In this document: positions 1 to 64,000 of the stretch, in pieces
Layout of the letters: each line of letters starts with the position of its first letter
Numbering within the stretch: the first letter of the stretch is position 1
Assembly: GCA_003426165.1 (NCBI GenBank)
Contig: QUAH01000009.1
Coordinates: 64,620 to 128,619, forward strand
Direction of reading: 5' to 3'
DNA length: 64,000 nucleotides
DNA from: Candidatus Saccharicenans subterraneus
Lineage (GTDB): Bacteria > Acidobacteriota > Aminicenantia > Aminicenantales > Saccharicenantaceae
Notes under the pieces: model-generated
The model's input: the letters and a program-made list of their open reading frames with translations, nothing else
The model's database searches: none
What the model was told of the DNA's origin: nothing
Program-made: the position numbers and the translations under genes

Positions 1-1165
1 TGAACATGGCCACCACCCGGTCAAACCCGGTCGGCAGATGGTCAGCAAAGTAGGTGGAACCTTGCAGTCCCAGTTCCTCGCCTCCGAACAGGACAAACAT
101 GACCGACCTCTTGGGCTTCGGGTTCAGGGAAGCAAAAGCCTTGGCCAGGATCATCACCACCGCCGAGCCACTGGCGTTGTCGTCGGCTCCCGGGAACAGC
201 AGGCCCAGGTGACGGCCGCAGTGGTCGTAATGGCCGCCGATGATGATCAGCTCTTTCTTGAGCTTTGGATCAGACCCTTCCACCCAGCCGGCGATGTTAT
301 AACCGGTGGAATCGGGGAAATGCCTGGAGCTGACCCGGTAGGATAGCCGGGCTTTCAGGTCGAAGGAAATCGGTCGCTTGTAAACTTGCAGGGCCTTCTT
401 CAATTCGGCCGTGGTGGAATTTATTTCCTTGAAGATCAGGTCGGCAGTTTTTTCGGTTATCATTCCCGGCATGAAACCGGGCAGCCAGTCGCCGTTGGGG
501 TTGGCCTGGGCTTCGGGATAGATGTAGATCAGGCCCAGGGCACCCTTTTCCCGGGCCACCTTCATCCTGGTCCGGTGTTCGTCGTGAGACTGGAACTCGC
601 GCCGGGCCGGGTCGGGTGTTCCCCGGAAACAGAGAACAAATTTGCCTTTAACTTCGACCCCGGCATAATCGTCATAGTTGAGTTCAGGCGCGGATATGCC
701 CCAGCCAGCGAAGACCAGGCCGGCCGTGTGCTCCCCGGAGTCCGAGTAAAGCAGGGGCAGGAAATCCTTTTCCGGTTTCAGTTCCACCGGTTCCAATTGA
801 GGCTGGCCGTCGCTTCCGGTCTTGCCGGGCAGGTGAAGAGTCATGGAGGCCTGGTCGATGACGGTGTGGGGAGAGGGATAGGGCTGGAGATAACCGTTCC
901 TGGCATCAAGAGGCTTAAGCCCCCATTCCTTGAATTTGGCTGCGGCCCAGCGGGCAGCCCGGGTATAGCCTTCATGGCCGGTCAGACGGCCGGCAAATTC
1001 TTCCGAGGCCATGGTCCTGGTGAGCTGGTAGGCCAGGAGCGGGTCTATGCCATCCACCGCCTTCTTGAGGCGGACGGGCAGCTCAGCAGCCGTCAGCCAG
1101 CTGAAAATTGTAAGCGGGAATACCAGGATTAGCGACAGATAGGTTAATCTCTTTTTAGTGTTCAT
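1..1165 (-). CDS. M28 family peptidase with PA domain, secreted. Partial: the C-terminus lies beyond the window start.
   Basis: Minus-strand ORF from ATG at 1165..1163 (revcomp atgaacactaaaaag) running off the left edge. It was translated by hand from the raw sequence and is not in the supplied ORF track. Translation MNTKKRLTYLSLILVFPLTIFS (signal peptide) ... GGHYDHCG ... FPGADDNASGSAVVMILA ... FGGEELGLQGS gives M28 zinc-aminopeptidase motifs. Paralogous to ORFs 3244..4791 and 53387..54943. The + ORF 386..1132 is its antisense shadow. Confidence 0.75.
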   Translation of the reverse strand, partial: MNTKKRLTYLSLILVFPLTIFSWLTAAELPVRLKKAVDGIDPLLAYQLTRTMASEEFAGRLTGHEGYTRAARWAAAKFKEWGLKPLDARNGYLQPYPSPHTVIDQASMTLHLPGKTGSDGQPQLEPVELKPEKDFLPLLYSDSGEHTAGLVFAGWGISAPELNYDDYAGVEVKGKFVLCFRGTPDPARREFQSHDEHRTRMKVAREKGALGLIYIYPEAQANPNGDWLPGFMPGMITEKTADLIFKEINSTTAELKKALQVYKRPISFDLKARLSYRVSSRHFPDSTGYNIAGWVEGSDPKLKKELIIIGGHYDHCGRHLGLLFPGADDNASGSAVVMILAKAFASLNPKPKRSVMFVLFGGEELGLQGSTYFADHLPTGFDRVVAMF

Positions 1166-1284
1166 GAGCCTTCTCTCAAATTAAATTTTAGAGGCGATTA
1201 TATCACATAACCGAATTCAGGCGGCAGGCAAAAGTGCCAGAATTTGAGCCAGGCTCCGGGAGAGGTTTAAGTCTGTCCCGGTCT

Positions 1285-1482
1285 TTATCTCTTCCGTCGC
1301 TTTTTCTTGCGGTTTATCTCTTTAAGAACAGCCGGGTGGAGGACTATGAAATAGTAGGCAGCCAGGAACACCAGCAAAACCGCTCCGGCCAGCCAGCGGC
1401 CCCTGACCAGGTTCCATATGGAATAGGATAGAAGCCCCAGGAACAGGGCCAGGTGAACAAAGGCGAACAGCCATTCGAACAT
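1285..1482 (-). CDS. small hydrophobic membrane protein (hypothetical)
   Basis: 65-aa ORF with two hydrophobic helices and a K/R-rich tail, co-oriented between the peptidase and cyclophilin genes. Function unknown. Confidence 0.3.
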   Translation of the reverse strand: MFEWLFAFVHLALFLGLLSYSIWNLVRGRWLAGAVLLVFLAAYYFIVLHPAVLKEINRKKKRRKR

Positions 1483-1531
1483 CGGTCCGGCCGGGAACAG
1501 CCTGCGATCCTAACGCCGGCTGTGGTTCAAT

Positions 1532-2104
1532 TTACTGAATCCTGGTAACAGAAATGATGATGATGGGTTCAACCGGGACGTCGCGGTACATGCCCTTGGT
1601 GGTGGTGGCCACCTCGGCAATGGCGTCGACCACTTCCATCCCCTGAATGACCTTGCCGAAAACGGCGTAACCGAATTTCTTGGGGTCGTTGGGCACGTGG
1701 TCCAGGAAGGGGTTGTCCACCAGGTTTATAAAGAACTGGCAGGTGGCGCTGTCGATCTCAGGGGTCCTGGCCATGGCAATTGTCCCGCGCAGGTTCTTTA
1801 ACCCGTTGTTGGCCTCGTTCTTGATCGGGGGCCGTTTTTCTTCTTTGGTCTGCAGGTCCGGGGTCAAACCGCCACCCTGGATCATGAAGCCTTTAATCAC
1901 CCGGTGAAAAATGGTACCGTCGTAGAACTTGTCTCCGACATAGGTCAGGAAATTCTTGACGGTAATCGGGGCCTTATCAGCAAACAGCTCGATCACGATG
2001 TCTCCCTTGCTGGTCTTCATCAGGATACGGGGATTGGCCGCCAGCAGGGAGCTGATGGAGAAGACCAGGAGCAGGCTGAAAAAGATGAAAATAACTTTGT
2101 TCAT
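1532..2104 (-). CDS. peptidyl-prolyl cis-trans isomerase, cyclophilin type, with N-terminal signal peptide
   Basis: Cyclophilin motifs HRVIKGFMIQGGG and FFIN. Hydrophobic N-terminus. GGAGG RBS 6 nt upstream of the ATG. Confidence 0.9.
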   Translation of the reverse strand: MNKVIFIFFSLLLVFSISSLLAANPRILMKTSKGDIVIELFADKAPITVKNFLTYVGDKFYDGTIFHRVIKGFMIQGGGLTPDLQTKEEKRPPIKNEANNGLKNLRGTIAMARTPEIDSATCQFFINLVDNPFLDHVPNDPKKFGYAVFGKVIQGMEVVDAIAEVATTTKGMYRDVPVEPIIIISVTRIQ

Positions 2105-2264
2105 TTTCTACCTCCGAATAAGAGCTTACGATACCAAATAAAATAAAAATAATCAATTTCGGGATTGACGGCCGAAGTTGACTCCAGAATTTCGGCTGCC
2201 TGGCGATAAGGCTTGACTTTCCCGGCCGGTGGTGGGATAAAATGACTGAAAAGGAGGCTGCGGC

Positions 2265-3095
2265 ATGCCAAAATCGGCAGTCAGGACACTCGGGTCACTG
2301 TTCATTTCCTTCATGGTCTTATCTTCTCCGCTGCTGGCGGATGGTAACCTGGAGTTTAATGTTCATTATTCCTACTGGACGCTGAACGTGGTCCGGGGCC
2401 TGGTGGAGAAAATGGTCAGCGATACCCTGGAGAACGACCTCAAGGACCGCTTCCTGCAGCAGATTCAGGCGGACTATCCAACCCTGGTCGAGAGAGGTTA
2501 CCAGCAGGATGTCAATTTTGATGCGCCGGGCCACAACATCGGGTTTGAACTCCGCTTTTATCCGGGAGGAAGGGGAGGAGCCTTTAGCCTCGGGCTGGCT
2601 GTCGAGCAGACCACCATGAAAATCTCTTTTCCATCGGTTACGGCCAGGCTGGACCTCGTCGACCTCAACCTGAACCAGACGGCTACTTATAACGGCCAGG
2701 CCGGAGGGGAATTCATCATCAAGCCGCTGTCCTTCCACCTGAACATGCGCTGGGAATTCCTGCCTTCCAAAGTTCTGTCTCCTTACCTGACCATCGGGGC
2801 GGGGATTTCCACCTCCAAGAGCTTTTTCGATGCCCGGTACCGGTACGAGTACAGCGGAACGCTCACCCTTCCCGACAGTTCCACCGAACAGTACTCCGAT
2901 TCCGATACCAAGACCCTGAGGCAGATCAAGGACGAGCGCCTGGCCGAGGGAAAGGACTTCCCGCTGAATTTCTTGCCGATCTTTCAATTCAACCTGGGAT
3001 TGAGAGCCAGGCTATCCCGGGCCCTGAACCTGGTGGCCGACGTCGGAATCTTTGACGGCTTTCTTTTCCGTGGAGGGCTGTCCATCAGAATCTGA
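2265..3095 (+). CDS. hypothetical secreted protein, possibly outer-membrane beta-barrel
   Basis: AGGAGG RBS. Signal peptide MPKSAVRTLGSLFISFMVLSSPLLA. Alternating hydrophobic pattern in the C-terminal third. No recognizable catalytic motif. Confidence 0.55.
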   Translation: MPKSAVRTLGSLFISFMVLSSPLLADGNLEFNVHYSYWTLNVVRGLVEKMVSDTLENDLKDRFLQQIQADYPTLVERGYQQDVNFDAPGHNIGFELRFYPGGRGGAFSLGLAVEQTTMKISFPSVTARLDLVDLNLNQTATYNGQAGGEFIIKPLSFHLNMRWEFLPSKVLSPYLTIGAGISTSKSFFDARYRYEYSGTLTLPDSSTEQYSDSDTKTLRQIKDERLAEGKDFPLNFLPIFQFNLGLRARLSRALNLVADVGIFDGFLFRGGLSIRI

Positions 3096-3243
3096 TCAGC
3101 GGTCCGAGTTTTCAGGTTGGGAACAGGCCGGACGGCCTTGGCCTCGGCGGATTGAAATAATAGCTAACCAGCGAGAAATTTTTTACTCCAGCCCTCAACC
3201 TGCGGTATTATATCCTCTTTATATTTAAGCAGGGAGAAGTGCG

Positions 3244-4791
3244 ATGAAACATCACTTCAGAAAAGCAGGCGCCTGGCTGATTGTTCTGATGCTGGCCCTG
3301 TACCTGGGACAGCTGGCCTCGCCGGCTCAAACTCGAATGGCGGATGACAGCCAGAAGTTGCTGCGGGTATTCCACACCATTTCCAGCAACACCCTTATTG
3401 AGTATGTCAGGGAGCTGACCTCGGACAAGTACACCGGCCGCCTGACCGGGACCGAGGGTTATAACCTTTCGGCCGAATGGGTCATCTCCAAACTGAAAGA
3501 GTGGGGCCTGGAGCCGGCCGGGGACAAAGGAACCTATCTCCAGGCTTTTCCCAATCCTTACACCCTGATCCTGGACAGGGGCGAGGTGTCCATGCATCTC
3601 AAGGTGGGGAAATCCGATCCGAAGACCCAGGCCACGGTTAAGAAATATTATCTTTATGAGGATGAATATTTTCCCGGCGGTACCTCGGCCTCGGGTGAAG
3701 TCACGGCCGAGGTGGTTTACGTCGGCTACGGCATCACCGCTCCGGAACTTGGTTACGATGATTACCGGGGCGTCGATGTTCGAGGGAAAATAGTCCTGAT
3801 GGAAAATGAAGTTCCCTACAGCCCGGACAAAGACCCGGAGACATTTAAGAAGTGGCGCCCCTATTCCTTCCACCAGTACAAGCTGCAGAATGCGGCCGCT
3901 CACGGGGCCAGGGGCATGCTGTATTATTACGGGCCGATCTGCAATCCCAACAATGATTACATCGAAGGCTTCCTCTACAGTCATGTCGGCCAGACAGTGG
4001 TCGACGATATCTTCGCCGGTACCGGCCGCACTTACCAGGCCACCGTGGAAAAAATCAGGACCGCCCTGAAGTCCCAGTCCTTTGCCACCGGCAAGGTCTT
4101 CACCATCAGGAACAAGACCGAACATCACCCTGAAGGTGTTGGCTATAACCTGCTGGCTAAAATAAAAGGGACCGACCCGGTGCTCGGGGAGGAAGTCATC
4201 ATAATAGGCGGGCATCTCGACCACCTGGGGCTTTTCCCGGAACTGATGCCCGGGGCCAATGACAACGCCTCGGCCGTGGCCGTCATGCTGGGCCTGGCCG
4301 AAGCCATCAGCAGATGCGAAATAAAGCCGAAGAGGACCATCCTCTTCGCCTTCTTTGGAGCCGAAGAACAGGGAGTGAAGGGCTCCGAGTATTACCTCCA
4401 GAACCCGGTCTATCCGGTGGAAAAAACCGTGGGGCTCATCAACATGGATGGCGTGGGTAGCGGGGAGCGGATTTTTGCTCTGGCCGGGAAGAATTTCCCC
4501 TGGCTGTATGCTCCCTTTGAAAAGGCCAACGCCGTCTACCTGCACCGGGAAATGGGCACCAATTACTGGGCCAACCTGACCCGGCCCAGGCTGGACGCGG
4601 CCCGGTTCATGGACAGGAATATCCCTTCGCTGTCATTCTCCACTTCGGGTCTGAGATTGCCATATCCCACTTACCATAACACCCGGGATAATCTCAGCCT
4701 GATCAATCCCGAAATGCTGGAGGATATGACCAGGCTGATGTTTCTGGCGGTTATGGAGCTAGCCAGCGCTCCGGCCGAAAGCCTTAAATAA
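3244..4791 (+). CDS. M28 family peptidase with PA domain, secreted
   Basis: Signal peptide. Motifs IIIGGHLDHLG and PGANDNASAVAVMLGLAEA and FGAEEQGVKGSEYY, which are M28 zinc-ligand and catalytic Glu-Glu motifs. Confidence 0.85.
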   Translation: MKHHFRKAGAWLIVLMLALYLGQLASPAQTRMADDSQKLLRVFHTISSNTLIEYVRELTSDKYTGRLTGTEGYNLSAEWVISKLKEWGLEPAGDKGTYLQAFPNPYTLILDRGEVSMHLKVGKSDPKTQATVKKYYLYEDEYFPGGTSASGEVTAEVVYVGYGITAPELGYDDYRGVDVRGKIVLMENEVPYSPDKDPETFKKWRPYSFHQYKLQNAAAHGARGMLYYYGPICNPNNDYIEGFLYSHVGQTVVDDIFAGTGRTYQATVEKIRTALKSQSFATGKVFTIRNKTEHHPEGVGYNLLAKIKGTDPVLGEEVIIIGGHLDHLGLFPELMPGANDNASAVAVMLGLAEAISRCEIKPKRTILFAFFGAEEQGVKGSEYYLQNPVYPVEKTVGLINMDGVGSGERIFALAGKNFPWLYAPFEKANAVYLHREMGTNYWANLTRPRLDAARFMDRNIPSLSFSTSGLRLPYPTYHNTRDNLSLINPEMLEDMTRLMFLAVMELASAPAESLK

Positions 4792-4952
4792 GCTTTCTCT
4801 AGACCGGGCTTGAAGACTCTTTGAACTATAACCTTTTTTATATTTATTTTTTGGCCAGAGCCTGAAAGAGAGGACTGCTCCCCTCACTGAGGTCGGAAGC
4901 CCCTGGCCTGCGGTCCTTAATTTTATGGTGAGACCTGCGGCCCTCAATTTTT

Positions 4953-5942
4953 TTAAAGGTGCAGTTCAACAGTATCCTCGTCGGTCAGCAGGTATTCCCT
5001 GGTCACCCGCAGGCCGTTAATCGTGCCCGGCTTGTTCCAGACCCGGGCGTAGTTGAGCTTCTCGGCAAAGTCCTTGTGAACCTGTCGGGCCAGGTCCATT
5101 ATGTTGCTGCCTTTTTTTAGGATGAAGGGAGAGTCATAATCTGGCTTTTTGCCTGGCACCTTGCTGTAAACCCTGACAATCTGTAGCAACTCGAAGACCC
5201 GGCGCCTCAAGTTTTCCAATCCCTCAGCCGTTACCGAAGACACCAGGAGCCGGTCCAGGGTTTTCCCGAAGAGTATATCCAGTTCCTCCAGGAGGTCTCC
5301 GCTTCCCGGAAGGTCACACTTGTTTAAGACCAGAAGAGCCCTCTTCAGGAACGGGAATCTATCCGGCGGGATGACTGTTTCTTCGGAAACAAGTTCAACT
5401 TTCTTTTCCTTGAGGCGATTGATGATCGTTTCCAGCTGGCCCGAAGAATCCGGGCTGCTGGCATCCAGTACCACCAGGACCGCCTCGGCCATTTTGACCA
5501 TCTCGGCCAGCCAGGATTCCATGAAATCGGCGGTGATGGGCGGGGTGTCGATGAGCTGTATTTTTATGTTTTCAAAAGGCATCATGTAGGGTGAGGCTGT
5601 CCTGGTGGTGAAGGGGAAGTCGGCCACTTCCACCTCCACTCCAGTCAGGGCCCGGATGAGGGCTGACTTGCCGGCGTTGGGCGGGCCGATGATTATGACC
5701 TGGCCGGCCCCGGATTTTTCAATCCTGAATAGCTGTCCCTTCCGGGCTGCCGGCCGCTGTTCGATTTCTTCTTTCAGCTTGGCAATCTTGGTACGGTACA
5801 GGGCTACCAGCTTTTCTGTACCCTTGTGCCGGGGAATGATGGACAGCAACTTTTCCATGATGGCAATTTTCTCTTCGGCAGTCTTCGCCTGGCGCAGGGT
5901 TTTTTCCACTTCGAAGTACTCTGGCGGCAGATTGGCCGGCAT
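4953..5942 (-). CDS. Obg-like/DRG-type GTP-binding protein with C-terminal TGS domain
   Basis: G1 motif GPPNAGKSAL, G3 DTPP, NKCD (G4), C-terminal TGS-like domain. GGAGG RBS. Confidence 0.8.
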   Translation of the reverse strand: MPANLPPEYFEVEKTLRQAKTAEEKIAIMEKLLSIIPRHKGTEKLVALYRTKIAKLKEEIEQRPAARKGQLFRIEKSGAGQVIIIGPPNAGKSALIRALTGVEVEVADFPFTTRTASPYMMPFENIKIQLIDTPPITADFMESWLAEMVKMAEAVLVVLDASSPDSSGQLETIINRLKEKKVELVSEETVIPPDRFPFLKRALLVLNKCDLPGSGDLLEELDILFGKTLDRLLVSSVTAEGLENLRRRVFELLQIVRVYSKVPGKKPDYDSPFILKKGSNIMDLARQVHKDFAEKLNYARVWNKPGTINGLRVTREYLLTDEDTVELHL

Positions 5943-8650
<2,708 letters not shown>

Positions 8651-8685
8651 CACGGTCATAGAGACTTGAGGGAAAGGTTGAACTG

Positions 8686-11265
8686 ATGGCCGCAAAAAAA
8701 CAAAAACCTGAACCAAAAAAGACCAGAAAAGAAAAACAGGAAAAGCCGGAAGAACAGCCCGAACAGACCAAGTCTTCTGGTCGGCAGCCGGAAGAGCCCG
8801 GGCCGGAACCCCAGAAAGCTCAGAACCCGGAGCAACTGGCCCCGATAGCCCAGAGCCTGTCCGTGGTCAGCCTGGAAGAGGAGATGAAGAAGTCCTACCT
8901 GGACTACGCCCTGAGCGTCATCATCGGCCGGGCCATCCCCGATATAAAGGACGGGCTGAAACCGGTTCACCGGCGTGTCCTCTACGCCATGTGGGAAACC
9001 AGCACCACCCACAATAAGCCCTATAAAAAATCGGCCAGAATCGTGGGTGATGTCATCGGTAAGTACCATCCCCACGGGGACGTGGCTGTCTACGACGCCC
9101 TGGTCAGGATGGCCCAGGACTTCAGCATGCGCTACCCGCTGGTTGACGGCCAGGGAAATTTTGGCTCGATCGACGGAGACCCGCCGGCCGCCATGCGGTA
9201 TACCGAGGTCCGGATGACCCGGCTGGCCGAGGAGCTGCTGGCCGACATCGAAAAGGACACGGTCAATTTTGTGCCCAACTACGACGAAAGCCTGTTGATG
9301 CCCGAGGTCCTGCCGGCCAAGTTCCCCAACCTGCTGGTCAATGGAGCCTCGGGTATTGCCGTGGGCATGGCCACCAACATTCCGCCCCACAACCTGGCCG
9401 AGGTCTGCGACGGACTGGTCTATCTCATTGACCATCCCCGGGCCAGCCTGGATGACATCATGAAATACATCCCGGGCCCGGACTTTCCCACCGGCGGTTA
9501 TGTTTTTAACCGGCAGAACATCCGCCAGGCCTACCAGGAGGGCAAGGGAGTCATCCACCTCCGGGCCAAGACCACCATCGAGCGGGCGGACAAAGGAGAA
9601 AGAGACAGGATAGTCATCACCGAAATTCCCTACGGCGTCAACAAGGCCCGGTTGCTGGAGAACATCGCCGACCTGGTCAACAACAAGAAGATCGAGGGCA
9701 TCGCCGACATCAGGGATGAATCCGACCGGGAAGGCATCAGGGTGGTGATTGAAGTCAAGCGGGGCGAGCTGCCGGAGATAATCCTCAATAATCTCTACAA
9801 GCACACGGCCCTGCAGACCTCTTTCGGCATCATCATGCTGGCCATAGTCGACAAGCAGCCCAAGCTGTTGAACCTGCTGGAAATGATGAACTACTTCATC
9901 GCCCACCGCCGGGACGTCATCATCAGGCGCACCAAGCACGACCTGAAGAAAGCCGAGCATCGGGCCCACATCCTGGAGGGCCTGCTGATAGCCCTGGATT
10001 ACCTGGATGCGGTCATCAACCTGATCAGGTCTTCCAAGACGGTGGAAGAGGCCAAGAACGGGTTGATGACCAGGTTCAAGCTGACGGCCATCCAGGCCCA
10101 GGCCATCCTGGAAATGCAGTTGCAGAGACTGACCGGGCTGGAAAGGCAGAAGATTGTGCAGGAGCACCGGGACCTGCTGGCCCTGATCAAGCAGCTGAAG
10201 CTCATCCTTAAGAACCCGGAAATGGTTCTCCAGATCATCAAGGATGAACTCAAGCAACTTAAAGAACAGTATAAAGATGAAAGACGGACTGAAATCAGGG
10301 ACGAGGTTATCACCGAGATCAAGGCCGAAGACCTGATCAAGGAAGAAGACGTGGCCATTGTCTACACCCAGTCCGGCTACATCAAGAGGACTTCCCTCAG
10401 TGCCTACCGCTACCAGAGCCGCGGCGGCAAGGGCCGGAAGGGAATTGAGATGAAGGCCGAGGACGTGGTGGAGAACCTGTTCGTGGGCTCCACTCATTCC
10501 TACCTCCTGGTCTTTACCAACCGGGGCCGGATGTACTGGCTGAAGGCTCTGGACGTGCCTGATGTCGGGCCCTCCGGCCGGGGCAAGGCCATCGTCAACC
10601 TGCTGGAAATGCAGCCGGATGAAAAGGTCCAGTCCATCCTGGCCGTGAAAGAATTCCGGGAAGACCAGTACGTGGTCATCATGACCGATACCGGCTTGAT
10701 CAAGAAAACCAGGCTGAGCGAGTTCAAGAACGTCCGCCGGGGCGGGATTATCGCCATGAGCCTGAAACCCAAGAGCCAGCTGTTCACCGCGGCCCTGACC
10801 GACGGCAAGAATGACATCATCATCGGCACCAGGATGGGCAAGGCCATCCGCTTCAAGGAGAAACTGGTCAGGCCCATGGGACGCCAGGCAGCCGGAGTCA
10901 AGGCCATTACCCTGAAGCCCAAGGACCGGGTCATCAGCATGATCGTGGTCGGGCCTGAGGATAAGTACATATTCACTGCCTCAGAACGCGGCTACGGCAA
11001 GAAAACCCCGGTCGAGGATTACCCGGCCCATAACCGCGGCGGGCAGGGTGTGATCAACCTGAAGATTACGGACAAAATCGGTCCGGCCCTGGCCATGGTC
11101 GGGGTTAACGAGGACGACCTGCTGATCATCACCATAAGCGGCAAGGTTATAAGAATCAAGACCACGGAAATCAGGCCGCTCAGCCGGGCCACCCAGGGAG
11201 TCAGGCTCATCCAGCTGGAGGATAAAGACCGGGTCTGCTCCATTGCCAAGGTCCGGGAAGACTGA
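8686..11265 (+). CDS. gyrA: DNA gyrase subunit A with an extra ~55-aa K/E/P-rich N-terminal extension
   Basis: [33 protein letters not shown] and the active-site Tyr region (AAMRYTE), plus C-terminal beta-pinwheel repeats. Follows gyrB by 35 nt. Confidence 0.95.
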
Positions 11266-11345
11266 GGTCTGCCCCGGAAAAAGTGTTTGCTTTCGACCCG
11301 GCAATTTCTTAAAATCTGCCTGAATCCCATCCGAGGAGGCTAAGA

Positions 11346-13157
11346 ATGATTGAGACTTTAGCCCAGCTATTTTTAAATACGGTCAGGGAATACCGGAAAC
11401 CGGACCTGATGCTCTATAAAAAAGAGGGTAAGTACGTCCCGATTTCCACGGCCGAATTCGAAAGAACCGTGGTCCATCTGGCCCTGGCCCTCAACCATCT
11501 CGGTTTCAGGAAGGGCGACAAGCTGGTCATCCTGTCCGAAAACAGACCCGAATGGGTGATGACCGATTTTGCCACCATCTGCCAGGGTGGCCTGACCGTT
11601 CCCATTTATACTTCCCTTACTGCCCAGCAGGCCGAGTACATCATCCAGGATTCTGATGCCTCGGTGGTGGTGGTCTCGAACCCTGAACAGCGGGCCAAGA
11701 TCGAAGCCATAAAGGGCAACCTGGGAAGAGTCCGGCACTTTATCACCTTCGAACCGGAAAAGGTCCCGGGTTTTATGAACCTGGCCGAGCTGCTGGAAAT
11801 TGGCCAGAAGAAAGCTGCCGAGAACCCCGAACTCTTCACCAGCCTGGCCGCGGCCATCCTGCCCGAGGACGAGGCTTCGCTCATCTATACGTCTGGAACC
11901 ACCGGGTATCCCAAGGGAGTTATCCTGACCCATCATAATTTTATTTCTAACGTTAAGACCTGCGTGGCCCTGTTCGACATCTCCTCCCGCGACACGGTCC
12001 TGTCGTTCCTGCCCCTGTCCCACGTCCTGGAACGAATGGTCATGTTTGCCTATATCTATGCCGGGACCACCATCGGTTTTGCCGAGAGCATAGATACCGT
12101 GGCCCAGAACCTGCTCGAGGTCAGGCCCAATATCATGGTCAGCGTCCCCCGGGTGTTCGAAAAAATCTATGCCAGGGTGATGGACAACGTCCTGACCAGT
12201 TCCACCCTGAAGAAAAAGATATTTTTCTGGGCGTATAGAGTTGGCAAAAAGTATGCCCAGAAAGACCTGGCCGGAGAAAAGATTCCGGCCCTGTTAAAGC
12301 TTAAACGGAAAATCGCCCACAAGCTGGTCTTCAGCAAGATAATCGAGCGAACCGGCGGCCGGGTCCGGTTCTTCATTTCGGGCGGGGCTCCGCTGGCCAA
12401 GGATATTGCTGAGTTTTTCTATGCCCTCGGCCTGGTTATCTATGAGGGCTACGGGCTGACCGAAACTGCCCCGGTCCTGACCGTCAACCGCCCGGGAGCC
12501 ATCAGGTTTGGCACGGTGGGTAAACCCATCCCAGAGGTTGAGCTCAAGATAGCCCCCGACGGGGAAATCCTGGCCAGGGGTCCCAACGTTATGAAGGGCT
12601 ACTACAAGAAAGAAGCCGAGACCCGGGAGGTGTTCGAGGGGGGCTGGTTCCATACCGGTGACATCGGCCACCTGGACGAGGACGGCTTCCTGGTTATAAC
12701 CGATAGGAAGAAGGACCTGATCGTCACTTCCGGCGGAAAGAACGTGGCCCCGCAGCCCATTGAAAACCTTCTCAAGACCTGCCCCTACATCAGCACGGTG
12801 GTGGTCATAGGAGACAAGAGGCGTTTCATTTCAGCCCTGGTGGTCCCCAACTTCGAGAAACTGGAAGAGCTGGCCAAAAGCCGCGGGCTGACCTTTGCCG
12901 ACCGCCGGGAACTGGTCAAGAACCCGGAAATAGTGGCTTTCATCCAGGCCGAGATTGACCGGGCCACTGCCGGAATGGCTTCCTACGAAAAAATCAAGAA
13001 AGTGGCCCTGCTGGACAGGGAACTTGAGATTGAAAAGGGTGAGATCACGCCCACTCTCAAGGTCAGAAGGGCGGCCATAGAAAACCGTTACCGGGAACTG
13101 ATCGAAAGCCTTTACCGGGAGGATTCTTCGGCTTCTTCTTTGGATTCTTCCGAATAG
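11346..13157 (+). CDS. long-chain fatty-acid--CoA ligase (AMP-binding enzyme family)
   Basis: AMP-binding motif LIYTSGTTGYPKGV, also YGLTE and TGDIG..DEDGF. GGAGG RBS. Confidence 0.85.
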   Translation: MIETLAQLFLNTVREYRKPDLMLYKKEGKYVPISTAEFERTVVHLALALNHLGFRKGDKLVILSENRPEWVMTDFATICQGGLTVPIYTSLTAQQAEYIIQDSDASVVVVSNPEQRAKIEAIKGNLGRVRHFITFEPEKVPGFMNLAELLEIGQKKAAENPELFTSLAAAILPEDEASLIYTSGTTGYPKGVILTHHNFISNVKTCVALFDISSRDTVLSFLPLSHVLERMVMFAYIYAGTTIGFAESIDTVAQNLLEVRPNIMVSVPRVFEKIYARVMDNVLTSSTLKKKIFFWAYRVGKKYAQKDLAGEKIPALLKLKRKIAHKLVFSKIIERTGGRVRFFISGGAPLAKDIAEFFYALGLVIYEGYGLTETAPVLTVNRPGAIRFGTVGKPIPEVELKIAPDGEILARGPNVMKGYYKKEAETREVFEGGWFHTGDIGHLDEDGFLVITDRKKDLIVTSGGKNVAPQPIENLLKTCPYISTVVVIGDKRRFISALVVPNFEKLEELAKSRGLTFADRRELVKNPEIVAFIQAEIDRATAGMASYEKIKKVALLDRELEIEKGEITPTLKVRRAAIENRYRELIESLYREDSSASSLDSSE

Positions 13158-13864
13158 TCAAAATAGAGGATTCGGCCGCAGCTTTCGCACAGGTGCAGCT
13201 TGCTGCGGTCGCGGATTTCGTTCAGCATCTGGGGCCTGATTCTTAACTGGCACATGGAACAGAATTCTTCGATTACCCTGGACAGGGCGATCCCGGCCCG
13301 TTTCCGGGCGATGCTCTGGTAAAGCTGAAGCTGGGACTTGGCAATTCCCGGGACCAGCTCTTGTCTTTTCCTGGCCAGCTGGTCTTTTTCTGCTTCCAGG
13401 GATTGCTTTCTCTGGGTTAGGGCGGCGATCTCCTGCTTAAGGTGTTCTTCCTCGTTTTTTTGCTTCAGGCTGGCGGTCCTGATTTCTTCCTCGATTTCAT
13501 CGGCCACAAGCAGTTCCCTGATGATTTCTTCTTCCAGCCGGTCGATTTTCTCCTGGGTTTCCTGGATTTCCTTGAGCAGGGAAGTGTATTCCTTGTTGGA
13601 CTTGACTTCATTAAGCTGGCGCTTGTACTTGGCTATCTGGGCTTTCAGGTCCTTGACCTCGGCCTCCAGGTCCCTTCTTTTCTTCTGGTTCTGGGCCAGC
13701 CGTTCCTTGGCCCGGACCACCAGGTCAGAGTCAGCCTTAATCTTTTTTTCTACCTGTTCTATGAGACGGGGGATGTCGGACAGTTCGGCGGTAATCTGCC
13801 TGAGGGCATTATCCAGCTCCTGGAGCTGGATTAATTTTTCAAAGTCAGCATCCACTCCATCCAC
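13112..13864 (-). CDS. C4-type zinc-ribbon coiled-coil protein (DUF164/COG1579-like)
   Basis: Long coiled-coil followed by a CxxC....CxxC zinc ribbon (CSMCQLRI...CESCGRILY). GTG start at 13864. Its 3' end overlaps the 3' end of the acyl-CoA ligase by 46 nt. Confidence 0.7.
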   Translation of the reverse strand: MDGVDADFEKLIQLQELDNALRQITAELSDIPRLIEQVEKKIKADSDLVVRAKERLAQNQKKRRDLEAEVKDLKAQIAKYKRQLNEVKSNKEYTSLLKEIQETQEKIDRLEEEIIRELLVADEIEEEIRTASLKQKNEEEHLKQEIAALTQRKQSLEAEKDQLARKRQELVPGIAKSQLQLYQSIARKRAGIALSRVIEEFCSMCQLRIRPQMLNEIRDRSKLHLCESCGRILYFDYSEESKEEAEESSR

Positions 13865-13893
13865 TTTGTCTCTCGATTCATTTAGCCGTTTTT

Positions 13894-13968
13894 TGGTGGG
13901 CCTACCAGGATTCGAACCTGGGACCTGCCGGTTATGAGCCGGTAGCTCTGCCGCTGAGCTATAGGCCC
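13894..13968 (-). tRNA. tRNA-Met (anticodon CAU; could also be a lysidine-modified tRNA-Ile2)
   Basis: The reverse complement folds as a cloverleaf: GGGCCTA acceptor, TAGCTCAGCGGCAGAGC D-arm, anticodon loop CTCATAA, T-arm GGTTCGAATCC, encoded CCA. Confidence 0.85.
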
Positions 13969-14014
13969 TTTTTTTGATTTTATACCAGATATTTAGCGGT
14001 TAGTCAATTCGCCC

Positions 14015-15694
14015 CTAAAAGCTGTTGGTGAAGGAGCGAAGCTTCTTGGAGCGAGTGGGGTGCTTCAGCTTCCTCAGGGCCTTGGCCTCAATCTGGCGGA
14101 TTCTCTCGCGGGTGACCTTGAACTGCTGCCCCACCTCTTCCAGGGTGTGCTCGTTGCCATCGCCCAGGCCGAAGCGCATCTTCAACACCCTGGCTTCACG
14201 GTCGGTCAGGGTCTTCAGGGCCTCGTCGATGTGCTCCCGGAGGCTCTGGTAGATGACCCTTTCCGGGGGAGAGGGCATGATCTTATCTTCGATGAAATCA
14301 CCCAGGTGGCTGTCTTCCTCTTCTCCGATCGGGGTTTCCAGGGAAATCGGTTCCTGGGCGATCTTGATGATTTTCCTGACCTTGCTGACCGGCATGTCCA
14401 TCTTCTTGGCGATTTCCTCGCAGGTGGGTTCCCGGCCGAGTTCCTGCACCAGCTGCCTGGAAATCCGGACCAGCTTGTTGATGGTCTCTATCATGTGAAC
14501 GGGTATCCTGATGGTCCGGGCCTGGTCGGCGATGGCCCGGGTGATGGCCTGCCGGATCCACCAGGTGGCGTAGGTGGAGAACTTGTAACCGCGCCGGTAC
14601 TCGAACTTGTCCACCGCCTTCATCAGCCCCATGTTGCCTTCCTGGATCAGGTCCAGGAACTGCAGGCCGCGGTTGCTGTATTTCTTGGCGATGGAGACCA
14701 CCAGCCTGAGGTTGGCTTCCACCAGCTGCTTCTTGGCCTGTTCGCTGGTGCTCTTGCCCATCATGATGGCCCGGACCGCCTTTTTCAGGGCCTGGGAATC
14801 CAGGCCGATCTCCTTTTCTATCTTCCTGATGTCCTGGTTGATCCTTTTGATTTCGTTCTCGATGGCTTTCTTTTCGGCGCGGGACCGAACGGGACTGAGT
14901 GCTTTTTTCTTGCCAGAGCTCACCTTTTTCTTCTGCTCTCTGGGCTTGCGGTTGAGGCTCTGCTCCAGTTCCGCCCGGCGGTATTCCAGCTCGTTAATCT
15001 CCCTTAGCTTATCCTTCATCTGTTCGATAACGGTCTCCCGTAGCCCTGGCTGCAGGTTAAGGTCCCGGATCAACCGGCTGAGTTTGACGATTATGCGCCC
15101 CCTGGCGAAGTTGAATTTCTTCCTGTTGGGCAGGGTTTCAATTTTCCTGGCCAGGTCTTTGATATTTTTGATCTGAAGTAGCAGTTCCTGCTGTTTCTCC
15201 GGGAGCTTTTCTTCGGCCAGTTCCTCGTCGTTGAAATCGAAGTAATCCTGGATGGTTTCCGGGAATTCTTTGATCTTCTGTTCTATCTGCAGGATGTTGG
15301 TCAGGACCAGCCTGGTCTTGGACAGGGCCTTGATGATGGCCCGTTCGCCCCGCTCTATCTCCCTGGCGATGGCGATTTCACCCTCCCTGGTCAGCAGCGG
15401 GATGTTGCCCATCTCCCGGAGGTAGAGCTTGACCGGGTCGGTGGTTCTTTCCAGGCCATGGGTGCAGACCGGGACTTTCTTATGGGGGAAGGGTATTATT
15501 TCTCGCTGCTGGGAATCGAGGATCTTGATCCCGTAGCTATCCATGGAGTTCAGGAAATCGTCGAAGTCGTCCTCGGCTCCGAACTCATCTCCCAGGGTCT
15601 GGTCGATCTCTTCCCAGGACAGGAAGCCCTGTCTCTTGCCCTTGGAAATCAACTGGAGAATTTCTTCTTTCTGATACTTGTCGTCAGACGGCAC
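14015..15694 (-). CDS. rpoD: RNA polymerase sigma-70 factor RpoD
   Basis: Regions 1.2 to 4 are present ([27 protein letters not shown], region 4 helix-turn-helix). GTG start with AGGAGG RBS. Sits downstream of dnaG. Confidence 0.95.
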
Positions 15695-15754
15695 TTACAG
15701 CCTCCTTCTATTCAGCAGGCCGGGGGCCTGGTTTATTATTGTTCGTATATATAT

Positions 15755-17479
15755 TCATAGGGTCATTATCTGGCGCGTCAGCTCATGTTTCTGATAGAGA
15801 AGGGACATGAGTTTTTCCTGGTCGCCTTTCTTTTCAGTCAGGGCGATCTCTCTCTGAATTTCCCTGAGCTTTTTCTGCAGGCTGTTTTTCTTCAGGGTTA
15901 TCAGGCAGTCAAGGGCTTCACCTATGGAACCGTCGGGAATATCCTCCTGGAGCACCCGGCATAACTGGCCCAGCAGCCTGGACTCAACCTTTTCCTGGAG
16001 GGGAGCCAGGCTCCAACTCTGCCCCTGCCGGTAAGATTCCAGGACATACCTGAAGACCGGTTCGCTGGCCAGACCCCGAAAACAGTCCTCGTCCATCTCT
16101 CCCAGTATCATCCTGGCAATTTCCTGCTGGTTGAAAAGCAGTTGCAGTAGTCTCTTTTCAGCCGGCAGGAAAATGTCTTTCTCCTCGCGGCTGGCGGCAG
16201 GGGCCGGCTTCCTGCTCTCCTCCAGCATCTGTCTCAGGGTGGTTTCGTTTATCTTGAAATATTCGGCCGTCCTCTTGAGATATTCGTTCCTGACGATGGC
16301 ATCGGGGATACGCATGACTTCCTGAATAACCTGACGTGCAGCCCGGCTCTTTTCTTCTGGAATGTTCAGGCGGGCACCCTTTGAGTACTGGACCAGCAGG
16401 AAGCGAAAACCATCCAGGGCCCGTCGGGCGAGTCCCAGGTACTTATCCGGCCCGTACTTCCTGATGAAGGCATCGGGGTCAAGCTTTTCCGGCAGGACCA
16501 GGATCTTAACCTGGAGTCCCTTTTCCAGGCAGATGGGCACGGCCCGGAGGGCGGCATTCAGTCCGGCCTCGTCTCCGTCATAATTGATTATTACCCTGGG
16601 GGCGTACCTCAGTATCTGGGCGGCCTGCTGGGAAGTGAGGCTGGTGCCCATGGAAGCGGCCACGTTCTGGATGCCGGCCTGGAACAGGGCGGCAAAATCG
16701 GCATATCCTTCCACCAGGATCAACTCACCGGCTTGCCTGATGCTGTCCCGGGTGAAGTTAAGACCGTAGAGGATGTGGCCCTTGGTAAAAGTCTGGGTCT
16801 CCGGGGAATTAAGGTACTTGGGCTGGGCTTCAAAAATGGTCCGTCCGCCAAAGGCCACCACCCGCCCGGTCAGGGTGAAAATCGGAAAGATGACCCGGCC
16901 CCGGAAGCGGTCGCGGTATTCGCCGGGCTTCTGACCTGGAATTATCAACCCGGCCTTTTCCAGAATTTGAGGACTGTATGACTGCTTGAAATTCTGGAAC
17001 AAAGCATCCCAGGAGTTCAGGGCATAGCCCAGCCTGAGCTTCTTGATGGTGTCTTCGGAGAATTGCCGGCTTTTCAGGTATTCCAGGGCTTTCTTCCCTT
17101 CGGGAGTCCTGAACAGATTGTTCCTGAAATAATTCAGGGCCTTGTCGTTGATTTCGAAAATTTTTTCTTCCAGCCGTGATTCGCGACCTGCCTGCCGGGT
17201 TTCGGGCAGGGGAATCCGGTATTTTTCAGCCAGGAAACGGACGGCTTCGGGGAAGGTCAGGTTTTCTTTTTCCATCACCAGGGAAAACAGGTCTCCCCCT
17301 ATGCCGCAGCCAAAACAATGGAAGAGCTGTTTATCTTCGTCGATGGTGAAGGACGGGTCTTTTTCCGAGTGGAAAGGGCAGAGCCCAACCCATTTCTTAC
17401 CCCTCTTTTTAAGGGTGGTGTACTGGGAGGCTATTTCGACAATAGAAGCCGCCGCCCTGATCTTTTCGGTTATCTCCAT
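15755..17479 (-). CDS. dnaG: DNA primase
   Basis: Zinc-binding CPFHSEKDPSFTIDEDKQLFHCFGCG, a TOPRIM domain (EGYADF) and a C-terminal helicase-interaction domain. Confidence 0.95.
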   Translation of the reverse strand: MEITEKIRAAASIVEIASQYTTLKKRGKKWVGLCPFHSEKDPSFTIDEDKQLFHCFGCGIGGDLFSLVMEKENLTFPEAVRFLAEKYRIPLPETRQAGRESRLEEKIFEINDKALNYFRNNLFRTPEGKKALEYLKSRQFSEDTIKKLRLGYALNSWDALFQNFKQSYSPQILEKAGLIIPGQKPGEYRDRFRGRVIFPIFTLTGRVVAFGGRTIFEAQPKYLNSPETQTFTKGHILYGLNFTRDSIRQAGELILVEGYADFAALFQAGIQNVAASMGTSLTSQQAAQILRYAPRVIINYDGDEAGLNAALRAVPICLEKGLQVKILVLPEKLDPDAFIRKYGPDKYLGLARRALDGFRFLLVQYSKGARLNIPEEKSRAARQVIQEVMRIPDAIVRNEYLKRTAEYFKINETTLRQMLEESRKPAPAASREEKDIFLPAEKRLLQLLFNQQEIARMILGEMDEDCFRGLASEPVFRYVLESYRQGQSWSLAPLQEKVESRLLGQLCRVLQEDIPDGSIGEALDCLITLKKNSLQKKLREIQREIALTEKKGDQEKLMSLLYQKHELTRQIMTL

Positions 17480-17579
17480 TAGGCTACGTAAGGTTTGCTT
17501 TTCTCATATAAAATAGGTTCGCCCCTGGCAGTTGTCAAGCTGGCTGCCGGGAAAAACTCAATTTTTTCAGCCAGAAAAA

Positions 17580-18323
17580 TCATAGGTGGTTGATCAGGCT
17601 GGCCAGGTAGCCAGCACCAAAACCGTTGTCTATGTTAACCACGGCCACGCCGCCCGGGCAGGAGTTCAGCATGGCCAGCAGGGCTGATAGTCCCTGGAAG
17701 TTGGCCCCGTAGCCGACACTGGTGGGAACGGCTATGACCGGGGCCCGGAACAGCCCGGCCACCACGCTGGGCAGGGCTCCTTCCATCCCGGCCACCACCA
17801 CCAGAACCCGGGCCTCCTTTATCAGGTCGTAATGGCCGAGCAAACGGTGCAGTCCGGCCACGCCCACGTCGTAGACCCGGTCGACGGAGTTGCCGAAGAA
17901 CTCGGCCGTCAGGGCGGCTTCTTCAGCCACGGGTACGTCTGAAGTACCGGCCGAGATTACGGCTACCCGGCCTTTTCCCTCCGGGGGCCTGGTTTTCAGG
18001 ACCGTCAGGCACCTGGCCTGTTCATGGTAATGCCCGGCTTTCAATCGAGCCCTGATTTTCCTGTAATTTTCGGGGGAAAGGCGAGTGATCAAAAGATTGC
18101 TGCCCTTCTTCAGGATGGCCGTGGCTATCTTAACCAGCTGGTCCGGGGTTTTACCCTGTCCGAAGATGACTTCGGGCGTGCCACGCCTGAGCTCCCGGGC
18201 ATGGTCTACCTTGGCAAAACTCAGGTCCTGGTAGGGGAAATGCTGGAGCTTGTCCAGGGCCTGCTGCGGGGTGATTTCTTTCCGGTAAAGCTTATCGAGG
18301 AGGTCGACCAGAAGCGCTTTCAC
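17580..18323 (-). CDS. LarB-like / PurE-family (AIR carboxylase-like) protein
   Basis: The C-terminal ~140 aa resemble the PurE fold (VAVISAGTSDVPVAEEA...VVVAGMEGALPSVVAG). The ~110-aa N-terminal extension is typical of LarB-type proteins. GTG start. Confidence 0.55.
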   Translation of the reverse strand: MKALLVDLLDKLYRKEITPQQALDKLQHFPYQDLSFAKVDHARELRRGTPEVIFGQGKTPDQLVKIATAILKKGSNLLITRLSPENYRKIRARLKAGHYHEQARCLTVLKTRPPEGKGRVAVISAGTSDVPVAEEAALTAEFFGNSVDRVYDVGVAGLHRLLGHYDLIKEARVLVVVAGMEGALPSVVAGLFRAPVIAVPTSVGYGANFQGLSALLAMLNSCPGGVAVVNIDNGFGAGYLASLINHL

Positions 18324-18459
18324 GGATGGATTTTAGCATAAAAATTGAATTTTGGCATCATCCGGAGGTAAAGTTTTACCCTTTTCCGGCTGGCTTGATT
18401 AACGGGTTGCTATGTTGTAAAATAGCAAAAACTTAAGATGGAATCGTCAGGAGAAAGCA

Positions 18460-18963
18460 GTGAGCGAAGCCAAGAAAAAAGATGATTATCAGAAGGCGCT
18501 GGCCCTTTACAACCAGGGAATAAAGGATTTCCGCAAGAACGACTATGATAAGGCACTGGTTTCCTTCAGGGAGCTGGTGGAAACCTATCCAGAAGAACAC
18601 GAGCTGGTTGACCGGGCCAAGGTTTACATCAGCATCTGCGAGAGAGGTCCTAGGAAAGAGTCCATCTCTCCAAGGAATATCGAGGATTATCTTTTTTATG
18701 CCCAGATGAGAATCAACCAGGGAGACCATCAGGCCGCGCTGAAGCTGCTGGAGAAAGCCCTGGAGCTCAAAAGGGAGGAAGCCAGGGTTTACTACCTGAT
18801 GGCTACGGCCTATGTCCAGGCCGGACAGGTAGAAGAAGGACTGGAAGCTCTTAAGAAAGCTCTCCAGAAAGATAAGTCCCTGGCCGTCATGGCTCAGAAT
18901 GAGCCCGATTTCGAATCCATCTGGGAAGACAAAAGGTTTAAGGTCCTGGTCAAACTTTCATGA
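18460..18963 (+). CDS. tetratricopeptide-repeat protein
   Basis: Three or four TPR-like helical repeats ([11 protein letters not shown]..., [37 protein letters not shown]). GTG start with AGGAGA RBS. Its stop overlaps the next gene's ATG (ATGA). Confidence 0.7.
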
Positions 18964-20300
18964 AAAATAAACTCCTGGTTCTGGCCCGCGGGGATGAAGT
19001 CTTGGGCGGCCAGAAAAGAAACCTGCCTTCCATAATTTCTGCCCCTTCACTGCTGACCGGTCGTCTGGAAGTCTTGATGAAGCTCAGGCCGGAGAGAATA
19101 GGCTGGCTCGGGACTGAGACGGCCGAGACCGGGAAGTCCCGTAAAAAGTTTTTAAAGGTGCTCCCGGTTGGAGAGCTGACCTCTTCGCTGTCAGCCCTGT
19201 TGGAACGGATTAAGAAAGGAAGGTCAACCGGCGATCTCCTGCTCCTGTCACCAGAGTTTTTCCCCAAAGAAGCCGGCCTCTTAAAGAGATTGCTTAATTT
19301 TCACCAAAAATCGGGCAATGACCTTACCCTGGTTGGGGAACGCATAGGTTCTCACCAGGACCGATCGTCGGAAGATTATTTTGTTCATCCCGGGCTGGCC
19401 CTGGTCTCATATGACGGCCACCGCAAATGGCTGAGTCGGGTCCGGCCGTTCAAGCCTTCCGGTCAGCTCGACGTGGTGGCCCTGGTGGAGGCGGCCTGGG
19501 CCGCGGGACTCAGAATAGGTTTTTACTGGGTAAAGGAAACCGACAAGGATTTGTTCATCCCGGTTAATTCTCTATCCGACTATTCCCGGGTAGCTGAATT
19601 TCTCAGGCAGGCCAAGATAGCTGAACTGGAAAAACGGGGGGTGTTCTTCCTGGACCAGGCCTCGGTCTGGATTGACCCCAGGGCTAAAGTCGGTACAGGA
19701 ACGGTAATTTATCCCTCGGTTATCATTGAAGGCAGAAGCAGGGTTGGCAAAGATTGCCTGATATATCCACACTGTCACATCATCGACAGCCGGCTGGGAA
19801 ACAGGGTCAAGGTGTTTGGGGCCACGGTTATCGAAGGGTGCCGCATTGATAACGAAGCCCAGGTCGGTCCGTTTTCCAGGCTGCGGCCGGAGACCAGGCT
19901 GCGCCGGGGAAGCCATGTGGGCAATTTCGTGGAAATGAAGAAAACAGTCTTCGGCGAAGGTTCTAAAGCCATGCATCTCAGCTACCTGGGCGACACCAGG
20001 GTTGAGGAGAAAGTTAACGTGGGAGCCGGGACCATCACCTGCAATTATGATGGAATCAGGAAAAACAGGACGTTTATCGGTCGGGGAGCCTTTATAGGTT
20101 CCGGAACGGAACTGGTGGCTCCGGTCCGGGTGGGGCGTGGGGCCTATGTGGCTGCCGGCTCAACCATAACCGAGAACGTAAAACCCGGGGCGCTGGCCAT
20201 CGCCCGGACCCGGCAGGTGCAGAAACCGGGCTGGGCCAGGGAACGCAGGGCCAGCCTCCAGGCTGCCGGTAAAAAAGCAGCTAAAAAAAAGGGGAAATAA
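18960..20300 (+). CDS. GlmU-like bifunctional protein: bona fide C-terminal left-handed beta-helix acetyltransferase domain, N-terminal nucleotidyltransferase domain with degenerate signature motif
   Basis: The C-terminus aligns closely with GlmU ([79 protein letters not shown]). The N-terminus lacks the canonical L-x2-G-x-G-T-R-M motif and reads [17 protein letters not shown] instead. Confidence 0.7.
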
Positions 20301-20321
20301 TGTCCCTTCAGGAAGGGCGAT

Positions 20322-20963
20322 TCAGTCCCGGGGAGTAGCTTTCTTTTTTTCTACGCGATAAACGTGGGCAATTCTCTGGATGGCGGTCAGGTTGGAGACC
20401 ACGGCCAGTATGATGATGACCGCTATCATTACCGTGTCCCGGTGCCCGATAATCAGGGCCAGCAGGGTGCCGATAATGAGGAGCACCATTCTTTCAGCCC
20501 GCTGCATTATTCCCAGCTGGCAGCTGACTCCCAGGCTTTCAGCCCGGGCCTTGGTATAGCTGACCATGGTTGAACCGAGGAAGGCCAGGGCCAGGACCCA
20601 CAGGACCCAGTGAGGTCCGAAATAAAATCCCAGGCCGAGGTAGATGGCAAACTCCGAATAACGGTCCAGGCTGGAGTCGAAAACTGCCCCGAATACCGTC
20701 CGGCGATTGCTGTTGGTGGCCACCTTCCCGTCCAGAATGTCCAGCATCCCGCAAATTACCAGGAAGACCAGAGCCCAGCCCCACCTTCCCAGGGCAAAAA
20801 ACAATCCCACCAGCAGGCCGGCCAGAAGGCCCAGAAAGCTGAGCAGGTTTGGGCTCAGCTTCAAGCGAACCAGGAATAGAGAGAAACGGTCGAAGACTTC
20901 CAGGATGAAAACGATCAATTTTTTGGGAAGAAGCCTGAAACCTTTATTCTCATAGCTGACCAT
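20322..20963 (-). CDS. CDP-alcohol phosphatidyltransferase family membrane protein (candidate phosphatidylinositol-phosphate synthase)
   Basis: Signature D-G-x2-A-R-x8-G-x3-D-x3-D is present (DILDGKVATNSNRRTVFGAVFDSSLDRYSE). Multi-pass membrane protein. Divergent to the inositol-phosphate synthase gene. Confidence 0.8.
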   Translation of the reverse strand: MVSYENKGFRLLPKKLIVFILEVFDRFSLFLVRLKLSPNLLSFLGLLAGLLVGLFFALGRWGWALVFLVICGMLDILDGKVATNSNRRTVFGAVFDSSLDRYSEFAIYLGLGFYFGPHWVLWVLALAFLGSTMVSYTKARAESLGVSCQLGIMQRAERMVLLIIGTLLALIIGHRDTVMIAVIIILAVVSNLTAIQRIAHVYRVEKKKATPRD

Positions 20964-21402
20964 CGTTTCAGAATTATAATTATTATAGGTAAAAAAATCA
21001 ATTTGCCGATTTGCCTAAAAGAGAACCTATATAAAAGCGATTTATTGTACTGCGAGGAAATCCACGCGAAAATCAGTCGTTTTCGGGCCAGGCAGGGTGA
21101 AAACTCTCGGGATGAGATTGGTCAGAAGGCCAGGCGCTGAACTCGGTTAAGCCTGGGCCGGTCTGTTGTGGGCAGGGACAGCAGAAGGTTGTTTTGGTGG
21201 GCGGGCCTATCTTCTTTTATATTTATGGTTCAGATGCCGGGTCCAACAACTCCGGGCCAGCGCAGCCAGGAATCCGGCCCTGAAAAGAAAACTTGAAGAT
21301 AAAAAAGCAGTATGATAACCTTAAATCCACTTATTTTGATCAGCAAATTCTTGAGGCTATGAATCGGCTTTTCTCTTTATGATTTTAGTTGAGGAGGCGG
21401 TC
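20964..21402. promoter_or_regulatory. 439-bp divergent intergenic region between the phosphatidyltransferase and inositol-phosphate synthase genes
   Basis: No ORF of 60 aa or more. GC-rich central segment (about 21060..21300). GAGGAGG RBS at 21391..21397 ahead of the ATG at 21403. Confidence 0.3.
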
Positions 21403-22716
21403 ATGAAGGAAAAAATTGAAATCAAGAGTCCGGAAGGAAAACTTGGAGTCTTGATTCCAGGCATAGGGGCTGTGGCCACTACTTTCATGGCCGGGGTTTT
21501 TCTGGCCAGAAAGGGACTGGGCAAACCCTTTGGTTCTCTGACCCAGATGGGCACAATCCGGCTGGGTAAAAGGCCTGAAAAGAGGGTTCCCAGGATAAAG
21601 GATTTTGTGGAACTGGCTGATCTGAACGATCTGGTTTTTGCCGGCTGGGATATTTTCCCGGATAATGCCTACGAGGCCGCGGTCAAGGCCGGAGTGTTGA
21701 GGAAAGAACACCTGGAACCGGTCAGGGAAGAGCTGGAGCGAATAGAGCCGATGCCGGCAGTTTTTGACCGCAACTATGTCAAAAGGCTGGACGGGCCCAA
21801 TAAAAAGAACGGTGCCAACAAGTTCGAGCTGGCCCTCCAGTTAATGGAAGATATCAAGAAATTCAGGGAGGACAATTCTCTAAACCGCCTGGTCATGATC
21901 TGGTGCGCCAGCACCGAGGTTTACCTCAAGCCTGAACCGGTGCATCAGACTGTTGATTCCCTGGAAAAGGCCATGAAGGAAAACCATCCGGCTATCGCTC
22001 CGAGCATGATCTATGCTTATGCCGCCATTAAGTCGGGTGTGCCCTTTATCAACGGTGCCCCCAACCTGACCGTTGACATCCCGGCCATGGTGGAACTGGC
22101 CAGGCAGCATAATGTTCCCATAGCCGGAAAGGATTTCAAAACCGGGCAGACCCTGATGAAGACCATCGTGGCCCCGGGCCTCAAGGCCAGGTTGCTCGGG
22201 TTGCACGGCTGGTTTTCCACCAACATCCTGGGCAACCGGGATGGAGAAGTCCTGGACGACCCGGATTCCTTCAAGACCAAGGAAGAGAGCAAGCTCGGGG
22301 CCCTGGAATACATACTCCAGCCCGAACTCTATCCCGAGCTTTACGGGAAGTTTTACCACAAAGTCCGCATCAACTATTACCCGCCGCGCGGCGATAACAA
22401 GGAGGGCTGGGACAACATCGATATCTTCGGCTGGCTGGGTTATCCCATGCAGATAAAAATAGATTTTCTCTGCCGGGACAGCATCCTGGCCGCACCCATC
22501 GTGCTCGACCTGGTGCTGTTTATGGACCTGGCCCAGAGAGCCGGTTTCAGGGGAATCCAGGAGTGGCTGTCCTTCTATTTCAAGACCCCGATGTGCGCGC
22601 CCGAGCTCTACCCGGAACATGACCTGTTCATCCAGTTGATGAAGCTCAAGAATACGCTGCGTTACATGAAAGGCGAAGAGCTGATAACCCACCTGGGCCT
22701 GGAATATTACGATTGA
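21403..22716 (+). CDS. ino1: myo-inositol-1-phosphate synthase (inositol-3-phosphate synthase)
   Basis: N-terminal Rossmann GIGAVATTFMAGV, plus a catalytic-domain segment (SMIYAYAAIKSGVPFINGAPNL...AGKDFKTGQT) that I read as MIPS-like. Start moved to the ATG at 21403, which is preceded by GAGGAGG. The track's 21379 start has no RBS. Confidence 0.85.
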   Translation: MKEKIEIKSPEGKLGVLIPGIGAVATTFMAGVFLARKGLGKPFGSLTQMGTIRLGKRPEKRVPRIKDFVELADLNDLVFAGWDIFPDNAYEAAVKAGVLRKEHLEPVREELERIEPMPAVFDRNYVKRLDGPNKKNGANKFELALQLMEDIKKFREDNSLNRLVMIWCASTEVYLKPEPVHQTVDSLEKAMKENHPAIAPSMIYAYAAIKSGVPFINGAPNLTVDIPAMVELARQHNVPIAGKDFKTGQTLMKTIVAPGLKARLLGLHGWFSTNILGNRDGEVLDDPDSFKTKEESKLGALEYILQPELYPELYGKFYHKVRINYYPPRGDNKEGWDNIDIFGWLGYPMQIKIDFLCRDSILAAPIVLDLVLFMDLAQRAGFRGIQEWLSFYFKTPMCAPELYPEHDLFIQLMKLKNTLRYMKGEELITHLGLEYYD

Positions 22717-22798
22717 GGCTTGAGCCCGGTCGGGCCGGTTGACACCTGTTTTCATTTGTGAATTAATTATTTCTATTCTTTCTATTAAGAGGTTTAAG

Positions 22799-25700
22799 AT
22801 GGCTCAAAAAGCATTCCAGCTTAAAAAAACTTTCGTCTTTTTGATAATTCTGGCGGTTTTGTTCCTTGGCCTGGTGGCCCGGCCATCCTTCTCCCGGAGC
22901 AGCTATGACCTCAACAAGGAAAAAGTCCTGTTTACCGTGGGTTATGCCCACCTCGACACCCAGTGGCGCTGGGACTACCAGAAGACGATTAAAGAATACA
23001 TCTGGAATACCATGGTCGATAATTTTGCCCTGTTCGAGAAATATCCGAATTACGTTTTCAATTTCAGCGGGGCCAACCGCTACCGGATGATGAAGGAATA
23101 TTACCCGAAGGAATATGAGAAGGTTAAAGACTATGTGGCCAGGGGGCGCTGGTTTCCCTCTGGTTCCTCCATGGAAGAGAATGATGTCATGGCCCCGTCC
23201 TTTGAGTCCATCATCAGGCAGATTCTCTACGGCACCGAGTATTTCAAGAAGGAATTCGGGTTCAGCAGCAAGGAGTACATGCTGCCCGATTGCTTCGGTT
23301 TCCCGGCTTCTCTGCCTTCAATCCTGGCTCATTGCGGCCTGAAAGGCTTTTCCACCCAGAAGCTGACCTGGGGTTCGGCGGTCGGGGTTCCGTTCAACAT
23401 AGGCACCTGGTACGGTCCGGACGGGCAGTTCATAGTGGCTGCCCTCAACCCAGGTGATTACACCGGCAAGATAACCGGCGACCTGACCCAGAATCCGACC
23501 TGGAGGCTCAGGGTCAGCGAAAACGGGCAGAAGTACGGCGTCTTTGGTGATTACATGTATTTCGGCACCGGAGATGTCGGCGGGGCTCCGGAGGAAAACT
23601 CGGTCCGGAACCTGGAGCTGAGCCTGGAGAGCAGCAAGCAGTCAGACCTCAAGGTGGTCTCGTCCCGGGCCGACGAGTTTTTCCTGAACCTGAATGAAAC
23701 GCAGAAAAAAAGATTGCCCACCTACAGTGGCGAGTTCCTGCTGACCAACCACTCAGCTGGCTCGATCACTTCCCAGGCGGCCATGAAACGCTGGAACCGC
23801 AAGAACGAGTTCCTGGGCTATTCGACCGAAGCGGCGGCAGTGGTGGCCGACTGGCTGGGCGGGGCGGCCTACAACAGGGAAAAAATCAACGAGGCCTGGC
23901 GCCTGGTCCTCGGCGCCCAGTTTCATGATATTCTGCCCGGGACCAGCATTCCCCGGGCCTACGAGTTTTCCTGGAACGATGAAATCCTGGCGGCCAACCA
24001 GTTCAGCTCGGTCCTCAAAGATTCAGCCGGTGCGGTCATCCGGGCCCTGGACACCAGGGTGAGTGGCTACCCGGTGGTCGTCTATAACCCGCTGGCTTTT
24101 GACCGGGAAGACGTGGTGGAAACCGAGCTGGAATTGCCTCAGTCTGCTGACCAGCTGAGAGTTTTTGCTGCTGACGGTCGGGAAGTCCCGTCCCAGGTCC
24201 TTGGAAAAAATGAACGTACAGTCAGGCTGGCTTTCGTGGCCACCGTTCCGTCTCTCGGCTTTAGCGTTTACGATGTCAGGCCTTCATCTGAACCCTGCCG
24301 CCTGAATACCGGTTTAAGAGTTGGCCCTAACCTCCTGGAAAACGGCCGTTACCTGGTTAAGCTCAACAAAGATGGCGAAGTATCGAGCATCTTCGACAAG
24401 AAGGCCGGCCGGGAGCTGCTGGCCTCTTCCGCCAGGCTATCCTTCCACTATGAAAAGCCGCAGCAATGGCCGGCCTGGAACATGGACTGGGAAGACCGGA
24501 TGAAGCCGCCTGCCGGGTATGTGACCGGCCCGGCCAGGGTTACCGTCGTGGAAAACGGCCCGGCCAGGGTAGCCATAGAAATAGAGAGGGAAGCCCGTGG
24601 TTCCAGGTTTGTCCAGACCGTGCGCCTGGCGGCCGGCGGGGCGGGCGACCGGCTGGAATTTTATAACCTGATCGACTGGGCCACAAGGGAATCGTCTCTA
24701 AAAGCCGCCTTTCCCCTCACCGTTTCCAATCCCCTGGCCACCTACAACTGGGGGCTGGGGACCATTCAGCGGGGAAATAATGACCCAAAGAAATTCGAGG
24801 TGCCCTCGCACCTGTGGTTCGACCTGACCGATAAAAGCGGCAGTTACGGCGTTTCCATCCTGGAGGATTGCAAGTACGGTTCCGATAAGCCGGCCGACAA
24901 CATGCTGCGCCTGACGCTGCTTTATACACCTGGGGTTAGGTCCTGGCCCGGAGAGCAGGCCACCCAGGACTTCGGCCGGCATGAAATTCTTTACGCCGTT
25001 TACGGTCACCAGGGAGACTGGCGACAGGGCGGGACCGGACAGCAGGCCCTGCGGCTTAACCAGCCGCTCCTGGCCTTCCAGACTGTTGCCCATGAGGGCA
25101 GCCTGGGCAAGAATGTTTCTTTCCTGAGGGTCAGCCAGGATAACCTCCATATCTCGGCCGTGAAGAAGGCAGAAAATTCAGACGAGGTAATAATCAGGCT
25201 GGTCGAGACCAAAGGCCAGAGTTTAAAGAAAGCCACGCTGTCTTTCCTGACCGGAATCAGCGCAGCCCGCGAAGTCAACGGCGTGGAAGAGGAAGTCGGT
25301 CCGGCCCTGGTGCGCGAGGGCAAGCTGGTCTTTGATATTAATAGTTACGGAATTAAGACCTTCGCCTTAAAGCTTCTTCCTGCCACCAGTCCGTTGAACT
25401 CGCCGACATCAGTTGCGGTAGAACTCCCGTACAATGTGGATATCTTCAGCCACGACGAAAACCGCAAGGACGGTGCTTTTGATGACAGCGGGCGAAGCTT
25501 CCCGGCCGAATTGGTGCCGGATACCATCGTGACCGATAGCCTCAGCTTCAAGCTGGGTCCGAAAGAAGAAGGGGCCAAAAATGCTGTGGCCTGCCAGGGC
25601 CAGGAAATAGAGCTGCCGGACGGAAAGTTTAACCGCCTGTACATTCTGGCCGCTGCTTCCGCGGAAAATCAGAAAGGTCAATTCAAAGTAGGGGAAGAGG

Positions 25701-26815
25701 CCTTGGAGATTCCGGTGGCTTACTGGTCAGGCTTTATCGGACAGTGGGATAACCGGACCTGGGCCGAGGGCCCGACCGGAAAAATTGACTTTGACCGGGA
25801 TAAATATACCTACACCGGGGTTGTCCCGGGATATACCAGGCAGGACGAGGTAGCTTTTTTCACCACCCATCTCCATCATCCGGCTGAGGGCAATGAACCT
25901 TACATCTACGGATACGTGTTCAAGTATGCAATGGAGCTGCCGGCCGGAGTACGGAAGGTCAAGCTTCCGGTAAACCCGGCCATCAAGGTCCTGGCCATGA
26001 CCGTGGCCTGGAACGAAAATGACAACAGCCGGCCTGCCCGGAATCTCTTTGACGTGCTTAAGAGAGACCAGGCTGACTATGAAAGATGGCAGGTGGTCCC
26101 GATTCCAGTCATCAGTCCGGCCCGGGCTTATGTCAGTCCTTCCGAGCCGGCCAGCGTGAATATCAATGTTTCGCTGGAAGGGGCTGAGATTCGGTATACG
26201 CTGGATGGCAGCGAGCCGACCGAAAAGTCCCCGGTCTACGAGGGCCCGATAACCATCAAGGGCACGGCGGTTCTCAAAGCCCTGGCTTTTCACCCGAGGC
26301 GGCAGCCGAGCCCGGTGGCTTCAGCTTTTTACAGCCAGTCCTATCCCGTTAAAGACATCGTTTATTTCAGCCCGCCGGCTTCCTCCCGTCCGGGTGCGGC
26401 CGGAGAAAAGACTCTCATCGACCTGGTCAAGGCCAGGCCCGAGGCCAGGGACCAGAACTGGCAGGGTTACGAAGGCAATGACCTGGTGGTGGTCCTGGAC
26501 CTCGGCCGAAAGCAGGACCTCTACGAGCTGGAGCTCAGTTGCTTCGAGAATAATAATGCCAGGATTTTCCTTCCGGCCAGGGTGGAAGTGGAAGTATCGC
26601 TGGATGGCCGGAAGTTTGAAAAGGTAGCCGAAAAAGAATATGCCCTGCCGGAAAAGCCACAGGGACCGGCCCAGAAATCGCTATACGTTTCTCTGCGGGG
26701 TTCCGAAGGACGTTTTCTACGGATAAAAGCTATCAATGTTGGCACGGTTCCGGATGGCTTCCGCAATGCCGGTCAGAAAGCCTGGATGCTGTTTGACGAG
26801 CTGTATGTGAGGTAA
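22799..26815 (+). CDS. glycoside hydrolase family 38 alpha-mannosidase with long C-terminal accessory domains, secreted
   Basis: GH38 N-terminal catalytic domain (GYAHLDTQWRWDYQ...FNFSGANRY). Signal peptide after MAQKAFQLKKTFVFLIILAVLFLGLVA. The ~400-aa C-terminal extension looks like beta-sandwich or carbohydrate-binding modules. Confidence 0.8.
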   Translation: MAQKAFQLKKTFVFLIILAVLFLGLVARPSFSRSSYDLNKEKVLFTVGYAHLDTQWRWDYQKTIKEYIWNTMVDNFALFEKYPNYVFNFSGANRYRMMKEYYPKEYEKVKDYVARGRWFPSGSSMEENDVMAPSFESIIRQILYGTEYFKKEFGFSSKEYMLPDCFGFPASLPSILAHCGLKGFSTQKLTWGSAVGVPFNIGTWYGPDGQFIVAALNPGDYTGKITGDLTQNPTWRLRVSENGQKYGVFGDYMYFGTGDVGGAPEENSVRNLELSLESSKQSDLKVVSSRADEFFLNLNETQKKRLPTYSGEFLLTNHSAGSITSQAAMKRWNRKNEFLGYSTEAAAVVADWLGGAAYNREKINEAWRLVLGAQFHDILPGTSIPRAYEFSWNDEILAANQFSSVLKDSAGAVIRALDTRVSGYPVVVYNPLAFDREDVVETELELPQSADQLRVFAADGREVPSQVLGKNERTVRLAFVATVPSLGFSVYDVRPSSEPCRLNTGLRVGPNLLENGRYLVKLNKDGEVSSIFDKKAGRELLASSARLSFHYEKPQQWPAWNMDWEDRMKPPAGYVTGPARVTVVENGPARVAIEIEREARGSRFVQTVRLAAGGAGDRLEFYNLIDWATRESSLKAAFPLTVSNPLATYNWGLGTIQRGNNDPKKFEVPSHLWFDLTDKSGSYGVSILEDCKYGSDKPADNMLRLTLLYTPGVRSWPGEQATQDFGRHEILYAVYGHQGDWRQGGTGQQALRLNQPLLAFQTVAHEGSLGKNVSFLRVSQDNLHISAVKKAENSDEVIIRLVETKGQSLKKATLSFLTGISAAREVNGVEEEVGPALVREGKLVFDINSYGIKTFALKLLPATSPLNSPTSVAVELPYNVDIFSHDENRKDGAFDDSGRSFPAELVPDTIVTDSLSFKLGPKEEGAKNAVACQGQEIELPDGKFNRLYILAAASAENQKGQFKVGEEALEIPVAYWSGFIGQWDNRTWAEGPTGKIDFDRDKYTYTGVVPGYTRQDEVAFFTTHLHHPAEGNEPYIYGYVFKYAMELPAGVRKVKLPVNPAIKVLAMTVAWNENDNSRPARNLFDVLKRDQADYERWQVVPIPVISPARAYVSPSEPASVNINVSLEGAEIRYTLDGSEPTEKSPVYEGPITIKGTAVLKALAFHPRRQPSPVASAFYSQSYPVKDIVYFSPPASSRPGAAGEKTLIDLVKARPEARDQNWQGYEGNDLVVVLDLGRKQDLYELELSCFENNNARIFLPARVEVEVSLDGRKFEKVAEKEYALPEKPQGPAQKSLYVSLRGSEGRFLRIKAINVGTVPDGFRNAGQKAWMLFDELYVR

Positions 26816-26861
26816 TAATCAAACGGCTTGACGGGCGGAGGCTCGATTCGGTTTTATTTTA

Positions 26862-28349
26862 TCAGTACCTGGCTTCCAGTTTCTTATAAATCTTGGCCAG
26901 CCGGTCGAAGGCAGTGGTGACATGCTTATCCAGGGCCTGGCTGGCAGCAGCCGGGTTCCGGCGATGTAACTGGCTGAACTTTGATTCAAAGAGCTTCTGG
27001 CCGTTCAGGTATTCTTTTTCCAGGGGCCGGAGTTCTTTGTTAACCACCTGTATCATCTGGCCGTAGTTGCCCTCGACCAGCCTTTCGAACCTGAGCACCC
27101 TGGTATGAAGCAGGCGGTCGCGGGCGGCGATCAGCTCTTCGGGCTGGAAATGCTGCCGGTAGAAGAGTTCGTAGTCATGGTTGGTCGGGCCGGCGCCCAG
27201 GCCTTCGGGCATTTTTTCTATTCCGTAATATATCGGAAGATAGATGGTGGTATCGGGTTTGCCCAGGGCCAGCCATAACAGGATAGAAATCGGTTCCGGC
27301 TTCTGGCTATCGAGGACAGCCACAAATGAATTAATGGTGGAGCTGGTACAGATGGTGCGAAATTTGGTTAAATTGGGGCTGCCTTCTTTATACCCGTTGG
27401 TGGCATCGTACTCGGTTCCCTCGTAATGGTCGCGAAGCAGGGACATCAGCATTTCGGCGGTTACCTTGCGGGCCGGTTTGAAGGAAAAGGGAAAATCGTC
27501 TTCAACCTTCCAGTCTTTCCCACTCAAGATGACCAGCCCCCGCCACATCCGGAGACTGTTGCCGTCAGATACCGGATCCCGGCGTGAAGGCCGGCTGAAG
27601 GCCTTTTTGAAATCGAAGGGCCCGTCTTTTTCTTCATCGTACCAGCCATTCTTCCTGGCATATTCAATGATATCCGGACTGCCCATGAAATTATCGGTGT
27701 CGTCCAGCCTGACCTGCCTGATGGTGTAGTAATTGGGGATTACCGCCACCTCATCATCGGGCACCCGCTGGGCCAGCCAGTGCCGGCCCCTGATAACGGC
27801 CAGCATCCAGGCTTCGTTCTTGTCGGCGATTGAGTAAGTTCTGCCGGAGGAACGATAGCCATACTTTTCCACCAGTTCTCCGGCCAGCCTGACCGCTTCC
27901 CGGGCCGTTCTGGCCTTTTCGGCCACTATCCTTCTCAGCATGTAGCCGAGACCGCCGTCGGTGTAATCCTCGGCGTTTTCACGGGAGCTGCAGGCATCCG
28001 AGGTGATCACCAGGCCGTGCTCGTTGACGAAGCTGTCGGCGAATTCTTGGGTGGAAGCTTCAATCCAGATAAAGCCGTTGGTCCGGCCGTCGGTCTGGTA
28101 GGTGGCCTGGCCCAGGTTAATCTTGACTTCTGGCCCGTAGTTACGAGGAGCAATTTTCCTGACATTAACGATGATGTCGCCGGTGTCATCTTCATTGTGG
28201 GCCACCATGACCGAGCCATCAGCGCTGGCCTTTTTGCCCACCAGGACGGTGTAGCAGTTGAGTTCTTTCCGGTCTGCGGCCTGTAGCGTCAGGCCCATGA
28301 CCAGGAATAAGATGGCTATTATCGTAAGTCTAAGACTGCGACTTTTCAT
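26862..28349 (-). CDS. C69 family dipeptidase, secreted
   Basis: After signal-peptide cleavage the N-terminus reads CYTVLVGKKASADGSVMVAHNEDD, the C69 nucleophile-Cys motif. Start set at the ATG at 28349 with a GGAGGA RBS. The track ORF up to 28895 is an upstream over-extension. Confidence 0.75.
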   Translation of the reverse strand: MKSRSLRLTIIAILFLVMGLTLQAADRKELNCYTVLVGKKASADGSVMVAHNEDDTGDIIVNVRKIAPRNYGPEVKINLGQATYQTDGRTNGFIWIEASTQEFADSFVNEHGLVITSDACSSRENAEDYTDGGLGYMLRRIVAEKARTAREAVRLAGELVEKYGYRSSGRTYSIADKNEAWMLAVIRGRHWLAQRVPDDEVAVIPNYYTIRQVRLDDTDNFMGSPDIIEYARKNGWYDEEKDGPFDFKKAFSRPSRRDPVSDGNSLRMWRGLVILSGKDWKVEDDFPFSFKPARKVTAEMLMSLLRDHYEGTEYDATNGYKEGSPNLTKFRTICTSSTINSFVAVLDSQKPEPISILLWLALGKPDTTIYLPIYYGIEKMPEGLGAGPTNHDYELFYRQHFQPEELIAARDRLLHTRVLRFERLVEGNYGQMIQVVNKELRPLEKEYLNGQKLFESKFSQLHRRNPAAASQALDKHVTTAFDRLAKIYKKLEARY

Positions 28350-28616
28350 GAATATCCTCCGTTTCGGTTCAGCCTTCGGGTCTGGCACCGGGCAATTAAT
28401 ATAACTTAAAGAGAGACGCGGAAGCAAACAGGTTGTCTGTACCGGGCAACTATTTATTGATTTATTAATTTGAAGGGCAGCCTTAGGGACAGGTCGGGGG
28501 CTGTCCGGAAGAGCAGGCCGAGGCACCGCCTCACCGCTTATTGAGAAATGATTACGGCTTCTTTCCTTTTCCAGGTTATAATCTTTCCGCCGATTCCTTT
28601 TAGGAGGTAGATGCTT

Positions 28617-29048
28617 ATGGCCGGAAAAGAAACCATTGTGGCCGACTGGCTGGATGGCGTGGCTTTTGAAACAGCCGTGGATGAACACCGGATAATTCTC
28701 GATACTCCCCAGGATTTCGGGGGCAAAAACCGTGGCCCACGGCCCAAGCCGCTGCTGCTGGTGGCCCTGGCCGGCTGTACCGGCATGGACGTGATCTCCA
28801 TGTTGCAGAAGATGAGGGTGCCGGTGGAGAAATTCAGGGTGGTGGTTGAGGGCGACCTGACGGCCGAGCATCCCAAACAATTCTACCGCATTCATCTCGT
28901 CTATGAATTTACCGGGAAAAACCTGCCGCCCGAAAAACTCAGGCAGGCCATAGAGCTATCGCAGGAGAAGTACTGCGGGGTCAGCGCCACCATCAAGAAA
29001 GCCATGCCCCTGACCTGGGAAATGAGGATAACGAGCTCCGAGGGCTGA
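28617..29048 (+). CDS. OsmC/Ohr family peroxiredoxin-like protein
   Basis: OsmC fold motifs (LLLVALAGCTGMDV, EKYCGVSATI) with two conserved Cys. Confidence 0.8.
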   Translation: MAGKETIVADWLDGVAFETAVDEHRIILDTPQDFGGKNRGPRPKPLLLVALAGCTGMDVISMLQKMRVPVEKFRVVVEGDLTAEHPKQFYRIHLVYEFTGKNLPPEKLRQAIELSQEKYCGVSATIKKAMPLTWEMRITSSEG

Positions 29049-29138
29049 GGTTTTAAGCCTGGCGATGGATTTTTTTAAAAGTCAATTCTCTTAACACCGG
29101 GGATAAACGTCCAGGCCGGGGAATAAGGATAAACCAGA

Positions 29139-29351
29139 TTATTCCGTCTTTTCTTTTTCGGCAGATTCTTCGGGTTCCCGGTCGCGGGGTGGCCGGCGTC
29201 GTGGGCAGGAGGTCACGGGGCAAACCGCGCAGTCAGACTTTTTATCTAATTCAGCGTAGAATTTCTTGATAAATTCTTTGAGTTCTTCGTCGCTCATCCG
29301 GCTAAGGTCTTTCTCGTCCATGGGTTTCCTTCTCTCAAAATCTGCTTTCAA
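29139..29351 (-). CDS. small charged protein with a CxxCPxxxC motif (hypothetical)
   Basis: 70-aa ORF. Overlaps the stop of the upstream hemerythrin gene by 4 nt. K/E-rich with CAVCPVTSC. Confidence 0.35.
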   Translation of the reverse strand: MKADFERRKPMDEKDLSRMSDEELKEFIKKFYAELDKKSDCAVCPVTSCPRRRPPRDREPEESAEKEKTE

Positions 29352-29917
29352 CCCGATTCAGCTTGAATAAGGTATTTTTCTTCCAGCCTGTCCAGCAGCC
29401 GGTGGAATTCCTGGTGGCGACCGGGGCCAACGATTTCACGCTCGATGCGGTCAAACCCGTTTTTGAGATTCTCCTGGGTCTTCTTGCCCAACCGACTGTC
29501 GGCCAGCGGATACAGGATATTATCTTCTTTTTCTATATGAGCGGCCAGCAGTTCAGCATAGGCTCTGGCCTGGCGGGCGAAATTCAGCCCGGCCCGGTCT
29601 TCCCCCCTGGTTATTCCGCTCACCGACTCGTCCATGTCCTTGATCAGGGCCCGGCCAGCCTGGTGATCAGCCAGCATGACTCCAATTGGACCCTGGTCCC
29701 CGGAAATCCCGGCTTTTTCCATGGCCGGGAATAACAGCTCCTCTTCCTTGGCATGATGGCAGCGGTCTGCGAAGACCTTCAGAAATTCCAGGATATCGCT
29801 GAGGTCTTTTAAGTCTGCGCCCCGGCCGGCTTCCAGCCTCCTGGCCACCTCGGTGAGTATGTTCAGCATAATTTTTATTGCCCGGTGTTCCTTCTTCAAT
29901 TCATCCGTGGGTTTCAT
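29348..29917 (-). CDS. hemerythrin HHE cation-binding domain protein
   Basis: H...HHxKEE...LFP and H..E...LYP di-iron ligand pattern. Start moved to the second ATG (MKPTDELKKEH), which has a GGGAGGGG RBS. Confidence 0.7.
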   Translation of the reverse strand: MKPTDELKKEHRAIKIMLNILTEVARRLEAGRGADLKDLSDILEFLKVFADRCHHAKEEELLFPAMEKAGISGDQGPIGVMLADHQAGRALIKDMDESVSGITRGEDRAGLNFARQARAYAELLAAHIEKEDNILYPLADSRLGKKTQENLKNGFDRIEREIVGPGRHQEFHRLLDRLEEKYLIQAESG

Positions 29918-30251
29918 TTTCCCCTCCCACATCCAGATTAGACCCCGCGGTCTGGTCTGTCAATCAGGCCTGGCGGCAAAGCGGGTGATTCCTGAAGGGT
30001 TTGGATTTAACGAATGATCTGAATTTTTCCCTGATCGGGGCGATAATTCTGGTGAAAAATAGATTTTCACGGGATTGTTTTTCCTTATTCCTTATCCGTC
30101 TCGGCCAGACTGGGTCTGGTCGTCTGAAGGCGGGGCGAGCCGTTTGATTTAGGATGACTGGAAAGATACTTGCAGGCAGCGCTGTTGCTCAACAGCCGGG
30201 AATATGGAAAACAGGAAGGTGGAAAGTAAGTTGACTGGGAATACAGAGAAA

Positions 30252-30337
30252 TGCCGAGGGCCGGACTCGAACCGGCACGGAGTTTACACCCCGAGGGATT
30301 TTAAGTCCCTTGCGTCTACCAATTCCGCCACCCCGGC
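30252..30337 (-). tRNA. tRNA-Leu (anticodon UAA), class II with long variable arm
   Basis: Reverse complement GCCGGGGTGGCGGAATTGGTAGACGCAAGGGACTTAAAATCCC...GGTTCGAGTCCGGCCCTCGGCA. Anticodon loop CTTAAAA. CCA not encoded. Confidence 0.85.
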
Positions 30338-30541
30338 GGCTCCTGATAATTTAAACACAATCGGGCAGGCCGGTCAACACTTCCACTTCGCTTGGTGACC
30401 TAAAGGTCTTTTTAGGCTAGTTAAATCCCTGGGGGTTCCGGGACCTGTTAAATAAAAGAACCCCCGCATATTTGGGCGCAGATTTTTCAGCCCCGATCGC
30501 CTTCAGATTAGGGTCACGGCAAGGGGAATTGCCTGGTCAGT

Positions 30542-31288
30542 TCAATCCCACTTGCCCAATCCCGGACCGGCCGGGCTCAAATATTCTACCCCGTGATACC
30601 CTCCGCAGGGATCATTGTAAATGCTTTGGATTATAGCAAACTGACCCCATATAGACGGGCCGATTTCGGTACCGTCTGCCCTGTACCATTTTCCATTGTT
30701 ATATGTCGCATCAGCTGGTACTGCTACTATTTTTTCAAACCAGGTCCACTGACATTCTTTCCCCGTGGTATCTTTGTAGGTCCCTGATTGATGGTTGGTT
30801 AACCAGGCTCCCGATCCAATATATGATGAATATCCATAATGTCTGTCAAGTTGTCCATCTCCATCACAGTCCATATTGCTTAACCAGGCGTCATTCCATT
30901 TCATGTTCAATACGTCTTGACGATAAGGCCAGTACCACTTTTTCTGAACTTCTTGTATTTGTAGATCAGAATATCCTTCTTCTTTGAGCCGAGAGAAATA
31001 GGCTTCATCATCGCCTTCATACGGTGGATAGCCGTCTCTACCTAGATAGGCGTTGCAATAGTAGCCGTTGAAGATATGGGCCTGGTAATTATAACCAAAT
31101 GGATCAAAACCCGGTTTAATCGGGCTGCCTGCCAGATAATGACCGGCAGAGTAAACCAATAATCCATCCTGGATTTTTGTGCATTGATCTGGTCCCTGCG
31201 CTGCAATGGCGGTCTCGTCTGTGCAGAGGCTGACCAGCAAAAAGAGGACACCAAAAACCCAGAGGACAGAAAAAATTACTCTTTTCAT
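30542..31288 (-). CDS. secreted W/Y/G/D-rich hypothetical protein
   Basis: Signal peptide MKRVIFSVLWVFGVLFLLVSLC. Aromatic- and Gly-rich mature region with several Cys. No known motif. Confidence 0.6.
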   Translation of the reverse strand: MKRVIFSVLWVFGVLFLLVSLCTDETAIAAQGPDQCTKIQDGLLVYSAGHYLAGSPIKPGFDPFGYNYQAHIFNGYYCNAYLGRDGYPPYEGDDEAYFSRLKEEGYSDLQIQEVQKKWYWPYRQDVLNMKWNDAWLSNMDCDGDGQLDRHYGYSSYIGSGAWLTNHQSGTYKDTTGKECQWTWFEKIVAVPADATYNNGKWYRADGTEIGPSIWGQFAIIQSIYNDPCGGYHGVEYLSPAGPGLGKWD

Positions 31289-31420
31289 AGAAACCCCTCC
31301 CTTAAAAATCTTGCAAATTAATTTTGGAACAAAAAATTCTATTTTGTCAAGACTCGTGCCTAAAAAATAAGACGGTTACCTCACCATCAAATGCACTTCA
31401 ATGCCGGCAGTTAGGAAGTT

Positions 31421-31960
31421 TTAGAAGAATACTGAAACTCCTATTAAGAACTGGTGGCTGTTAAAATTTTCCGTGATGTCCATGTCCTTGAGGCGGTTGT
31501 GCAGATACCGGTATTCGAACCTGATGGCTGCCGAATTTCCGACCAGGTACTTGAGCCCGGCTCCGGCGTTGAAGACGAAGCCGTTGAATTCACTATCTGC
31601 TTCCATCAGATAGCCAATCTTGACCCCATTGGTAATTCCGACACCGGCCAGAAGGAAAGGCCGAAAAGAGCCGGCCGTCTTGAAGTTATAAACGCCGTTC
31701 AGGTTGAAGAGATAACCCATGTCGCTATCTTCGACCTTCATCAGGAATAATTCCGGCTCGACCTCTAATCCTTTCCAGAGATAATAACCCAGCCTGAGGG
31801 GGATGGCCAAGATATCGAAGGCCTCGGTGGAACCGGAACTCTTGACGCTGCTGTAGTCAAAACCGATGCCCAGCTCCCATTTTTTACCTTCGGGTTGGGC
31901 CGAGGCGGTCAGGGCCAGGACCATCAGGCCGATAAAAGTCAGGACCAGCAGTTTTTTCAT
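31421..31960 (-). CDS. small outer-membrane beta-barrel protein (OmpW/OmpA-like porin family)
   Basis: Signal peptide MKKLLVLTFIGLMVLALTASA. Alternating amphipathic beta-strands. C-terminal aromatic residue (VSVFF). Start moved to the MKK ATG at 31960. Confidence 0.6.
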   Translation of the reverse strand: MKKLLVLTFIGLMVLALTASAQPEGKKWELGIGFDYSSVKSSGSTEAFDILAIPLRLGYYLWKGLEVEPELFLMKVEDSDMGYLFNLNGVYNFKTAGSFRPFLLAGVGITNGVKIGYLMEADSEFNGFVFNAGAGLKYLVGNSAAIRFEYRYLHNRLKDMDITENFNSHQFLIGVSVFF

Positions 31961-32249
31961 GTTTACTCCTTTTTGCATGATTTTTTTAACAAATCTTCCC
32001 CTTCAACTACTGTATCTTAACAAAAGGTGCTGGCCGACTTCAAACGGTTGAGTTGGCATAGGTGGGCTTGCGTACATTCAGACAATGTGGAGATGGGGTC
32101 AGTACCTGATAATTCCACGGGGAAAGAGCCGGACTTGACTGTGGCCAGGCCGCGGGATTATCTTCTCCTCGGGCCTCATTGATGTGCTGATGGATCTTAA
32201 GGTAAGAGGGAAATTTATTAAATCCAGCCTGAGGAGTTTTCGGACTGAA

Positions 32250-32957
32250 ATGGCAAAGAGCAGCATGCCCGCCATTCTGATAATGCTGATTATCGCCATG
32301 GGTGACCCGCTCCCCGCAACCGGCTCTAGGGGACAGATGGCTTATGATGAAGGCCTGGCAGCTCTTACCTCCGGTTCGGCTGGAGGGCCGCAATTAAGCC
32401 AGGTTATACCTGATTTCGGGCCGGATGGGCTTAAAGGCCTGACCGAAGAGCAGAAGAAAAAAATCTTATCGGGTGAGGTGGTGCTGGTTTCTTCCCATGA
32501 GGGGGCGCCGGAGGGCAAAAGCATAATCTCTGCCGTCCTGGTTTTTGAGGTCCCCGTGGAAAGGGCCTGGGCGATTCTCTCCGCTCCCGAGCTTCAGGCC
32601 GAGTACCTTGAGGAAATTGAAGAGCTGAAGACCGTGGAGCGGGGGCCTGATTTTAACCGGATGTTCTTTCTGGTGAAGGTGATGGGTCAGAGGGTCCGGT
32701 ATACCGTCATCCATCACTTCTGGCCCGACCAGTTCTACCTGTGGTGGGAACTCGACCGCAACGAGCCGCATGACTTAAAAGAGTTGTATGGCTTCTGGAA
32801 GCTGTTCAGGTACGATGAGCGCAGGACGGTGGCCCGTTATGGAACTTTCGTCAGGCCCGCCTTCCCGGTTCCGGCTTTTCTCCGTAACTGGCTTTCCAGG
32901 AGCAATGTCCGCCACTCCCTGGCCACGGTAAAGAAATACGTGGAAGGAAGAAAATAA
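32250..32957 (+). CDS. hypothetical secreted protein
   Basis: Signal-peptide-like MAKSSMPAILIMLIIAMG. No recognizable catalytic motif. The track's alternative upstream start is 32184. Confidence 0.5.
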   Translation: MAKSSMPAILIMLIIAMGDPLPATGSRGQMAYDEGLAALTSGSAGGPQLSQVIPDFGPDGLKGLTEEQKKKILSGEVVLVSSHEGAPEGKSIISAVLVFEVPVERAWAILSAPELQAEYLEEIEELKTVERGPDFNRMFFLVKVMGQRVRYTVIHHFWPDQFYLWWELDRNEPHDLKELYGFWKLFRYDERRTVARYGTFVRPAFPVPAFLRNWLSRSNVRHSLATVKKYVEGRK

Positions 32958-33076
32958 TAATATGGGGCTGTAGCGACCCGATTCCCCGGGATAAAACGAG
33001 CAGGAAGGGGAGCCGGCTCTGTCGTTGACACCGGGAGGCGGTTGTCTTAAGCTTAAGGTAGCCAGGGAGGTTATCC

Positions 33077-43048: not shown

Positions 43049-43798
43049 TTGAAATTAAAATCTTTACTGTCCAGGTGTTCGGGATTTCACCATAATTTCA
43101 GGCGCATCGAAGAATGCTCCACTCTGCTGAGGTGGCTGGACCCAAAGCCGGGTGAAAAAATACTCGATGTGGGCTGCGGGGACGGCTTTTATACAGAGAA
43201 GATTGCCAGAAGGGGAGCGGAGACCACTGGAATAGATATCCGCAAAAAAGCCTTGGCCAGGGCCCGCAACCGATGCTCCAGCCTGAAACTTCGTTTTATA
43301 GAAATGAACGCCGAGGAACTTGACTTCCCGGAAAACTATTTTGACAAGGTTATAAGCTTCTGCGTTATCGAGCATTTACAGGATGATGAAAAGACCCTGC
43401 GGCAGATAGCCAGGCTCTTGAAACCCGGGGGCAGGTTGTTTCTCTCGGCCGATAGCCTGTCCAATCCCGGTCTGCGAGCAGAGGAGAAGGAAAGGCACCG
43501 CAGGCGTTACCACGTGAATCAATTTTATAACCTGGAAGTGGTTTCCAGTAAGTTGCAGCAAGCCGGCCTGAAGCTGGAGCGCTCCCGGTTCGTTCTTTCA
43601 AGTCGGCTGGCCCTGGCCCTGGCCCGTTTTTCCTGGAAACTCGATGACCTGCCGCCGATTCTGCTTCCACTGCGCTTCATCGGGTATCTGTTACTTGGAA
43701 CGGTGGGTTTGCTCGCCCTGCGCCTGTTCGAACCCCCGCCGGAGAAAAGGAAACACGGACTGACGCTGCTGGTAGAAGCCTCCAAACCACAACGGTGA
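43049..43798 (+). CDS. class I SAM-dependent methyltransferase
   Basis: Motif I ILDVGCGDGFY, post I (TGIDI) and motif II (KVISFCVIEHL). Probable TTG start with GGGAG RBS. Confidence 0.8.
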   Translation: MKLKSLLSRCSGFHHNFRRIEECSTLLRWLDPKPGEKILDVGCGDGFYTEKIARRGAETTGIDIRKKALARARNRCSSLKLRFIEMNAEELDFPENYFDKVISFCVIEHLQDDEKTLRQIARLLKPGGRLFLSADSLSNPGLRAEEKERHRRRYHVNQFYNLEVVSSKLQQAGLKLERSRFVLSSRLALALARFSWKLDDLPPILLPLRFIGYLLLGTVGLLALRLFEPPPEKRKHGLTLLVEASKPQR

Positions 43799-43983
43799 TG
43801 TTAGCAGAGCGGCAATTTTCGCTTTCTTGCACTGAAAGGGCATGAGGCAAACCATCTTAAAGGAGACCGGACGATGATAGAGAAGGGGTCTACACTGCCC
43901 GTTTTCTGTGTTTGGGGATTTCTGGCAAGAATTTTTTGAAATCGTTATGAAAGTATGGAACGCGCCAGCCTGACTTTCTCTAT

Positions 43984-44379
43984 TTATAATGTTTTTTCCT
44001 GGTAAATCTGGATGAGGTTGCCGCAGGTGTCGTCGAAGATGGCCACGATGGCCGTGCCGAAATCCGTCGGCTCGAGGGTAAAATTCACTCCTTTATCTTT
44101 AAGGCGGCTAAATTCTTCATGAACATTATCCACAGCGAAAGCGGCAACGGGAATTCCATCCCTGACCAGAGATTCTTTCAGAGCTTTCATGGCCGGGTAT
44201 TCAGCATTAGGTTCAAGAAGAAGCTCTGGACCTTCCGGGTCTTCGGGTGAGACCACGGTCAACCAGCGTGCTTCGCCAAGGGGAATGTCCTTTTTGAGAA
44301 TGAAGCCCAGTTTTCCTGTGTAGAACCGCAGAGCCTTGTCCTGGTTCGCCACCGGGATGCTGAGAAGCCTGATTTTCAT
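43984..44379 (-). CDS. VOC family (glyoxalase/bleomycin-resistance fold) protein
   Basis: 131 aa with a single VOC domain (IPVANQDKALRFYTGKLGF...). Confidence 0.75.
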   Translation of the reverse strand: MKIRLLSIPVANQDKALRFYTGKLGFILKKDIPLGEARWLTVVSPEDPEGPELLLEPNAEYPAMKALKESLVRDGIPVAAFAVDNVHEEFSRLKDKGVNFTLEPTDFGTAIVAIFDDTCGNLIQIYQEKTL

Positions 44380-44645
44380 TTTTATCCTCCAGCTTATGGT
44401 TGCTCGTGATGCGCATTGTTATTAGCTTACTAGTGAATTTAACAGCAAGCAAGAAGTTATTCGCTAAAAAATGCCCGAAAAATTCATTGAACGGGAAAAC
44501 AGATGTTGTCCTTCCGTCAGCAGCTGTGCGGAAGGGTTAAGCACTGAAATGTGGGGTTTTGCTGCCGGTTATATTGGAGAATACAACCCTTCCCGGTTTA
44601 CAGACCGGCTGCAACCGGAACCTTCAGGAATCGGTCACAGCAGGC

Positions 44646-44951
44646 TCAGTTCAGGATTCTCCTGAATAGAGCCGGACCAAGAAAAACGAGCGGGCTGATG
44701 GCCAGCACCGCGGGCAGGAAGGTCTGGTTGACTTTGGTGGCATAGCCAAGACCGAGCGAGCATAGTAGCATTGCCGTCCAGTAGAAAGCCATCTGGACCA
44801 GCGTTTTCCATCCTGAACCGGGTCCAGATTTTTGTTGCTGGCTTATTTTCTGAACCACAGAGGCGAGGAAATCCGGACTGAGCTCCGGCCTGGGCATTCC
44901 AGATAGACTCTTTTTCAGGATTAAATCCAGGTATTTCTCGTCTGTTTTCAT
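44646..44951 (-). CDS. putative membrane-anchored anti-sigma factor
   Basis: 101-aa ORF. Overlaps the ECF sigma gene's stop by 4 nt. One C-terminal transmembrane segment. The call is positional. Confidence 0.45.
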   Translation of the reverse strand: MKTDEKYLDLILKKSLSGMPRPELSPDFLASVVQKISQQQKSGPGSGWKTLVQMAFYWTAMLLCSLGLGYATKVNQTFLPAVLAISPLVFLGPALFRRILN

Positions 44952-45544
44952 TGTGTTTTCTCCTTTCCCTTCTCTGGGCGGCCGGTTCCGGTCAGCTTTT
45001 TCTCCAGCAATTTACGCAGTATCTCTCTCGAACGAAACAGGTATGACTTTACAGTCCCTTCAGGAAGTCCGAGCTGCCCTGCTACTTCTTCCAGGGGAGT
45101 GTCGAGCCAGTAATGCAGATAGGTTATCGTTCGGTAAATTTCGGGCAGCTCTTCGATGGCCTGGAGCACCAGAATTCTTCTTTCTTCATCTAAAAGGGTA
45201 TTCAGCGGGTCGCCGGAGTAATCTGCCTGGTCATCTTGCTTATCGTTATAAGATGAGGTCAGAGAGATCCTTATTCTGTTCTGCCTTCTCCAGTCCAGGG
45301 CTGTGTTGTACGCGAGCCGGTAAAGCCAGGTGCTGAAATTACTACGGGAAGAAAATAATTTCATTTTCCTGTAGAGCTTTAGAAAGACTTCCTGACAGAC
45401 TTCCTCGGCGCTGGCCTCGGAGAAAGGGCCGAGCACCGAGCAGACGAGCCTGAAGACCTTTTTCTGATAACGTTCGACTATCTGGCTGAAAGCGGCCTGG
45501 TCCCCGGTTTCCAGAAACCAGGCCACCAGCTTTTCGTCTTCCAC
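44948..45544 (-). CDS. ECF-type RNA polymerase sigma-70 family factor
   Basis: Sigma region 2 (QEVFLKLYRKM, NFSTWLYRLAYN) and region 4 (helix-turn-helix ending GTVKSYLFRSREILRK). Confidence 0.85.
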   Translation of the reverse strand: MEDEKLVAWFLETGDQAAFSQIVERYQKKVFRLVCSVLGPFSEASAEEVCQEVFLKLYRKMKLFSSRSNFSTWLYRLAYNTALDWRRQNRIRISLTSSYNDKQDDQADYSGDPLNTLLDEERRILVLQAIEELPEIYRTITYLHYWLDTPLEEVAGQLGLPEGTVKSYLFRSREILRKLLEKKLTGTGRPEKGKEKTQ

Positions 45545-45567
45545 CTTAGATATCCCGTTTCAGATTT

Positions 45568-45969
45568 TCAGCTCTTTTTCTCTTTTTCCCGCGTGATAAA
45601 ATAAGAAATCGTCACGCCGAGTCCGGTAAAAATAATGACCAGGCCCACCGGCCAGACCACCCTGAGCGCTGGCCACATCCAGAACATCAGGGTCATGCCC
45701 AACCCGATCATGGTCAGGATGATACCTGCGCCGAGAGCATTCCTTGGATTTTCGCGGCCTTTGCCCTCCTCATTGATATAGTAGTCCGGCCACTCAGGAT
45801 AGGGAAGCCCTTTTTCAATGGCAGCCATTCGCTCCCTGTGGATGAGGTCCAGGAGTTTTTGTTTTTTTCTGTGATTAATCCAGATTATGATCAGGGCAAA
45901 AGCGCCCCAGCCAAAAACCCAGAGAATTACGATCAAGGGGTTGCTCCAGCTGAGGGTATTTCCTTCCAT
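45568..45969 (-). CDS. small two-helix membrane protein (hypothetical), first gene of the ECF sigma operon
   Basis: Two predicted transmembrane helices flanking a charged loop. 23-nt gap to the sigma gene. Confidence 0.5.
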   Translation of the reverse strand: MEGNTLSWSNPLIVILWVFGWGAFALIIIWINHRKKQKLLDLIHRERMAAIEKGLPYPEWPDYYINEEGKGRENPRNALGAGIILTMIGLGMTLMFWMWPALRVVWPVGLVIIFTGLGVTISYFITREKEKKS

Positions 45970-46247
45970 TTTCTCCTCCTTTACATGGACAATTTAAATA
46001 TTTTTTTTGATTTCCATCCTTTTGACGCTAACAGAAGAATTTAGGTTGCAGATATGCAATAAATATTAAAAAGAACCTTATATTCTTAGAAAATGTGGGT
46101 AAACGAATTTATAATCTTAAAGACGGGCTGACAGTTTAAGATTCATGTCTGATACTGGAGAAATATTTTCCGCTCTTAAGTAAGATCGAGGAAGGGTTGA
46201 AAAAAAGGAGAATTTTTAGAATTGAGAAAAAAGAAGGTATTCACCAA

Positions 46248-49200
46248 TCATTCGTATTCGGACCAGGATTTGACCTTTAAGTCGCCGATTTTTTTGGCGC
46301 GCAGGGCGGAGACAAAGGCTTCGGCCAGCTGCAGGTTGGTGATGACCGGGATGCCCAGGTCGATGGCCAGGCGGCGCATGCGGTAGTCGGAGTCGAACTC
46401 TATGCGCTTTCCGGTGTGGGGGATGGAAATGAGAAAGGCTATCTTTTTCTCCATCAAGAAGTTTTTTAAATTGGGCTGGCGGGGTTGGTGAATCTTAAAA
46501 AGCCTGATACTTTCAATTCCGTGGCGCTTGAGAAATTTTGAAGTGCCTTCGGTGGCGTAAATGGTCAGCCCGGTTCTGGCCAGGTCTCTGGCTGCGGCGA
46601 TGAATTTTTGCTTGTTTTCTTCTCCACCCAGGCTGAGCAGGATGGATTTTTCCGGCAGCCTGTAGCCTGCGGCCATCATGGCCTTGAGCAGCGCTTCGTG
46701 GGCATCATCACCCAGGCAGGCTACTTCACCGGTTGAAGCCATCTCCACGCCCAGCCTCGGGTCAGCCCCCTTGAGCCGGGAAAAGGAAAACTGAGGTGCC
46801 TTCACCCCGACGTAATTCAGCTCGAATACAGAGCGGCTGTTGCTCACAGGGAGTCCCAGCATGGCTCTGACTGCCAGCTCGATAAACGGAATGCGCGAGA
46901 CCTTGGAGACAAAGGGCAGCGAGCGTGAAGCCCGCAGGTTACATTCTATGACCTTTAGCTCATTGTCCCTGGCCAGGAGCTGCAGGTTGAAGGGGCCGGT
47001 TATCTTCAGGGCCCGGGCAATTTTTTCTCCGATAAGGCGGGCCCGTCTAATTGTTTCAAGGTAGAGTTTTTGCGGCGGGACGACCATGGTGGCGTCACCC
47101 GAATGGACGCCGGCGTTTTCTATATGTTCGATGATGGCTGAAGCTACCACCTTCCCACGGCTGGCCACCGCTTCCAGCTCGATTTCCTTGGCTCCGACTA
47201 TGAACTTGGAAATCACCACCGGGTGCTCGGGGGAAACCAGGGAAGCCCTTTTCAGATACTGCTCCAGATAACTTTCTTCAAACACCAGGCTCATGGCCGC
47301 GCCGCTGAGCACATAAGAAGGCCGGATGATTACCGGGTAGCCAACCTCGGCGCAGAATTTCCGGGCTTCCTCAAGGCTTGTGACTTCTTTCCATGGTGGC
47401 TGGTCTATGCTGAGCTCATCGAGGAGCTTAGAAAATTTGTGACGATCTTCTGCCCGGTCGATGCTTTCGGGCGAAGTGCCCAGAACCCTCACCCCGGCCA
47501 GGTGGAGCTTTAGAGCCAGGTTATTCGGTACCTGGCCTCCCATGGAAATTATGACCCCGGCCGGCTTTTCTTTTTCGTAGATGTCGAGCACCCGCTCCAG
47601 GCTAAGCTCGTCAAAATAAAGCCGGTCGCACATGTCGTAATCGGTGGAGACGGTTTCCGGGTTGTAATTGACCATGATAGTCTTGTAGCCGAGCTGCCGC
47701 AGGCTGAGCACGGTGTTTACGGCGCACCAGTCAAACTCCACCGAAGAGCCAATGCTGTAAGGACCCGAGCCCAGGACCATGATTTTCTTTTTCGATGGCC
47801 GGAAACGAACGTCATCTTCCGAGCCGCAGTAAGTCAGGTATAAGTAATTTGTTTTTGCCGGGTATTCTGCGGCCAGAGTGTCTATCTGTTTAACCGCTGG
47901 CTGTATCTTCAGCTTCTTCCTTTTTTCCCTGACTTCCTGTTCGGTGGCTCCGGTGAAAATGGCTATCTGTTTATCAGAAAATCCTTTTCTCTTAGCTTCA
48001 AGAAGAAGCTCAGCCGGAAGCGAGCTCAAGGAGAGGCTCCTGAGCTGTTTTTCCATCTCCACCAGCCCCCTCATCCTGTGAAGGAACCAGGGGTCGATTT
48101 TCGTCAGGTGAGCCACTTTTTCCACCGACCAGCCTTTCTTGAAAGCTTCGGCTATGCCGAAAATTCTCTCGTCGGTTGGATGGGCCAGCTCTTTTTCCAG
48201 ATTTTTAAAGGAATAGTTTTCATTGCCCACAAAACCGTACATGCCCACCTGGAGCATGCGCAGGGCTTTCTGCAGCGCCTCTTCAAAGCTCCGGCCGATG
48301 GCCATGACCTCGCCCACGGATTTCATCTCCGAGCCAATCTTCCGGGAGACGCGGGCAAATTTTTTGAGGTCCCAGCGCGGGATTTTCACCGTGACGTAAT
48401 CCAGGGCAGGTTCAAAGCAGGCGGTGGTGGCTCGAGTTACCGTGTTCTTGAGGTCAGGCAGCGTGTATCCGAGCATCAGCTTGGCGGCCATGAAGGCCAG
48501 GGGATAGCCGGTGGCCTTGGAAGCTAAGGCTGAGGAGCGTGACAGCCGGGCGTTTATCTCGATGATTCGGTAATCGCCGTTTTTGGGGTTCAAGGCATAC
48601 TGGATGTTACATTCGCCGATGATTTTCAACTGGCGCACGGCCCGGAAGGCAATCTCTCGCAAGCGGTGGTATTCAGTGTTGGTCAAAGTCTGCGATGGTG
48701 CTACCACAATGCTTTCGCCGGTGTGAATGCCCATGGGGTCGATATTTTCCATGTTGCAGATGGCCAGGCAGTTGTCGACTTCATCGCGGATTATTTCGTA
48801 TTCAATTTCCTTCCAGCCTTCCAGGTATTCTTCTACCAGCACCTGGCTGGATTCGGACAGGGCTATCCTCAATTTTTCTTCGAGTTCATCTTTTTTATAG
48901 CAGAGTGAACTTCCTTTACCGCCGAGGGCAAAAGCCGCCCGCAGCATGACCGGCAAACCGATTTTCTCCGCCGCCCGTAGACCTTCCTCAATTGAGGAAA
49001 CCGCGATCCCGTGTGGCGTCTTCAACCCGGCTTCAGCCAGTGCCCGGTTGAACAGACCGCGGTCTTCGGTGATTTCAACAGACTGGAGCGGGGTACCCAG
49101 GACTTCGACCTTATGTTTCTCCAGCAGTCCCTGTTTCCACATGGCCAGCCCGCAGTTAAGTGCTGTCTGCCCGCCGAAGGAAATCATCATGGCTTCCGGC

Positions 49201-49439
49201 TTTTCTTTTTCGATGATTTTTCCAACGAAATAGGGTGTAACCGGCAGAAAATAAACCCGCTCGGCCAGGAATTCGGAAGTCTGGATGGTGGCGATGTTGG
49301 GATTGACCAGAACCACTTCCAGGCCTTCTTCTTTGAGAGCCTTGATGGCCTGGCTTCCGGAGTAATCGAATTCGCCGGCTTCGCCGATCTTGATGGCACC
49401 GCTTCCGAGAAGAAGAACTTTCCTGAGCCTTTTCTTCAT
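46248..49439 (-). CDS. carB: carbamoyl-phosphate synthase large subunit
   Basis: Two ATP-grasp halves, an oligomerisation domain and a C-terminal MGS-like domain. Overlaps the carA stop by 4 nt. Confidence 0.95.
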   Translation of the reverse strand: MKKRLRKVLLLGSGAIKIGEAGEFDYSGSQAIKALKEEGLEVVLVNPNIATIQTSEFLAERVYFLPVTPYFVGKIIEKEKPEAMMISFGGQTALNCGLAMWKQGLLEKHKVEVLGTPLQSVEITEDRGLFNRALAEAGLKTPHGIAVSSIEEGLRAAEKIGLPVMLRAAFALGGKGSSLCYKKDELEEKLRIALSESSQVLVEEYLEGWKEIEYEIIRDEVDNCLAICNMENIDPMGIHTGESIVVAPSQTLTNTEYHRLREIAFRAVRQLKIIGECNIQYALNPKNGDYRIIEINARLSRSSALASKATGYPLAFMAAKLMLGYTLPDLKNTVTRATTACFEPALDYVTVKIPRWDLKKFARVSRKIGSEMKSVGEVMAIGRSFEEALQKALRMLQVGMYGFVGNENYSFKNLEKELAHPTDERIFGIAEAFKKGWSVEKVAHLTKIDPWFLHRMRGLVEMEKQLRSLSLSSLPAELLLEAKRKGFSDKQIAIFTGATEQEVREKRKKLKIQPAVKQIDTLAAEYPAKTNYLYLTYCGSEDDVRFRPSKKKIMVLGSGPYSIGSSVEFDWCAVNTVLSLRQLGYKTIMVNYNPETVSTDYDMCDRLYFDELSLERVLDIYEKEKPAGVIISMGGQVPNNLALKLHLAGVRVLGTSPESIDRAEDRHKFSKLLDELSIDQPPWKEVTSLEEARKFCAEVGYPVIIRPSYVLSGAAMSLVFEESYLEQYLKRASLVSPEHPVVISKFIVGAKEIELEAVASRGKVVASAIIEHIENAGVHSGDATMVVPPQKLYLETIRRARLIGEKIARALKITGPFNLQLLARDNELKVIECNLRASRSLPFVSKVSRIPFIELAVRAMLGLPVSNSRSVFELNYVGVKAPQFSFSRLKGADPRLGVEMASTGEVACLGDDAHEALLKAMMAAGYRLPEKSILLSLGGEENKQKFIAAARDLARTGLTIYATEGTSKFLKRHGIESIRLFKIHQPRQPNLKNFLMEKKIAFLISIPHTGKRIEFDSDYRMRRLAIDLGIPVITNLQLAEAFVSALRAKKIGDLKVKSWSEYE

Positions 49440-50410
49440 CCGAGCTGCTCCAGAAAGAGGTCAAAGATGAACTCGGTATCGGTCGGTCCCGGGCTGGCTT
49501 CGGGGTGGAACTGAACGCTGAAGACGGGCTTTTTCTTGTGGCGCATCCCTTCATTGGTTCCGTCGTTGGCGTTGGTATACCAGACCGACCACTCAGGGGG
49601 CAGGGTGCGGGTGTCAACCGCGTAGCCGTGGTTCTGACTGGTGAGATAACAGCGCCTGGTGCCCTCTTCCAGGCAGGGCTGGTTCTGGGAACGATGCCCG
49701 AATTTAAGCTTGTAGGTTCTGGCTCCAGCGGCCAGGGCCAGGATTTGATGCCCCAGGCAGATGCCGAGTACCGGCAGGTTTTCCTTAAGCAGAGCTTGGA
49801 CGGTGGTCACGGCCCGGCATTGTTGCGGGTCACCGGGTCCGTTAGAAATAACCAGGCCCTGGGGATTAAAGGCCAGGATTTTTTCGGGTGGAAAATTTTC
49901 AGGAACTCTGACTACTGAAGCTCCCCTGGCCACCAGGGCGCGAATTATTCCACGTTTAACTCCGCAGTCAATCAACACCAGCTTCTTGCGGCCTTCCGGG
50001 TTGTAGATGTGGATGTCGGGTGATGACACCTCGGCCACCAGGTTTCCGGCGTTGGGGTCGGGCAGCGTCCGGGCTTCCTTGATTAGCGGATTTAGCCTTA
50101 GCGGTTTCTCTGAAACCACCAGCAGGCCCGGGATGACTCCATAATGGCGCAGCCTTTTGACCAGGGCGCGGGTGTCTATCCCGTAAAGTCCCGGAATCCG
50201 GTTTTCTTCCAGCCAGCGTTCCACCGATTTTCTGGAAGTATGGTGGGAGGGGCGGTGAGTGAATTCGGAAACCACATAACCCTTGATCCAGGGCCGTCCT
50301 GATTCAAAGTCTTCAGGGTTAACCCCGTAGTTACCGATCAGGGGGTAGGTCTGGACCAGTATCTGTCCATGGTATGATGGGTCGGTGATGGACTCGACGT
50401 AACCGACCAT
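49436..50410 (-). CDS. carA: carbamoyl-phosphate synthase small subunit (glutamine amidotransferase). The intact ORF lacks the conserved N-terminal ~36 residues because of an apparent frameshift just upstream (see findings).
   Basis: GATase catalytic Cys (GICLGHQ) and the CPSase small-chain N-domain are present. The conserved LVLKDGTVFEGRGFGA... N-terminus is encoded in-frame at 50411..50500 with no ATG/GTG/TTG start; the ATG at 50519..50517 sits in a +1 frame. Confidence 0.85.
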   Translation of the reverse strand: MVGYVESITDPSYHGQILVQTYPLIGNYGVNPEDFESGRPWIKGYVVSEFTHRPSHHTSRKSVERWLEENRIPGLYGIDTRALVKRLRHYGVIPGLLVVSEKPLRLNPLIKEARTLPDPNAGNLVAEVSSPDIHIYNPEGRKKLVLIDCGVKRGIIRALVARGASVVRVPENFPPEKILAFNPQGLVISNGPGDPQQCRAVTTVQALLKENLPVLGICLGHQILALAAGARTYKLKFGHRSQNQPCLEEGTRRCYLTSQNHGYAVDTRTLPPEWSVWYTNANDGTNEGMRHKKKPVFSVQFHPEASPGPTDTEFIFDLFLEQLG

Positions 50411-50944
50411 CCCGGTATTAAAAACGACTTCCCCCCAGGTTCTGGCGCAGGCGCCGAATCCTCTGCCCTCAAAGACCGTTCCGTCCTTGAGGACCAGCCC
50501 AGCGTACTTCGTGCTTCATCCTCCAGAAATTTTTCTGACTTTAGCATAATTCCGAGGGCCTGGCAAGACCGGTGGAAAAATTAAAGGACCATTTTGCCGT
50601 GAAATCAGGCACGAAAATTTGTGCGATGTTTAGGTCTTGGAATCTGCTAAATCATATAGTAGCTCTATGTTAATTGATGGGAATGAGGTATCTCAGCGAA
50701 CTGATTGAAGTGATTATAATTACCGGTCCAATATACAAAAAGCCAGACAGGATGAAAGCAAATTTGAGGCACACCGATTTAAAACTTATAAGGCCACTTT
50801 GATTTCCTTAAACAGGAAAAAATTTCTGCCTATTCCGATTCATAGACAGAGATTGTCGGGTTGATATTTATCGAAACGACAATATTTTCCCTGAATATAA
50901 GATTGTTTGAAGGTTGCCTGGGAATCGATGCTGGCGGGCCCTTT

Positions 50945-51883
50945 TCAGTTCTCGAGCACGTAAATCTTTAAGGTCTGAGATTTATCTCCCCCCAGGAAAT
51001 AAATTCTGCCGCTTGTGTCCTGGGCCACCGGGTACCCTGGGGTGGAACTGCCCTTATCTTCTTTCAGGCTGAGTCCCGCAGGTTCGAAACGGTTTCCCTT
51101 TTTCTTGAAAACCATGAATCCATCTTTATCCTTGAACCACAAATCTCCGGTATGAACGAGGAAAACGTTTCTACCAACCCATTCTGTTTCTCCAACCTGG
51201 TTTCCGTTGAGGTCAAAGTATCTGATAAGGCCCGCGCCCGGGAAAGCCTGAAATATTATCTGGTTATCGGGGTCAAATTTTGGAGCAACGGCAAAGTAAT
51301 CCGGATTCTTATCTATGAGTGAGGGGGTGTCTCCGAGCTGTTCTTTAAGGGGTGAAAAGGATTTTATCAGATTCAGGTTGAAATCTAAGAGGTGGAGGGA
51401 ATTCCTGGGGAGCTTGACATCTTTGGCTATCCCGTTGACCAGGATTAAATCATTCGGCTTGAGAATCTGAAAGTGGGTTACCAAATTGAACATTTCACCC
51501 AGGTTGATTTCCCGTATCTTTTGCCCGCTGATTCCGTCAAACCAGACCAGGGGAAGATAAAAATATTTGGGAGTCATCCTTCCCGCCAGCAGGCAGACTG
51601 GATTACCGTTACTATCGATATCAAACCTGGTGATTTCTCCTTCTATTATCTGGGAAGCTTTTAACACAATTTCTCCCGTATGATCCAGCTTCAGGAACGT
51701 GTCCAGGCCCCGCTGGGTTATAAAAATAAATCCATTAGAATCTACAGCAACATAGGCCAGGTACGGTTGGTAGGGCTTCAAAAGGAAGCTCAGGTCAATT
51801 TCTTTCTCCAGCCTGAGATTCTTAGAATAAATAGAGCCAAAAGTTAGTAATAGAATTAAGAGGAAAAGAAAAACTTTTTTCAT
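50945..51883 (-). CDS. secreted hypothetical protein, beta-propeller-like
   Basis: Signal peptide MKKVFLFLLILLLTFGSIYS. Repeated beta-strand-rich segments. No catalytic motif. Confidence 0.55.
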   Translation of the reverse strand: MKKVFLFLLILLLTFGSIYSKNLRLEKEIDLSFLLKPYQPYLAYVAVDSNGFIFITQRGLDTFLKLDHTGEIVLKASQIIEGEITRFDIDSNGNPVCLLAGRMTPKYFYLPLVWFDGISGQKIREINLGEMFNLVTHFQILKPNDLILVNGIAKDVKLPRNSLHLLDFNLNLIKSFSPLKEQLGDTPSLIDKNPDYFAVAPKFDPDNQIIFQAFPGAGLIRYFDLNGNQVGETEWVGRNVFLVHTGDLWFKDKDGFMVFKKKGNRFEPAGLSLKEDKGSSTPGYPVAQDTSGRIYFLGGDKSQTLKIYVLEN

Positions 51884-52374
51884 ATCGAATTACCTCCTTT
51901 TAGCTCATATAACGATAAGAATTATGATCGATTTCAGTATTTACTTTTTCCCAAAATTTCAGCTCCCCTAACGTTCAATCTCAAAAAAATAAATAAAGTC
52001 CAAACGCGATTCTGTCAAGTGCATGAAACATTAAATTAGTTTTTAGCTTGACCCGCAAACAGGGGAAAATGGACAGCAAGCCCAGGAATATTTCCTTTCC
52101 CTGAGGGGAATAGGAGGGGGGAAAACCAGAAGGGGTCTTTTTCTTCAATTTATAATTGGCTGGGTGGTTTAGGCTCCTGGCCGGGTCGGCGGGCAGGCCG
52201 CAGTCTGGTGTAAAAAATCTTTATGGTGAGAAAGAATTTTTATATCAGGGCAGGAAGGGAAGCACAGCCCCGTAATCCTGTTTCCCCTTATCCAGATAGA
52301 ACCTGTCGCCGGCTCAGCTCACCCGGGCTGGCACGAAAGTTGCTTTTTCATAGGGTGGAAACAGGGGGTGAGCA

Positions 52375-53247
52375 ATGAAAAAAGTAATTGGCATCCTCCA
52401 GGGGAAAAGGGAAACCGGGAACGGAGGCTTCAATAAGCAGCCGCCGCAAGAATCGCCAGTGGCCGAAGCCCGGCTTGAGGTCAAAAGAAAAGCTAACCTG
52501 GAAAAGCTCTCCCGCCCGGAGGTTTTCAGGGATTCCTTCGTCATACTCAGGAAGAATTTCAAGCTGATTGTTCTGGCCGTGGCCATTTCTGGCTTGATCC
52601 ACCTGATGGCCGGAGCCCTGCTTATCGGAGTTCCCCTGATGAATCCGGGAACTCTTCCTCCAGTTCAGGTCTACAGCGCTTTCCTGGCTCCGATGCCATC
52701 GCCCACTCCGCCACCCGCTCCACCCAAGGGAAGCCCGAGAGGTTCCGGCAAGAAGGCGCCGGTCATGACCAGGCCCTCCGCGGCCCCCGGCGTGCTGGTA
52801 GCCCCGGTTGATATTCCTGAAGAAATCCCCGAGGAAGGGATCGTTGGACAGGGCGATAGGTTCGGCGTTTCCTGGGGTGTGGATTATGGTGAAGATCAGC
52901 CCGTTTGGGGAAAGGAACTGGAGAAATTGATAACCCCGGTCGGAGAGGAAGAAGAGAAACCTGTTGTGGCAGGAGGTGAAATCAAACCGCCTCGCCTCAT
53001 TCGTCGGGTTGAGCCTGTTTATCCCGAGATAGCCCGCCTGGCCAGGAAGGAAGGCGTGGTTATCCTCGAAGCCACCACCGATGTCTACGGGCGGGTGGTG
53101 AACGTTCGCGTCCTGCGCTCGGAGCCGTTCCTGGATGATGCGGCCATCGAAGCGGTCAGGCAGTGGGTCTACGAGCCGATGATCATCAACGGCCGTCCGC
53201 GCTCGGTGACCTTCACCGTGACCGTCATCTTCCGGCTGCAGAAGTAG
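52375..53247 (+). CDS. energy transducer TonB family protein
   Basis: N-terminal membrane anchor. Pro-rich linker (PSPTPPPAPPKGSP). C-terminal TonB domain (YPEIARLARKEGVVILEATTDVYGRVVNVRVLRSEP). Confidence 0.8.
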   Translation: MKKVIGILQGKRETGNGGFNKQPPQESPVAEARLEVKRKANLEKLSRPEVFRDSFVILRKNFKLIVLAVAISGLIHLMAGALLIGVPLMNPGTLPPVQVYSAFLAPMPSPTPPPAPPKGSPRGSGKKAPVMTRPSAAPGVLVAPVDIPEEIPEEGIVGQGDRFGVSWGVDYGEDQPVWGKELEKLITPVGEEEEKPVVAGGEIKPPRLIRRVEPVYPEIARLARKEGVVILEATTDVYGRVVNVRVLRSEPFLDDAAIEAVRQWVYEPMIINGRPRSVTFTVTVIFRLQK

Positions 53248-53386
53248 AAGCCCTGACCGTTTACTATCAATTTGGTGCCAACACTCCCGAGCTTCTTATT
53301 TTAGAAATTTTTCCAAAAAGTAGTATCCAGCGCGCTGATTTATTTATATTATTACCTTTATTAACTTTCTCGGGAAAGGAGTTTTT

Positions 53387-54943
53387 ATGAGAAAGGCCCA
53401 AAAGCTTCTAGCTGGTATATTTATTTGTGTTTCCTTTTTATATATTTCATTAAGCGCTCAGGGCCCGATAGAGGTGCACTGGGAAACAATTGCCAGGATA
53501 AGGGAAGAAGGTCTGCAGCGTTCCCGGGTGATGGATATGGCCAGATATATAGTGGATGTCCTCGGCGCCCGCCTGACCAACTCGGAGGACATGAAAAGAG
53601 CCCAGCTCTGGGCGGTATCCAAGATGAGAGAAATCGGTCTCGAAAATGTGGTCATCGAGCCATATATGGATTATGGCGTTACCTGGGACAACGAATATTT
53701 TTCACTCCACATGATGGAGCCAGATTATCAACCGATGACCGGTTTCCCGCTGGCTCACACCCCGGGGACCAATGGCAAAAAAATTTGCCAGGTGGTCATC
53801 GGTGACGTAAAGCTGAAGTCGCAAATAGGCCAGTTGAAGGGTAAGCTGAAAGGTGCCATTGTTCTGAGCAGCCCGCCACTGCCCATTACCCAGTCTGACC
53901 TGAGCCGTGGAGTCAGCCGGTTGAGCGATGAGGAATTGAAAAAATTGGAAGAAATGGTAATACCCCCGCCCCCTGCTGTTCCTCCCGTTCCAAATCCGGA
54001 TTTGCTCAGCCCGGAGGAAAAAATTGCCTTTTTCAAGGCCGAAGGGGCGGTAGCGGTTTTTCAGTGTGAGGGTGGCCGCCCGGGCACGGTGGTTGGTTAT
54101 TCGCGTCCGGGAAGCATTAAGGATAAATGGTCACGGGAAAAAACGCTTGACTCCTTGCCAATTATTGCTGTGACTCCAGAACATTACAACAGGATGTATA
54201 GAATAGTGCAGAGTGGAATTCCGGTTAAGGTTAAGCTTGATGTTCGTAATAGGATAGGGGAAAAGATCGTTAAGGCGGCCAATGTCATCGGTGAAATTCC
54301 AGGCGCTGACCTCAAAGACGAAATAGTGATGATCGGAGCGCATTTTGACAGCTGGCAGGCCAGCCCGAATGCCAGTGATAATGCTTCCGGTTGTGCCGTA
54401 GTGCTAGAAGCTGCCAGGATTTTAAAAGCCATCGGTGCCTCTCCACGAAGGACTATACGTATTGCTCTCTGGAGCGGGGAAGAGCAGGGCTTATTCGGGT
54501 CAACCGAATATGTGCGAAAACATTTTGGCAATCCAAAAGATCCGGCCAACCCGCCCACCGGTGAATATGAGAAATTCCAGGTTTATTTTAACCAGGATTA
54601 TGGAGCCGGGCAGTATCGCGGAATTTATCTACAGGGGAACGAACATGTCCGGCGCCTTTTCCAGGCCTGGATGGAGCCTTTCCATGATTTCGGAATGACG
54701 GCTATTTCCATCAGGAGCGTGGGCAGCACCGACCATGTACCTTTTGACAGTGCTGGCCTCCCGGCCTTTCAGTTTATCCAGGACCGCATCGCAGGAACTG
54801 CTGGCCACACCAACCTGGATTTCTTAGATACCCTTTCTCCAGAAGATTTAATGAAGAACGCGGTGGTGATGGCTGCCTTTGCTTATGAATCAGCCCAGAC
54901 CGACATTAAGTTCCCGCGGAAAAGCTTAAAGCAAGAAAAATAA
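53387..54943 (+). CDS. M28 family peptidase with PA domain, secreted (third paralog)
   Basis: Signal peptide. Motifs GAHFDSWQASPNASDNASGCAVVLEAA and WSGEEQGLFGS. Confidence 0.85.
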   Translation: MRKAQKLLAGIFICVSFLYISLSAQGPIEVHWETIARIREEGLQRSRVMDMARYIVDVLGARLTNSEDMKRAQLWAVSKMREIGLENVVIEPYMDYGVTWDNEYFSLHMMEPDYQPMTGFPLAHTPGTNGKKICQVVIGDVKLKSQIGQLKGKLKGAIVLSSPPLPITQSDLSRGVSRLSDEELKKLEEMVIPPPPAVPPVPNPDLLSPEEKIAFFKAEGAVAVFQCEGGRPGTVVGYSRPGSIKDKWSREKTLDSLPIIAVTPEHYNRMYRIVQSGIPVKVKLDVRNRIGEKIVKAANVIGEIPGADLKDEIVMIGAHFDSWQASPNASDNASGCAVVLEAARILKAIGASPRRTIRIALWSGEEQGLFGSTEYVRKHFGNPKDPANPPTGEYEKFQVYFNQDYGAGQYRGIYLQGNEHVRRLFQAWMEPFHDFGMTAISIRSVGSTDHVPFDSAGLPAFQFIQDRIAGTAGHTNLDFLDTLSPEDLMKNAVVMAAFAYESAQTDIKFPRKSLKQEK

Positions 54944-55041
54944 AAAGCTAACCGAGTGCCAGAAACTATGGGTGGGCAGAGTATTTTTTAAGGTACTCCC
55001 TGGACCGGAATCCCCTGGCAAATTTATTTGCTCTTACAAGA

Positions 55042-56637
55042 TTATAGCAGTTGGTCTTCCCGTTGTGGTTGCTTAGGACTTTCTGTGATATCGTCTGTTA
55101 CTTCCAGATCAACGTCGTAGTAAAAAGCAGACAGAGGTTTCCCTGAAATGGGATCTTTATTGTCTAATCTTACGAGAGCATGATAAGAGCCTTTTTTCAG
55201 CCCAGACGTGAAAACCCTGTTTATGACGACTTGATTCTTGCCTTTTCTTGTCACCTGGACGGAAAGCCAGGGAGGAAGATTACTGCTGATCCTCCAGAGG
55301 GGGAGTTCGGCGGTACCCTGGTTATGGATGGTCAAAGTGGCGGAGAGTGTTTGTGGAGTTCTACCTGTTGAGCGTAGCGATACAAGATAGGTATCGCTGC
55401 TGATGATGGGAGGCAGGGGAAAGTCTTTTGATTTGGAAAGGCGAAGCATAACCACGTCATGGGGAGGAACGGGAACTGATATGCCTTCTTTATGCGGACC
55501 GGTGGTTTCATGTTTCCAGAGATCTCTCACATACAGGGCTGATAAGTTGTTGATGCCGATTTCAGGCCAGCGAATAGCTGCTTCCACCGGTGAATCATTT
55601 TGGTTAAAAATGAGAACAGCCTGGCTGCCATCGAATAATTTTTTGTCACCCCAGACGCTAACCCGGCCATCTTTTCGGATAATGTGTCCCTGGATTCCCA
55701 GTGGGTCCTGATCTACGGCGATTAGTTCCAGGTTGGTCAGAATCTCCCTGGTTGTCTTCGTCATGGTTCGCAGGTCGTTTCCGGCCATGAGCGGCGAGGC
55801 CATCATGCACCACAGGCTGAAGAGGCTCCGGTTCTGAGCCTCGCTCAGCCCGGGCATTCCAACAATCATCATGTCCGGATCGTTCCAGTGACCGGGGCCG
55901 GCGTATTCGAATAGTTTCTCATTGTCAAAAACTATGCTCATGGCGTTTTCCCAGTCTGCCTTTCCGGGTTCACATATATCTCCGGTTGTTCGCCAGAGAT
56001 GGCCAACGGCGGCTGCCCACTTCCAGGGAGATCCCTCTCCCCAGGAACAAAGGCTGTGAACAATGGGACGGCCCGCGGCCTGCTGGGCTTCGTACAACTT
56101 AGTGTAGGTCTGGATGATATCCTGGCCCCTGGTATTGCACCAGTCAACCTTAAGGTAATCACAGCGCCATTCGGCGAACTGCTTCATGTCTTCAAGCTCG
56201 TGGTCCTTGGTGCCTGGCATTGCCCGACTGCAGGTATGAGTGCCGGCATCGGTATAAAGTGCGTATCTGAGACCTCTCTTATGGATATAATCACCGAGGC
56301 CGCGCAGGCCGCTGGGATATCGCTCCAGGTTGGTGGTCAGACGACCGTCTTCAGCCCTGTAAAAACAGATTCCTTCATCAGGACCAATGTATAGGTAGCC
56401 GGCTTCTCTCATCCCGTTGCTGACAAGGGCCTCGACCATTTCCTTAATCAACTTCTCGTTCTGCGGTTCCTGCCCGAATGTGTTCCAGGGATACCAGCCC
56501 ATCGGTGGGGTGAGGGCCAGTCCGTCCTGGAGAGCCCGGACTTTTTGTTCAGGCCTTGGGGCCAGGGCAGTAATAGGATAGAGACAAATCACCAAAAAGA
56601 TAGCAAGCAAAAATGGAGTTCTTTTCATTTTTTGCAC
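55042..56637 (-). CDS. GH27-like alpha-galactosidase (melibiase family), secreted, with C-terminal beta-sandwich domain
   Basis: PMGWYPWNTF (GH27 PPMGWNSWNxF), YLKVDWCN (LKYDNC), CSWGEG. The DDCW box is atypical (GPDEGICFY). Signal peptide. Confidence 0.65.
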   Translation of the reverse strand: MQKMKRTPFLLAIFLVICLYPITALAPRPEQKVRALQDGLALTPPMGWYPWNTFGQEPQNEKLIKEMVEALVSNGMREAGYLYIGPDEGICFYRAEDGRLTTNLERYPSGLRGLGDYIHKRGLRYALYTDAGTHTCSRAMPGTKDHELEDMKQFAEWRCDYLKVDWCNTRGQDIIQTYTKLYEAQQAAGRPIVHSLCSWGEGSPWKWAAAVGHLWRTTGDICEPGKADWENAMSIVFDNEKLFEYAGPGHWNDPDMMIVGMPGLSEAQNRSLFSLWCMMASPLMAGNDLRTMTKTTREILTNLELIAVDQDPLGIQGHIIRKDGRVSVWGDKKLFDGSQAVLIFNQNDSPVEAAIRWPEIGINNLSALYVRDLWKHETTGPHKEGISVPVPPHDVVMLRLSKSKDFPLPPIISSDTYLVSLRSTGRTPQTLSATLTIHNQGTAELPLWRISSNLPPWLSVQVTRKGKNQVVINRVFTSGLKKGSYHALVRLDNKDPISGKPLSAFYYDVDLEVTDDITESPKQPQREDQLL

Positions 56638-56855
56638 CCGGTTGAATTAAATTCATGCTCGCTAAATTTCTATAATAAAACCAGGCCTCAATCAACAACT
56701 CTAACATTTAAGAAAATTATGACCCATTCTCTGACCGATAATCTGGAGAAGGTGGAGTTAGAAGGAATAAAGGAAACAAGTTAGGCCTGCCTTCAAAAGA
56801 TTTGGCAAGTTTGTTTTGATTAGTAGCGGTTTTTTATAAAGATACGAACAGAAAA

Positions 56856-58010
56856 TTACCCTCGAGTTCTATTCATGCTCAGATTCTTGGTTATTTCCAT
56901 GAAAAAGGCGTTAGCCTGGCTGAAAAAGCGTTGATAGGATTTGCAAAAATAGTTTCTTTTGGGTTCGGGCTGGTAACCTCTTTCCCGGGGGCAGCCGCCG
57001 CGGCAGTATGCCAGCCAGGGGCATCTCCTGCATTCATCAGGGAGGAGGGCTTTCCTTTGTCCAAAATTTTTTTGAAGGGCCGAGTTGAGCATGTCAATTA
57101 AACGCTTTTCCCTAATGTTTCCAAGCTTCCATTCTTCTAGCACAAAGAAATCGCAAGAATAAACATCACCGTTGTGTTCAACGACCAGGTAATCGCCACA
57201 CTCTTTATGCCAGGTGCATTCAGGCGGAGTTAAACCGGCGTAGGCAAAGACCAGAGATTCGAAGTTACGAACAAAGGTCGAGGGCTGTCCCTCGTGAAAA
57301 TCAGCTTTCCAGAGTTCAAACAACTTAATCAAGAAGTCACCGTATTTTTCCGCAGGAACAGAGAAATTGGCTGGATGTCCCGGTCTCTCGGGATCAGTCT
57401 CAATACAGGGGATGAATTGCATGTAGGTCAGCCCAAGGCTTTTTAAGAATTCATATATTTCTTCGGGAAACTCAGCGGAATAGTCATTGACCACGACCAG
57501 GGCGTTGGTGGCCACCTGCGAATCCAGAAGTAGCTTTGCTGTTTCCACCACCTTTGACCAGGAACCCGCTCCGTTTGGAAAGTGCCGATAGCGATTATGG
57601 ACGGGCTCAGGTCCATCCAGGCTCAGGCCCACCAGAAATTCATTTTCCCTGAAGAATCTGGCCCAGGTGTTATCAATCAACAGTCCATTAGTCTGAATGG
57701 TGTTGGCTGCCTGGTGTTGGCCCTCGTATTTTTGCTGGTATAATAAAGCCTGCTTGAAAAAATCTAGACCCATCAGGGTTGGTTCTCCTCCCTGCCAGTT
57801 GAAAAAAACTTGCCGGTCGCCCTGGGTCAGGAGCTGCCTGGTGGTTTCTTCCAGTATCTCCAGGCTCATCCGGTGCCGATGGTTTTCAGGGAAAAGGTTC
57901 CTTTTTGCCGAGTAAAAACAGTAGTCGCAGCCCAGGTTACAGTCTGGACCCGCGGGTTTGATCAGCAGGCTGTATAGTTTTTTTCTTTTGAATAAATTCC
58001 CGTTGCTCAT
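56856..58010 (-). CDS. anaerobic sulfatase-maturating enzyme (radical SAM/SPASM)
   Basis: CxxxCxxC radical-SAM motif (GCDYCFY). C-terminal Cys-rich SPASM motifs (CRRCPWLAYCRGGCP). Adjacent to a sulfatase gene. Confidence 0.85.
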   Translation of the reverse strand: MSNGNLFKRKKLYSLLIKPAGPDCNLGCDYCFYSAKRNLFPENHRHRMSLEILEETTRQLLTQGDRQVFFNWQGGEPTLMGLDFFKQALLYQQKYEGQHQAANTIQTNGLLIDNTWARFFRENEFLVGLSLDGPEPVHNRYRHFPNGAGSWSKVVETAKLLLDSQVATNALVVVNDYSAEFPEEIYEFLKSLGLTYMQFIPCIETDPERPGHPANFSVPAEKYGDFLIKLFELWKADFHEGQPSTFVRNFESLVFAYAGLTPPECTWHKECGDYLVVEHNGDVYSCDFFVLEEWKLGNIREKRLIDMLNSALQKNFGQRKALLPDECRRCPWLAYCRGGCPRERGYQPEPKRNYFCKSYQRFFSQANAFFMEITKNLSMNRTRG

Positions 58011-58083
58011 ATAGTCATCAATCCTGACTTCTATCTTGTTATTTCTTGGATCTTTATCATTGTAAGCAGTTCGTACTAATAAC

Positions 58084-59679
58084 TTAGCCTATCTCACGGT
58101 GCATTTCTTCGAGCCGATTCTGCAGGACTTCTTTGACTGACTGGTACTCGGGGTTTGAAAATTGATTGACAACCTCATCGGGGTCTTTTTCTAAATCGAA
58201 CAATTCCCAACAATCCAGGTCATTGTAATAGTGAATGAGCTTGTGTTGTTTCGTTCTTATCCCGTAATGACGACGGACGGAGTGGACGCCTGGATATTCA
58301 TAATAATGATAATAGATCGATTCACGCCAGCTAGAAACCTTCATCCCCTGAAGGAGCCGCTTAAAAGAAGACCCCTGAATGTCAGGGGGGATGTCTATCC
58401 CGGCTACATCCATAATGGTTGGAGCCAGGTCAATATTAAGAAGCAAATGATCCTTTTCCACCCCTTTCTCCAGGCCATCTGGATAACGGATAATTAAGGG
58501 AGTCTTGATGCTTGGCTCATACATGAATCTCTTATCGAACCAGCCATGCTCTCCCAGGAAGAAGCCCTGGTCAGAGGTATAGATAACTATTGTGCTGTCG
58601 CTCAGCCCGGCCTGGTCTAAGTAATCGAGAAGCTGGCCAAGGCTCTTATCAATTGAGGCCACCGTGCGCAAATAATCTTTTATGTAGCGTTGGTATTTCC
58701 AGAGGGCCAGATCCGGACCCTCTAATTTTTTTCTCTTGAATTCCTCGTTCTCTTCCCTGTAAGCTTCTTCCCAGATCTTTTTTTGGTCATCTGTGAGCCG
58801 TGAAAAAACACTGTTCCAGTAGGCCAGACCTGTCTGTTCATGGTCATTGAGCTGCTTATCATCCAGCGGGAATAGTTTAAGGTCATAGGTCAGATAGCTG
58901 TGGTCGGCTATCCTCATTTCCTGAAGACTGGCCGCAGGGCATCTGTTCTGGTAATCATCGAAAAATGTTTTTGGAACTGGAAGCTCTTGGTCCCGGAAGA
59001 GAGACAGGAACTCAATGTCGGGCATCCAGTTGCGGTGTGAGGCCTTGTGATGCAGACAGAGGAAAAATGGCTTTTGCCGATCGCGAGATTTCAACCAGTC
59101 GATGGCCCTGGAGGTCAGAATGCTGGTTACATAGCCCGGTAACTGAAACCTGTGACTTTTATCGATAAACTCCGGATTGTAATAATCGCCCTGGTCTGGA
59201 AGTATTAGATAATAATCAAAGCCGATGGGTGCGGTCTTCAGATGCCATTTCCCTATCAGCGAAGTCTGGTATCCAGCCTGCTGCAGCAGTTCGGGCAAGG
59301 TAGCCTGGGACGGTTTGAATTCCTGGCTATTGTCGACGACCCCATGCCGGCTGCTATATTGTCCGGTCAGGATGGAAGCTCGGCTCGGGGCACAAATAGC
59401 ATTGGTGCAGAAAAACAGGTCAACCCTTTTTCCTTCCTGGGCTAAGCGATCAAGGTTTGGCGTTCTAATTAAAGTATCGTCATAGCAGCTAATGGCCCGG
59501 GAGGCATGATCATCGCTCATGATAAAAATAATGTTTGGCCGTCTTGTTTTATGCCGGCAGGCCAGGTGGGCAAGTTGCTGGGATAAAGTCAGGGAACTGG
59601 CCGTGGCCAACTTGATAAACTCTCTTCTCTTCAATTTATCCCTCCTGAATGATGAATAAGCTGAGGTGATTTTATACAA
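58084..59679 (-). CDS. sulfatase (Cys-type, C-x-P-x-R), Tat signal peptide
   Basis: FIMSDDH, CAPSRASILTG formylglycine motif, GKWHL. N-terminal RREFIKLATASS twin-arginine signal. Confidence 0.9.
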   Translation of the reverse strand: MYKITSAYSSFRRDKLKRREFIKLATASSLTLSQQLAHLACRHKTRRPNIIFIMSDDHASRAISCYDDTLIRTPNLDRLAQEGKRVDLFFCTNAICAPSRASILTGQYSSRHGVVDNSQEFKPSQATLPELLQQAGYQTSLIGKWHLKTAPIGFDYYLILPDQGDYYNPEFIDKSHRFQLPGYVTSILTSRAIDWLKSRDRQKPFFLCLHHKASHRNWMPDIEFLSLFRDQELPVPKTFFDDYQNRCPAASLQEMRIADHSYLTYDLKLFPLDDKQLNDHEQTGLAYWNSVFSRLTDDQKKIWEEAYREENEEFKRKKLEGPDLALWKYQRYIKDYLRTVASIDKSLGQLLDYLDQAGLSDSTIVIYTSDQGFFLGEHGWFDKRFMYEPSIKTPLIIRYPDGLEKGVEKDHLLLNIDLAPTIMDVAGIDIPPDIQGSSFKRLLQGMKVSSWRESIYYHYYEYPGVHSVRRHYGIRTKQHKLIHYYNDLDCWELFDLEKDPDEVVNQFSNPEYQSVKEVLQNRLEEMHREIG

Positions 59680-59883
59680 ATGCTAATCCCTTCGTCCAGC
59701 CCGAATTTCTTTCTTCAATAAAAAGCTGAGGGCCGTTGGGCTAGACCATATTACCGTGAAATGGTGAGGCCCACGTTGCTTAATGAAGTCCATGCTTTAT
59801 TCGTGAAAAAATTAACACTTGACGTTGCTGACAACTTTTATTAAGGAAGTGGGTATGACATCTGATGACTAAGGAAGGTTCAC

Positions 59884-61539
59884 ATGCCTGTTAAGAACAG
59901 AAATCGCCTGATATTCATCATTACCTCATTTCTTGTTATTGTCTTCGCTTTTATATTTCATACTGAAGGTAAGCTCAAGTCCAGAAAGTTAATTTACAAG
60001 GAAGCCGGTCTTCATGGTTATATCAGCTTCGATCATGAACCCATTCCAGGGGAATTTGGAGCGGGAATCGGGTTCTATGTGGCTGTCTGGCCTTTAATTG
60101 ATGAACCGTTGTCCGGATTTCAAATTGGCTTGCCGAGCACCTGGATCATCCCCGATAATTCTGATAACAAGACCAACCCGCTCTGTCCTGAGGGCACTTT
60201 GGCCCGGAAATGGAAACCACGCGGTCCTACCTGGAGTTCTGTTTTTCAAACCATTGAGGGTGGGGTGGGGTACTGGGCTGGTAATCATTTTCGTTATGGC
60301 CCGCCAAAATTCAGCATGAACGGTACGCCCCAATGTTATGATTATGAAATTGGTTCGCCGGGATGGTCATTTTTTTACAGCAATGAGGCTCTGCCGGATA
60401 ACAGACTCGGCATAGCCCAGCTCAGCAATCGGTTATTGATCCCTCCAGACGGCTTAACCTTTGAGGGTAATCCTGATGGGGAATTTCTTGGCTATACCTG
60501 GATGGCTCTGCCCTTGACAGACCCGGAGACCGGTGATCTCCCCACAGGCGATCAGAGCTGGACCTGTTTTTTAAGTGCGGCCAATTTTAAGGGCCCGATA
60601 GCCTTTTTCATTCCAGAAACCTGGAGCAAAATTGGAAAGTTATTCAATTACCCTTTTCTCTATGGACGCGGGCTTGATTCAAGGCCGGGGATAGCAGGAG
60701 GGGGAGCAATTGAAATAAATACGGTGCCCAGGTTTGAACTTAAGGGTTCTGATGGCAAGACTTACGCCAAATTGCCCAGGTTGCAATTCTCCGTGGATGA
60801 AGAGGGAAGGTCTATCCTGGTTCAGGAAGTTACTTATTATTCCAAAGCTGCCTTATATGATTCATTCTTGGCCTGGCGTGACCAGGAAAAGTTTTGCTCT
60901 GGTCAATTTGATGAAAGCGGGGCTCTGAAACCAAAACTGCTGTCAAGACAGACTCGATATGATATGTCCGGGATTGAAATCTCGGGTGTAGAAGGGGAGG
61001 AGGGTATTTTTGTCACCAGGGTTTTCGAGGGAAACAGTTGGGGACTACAGTGGAAATCAAATCTTGAAGGCAGAAAAGGAATTTTCCCGCAGTATTATGG
61101 TTTTAGTGGAGAAAAATACTTTGTGATCGCGGAATCAGAAATACCTGCGGAGACAGGACTGCTTCAGCAGAAATTCAAGCTGGCTGAATCAGGGCCTCCG
61201 TATGTATCGCCATCTAAAGGGGTTTGGGTAAATCCCGGGCCGAAAGCCGGTCCCTACACGGCCAGATTGACTGATGGTTCGGTTGTAACTTATTACTGGT
61301 ATAGATTTATTGATCAACCGGCCTTTCAGCAATATCGCTGGTCACCTGAGAAAAAAGCCAGGCTTCAAGCCCTGGTGGAAAAAATTCATGCCTGCTGGCC
61401 AGCTGACCGTGATTATATGAAGCCTCCGGCCTTCGGCCAGTTGGTGAAAATAGATGCGGGTTTAATAGTGACCCCTCCGCCTGGACTGGAGGTGGGGTAC
61501 GTGCCCATTGTCGTCCGCCAGGAAGCTGCCCGAAAATAG
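59884..61539 (+). CDS. membrane-anchored hypothetical protein (551 aa) within the sulfatase/glycosidase cluster
   Basis: N-terminal transmembrane helix (LIFIITSFLVIVFAFIF). Large W/Y/G-rich extracytoplasmic domain. No known motif. Confidence 0.6.
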   Translation: MPVKNRNRLIFIITSFLVIVFAFIFHTEGKLKSRKLIYKEAGLHGYISFDHEPIPGEFGAGIGFYVAVWPLIDEPLSGFQIGLPSTWIIPDNSDNKTNPLCPEGTLARKWKPRGPTWSSVFQTIEGGVGYWAGNHFRYGPPKFSMNGTPQCYDYEIGSPGWSFFYSNEALPDNRLGIAQLSNRLLIPPDGLTFEGNPDGEFLGYTWMALPLTDPETGDLPTGDQSWTCFLSAANFKGPIAFFIPETWSKIGKLFNYPFLYGRGLDSRPGIAGGGAIEINTVPRFELKGSDGKTYAKLPRLQFSVDEEGRSILVQEVTYYSKAALYDSFLAWRDQEKFCSGQFDESGALKPKLLSRQTRYDMSGIEISGVEGEEGIFVTRVFEGNSWGLQWKSNLEGRKGIFPQYYGFSGEKYFVIAESEIPAETGLLQQKFKLAESGPPYVSPSKGVWVNPGPKAGPYTARLTDGSVVTYYWYRFIDQPAFQQYRWSPEKKARLQALVEKIHACWPADRDYMKPPAFGQLVKIDAGLIVTPPPGLEVGYVPIVVRQEAARK

Positions 61540-61608
61540 TAAATAAATATAGATTGATCATAAAAGAGTTAGCCAGGCCTGTTTGTTTGGTCTCTTGAAT
61601 TGTCCCGG

Positions 61609-63411
61609 CTATTTAAAGACAGCCAGTTCTGCCAGCCCGGCGTTTCTGGTCTCTTTCGAGACAGTATCAATGATAAAAGCTAACCAGGTAATCTTTTTAG
61701 CCGGGAAGGAAATTTCTCGGGCTGATTTGGCATCGTTGGGCAAGGCACCAACTCTAAGAGAACTGCCATCGCTGAAAACTAACAATCCTGAGAGGACTTG
61801 ATCTTTCAGATTTGGCAGGTCAAAAAGCCACACCCGGTTGACAGTTTCGACCCGATCCCAGGTCAGTCGAATCATGGCCGTGGATTTTTCCTGGCTAACC
61901 CATTCGTGTCTATTAATTTCGTCTTTGTATTCTATTATCCCATCCACCGCACCTTCACCAAAGTACTGAGGAAGTTCAGTCATCGGCTTGCTCTTTTCCT
62001 CAACAGAGGAAACGCTAACTCGAGCCCTGAGGGCTAGATTATCTTCCCTTTTCAACGGATCTGTCTGCTGCTCCTTGGTAAGCGAGTTAAGAGTCCTTTC
62101 ATCCAGCAGGTTAACTTCTTGCAGGCACCAGGCATAGCGGCTCCCAATGGGGTCAGCTATTGCCCGGTTAGCAAAATAATCTTTGTGGAAATTTGCCGAA
62201 TAAGAGAGCCATAGGGTGCGACCATCGTTGCTGATGAATTTCGATGGGAAATTAAGAAAATAACCTTGAGGGCCAAAATTTTTCATATAGGCAATTAATT
62301 TATATGGTCCTGTTATCTCGTCTGCTTCCAGAATATACGAATTCATATCAGCGACACCGGGCCAGCCATCGGTAATGCACATTAAATATTTATGCAGCGG
62401 GGAATGATAGGTAATGGTGGTGCATCCCATGTGGTCATCCCAGGCCAACAGGGGCTTGATATCAGCAAAGTTTTTGCTCCACACGGGCCGATTAGTTGAA
62501 TCGAAACCGGCGAAGAATTCATAGGCTTTAGGGTCATTGATGTTCTTAGGGCTCGGAATAACGCGGGCCAGATAGACGGCGTCGCCGGCAATCCAGCTAT
62601 TACCTGCCACCCTGGGAGTAGGATCATTATCCAGAGCTCCATGTCCGACGAGATAGGCCTTACCGTCCGGTGAGTGTTCGAGATTTTGACCGAAATCGAC
62701 GAAATGAGGCGTGCCCATTTTAACTTGGCGACCATTTTTACCAGTTTCTGGGAAGAGTGGATTTTCTGGTGACAGCGGGCTGGAGATCCAGGTCTGGCCA
62801 TGATCCATAGAAATTCTGAAACCCGGCACGGGACCGCAAATTGCCCAGCTGTACTGCTCGGGATATTCAGGCTTGGAAAAATCAAAATCTATACAATAAG
62901 TTCCATAATACCAGATTCCATCGTGGACGAGGTTGGCACTTGGATATCGTCCGCCATAAGGCAGGGCAGAAGCCGGCTGAGTTCCCAGGGATATGATGGT
63001 AAGATTGAGAGGATCATCACCTATGATTTTGGCATTGCCGGTGCGAGCCTTGGCCCCTCCTGAAGAATGGCAGCTTTCCTTTCCAATTTCCCCATCGGTC
63101 CAGCCACTGTACATATTACCGTCCTCTGCCCAGGATGGATACCAGGTGTCGGCATCCGTGTAATTAGCATAGCGTCTGGTAAAAGCAATTCCCTTAATCT
63201 GTTGAGAGGGTTCAAAGGGGCAACCTTCTGGCGGGTCAGATATCCAGATCCTTGGAAGCCAGGCCTCTGGTTCATAAGGGACGATTCTCTGGTTTGACTT
63301 TTGGCAACAGCCGGCAAGTACCGAAAGAAGTATGCAGGCAGATATTGACCAGGACAGCCAGAACGACTTCTTCTTCAGAAGGGCTGAAATAGCGCTCTTT
63401 AATCCTTTCAT
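61609..63411 (-). CDS. lipoprotein with a sialidase-like/DUF4185-like beta-propeller domain and a C-terminal carbohydrate-binding-like domain
   Basis: Lipobox VLAGC. Central region with D-rich propeller-like repeats. ~150-aa C-terminal beta-sandwich-like tail. Confidence 0.5.
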   Translation of the reverse strand: MKGLKSAISALLKKKSFWLSWSISACILLSVLAGCCQKSNQRIVPYEPEAWLPRIWISDPPEGCPFEPSQQIKGIAFTRRYANYTDADTWYPSWAEDGNMYSGWTDGEIGKESCHSSGGAKARTGNAKIIGDDPLNLTIISLGTQPASALPYGGRYPSANLVHDGIWYYGTYCIDFDFSKPEYPEQYSWAICGPVPGFRISMDHGQTWISSPLSPENPLFPETGKNGRQVKMGTPHFVDFGQNLEHSPDGKAYLVGHGALDNDPTPRVAGNSWIAGDAVYLARVIPSPKNINDPKAYEFFAGFDSTNRPVWSKNFADIKPLLAWDDHMGCTTITYHSPLHKYLMCITDGWPGVADMNSYILEADEITGPYKLIAYMKNFGPQGYFLNFPSKFISNDGRTLWLSYSANFHKDYFANRAIADPIGSRYAWCLQEVNLLDERTLNSLTKEQQTDPLKREDNLALRARVSVSSVEEKSKPMTELPQYFGEGAVDGIIEYKDEINRHEWVSQEKSTAMIRLTWDRVETVNRVWLFDLPNLKDQVLSGLLVFSDGSSLRVGALPNDAKSAREISFPAKKITWLAFIIDTVSKETRNAGLAELAVFK

Positions 63412-63484
63412 TAAGTTCTCCCTTCAGAGAGGATATCTCTTAATAGGCGATACCTTTAACATTTCTTGTTTGGGGCTTTCGAGA

Positions 63485-64000
63485 CTATCGGCGCCTTGAC
63501 GGTGCACTTCTCCCTTCCCTCCGGTATTTTTCAAGCAGAGCTGAAAGCTGCCCCACAATCTCGGGATGCTTGTCCCAGAGATTGATCTCTTCATGTGGAT
63601 CCCGGGCCAAGTTATATAATTGACCGGGTGTTCCTGCTCTGGGTGGTTCGCCTGAGGGTGGCATCCAGCCGCCGGAGGTTTCATTATCCAGAATTAGTTT
63701 CCATTCTCCCTGTCGAATTGCAAATGTGCCATTTTCCGAATGATAGACGAGGGCCTCTCGAATGGGTTGGTTAAGCCTTTTTCCAAGCAGGGCTGGAGAA
63801 ATGTCATAGCTATCCGGACCGGCTTCTGGGGTCATAGCCGCACCGGTGAGCGAAGATAGAGTTGCCATTATATCAGTGAGGCAGACAGGTTCGGATGATG
63901 TTGTCCCGGCCTTGATTCGACCTGGCCATCTGGCAATGAAGGGAATACGATGGCCGCCTTCCCAGATATGAGTTTTATAGCCGCGCCATGGTCCTGATGA
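63485..64000 (-). CDS. sulfatase. Partial: the N-terminus lies beyond the window end.
   Basis: The reading frame continues to the window edge. C-terminal sulfatase signature ...GQLYNLARDPHEEINLWDKHPEIVGQL. The track ORF 63485..63868 starts at an internal Met. Confidence 0.7.
   Translation of the reverse strand, partial: SSGPWRGYKTHIWEGGHRIPFIARWPGRIKAGTTSSEPVCLTDIMATLSSLTGAAMTPEAGPDSYDISPALLGKRLNQPIREALVYHSENGTFAIRQGEWKLILDNETSGGWMPPSGEPPRAGTPGQLYNLARDPHEEINLWDKHPEIVGQLSALLEKYRREGRSAPSRRR

Follow-up and report, generated by a model that had tools for sequence, protein, structure and literature searches.

A divergent gene pair for predicted inositol phospholipid synthesis in Candidatus Saccharicenans, with a transferase that lacks the signature arginine

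Introduction

Does a myo-inositol-1-phosphate synthase (MIPS) gene that is divergently paired with a gene for a CDP-alcohol phosphotransferase equip a bacterium to make inositol phospholipids? The question is raised by a 64,000-nucleotide stretch of a contig of Candidatus Saccharicenans (hereafter, the window). This organism belongs to the Aminicenantes, a group of uncultured bacteria that abound in sediments, aquifers and digesters; inositol lipids are generally regarded as rare among bacteria. From its family assignments and conserved residues, the pair is probably a two-gene module for an inositol phospholipid made by the bacterial two-step route, in which the transferase most likely joins inositol phosphate to a lipid. 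The inositol lipid pathway is already known in bacteria; the lineage is new, and the understanding of the pathway is unchanged.

Results

Gene pair and linkage across genomes

The two open reading frames (ORFs) are present and divergently oriented, and each has Pfam matches, which bears out the pairing that an earlier, sequence-only reading of this DNA had described (Table 1).

Table 1 Features of the divergent locus (window coordinates).
Feature	Coordinates	Strand	Basis
PIP-synthase-like CDP-alcohol phosphotransferase, 213 aa	20322..20963	-	Pfam, NCBIfam, fold, conserved residues
Divergent intergenic spacer, 439 bp, 44% GC	20964..21402	.	ends conserved and promoter-proximal, core fast-evolving
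Sigma-70-like transferase promoter, TTGATT-17 nt-TATAAT	20973..21001	-	promoter scan
Variable spacer core	21098..21279	.	no ORF >=50 aa, no repeat, absent in L085 and L086
Putative MIPS promoter, TTGAAG-17 nt with TG-TAACCT (extended -10)	21293..21321	+	conservation; unflagged by promoter scan
Ribosome-binding site, GAGGAGG	21391..21397	+	read from sequence; 5 nt upstream of ATG 21403
MIPS, long Bacteroides/eukaryote-like type, 437 aa	21403..22716	+	Pfam, 7NWR match, catalytic residues

The same arrangement is kept in L001, L002 and L081-L086. Among 80 related GTDB loci, 30 carry a MIPS gene, and these come from several phyla and encode two distantly related MIPS types. The long type is found at 14 of the 30 linked loci (Saccharicenans, Gemmatimonadota and Bacteroidota), and a short, Ino1-like type lies directly downstream at the other 16, including those of other Aminicenantes, Zixibacteria and Ignavibacteria. 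At 50 of the 80 loci, many of which are short contigs, MIPS was not found within <=7 kb per side. In the species genomes of GTDB, at least 596 stretches encode a relative of the transferase, so that the description of inositol lipids as uncommon in bacteria, made in the earlier reading, appears overstated; homologues of the transferase are common across soil and sediment lineages.

A GH38 gene near the MIPS gene, which might form an operon with it, has its own promoter-like site, with a gap of 82 to 524 bp in relatives. A search for a terminator between the MIPS and GH38 genes found none.

The synthase

Both MIPS domains score above the Pfam cut-offs (PF07994, 3e-107, 359 bits; PF01658, 2.7e-30, 105 bits), and the best PDB match, with 62% identity across 420 aligned residues (8.5e-175), is 7NWR, the B. 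thetaiotaomicron MIPS, the activity of which has been demonstrated in vitro (PMC9246714). Active-site residues of the yeast enzyme include S323, G324, K369, K373, K412 and K489 (PMC8287684). The four lysines correspond to K301, K305, K341 and K402 here (445-aa numbering), the S323 position holds a conservative threonine (T255), and N350 and N354 of the yeast enzyme have equivalents as well. Also retained, as D252, D288 and D367, are yeast D320, D356 and D438, which we take to be active-site positions. Loss of the catalytic lysines and aspartates was one of the outcomes that the sequence-only reading had named as counting against its inositol lipid interpretation; all seven are in place.

At its fullest extent, the plus-strand MIPS ORF comprises 445 aa (21379-22716). 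The start codon is most likely ATG 21403, which follows a ribosome-binding site and yields the same 437 aa as the gene calls in relatives, and the in-frame ATG 21379 upstream is unlikely to be used. A GGAGG.GGTC block at the ribosome-binding site is invariant among the relatives.

The transferase

Pfam assigns the transferase to PF01066 (1.8e-15; 58.1 bits, cut-off 22), with 147 of the 152 profile positions covered. Its highest NCBIfam scores are with the models for archaetidylinositol-phosphate synthase (AIPS, 150 bits), BT_1523-type phosphatidylinositol phosphate (PIP) synthase (PIPS, 119.5) and actinobacterial PIPS (118); the models for DIPP synthase (DIPPS), ClsA, PssA and PgsA give 53, 30, 18 and 11 bits (the last at E 0.3). 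All three leading scores lie under the equivalog cut-offs (NF040950, 150 vs 180; NF045883, 118 vs 170; NF052561, 119.5 vs 350), which positive controls pass, i.e. M. tuberculosis PIPS with 283 bits on NF045883 and the Bacteroidota protein of L058 with 411 bits on the BT_1523-type model. By these scores, the transferase belongs to an uncurated bacterial subfamily. An archaeal-type function, to which the top AIPS score might seem to point, was rejected: the same model gives 137 bits for M. tuberculosis PIPS, 134 for a BT_1523-type protein and 145-174 for other bacterial homologues. The AIPS model picks up the superfamily in general and, therefore, the ranking of scores is no pointer to an archaeal-type lipid donor.

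The best PDB sequence matches are the PIP synthases 5D92 (1.3e-20) and 6H53 (1.2e-15). An AlphaFold model of the transferase (pLDDT 82) contains one juxtamembrane and six transmembrane (TM) helices (residues 14-33, 38-58, 61-84, 90-115, 120-143, 155-172 and 175-208), and, in a Foldseek search with this model, PIP synthases take ranks 1-14 (TM-score 0.70-0.79). The six-TM core, together with a P(D/N)xx(T/S) motif at TM1, here PNxxS at P38-S42 with P38 and N39 invariant in alignment A1, is that of class I CDP-alcohol phosphotransferases. The two arginines with which M. tuberculosis PIPS binds inositol phosphate at its phosphate group, R155 and R195 (PMC4634129), align to R158 (in R155xxR158) and R197 (Q196-R197) of the transferase, both invariant in alignment A1. 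Three further residues of the mycobacterial enzyme, R94, Y133 and R137, which were mutated to test the docked binding mode of inositol phosphate (PMC6506517), align to R101, Y136 and R140. Against four orthologues, dN/dS of the transferase is 0.08-0.10, which indicates strong purifying selection on the gene.

The missing signature arginine

The transferase signature reads D75xxD78G79xxA82-T83...G92xxxD96xxxD100 (DGKVA-T), so that seven of the eight residues are present and T83 replaces the arginine of the D-G-x2-A-R signature with which the enzyme had been credited. The four metal-binding and catalytic aspartates are intact, as are the two glycines and all residues of the acceptor site. The arginine is absent from all 120 closest cluster representatives and from each of the 15 GTDB loci that belong to the Aminicenantes clade, and is retained by every homologue from other phyla; linkage to MIPS continues within the arginine-less clade. 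Lys80, the lysine of DGK, is fixed in 117 of the 120 clade members. In M. tuberculosis PIPS, the signature arginine is R76, which takes part in coordinating the CDP-DAG alpha-phosphoryl group (PMC6506517). The corresponding mutant of C. albicans Cho1, R133A, retains wild-type activity, and its authors propose that neighbouring basic residues compensate. We suggest that the clade-fixed Lys80 compensates for the missing arginine.

The spacer and its promoters

The spacer measures 439 bp because MIPS starts at 21403; a start at 21379 would give 415 bp. It had been described as GC-rich and unusually long. The first description fails, the spacer being AT-rich (44.4% GC vs 52.9% for the window), with only the central 221 bp (21070-21290) reaching 55%. 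The length given was correct with ATG 21403, but five intergenic gaps in the window are longer (452-609 bp), which makes the spacer the sixth-longest.

At the transferase end, five relatives share the block AATTATAATT..AAAAATCAA at the promoter without any change. The -10 hexamer lies only 9 nt from the ATG and a Shine-Dalgarno sequence is absent, so that the transferase mRNA would be almost leaderless. At the MIPS end, the alignment of relatives contains a conserved block, CTTGAA...TGATAA.CTTAAA, at the putative promoter; the leader would be about 75 nt, and visual inspection shows the same arrangement in L001 and L002.

The length of the spacer and its central stretch of higher GC content could be taken as signs that it conceals something functional which accounts for the length, be it a regulatory RNA, a small protein or a mobile element. 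We consider this very improbable, given that the core is poorly conserved at orthologous loci and is missing from L085 and L086, where the spacer is 149 bp. Searches for each kind of element gave the following. There was no Rfam match at E <=1; the fold z-scores (+0.65 and +0.52 for the two strands) were no better than those of shuffled sequences, and the alignment revealed no conserved structure, its consensus energy being -2.9 kcal/mol and its covariation term a penalty. No second copy was found in the window or the loci, and terminal inverted repeats do not exceed the chance level: the sole inverted repeat is an 11-nt pair, of which, by our own estimate, about one is expected by chance. All ORFs in the spacer are of <=49 aa, and the core is indel-rich among relatives.

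Alternative identities and chemistries

The transferase could, in principle, be a phosphatidylglycerophosphate synthase (PgsA) that adjoins MIPS by coincidence. This is what public records would suggest: in NCBI and JGI, the name 'CDP-diacylglycerol--glycerol-3-phosphate 3-phosphatidyltransferase' is carried by P0001, a public protein of 100% identity, as well as by many relatives. The comparisons speak against it so consistently that we regard this identity as extremely unlikely, and the public name PgsA is wrong. The score on the PgsA model (PRK10832) is far below the 118-150 bits reached with the models for PIPS and AIPS; the BLASTP alignment to E. coli PgsA is confined to 38 residues of the shared motif (E 0.01); and Foldseek agrees, with TM-scores of 0.48-0.53 (E 0.06 or worse) for the S. 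aureus PgsA structures 7DRJ and 7DRK. Moreover, E. coli PgsA is without the SYT(K/R)ARAE and RxxR blocks that the transferase shares with PIP synthases. Robust clustering with PgsA or CDP-choline enzymes was, next to loss of the synthase's catalytic residues, what the sequence-only reading had said would overturn it, and it had proposed a phylogeny; the part carried out, a neighbour-joining tree with Kimura-distance bootstrap, rooted on E. coli PgsA and built without archaeal AIPS or DIPPS sequences, shows that protein as a distant outgroup (distance 2.5, vs 1.0-1.7 to PIPS-type proteins). A second possible identity, also raised earlier, is that of a DIPPS, in which case the pair would make no lipid but the compatible solute di-myo-inositol phosphate (DIP) from CDP-inositol. 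DIP synthesis, too, begins with MIPS, and the transferase is distantly similar to the A. fulgidus IPCT-DIPPS 4MND (3.9e-05; TM-score 0.74). However, neither an inositol-phosphate cytidylyltransferase domain nor a gene for one was found in the window, none of its ORFs has an NTP-transferase Pfam match, and the N-terminus of a GlmU-like protein encoded next to the pair is degenerate. The transferase reaches 53 bits on the DIPPS model, the cut-off of which is 580, every PIP synthase structure ranks above DIPPS in Foldseek, and the homologues are common in soil and sediment lineages, whereas DIP is known from hyperthermophiles. Thus, a DIP pathway is left unsupported and, in our judgement, highly improbable.

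A third alternative accepts the PIPS family and holds that loss of the arginine changed or abolished the chemistry, the enzyme using another activated lipid donor or making PIP as its end product. The clade-wide replacement of a residue that other phyla keep is in line with this. So is the finding that Bacteroidota loci alone have PgpA-like genes next to the cluster; PIP might be the end product, and be kept as the final membrane lipid, because no PgpA-type phosphatase is linked here. Yet dN/dS of about 0.1 speaks against a dead enzyme, as does the retention of the aspartates, glycines and acceptor-site residues; the arginine is dispensable in Cho1, and Lys80 is nearly invariant here; and the pairing with MIPS persists in the clade that lost the residue. 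To our knowledge, the mycobacterial PIPS gene likewise has no linked PIP phosphatase. Altered chemistry is, accordingly, an unlikely explanation, and a conventional PIP synthase is the preferred one.

Proposed pathway

In the two-step route that we favour, MIPS would convert glucose-6-phosphate to L-myo-inositol-1-phosphate with NAD+, and the transferase, acting as a PIP synthase, would move the phosphatidyl group of CDP-diacylglycerol onto inositol phosphate, giving PIP; a phosphatase encoded outside the window would then release phosphatidylinositol. The two genes would be transcribed divergently from separate promoters at opposite ends of the spacer, the middle of which would be non-functional filler. 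The inositol lipid module proposed by the sequence-only reading is supported in silico by the identity of MIPS, by the PIPS-like transferase (PIPS and AIPS scores, fold, R158 and R197) and by linkage of the genes in many phyla. The support comes from the family assignments, from the conservation of catalytic and substrate-binding residues, from the fold, from purifying selection and from the recurring linkage, whereas the actual substrates and products, as well as both promoters, are inferred. Among the 43 scanned ORFs of the 64 kb, there was no Pfam match to the PgpA family or to inositol monophosphatase, and BLASTP with E. coli PgpA gave no match in the window; a PgpA-type gene is present at the Bacteroidota loci L048, L058, L059, L061 and L073. 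A literature search for Saccharicenans together with phosphatidylinositol found no relevant report.

Discussion

We predict from this analysis that inositol phospholipids are produced in Candidatus Saccharicenans and in other Aminicenantes, with an enzyme misnamed PgsA in public records. PIPS-like genes occur beside MIPS in Aminicenantes, Zixibacteria, Ignavibacteria, Gemmatimonadota and Bacteroidota and, therefore, the capacity for inositol lipids may far exceed the actinobacterial and Bacteroides examples. The arginine-less clade offers a natural test of the signature of CDP-alcohol phosphotransferases and bears on PIPS as a drug target. A bolder proposal, which we put forward as a rather unlikely one, is that these enzymes are a natural clade working without an 'absolutely conserved' arginine, the positive charge that holds the CDP alpha-phosphate having moved to Lys80; that their handling of donor or product could differ (another activated lipid, or PIP as the final membrane lipid); and that inositol phospholipids occur in the widespread Aminicenantes and, in view of how far the homologues are spread, in many other bacterial phyla.

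Among known systems, the A. fulgidus IPCT-DIPPS (4MND) shares with the transferase the CDP-alcohol phosphotransferase fold and the acceptor inositol-1-phosphate, but the cytidylyltransferase domain or gene has no counterpart here, the DIPPS cut-off is far from reached, and this enzyme comes further down the list in the sequence search as well as in the fold search. The AIPS family (NF040950) is the top-scoring curated model and has inositol phosphate as the shared acceptor, but the score stays under the cut-off and the host here is a bacterium.

The actinobacterial PIPS (M. tuberculosis PgsA1/Rv2612c and the R. salmoninarum and M. kansasii enzymes; 6H53, 5D92, 6WM5), with Ino1, are closer: they are the best structure and PDB matches of the transferase (25-31% identity), have the same six-TM fold with a juxtamembrane helix, and share both phosphate-binding arginines and the equivalents of R94, Y133 and R137; the phosphatase gene is unlinked in both. 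The differences are that the transferase falls short of the actinobacterial equivalog cut-off that M. tuberculosis PIPS passes, that R76 is replaced by threonine, and that the partner is a long MIPS, not the short Ino1 type.

The inositol lipid cluster of B. thetaiotaomicron (BT_1522-BT_1526; Heaver et al. 2022, PMC9246714) differs in that its genes are co-directional, whereas those described here are divergent, and in that the window is without a PgpA-type phosphatase (the role of BT_1525) and without an obvious IPC synthase. The transferase is no equivalog of BT_1523, its score on that model being well below that of the Bacteroidota protein, and its signature arginine is missing. In common with that cluster, the window has a long-type MIPS, 62% identical to BT_1526 (7NWR), a PIPS-family transferase related to BT_1523 encoded nearby, and the same proposed route from glucose-6-phosphate through inositol phosphate and PIP-DAG to PI-DAG.

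Divergent gene pair and synteny

The sequence-only reading placed a CDP-alcohol phosphotransferase (hereafter, the transferase) divergently from a myo-inositol-1-phosphate synthase (MIPS), and both are real genes, with intact reading frames and Pfam support. Translation of MIPS most likely starts at ATG 21403: it is preceded, at a distance of 5 nt, by GAGGAGG, the bases directly 5' of this codon are invariant in the alignment of relatives, and the orthologues are called at 437 aa on relatives' contigs. This start yields the 439-bp spacer of that reading. The gene order DnaG, LarB, TPR protein, GlmU-like protein, transferase, then divergent MIPS and a GH38 mannosidase-like protein, is conserved in 6 relatives' contigs, where the transferases are 87–93% identical, and also in L001 and L002, loci of more distant relatives.

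Coordinates of the features discussed (L numbers denote homologous loci)
Feature	Source	Position	Strand	Description
GlmU-like protein	window	18960-20300	+	residues 132-428 align with E. coli GlmU 1HV9
Short GC hairpin	window	20304-20317		CCCTTCCTGAAGGG; in the 21 bp separating the convergent GlmU-like and transferase genes
Transferase ORF	window	20322-20963	-	213 aa; Pfam CDP-OH_P_transf, 1.8e-15
Transferase-end promoter-like site	window	21001-20973	-	invariant TTGATT, 17 nt, TATAAT; promoter scan
MIPS-end putative promoter	window	21293-21321	+	conserved TTGAAG, 17 nt, TG-n-TAACCT
MIPS ORF, longest frame	window	21379-22716	+	445 aa; two MIPS Pfam domains, 3e-107 and 2.7e-30
Exported GH38 alpha-mannosidase-like protein	window	22799-26815	+	1338 aa; CHB_HEX_C and Fn3_assoc domains
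Very large ORF	window	35191-39183	-	1330 aa; adjacent to the next
Very large ORF	window	39198-42536	-	1112 aa
Intergenic gaps longer than the spacer	window	29933-30541; 50411-50944; 42537-43048; 51884-52374; 28896-29347		452-609 bp
~940-aa protein	L007	7682-10498
~940-aa protein	L010	7644-10466
~940-aa protein	L013	3568-6408
~940-aa protein	L014	8819-11641

Family assignment of the transferase

Among NCBIfam models, the transferase scored highest with archaetidylinositol-phosphate synthase (AIPS, 150 bits), followed by the BT_1523-type phosphatidylinositol phosphate (PIP) synthase (119.5 bits) and the actinobacterial PIP synthase (118 bits), falling below the equivalog cut-off in all three; scores were far lower for the synthase of DIPP (DIPPS, 53 bits), ClsA (30 bits), PssA (18 bits) and PgsA, the phosphatidylglycerophosphate synthase (11 bits, E 0.3). 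The AIPS model is generic across the superfamily: it gives 137 bits for M. tuberculosis PIP synthase, 134 for a Bacteroidota BT_1523-type protein and 145–174 for further bacterial homologues, while the controls exceed the cut-offs of their respective models (283 and 411 bits). Given the sub-cut-off scores and this generic model, the transferase belongs to an uncurated bacterial subfamily of the PIP synthase/AIPS superfamily. An archaeal-type lipid donor does not follow from the top AIPS score, bacterial PIP synthase controls scoring similarly.

The top PDB sequence matches are the PIP synthases of R. salmoninarum and M. tuberculosis. In a Foldseek search with the AlphaFold model (pLDDT 82, pTM 0.77; one juxtamembrane helix and six TM helices), ranks 1–14 were all PIP synthases (TM 0.70–0.79), followed by AF2299 and DIPPS, with PgsA far lower (TM 0.48–0.53). 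In a neighbor-joining tree rooted on E. coli PgsA, PIP synthase-type proteins clustered together, distant from the root sequence, and the Aminicenantes transferases formed one clade in 40/40 bootstraps. Model score, fold and tree thus agree that the transferase is not PgsA. A public protein 100% identical to it, from a Candidatus Saccharicenans MAG (Aminicenantes/OP8), is nevertheless named PgsA; this protein and many relatives appear in public records (NCBI MAG, JGI) as 'CDP-diacylglycerol--glycerol-3-phosphate 3-phosphatidyltransferase', and, because the PgsA model gives only 11 bits, the naming is likely a systematic misannotation.

Active-site residues

M. tuberculosis R155 (in the RxxR motif) and R195, which bind the phosphate of inositol phosphate (Clarke et al., PMC4634129), correspond in the PDB sequence-search alignment to transferase R158 (within R155-A-E-R158) and R197, both invariant in the transferase alignment and kept in most homologues. 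Similarly, R94, Y133 and R137, mutated as a test of a docked inositol-phosphate binding mode (Grave et al., PMC6506517), align with R101, Y136 and R140, and the TM1 P-N-x-x-S motif is present. Conservation of the phosphate-binding and docking-tested residues points to inositol phosphate as the most likely acceptor, in preference to free inositol.

The DGxxA-R motif of the sequence-only reading did not hold: the transferase reads DGKVA-T instead, with T83 in place of the signature arginine (M. tuberculosis R76) that helps coordinate the CDP-DAG alpha-phosphoryl group (PMC6506517). This arginine is replaced in 120/120 closest cluster representatives and in 15/15 GTDB loci of the Aminicenantes clade; it is kept in 65/65 homologues from other phyla and in R. 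salmoninarum PIP synthase, M. tuberculosis PIP synthase and E. coli PgsA. An inactive transferase appears unlikely, however, because dN/dS of 0.075–0.10 against four orthologues indicates strong purifying selection. There is a precedent for activity without this arginine in C. albicans Cho1, where R133A retains wild-type activity, and the authors propose that adjacent basic residues compensate (PMC8727905). In the arginine-less clade, DG is followed by Lys in 117/120 sequences, and by analogy Lys80 might compensate in the transferase.

The closest solved relative of MIPS is PDB 7NWR (8.5e-175, 62% identity over 420 aligned residues), named in the paper on B. thetaiotaomicron BT_1526, for which a crystal structure and in vitro activity are reported (PMC9246714). 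In yeast MIPS numbering, residues important in catalysis are S323, G324, K369, K373, K412 and K489 (PMC8287684). In the yeast MIPS alignment, K369, K373, K412, K489, D320, D356, D438, N350 and N354 are all kept and S323 is Thr; thus, the synthase does not lack the catalytic Lys and Asp residues.

Linkage to MIPS across phyla

Relatives of the transferase occur in at least 596 stretches of GTDB species genomes, the matches listed including Aminicenantes, Zixibacteria, Ignavibacteria, Gemmatimonadota, Acidobacteriota, Binatia, Thermodesulfobacteriota, Chloroflexota, Nitrospinota and Bacteroidota. A MIPS gene is present in 30 of the 80 loci retained from these. A long, Bacteroides-like MIPS (14 of the 30) is divergent in Saccharicenans, adjacent and co-directional in Gemmatimonadota, and ~3.4 kb upstream of the transferase homologue in Bacteroidota, with a PgpA-like gene between. 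The remaining type (16 of the 30), a distantly related short MIPS (Ino1/archaeal-like, 'IRVAIIGVGNCASS'; ~370–396 aa, sharing only 23% identity with the window MIPS across 199 residues), lies mostly immediately downstream (directly 3' in Aminicenantes L005, L009, L012, L014, L015, and in L016-L018, L023, L024, L027, L029, L030), including in further members of the arginine-less Aminicenantes clade. The two types replace each other within Aminicenantes, and such pairing with different MIPS types across lineages argues strongly, on comparative grounds, that the product of MIPS is used by the transferase.

In Bacteroidota L048, L059, L061, L069 and L073, the PIP synthase homologue is the N-terminal part of a 433–462-aa ORF and may be fused to a second domain. 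The arrangement of L048, L058 and L073, with the PgpA-like gene downstream of MIPS, matches that of B. thetaiotaomicron; L059 and L061 have a PgpA-like gene and no detected MIPS. In other Aminicenantes, a ~940-aa protein, absent from the window, follows the transferase or the transferase and short MIPS; read by eye, its N-terminus is outer-membrane-receptor-like. The B. thetaiotaomicron inositol cluster is adjoined by carboxypeptidase-regulatory-like BT_1527 (PMC9246714).

Spacer and neighboring genes

The spacer had been described as GC-rich and unusually long; it has 44.4% GC vs. 52.9% in the window, with 55% reached only in the central 221 bp, and its 439 bp are exceeded by five further intergenic gaps of the window. 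Conservation among orthologous loci is confined to its two ends. Since TATAAT lies only 9 nt from the transferase ATG, with no Shine-Dalgarno sequence, we infer an almost leaderless transferase mRNA. The TG-n-TAACCT block, unflagged by the promoter scan, is read as a putative extended −10 promoter of MIPS. The poorly conserved core (~21098-21279) is missing in L085 and L086, where the spacer is 149 bp; it showed no Rfam match, excess folding, conserved structure in the alignment of orthologous loci, repeat copies or ORF of at least 50 aa, and neutral filler separating two divergent promoters is the favored reading.

The GC hairpin may be a shared terminator for the GlmU-like and transferase genes. 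The C-terminal acetyltransferase domain of the GlmU-like protein is well conserved. No solved GlmU matches the protein's N-terminal ~131 residues, and the LAAGKGTRM motif position is altered. A distant Aminicenantes homologue (L004 7906-9282), adjoining glmS, has a canonical ILAAGKGTRF start, and the Saccharicenans protein may have a degenerate uridyltransferase domain. The GH38 gene follows MIPS after 82 bp (82–524 bp in Saccharicenans relatives, which keep the arrangement), with its own promoter-like site (TTGACA-17-ATTAAT at 22739) and no terminator found. The two very large ORFs had no Pfam match at E ≤1e-5.

Comparison with known inositol-lipid pathways

The alternative that the pair makes the compatible solute di-myo-inositol phosphate is disfavored by the low DIPPS score and because no cytidylyltransferase was found in the window ORF scans. 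The inositol-lipid reading is supported by every available in silico test. Beyond routine annotation stand the clade-wide loss of the signature arginine, the swap of two MIPS types within Aminicenantes, the spread of PIP synthase-like genes across bacterial phyla and a protein misnamed PgsA in public records. The literature search found no paper linking Saccharicenans with phosphatidylinositol; the pathway itself is known, and this lineage is one from which it apparently had no earlier description. The PIP phosphatase of B. thetaiotaomicron, BT_1525, is of the PgpA family; the 43 window ORFs scanned include no match to this family and no inositol-monophosphatase or NTP-transferase domain, and mycobacteria have the same gap at the PIP to PI step (Clarke et al., PMC4634129).
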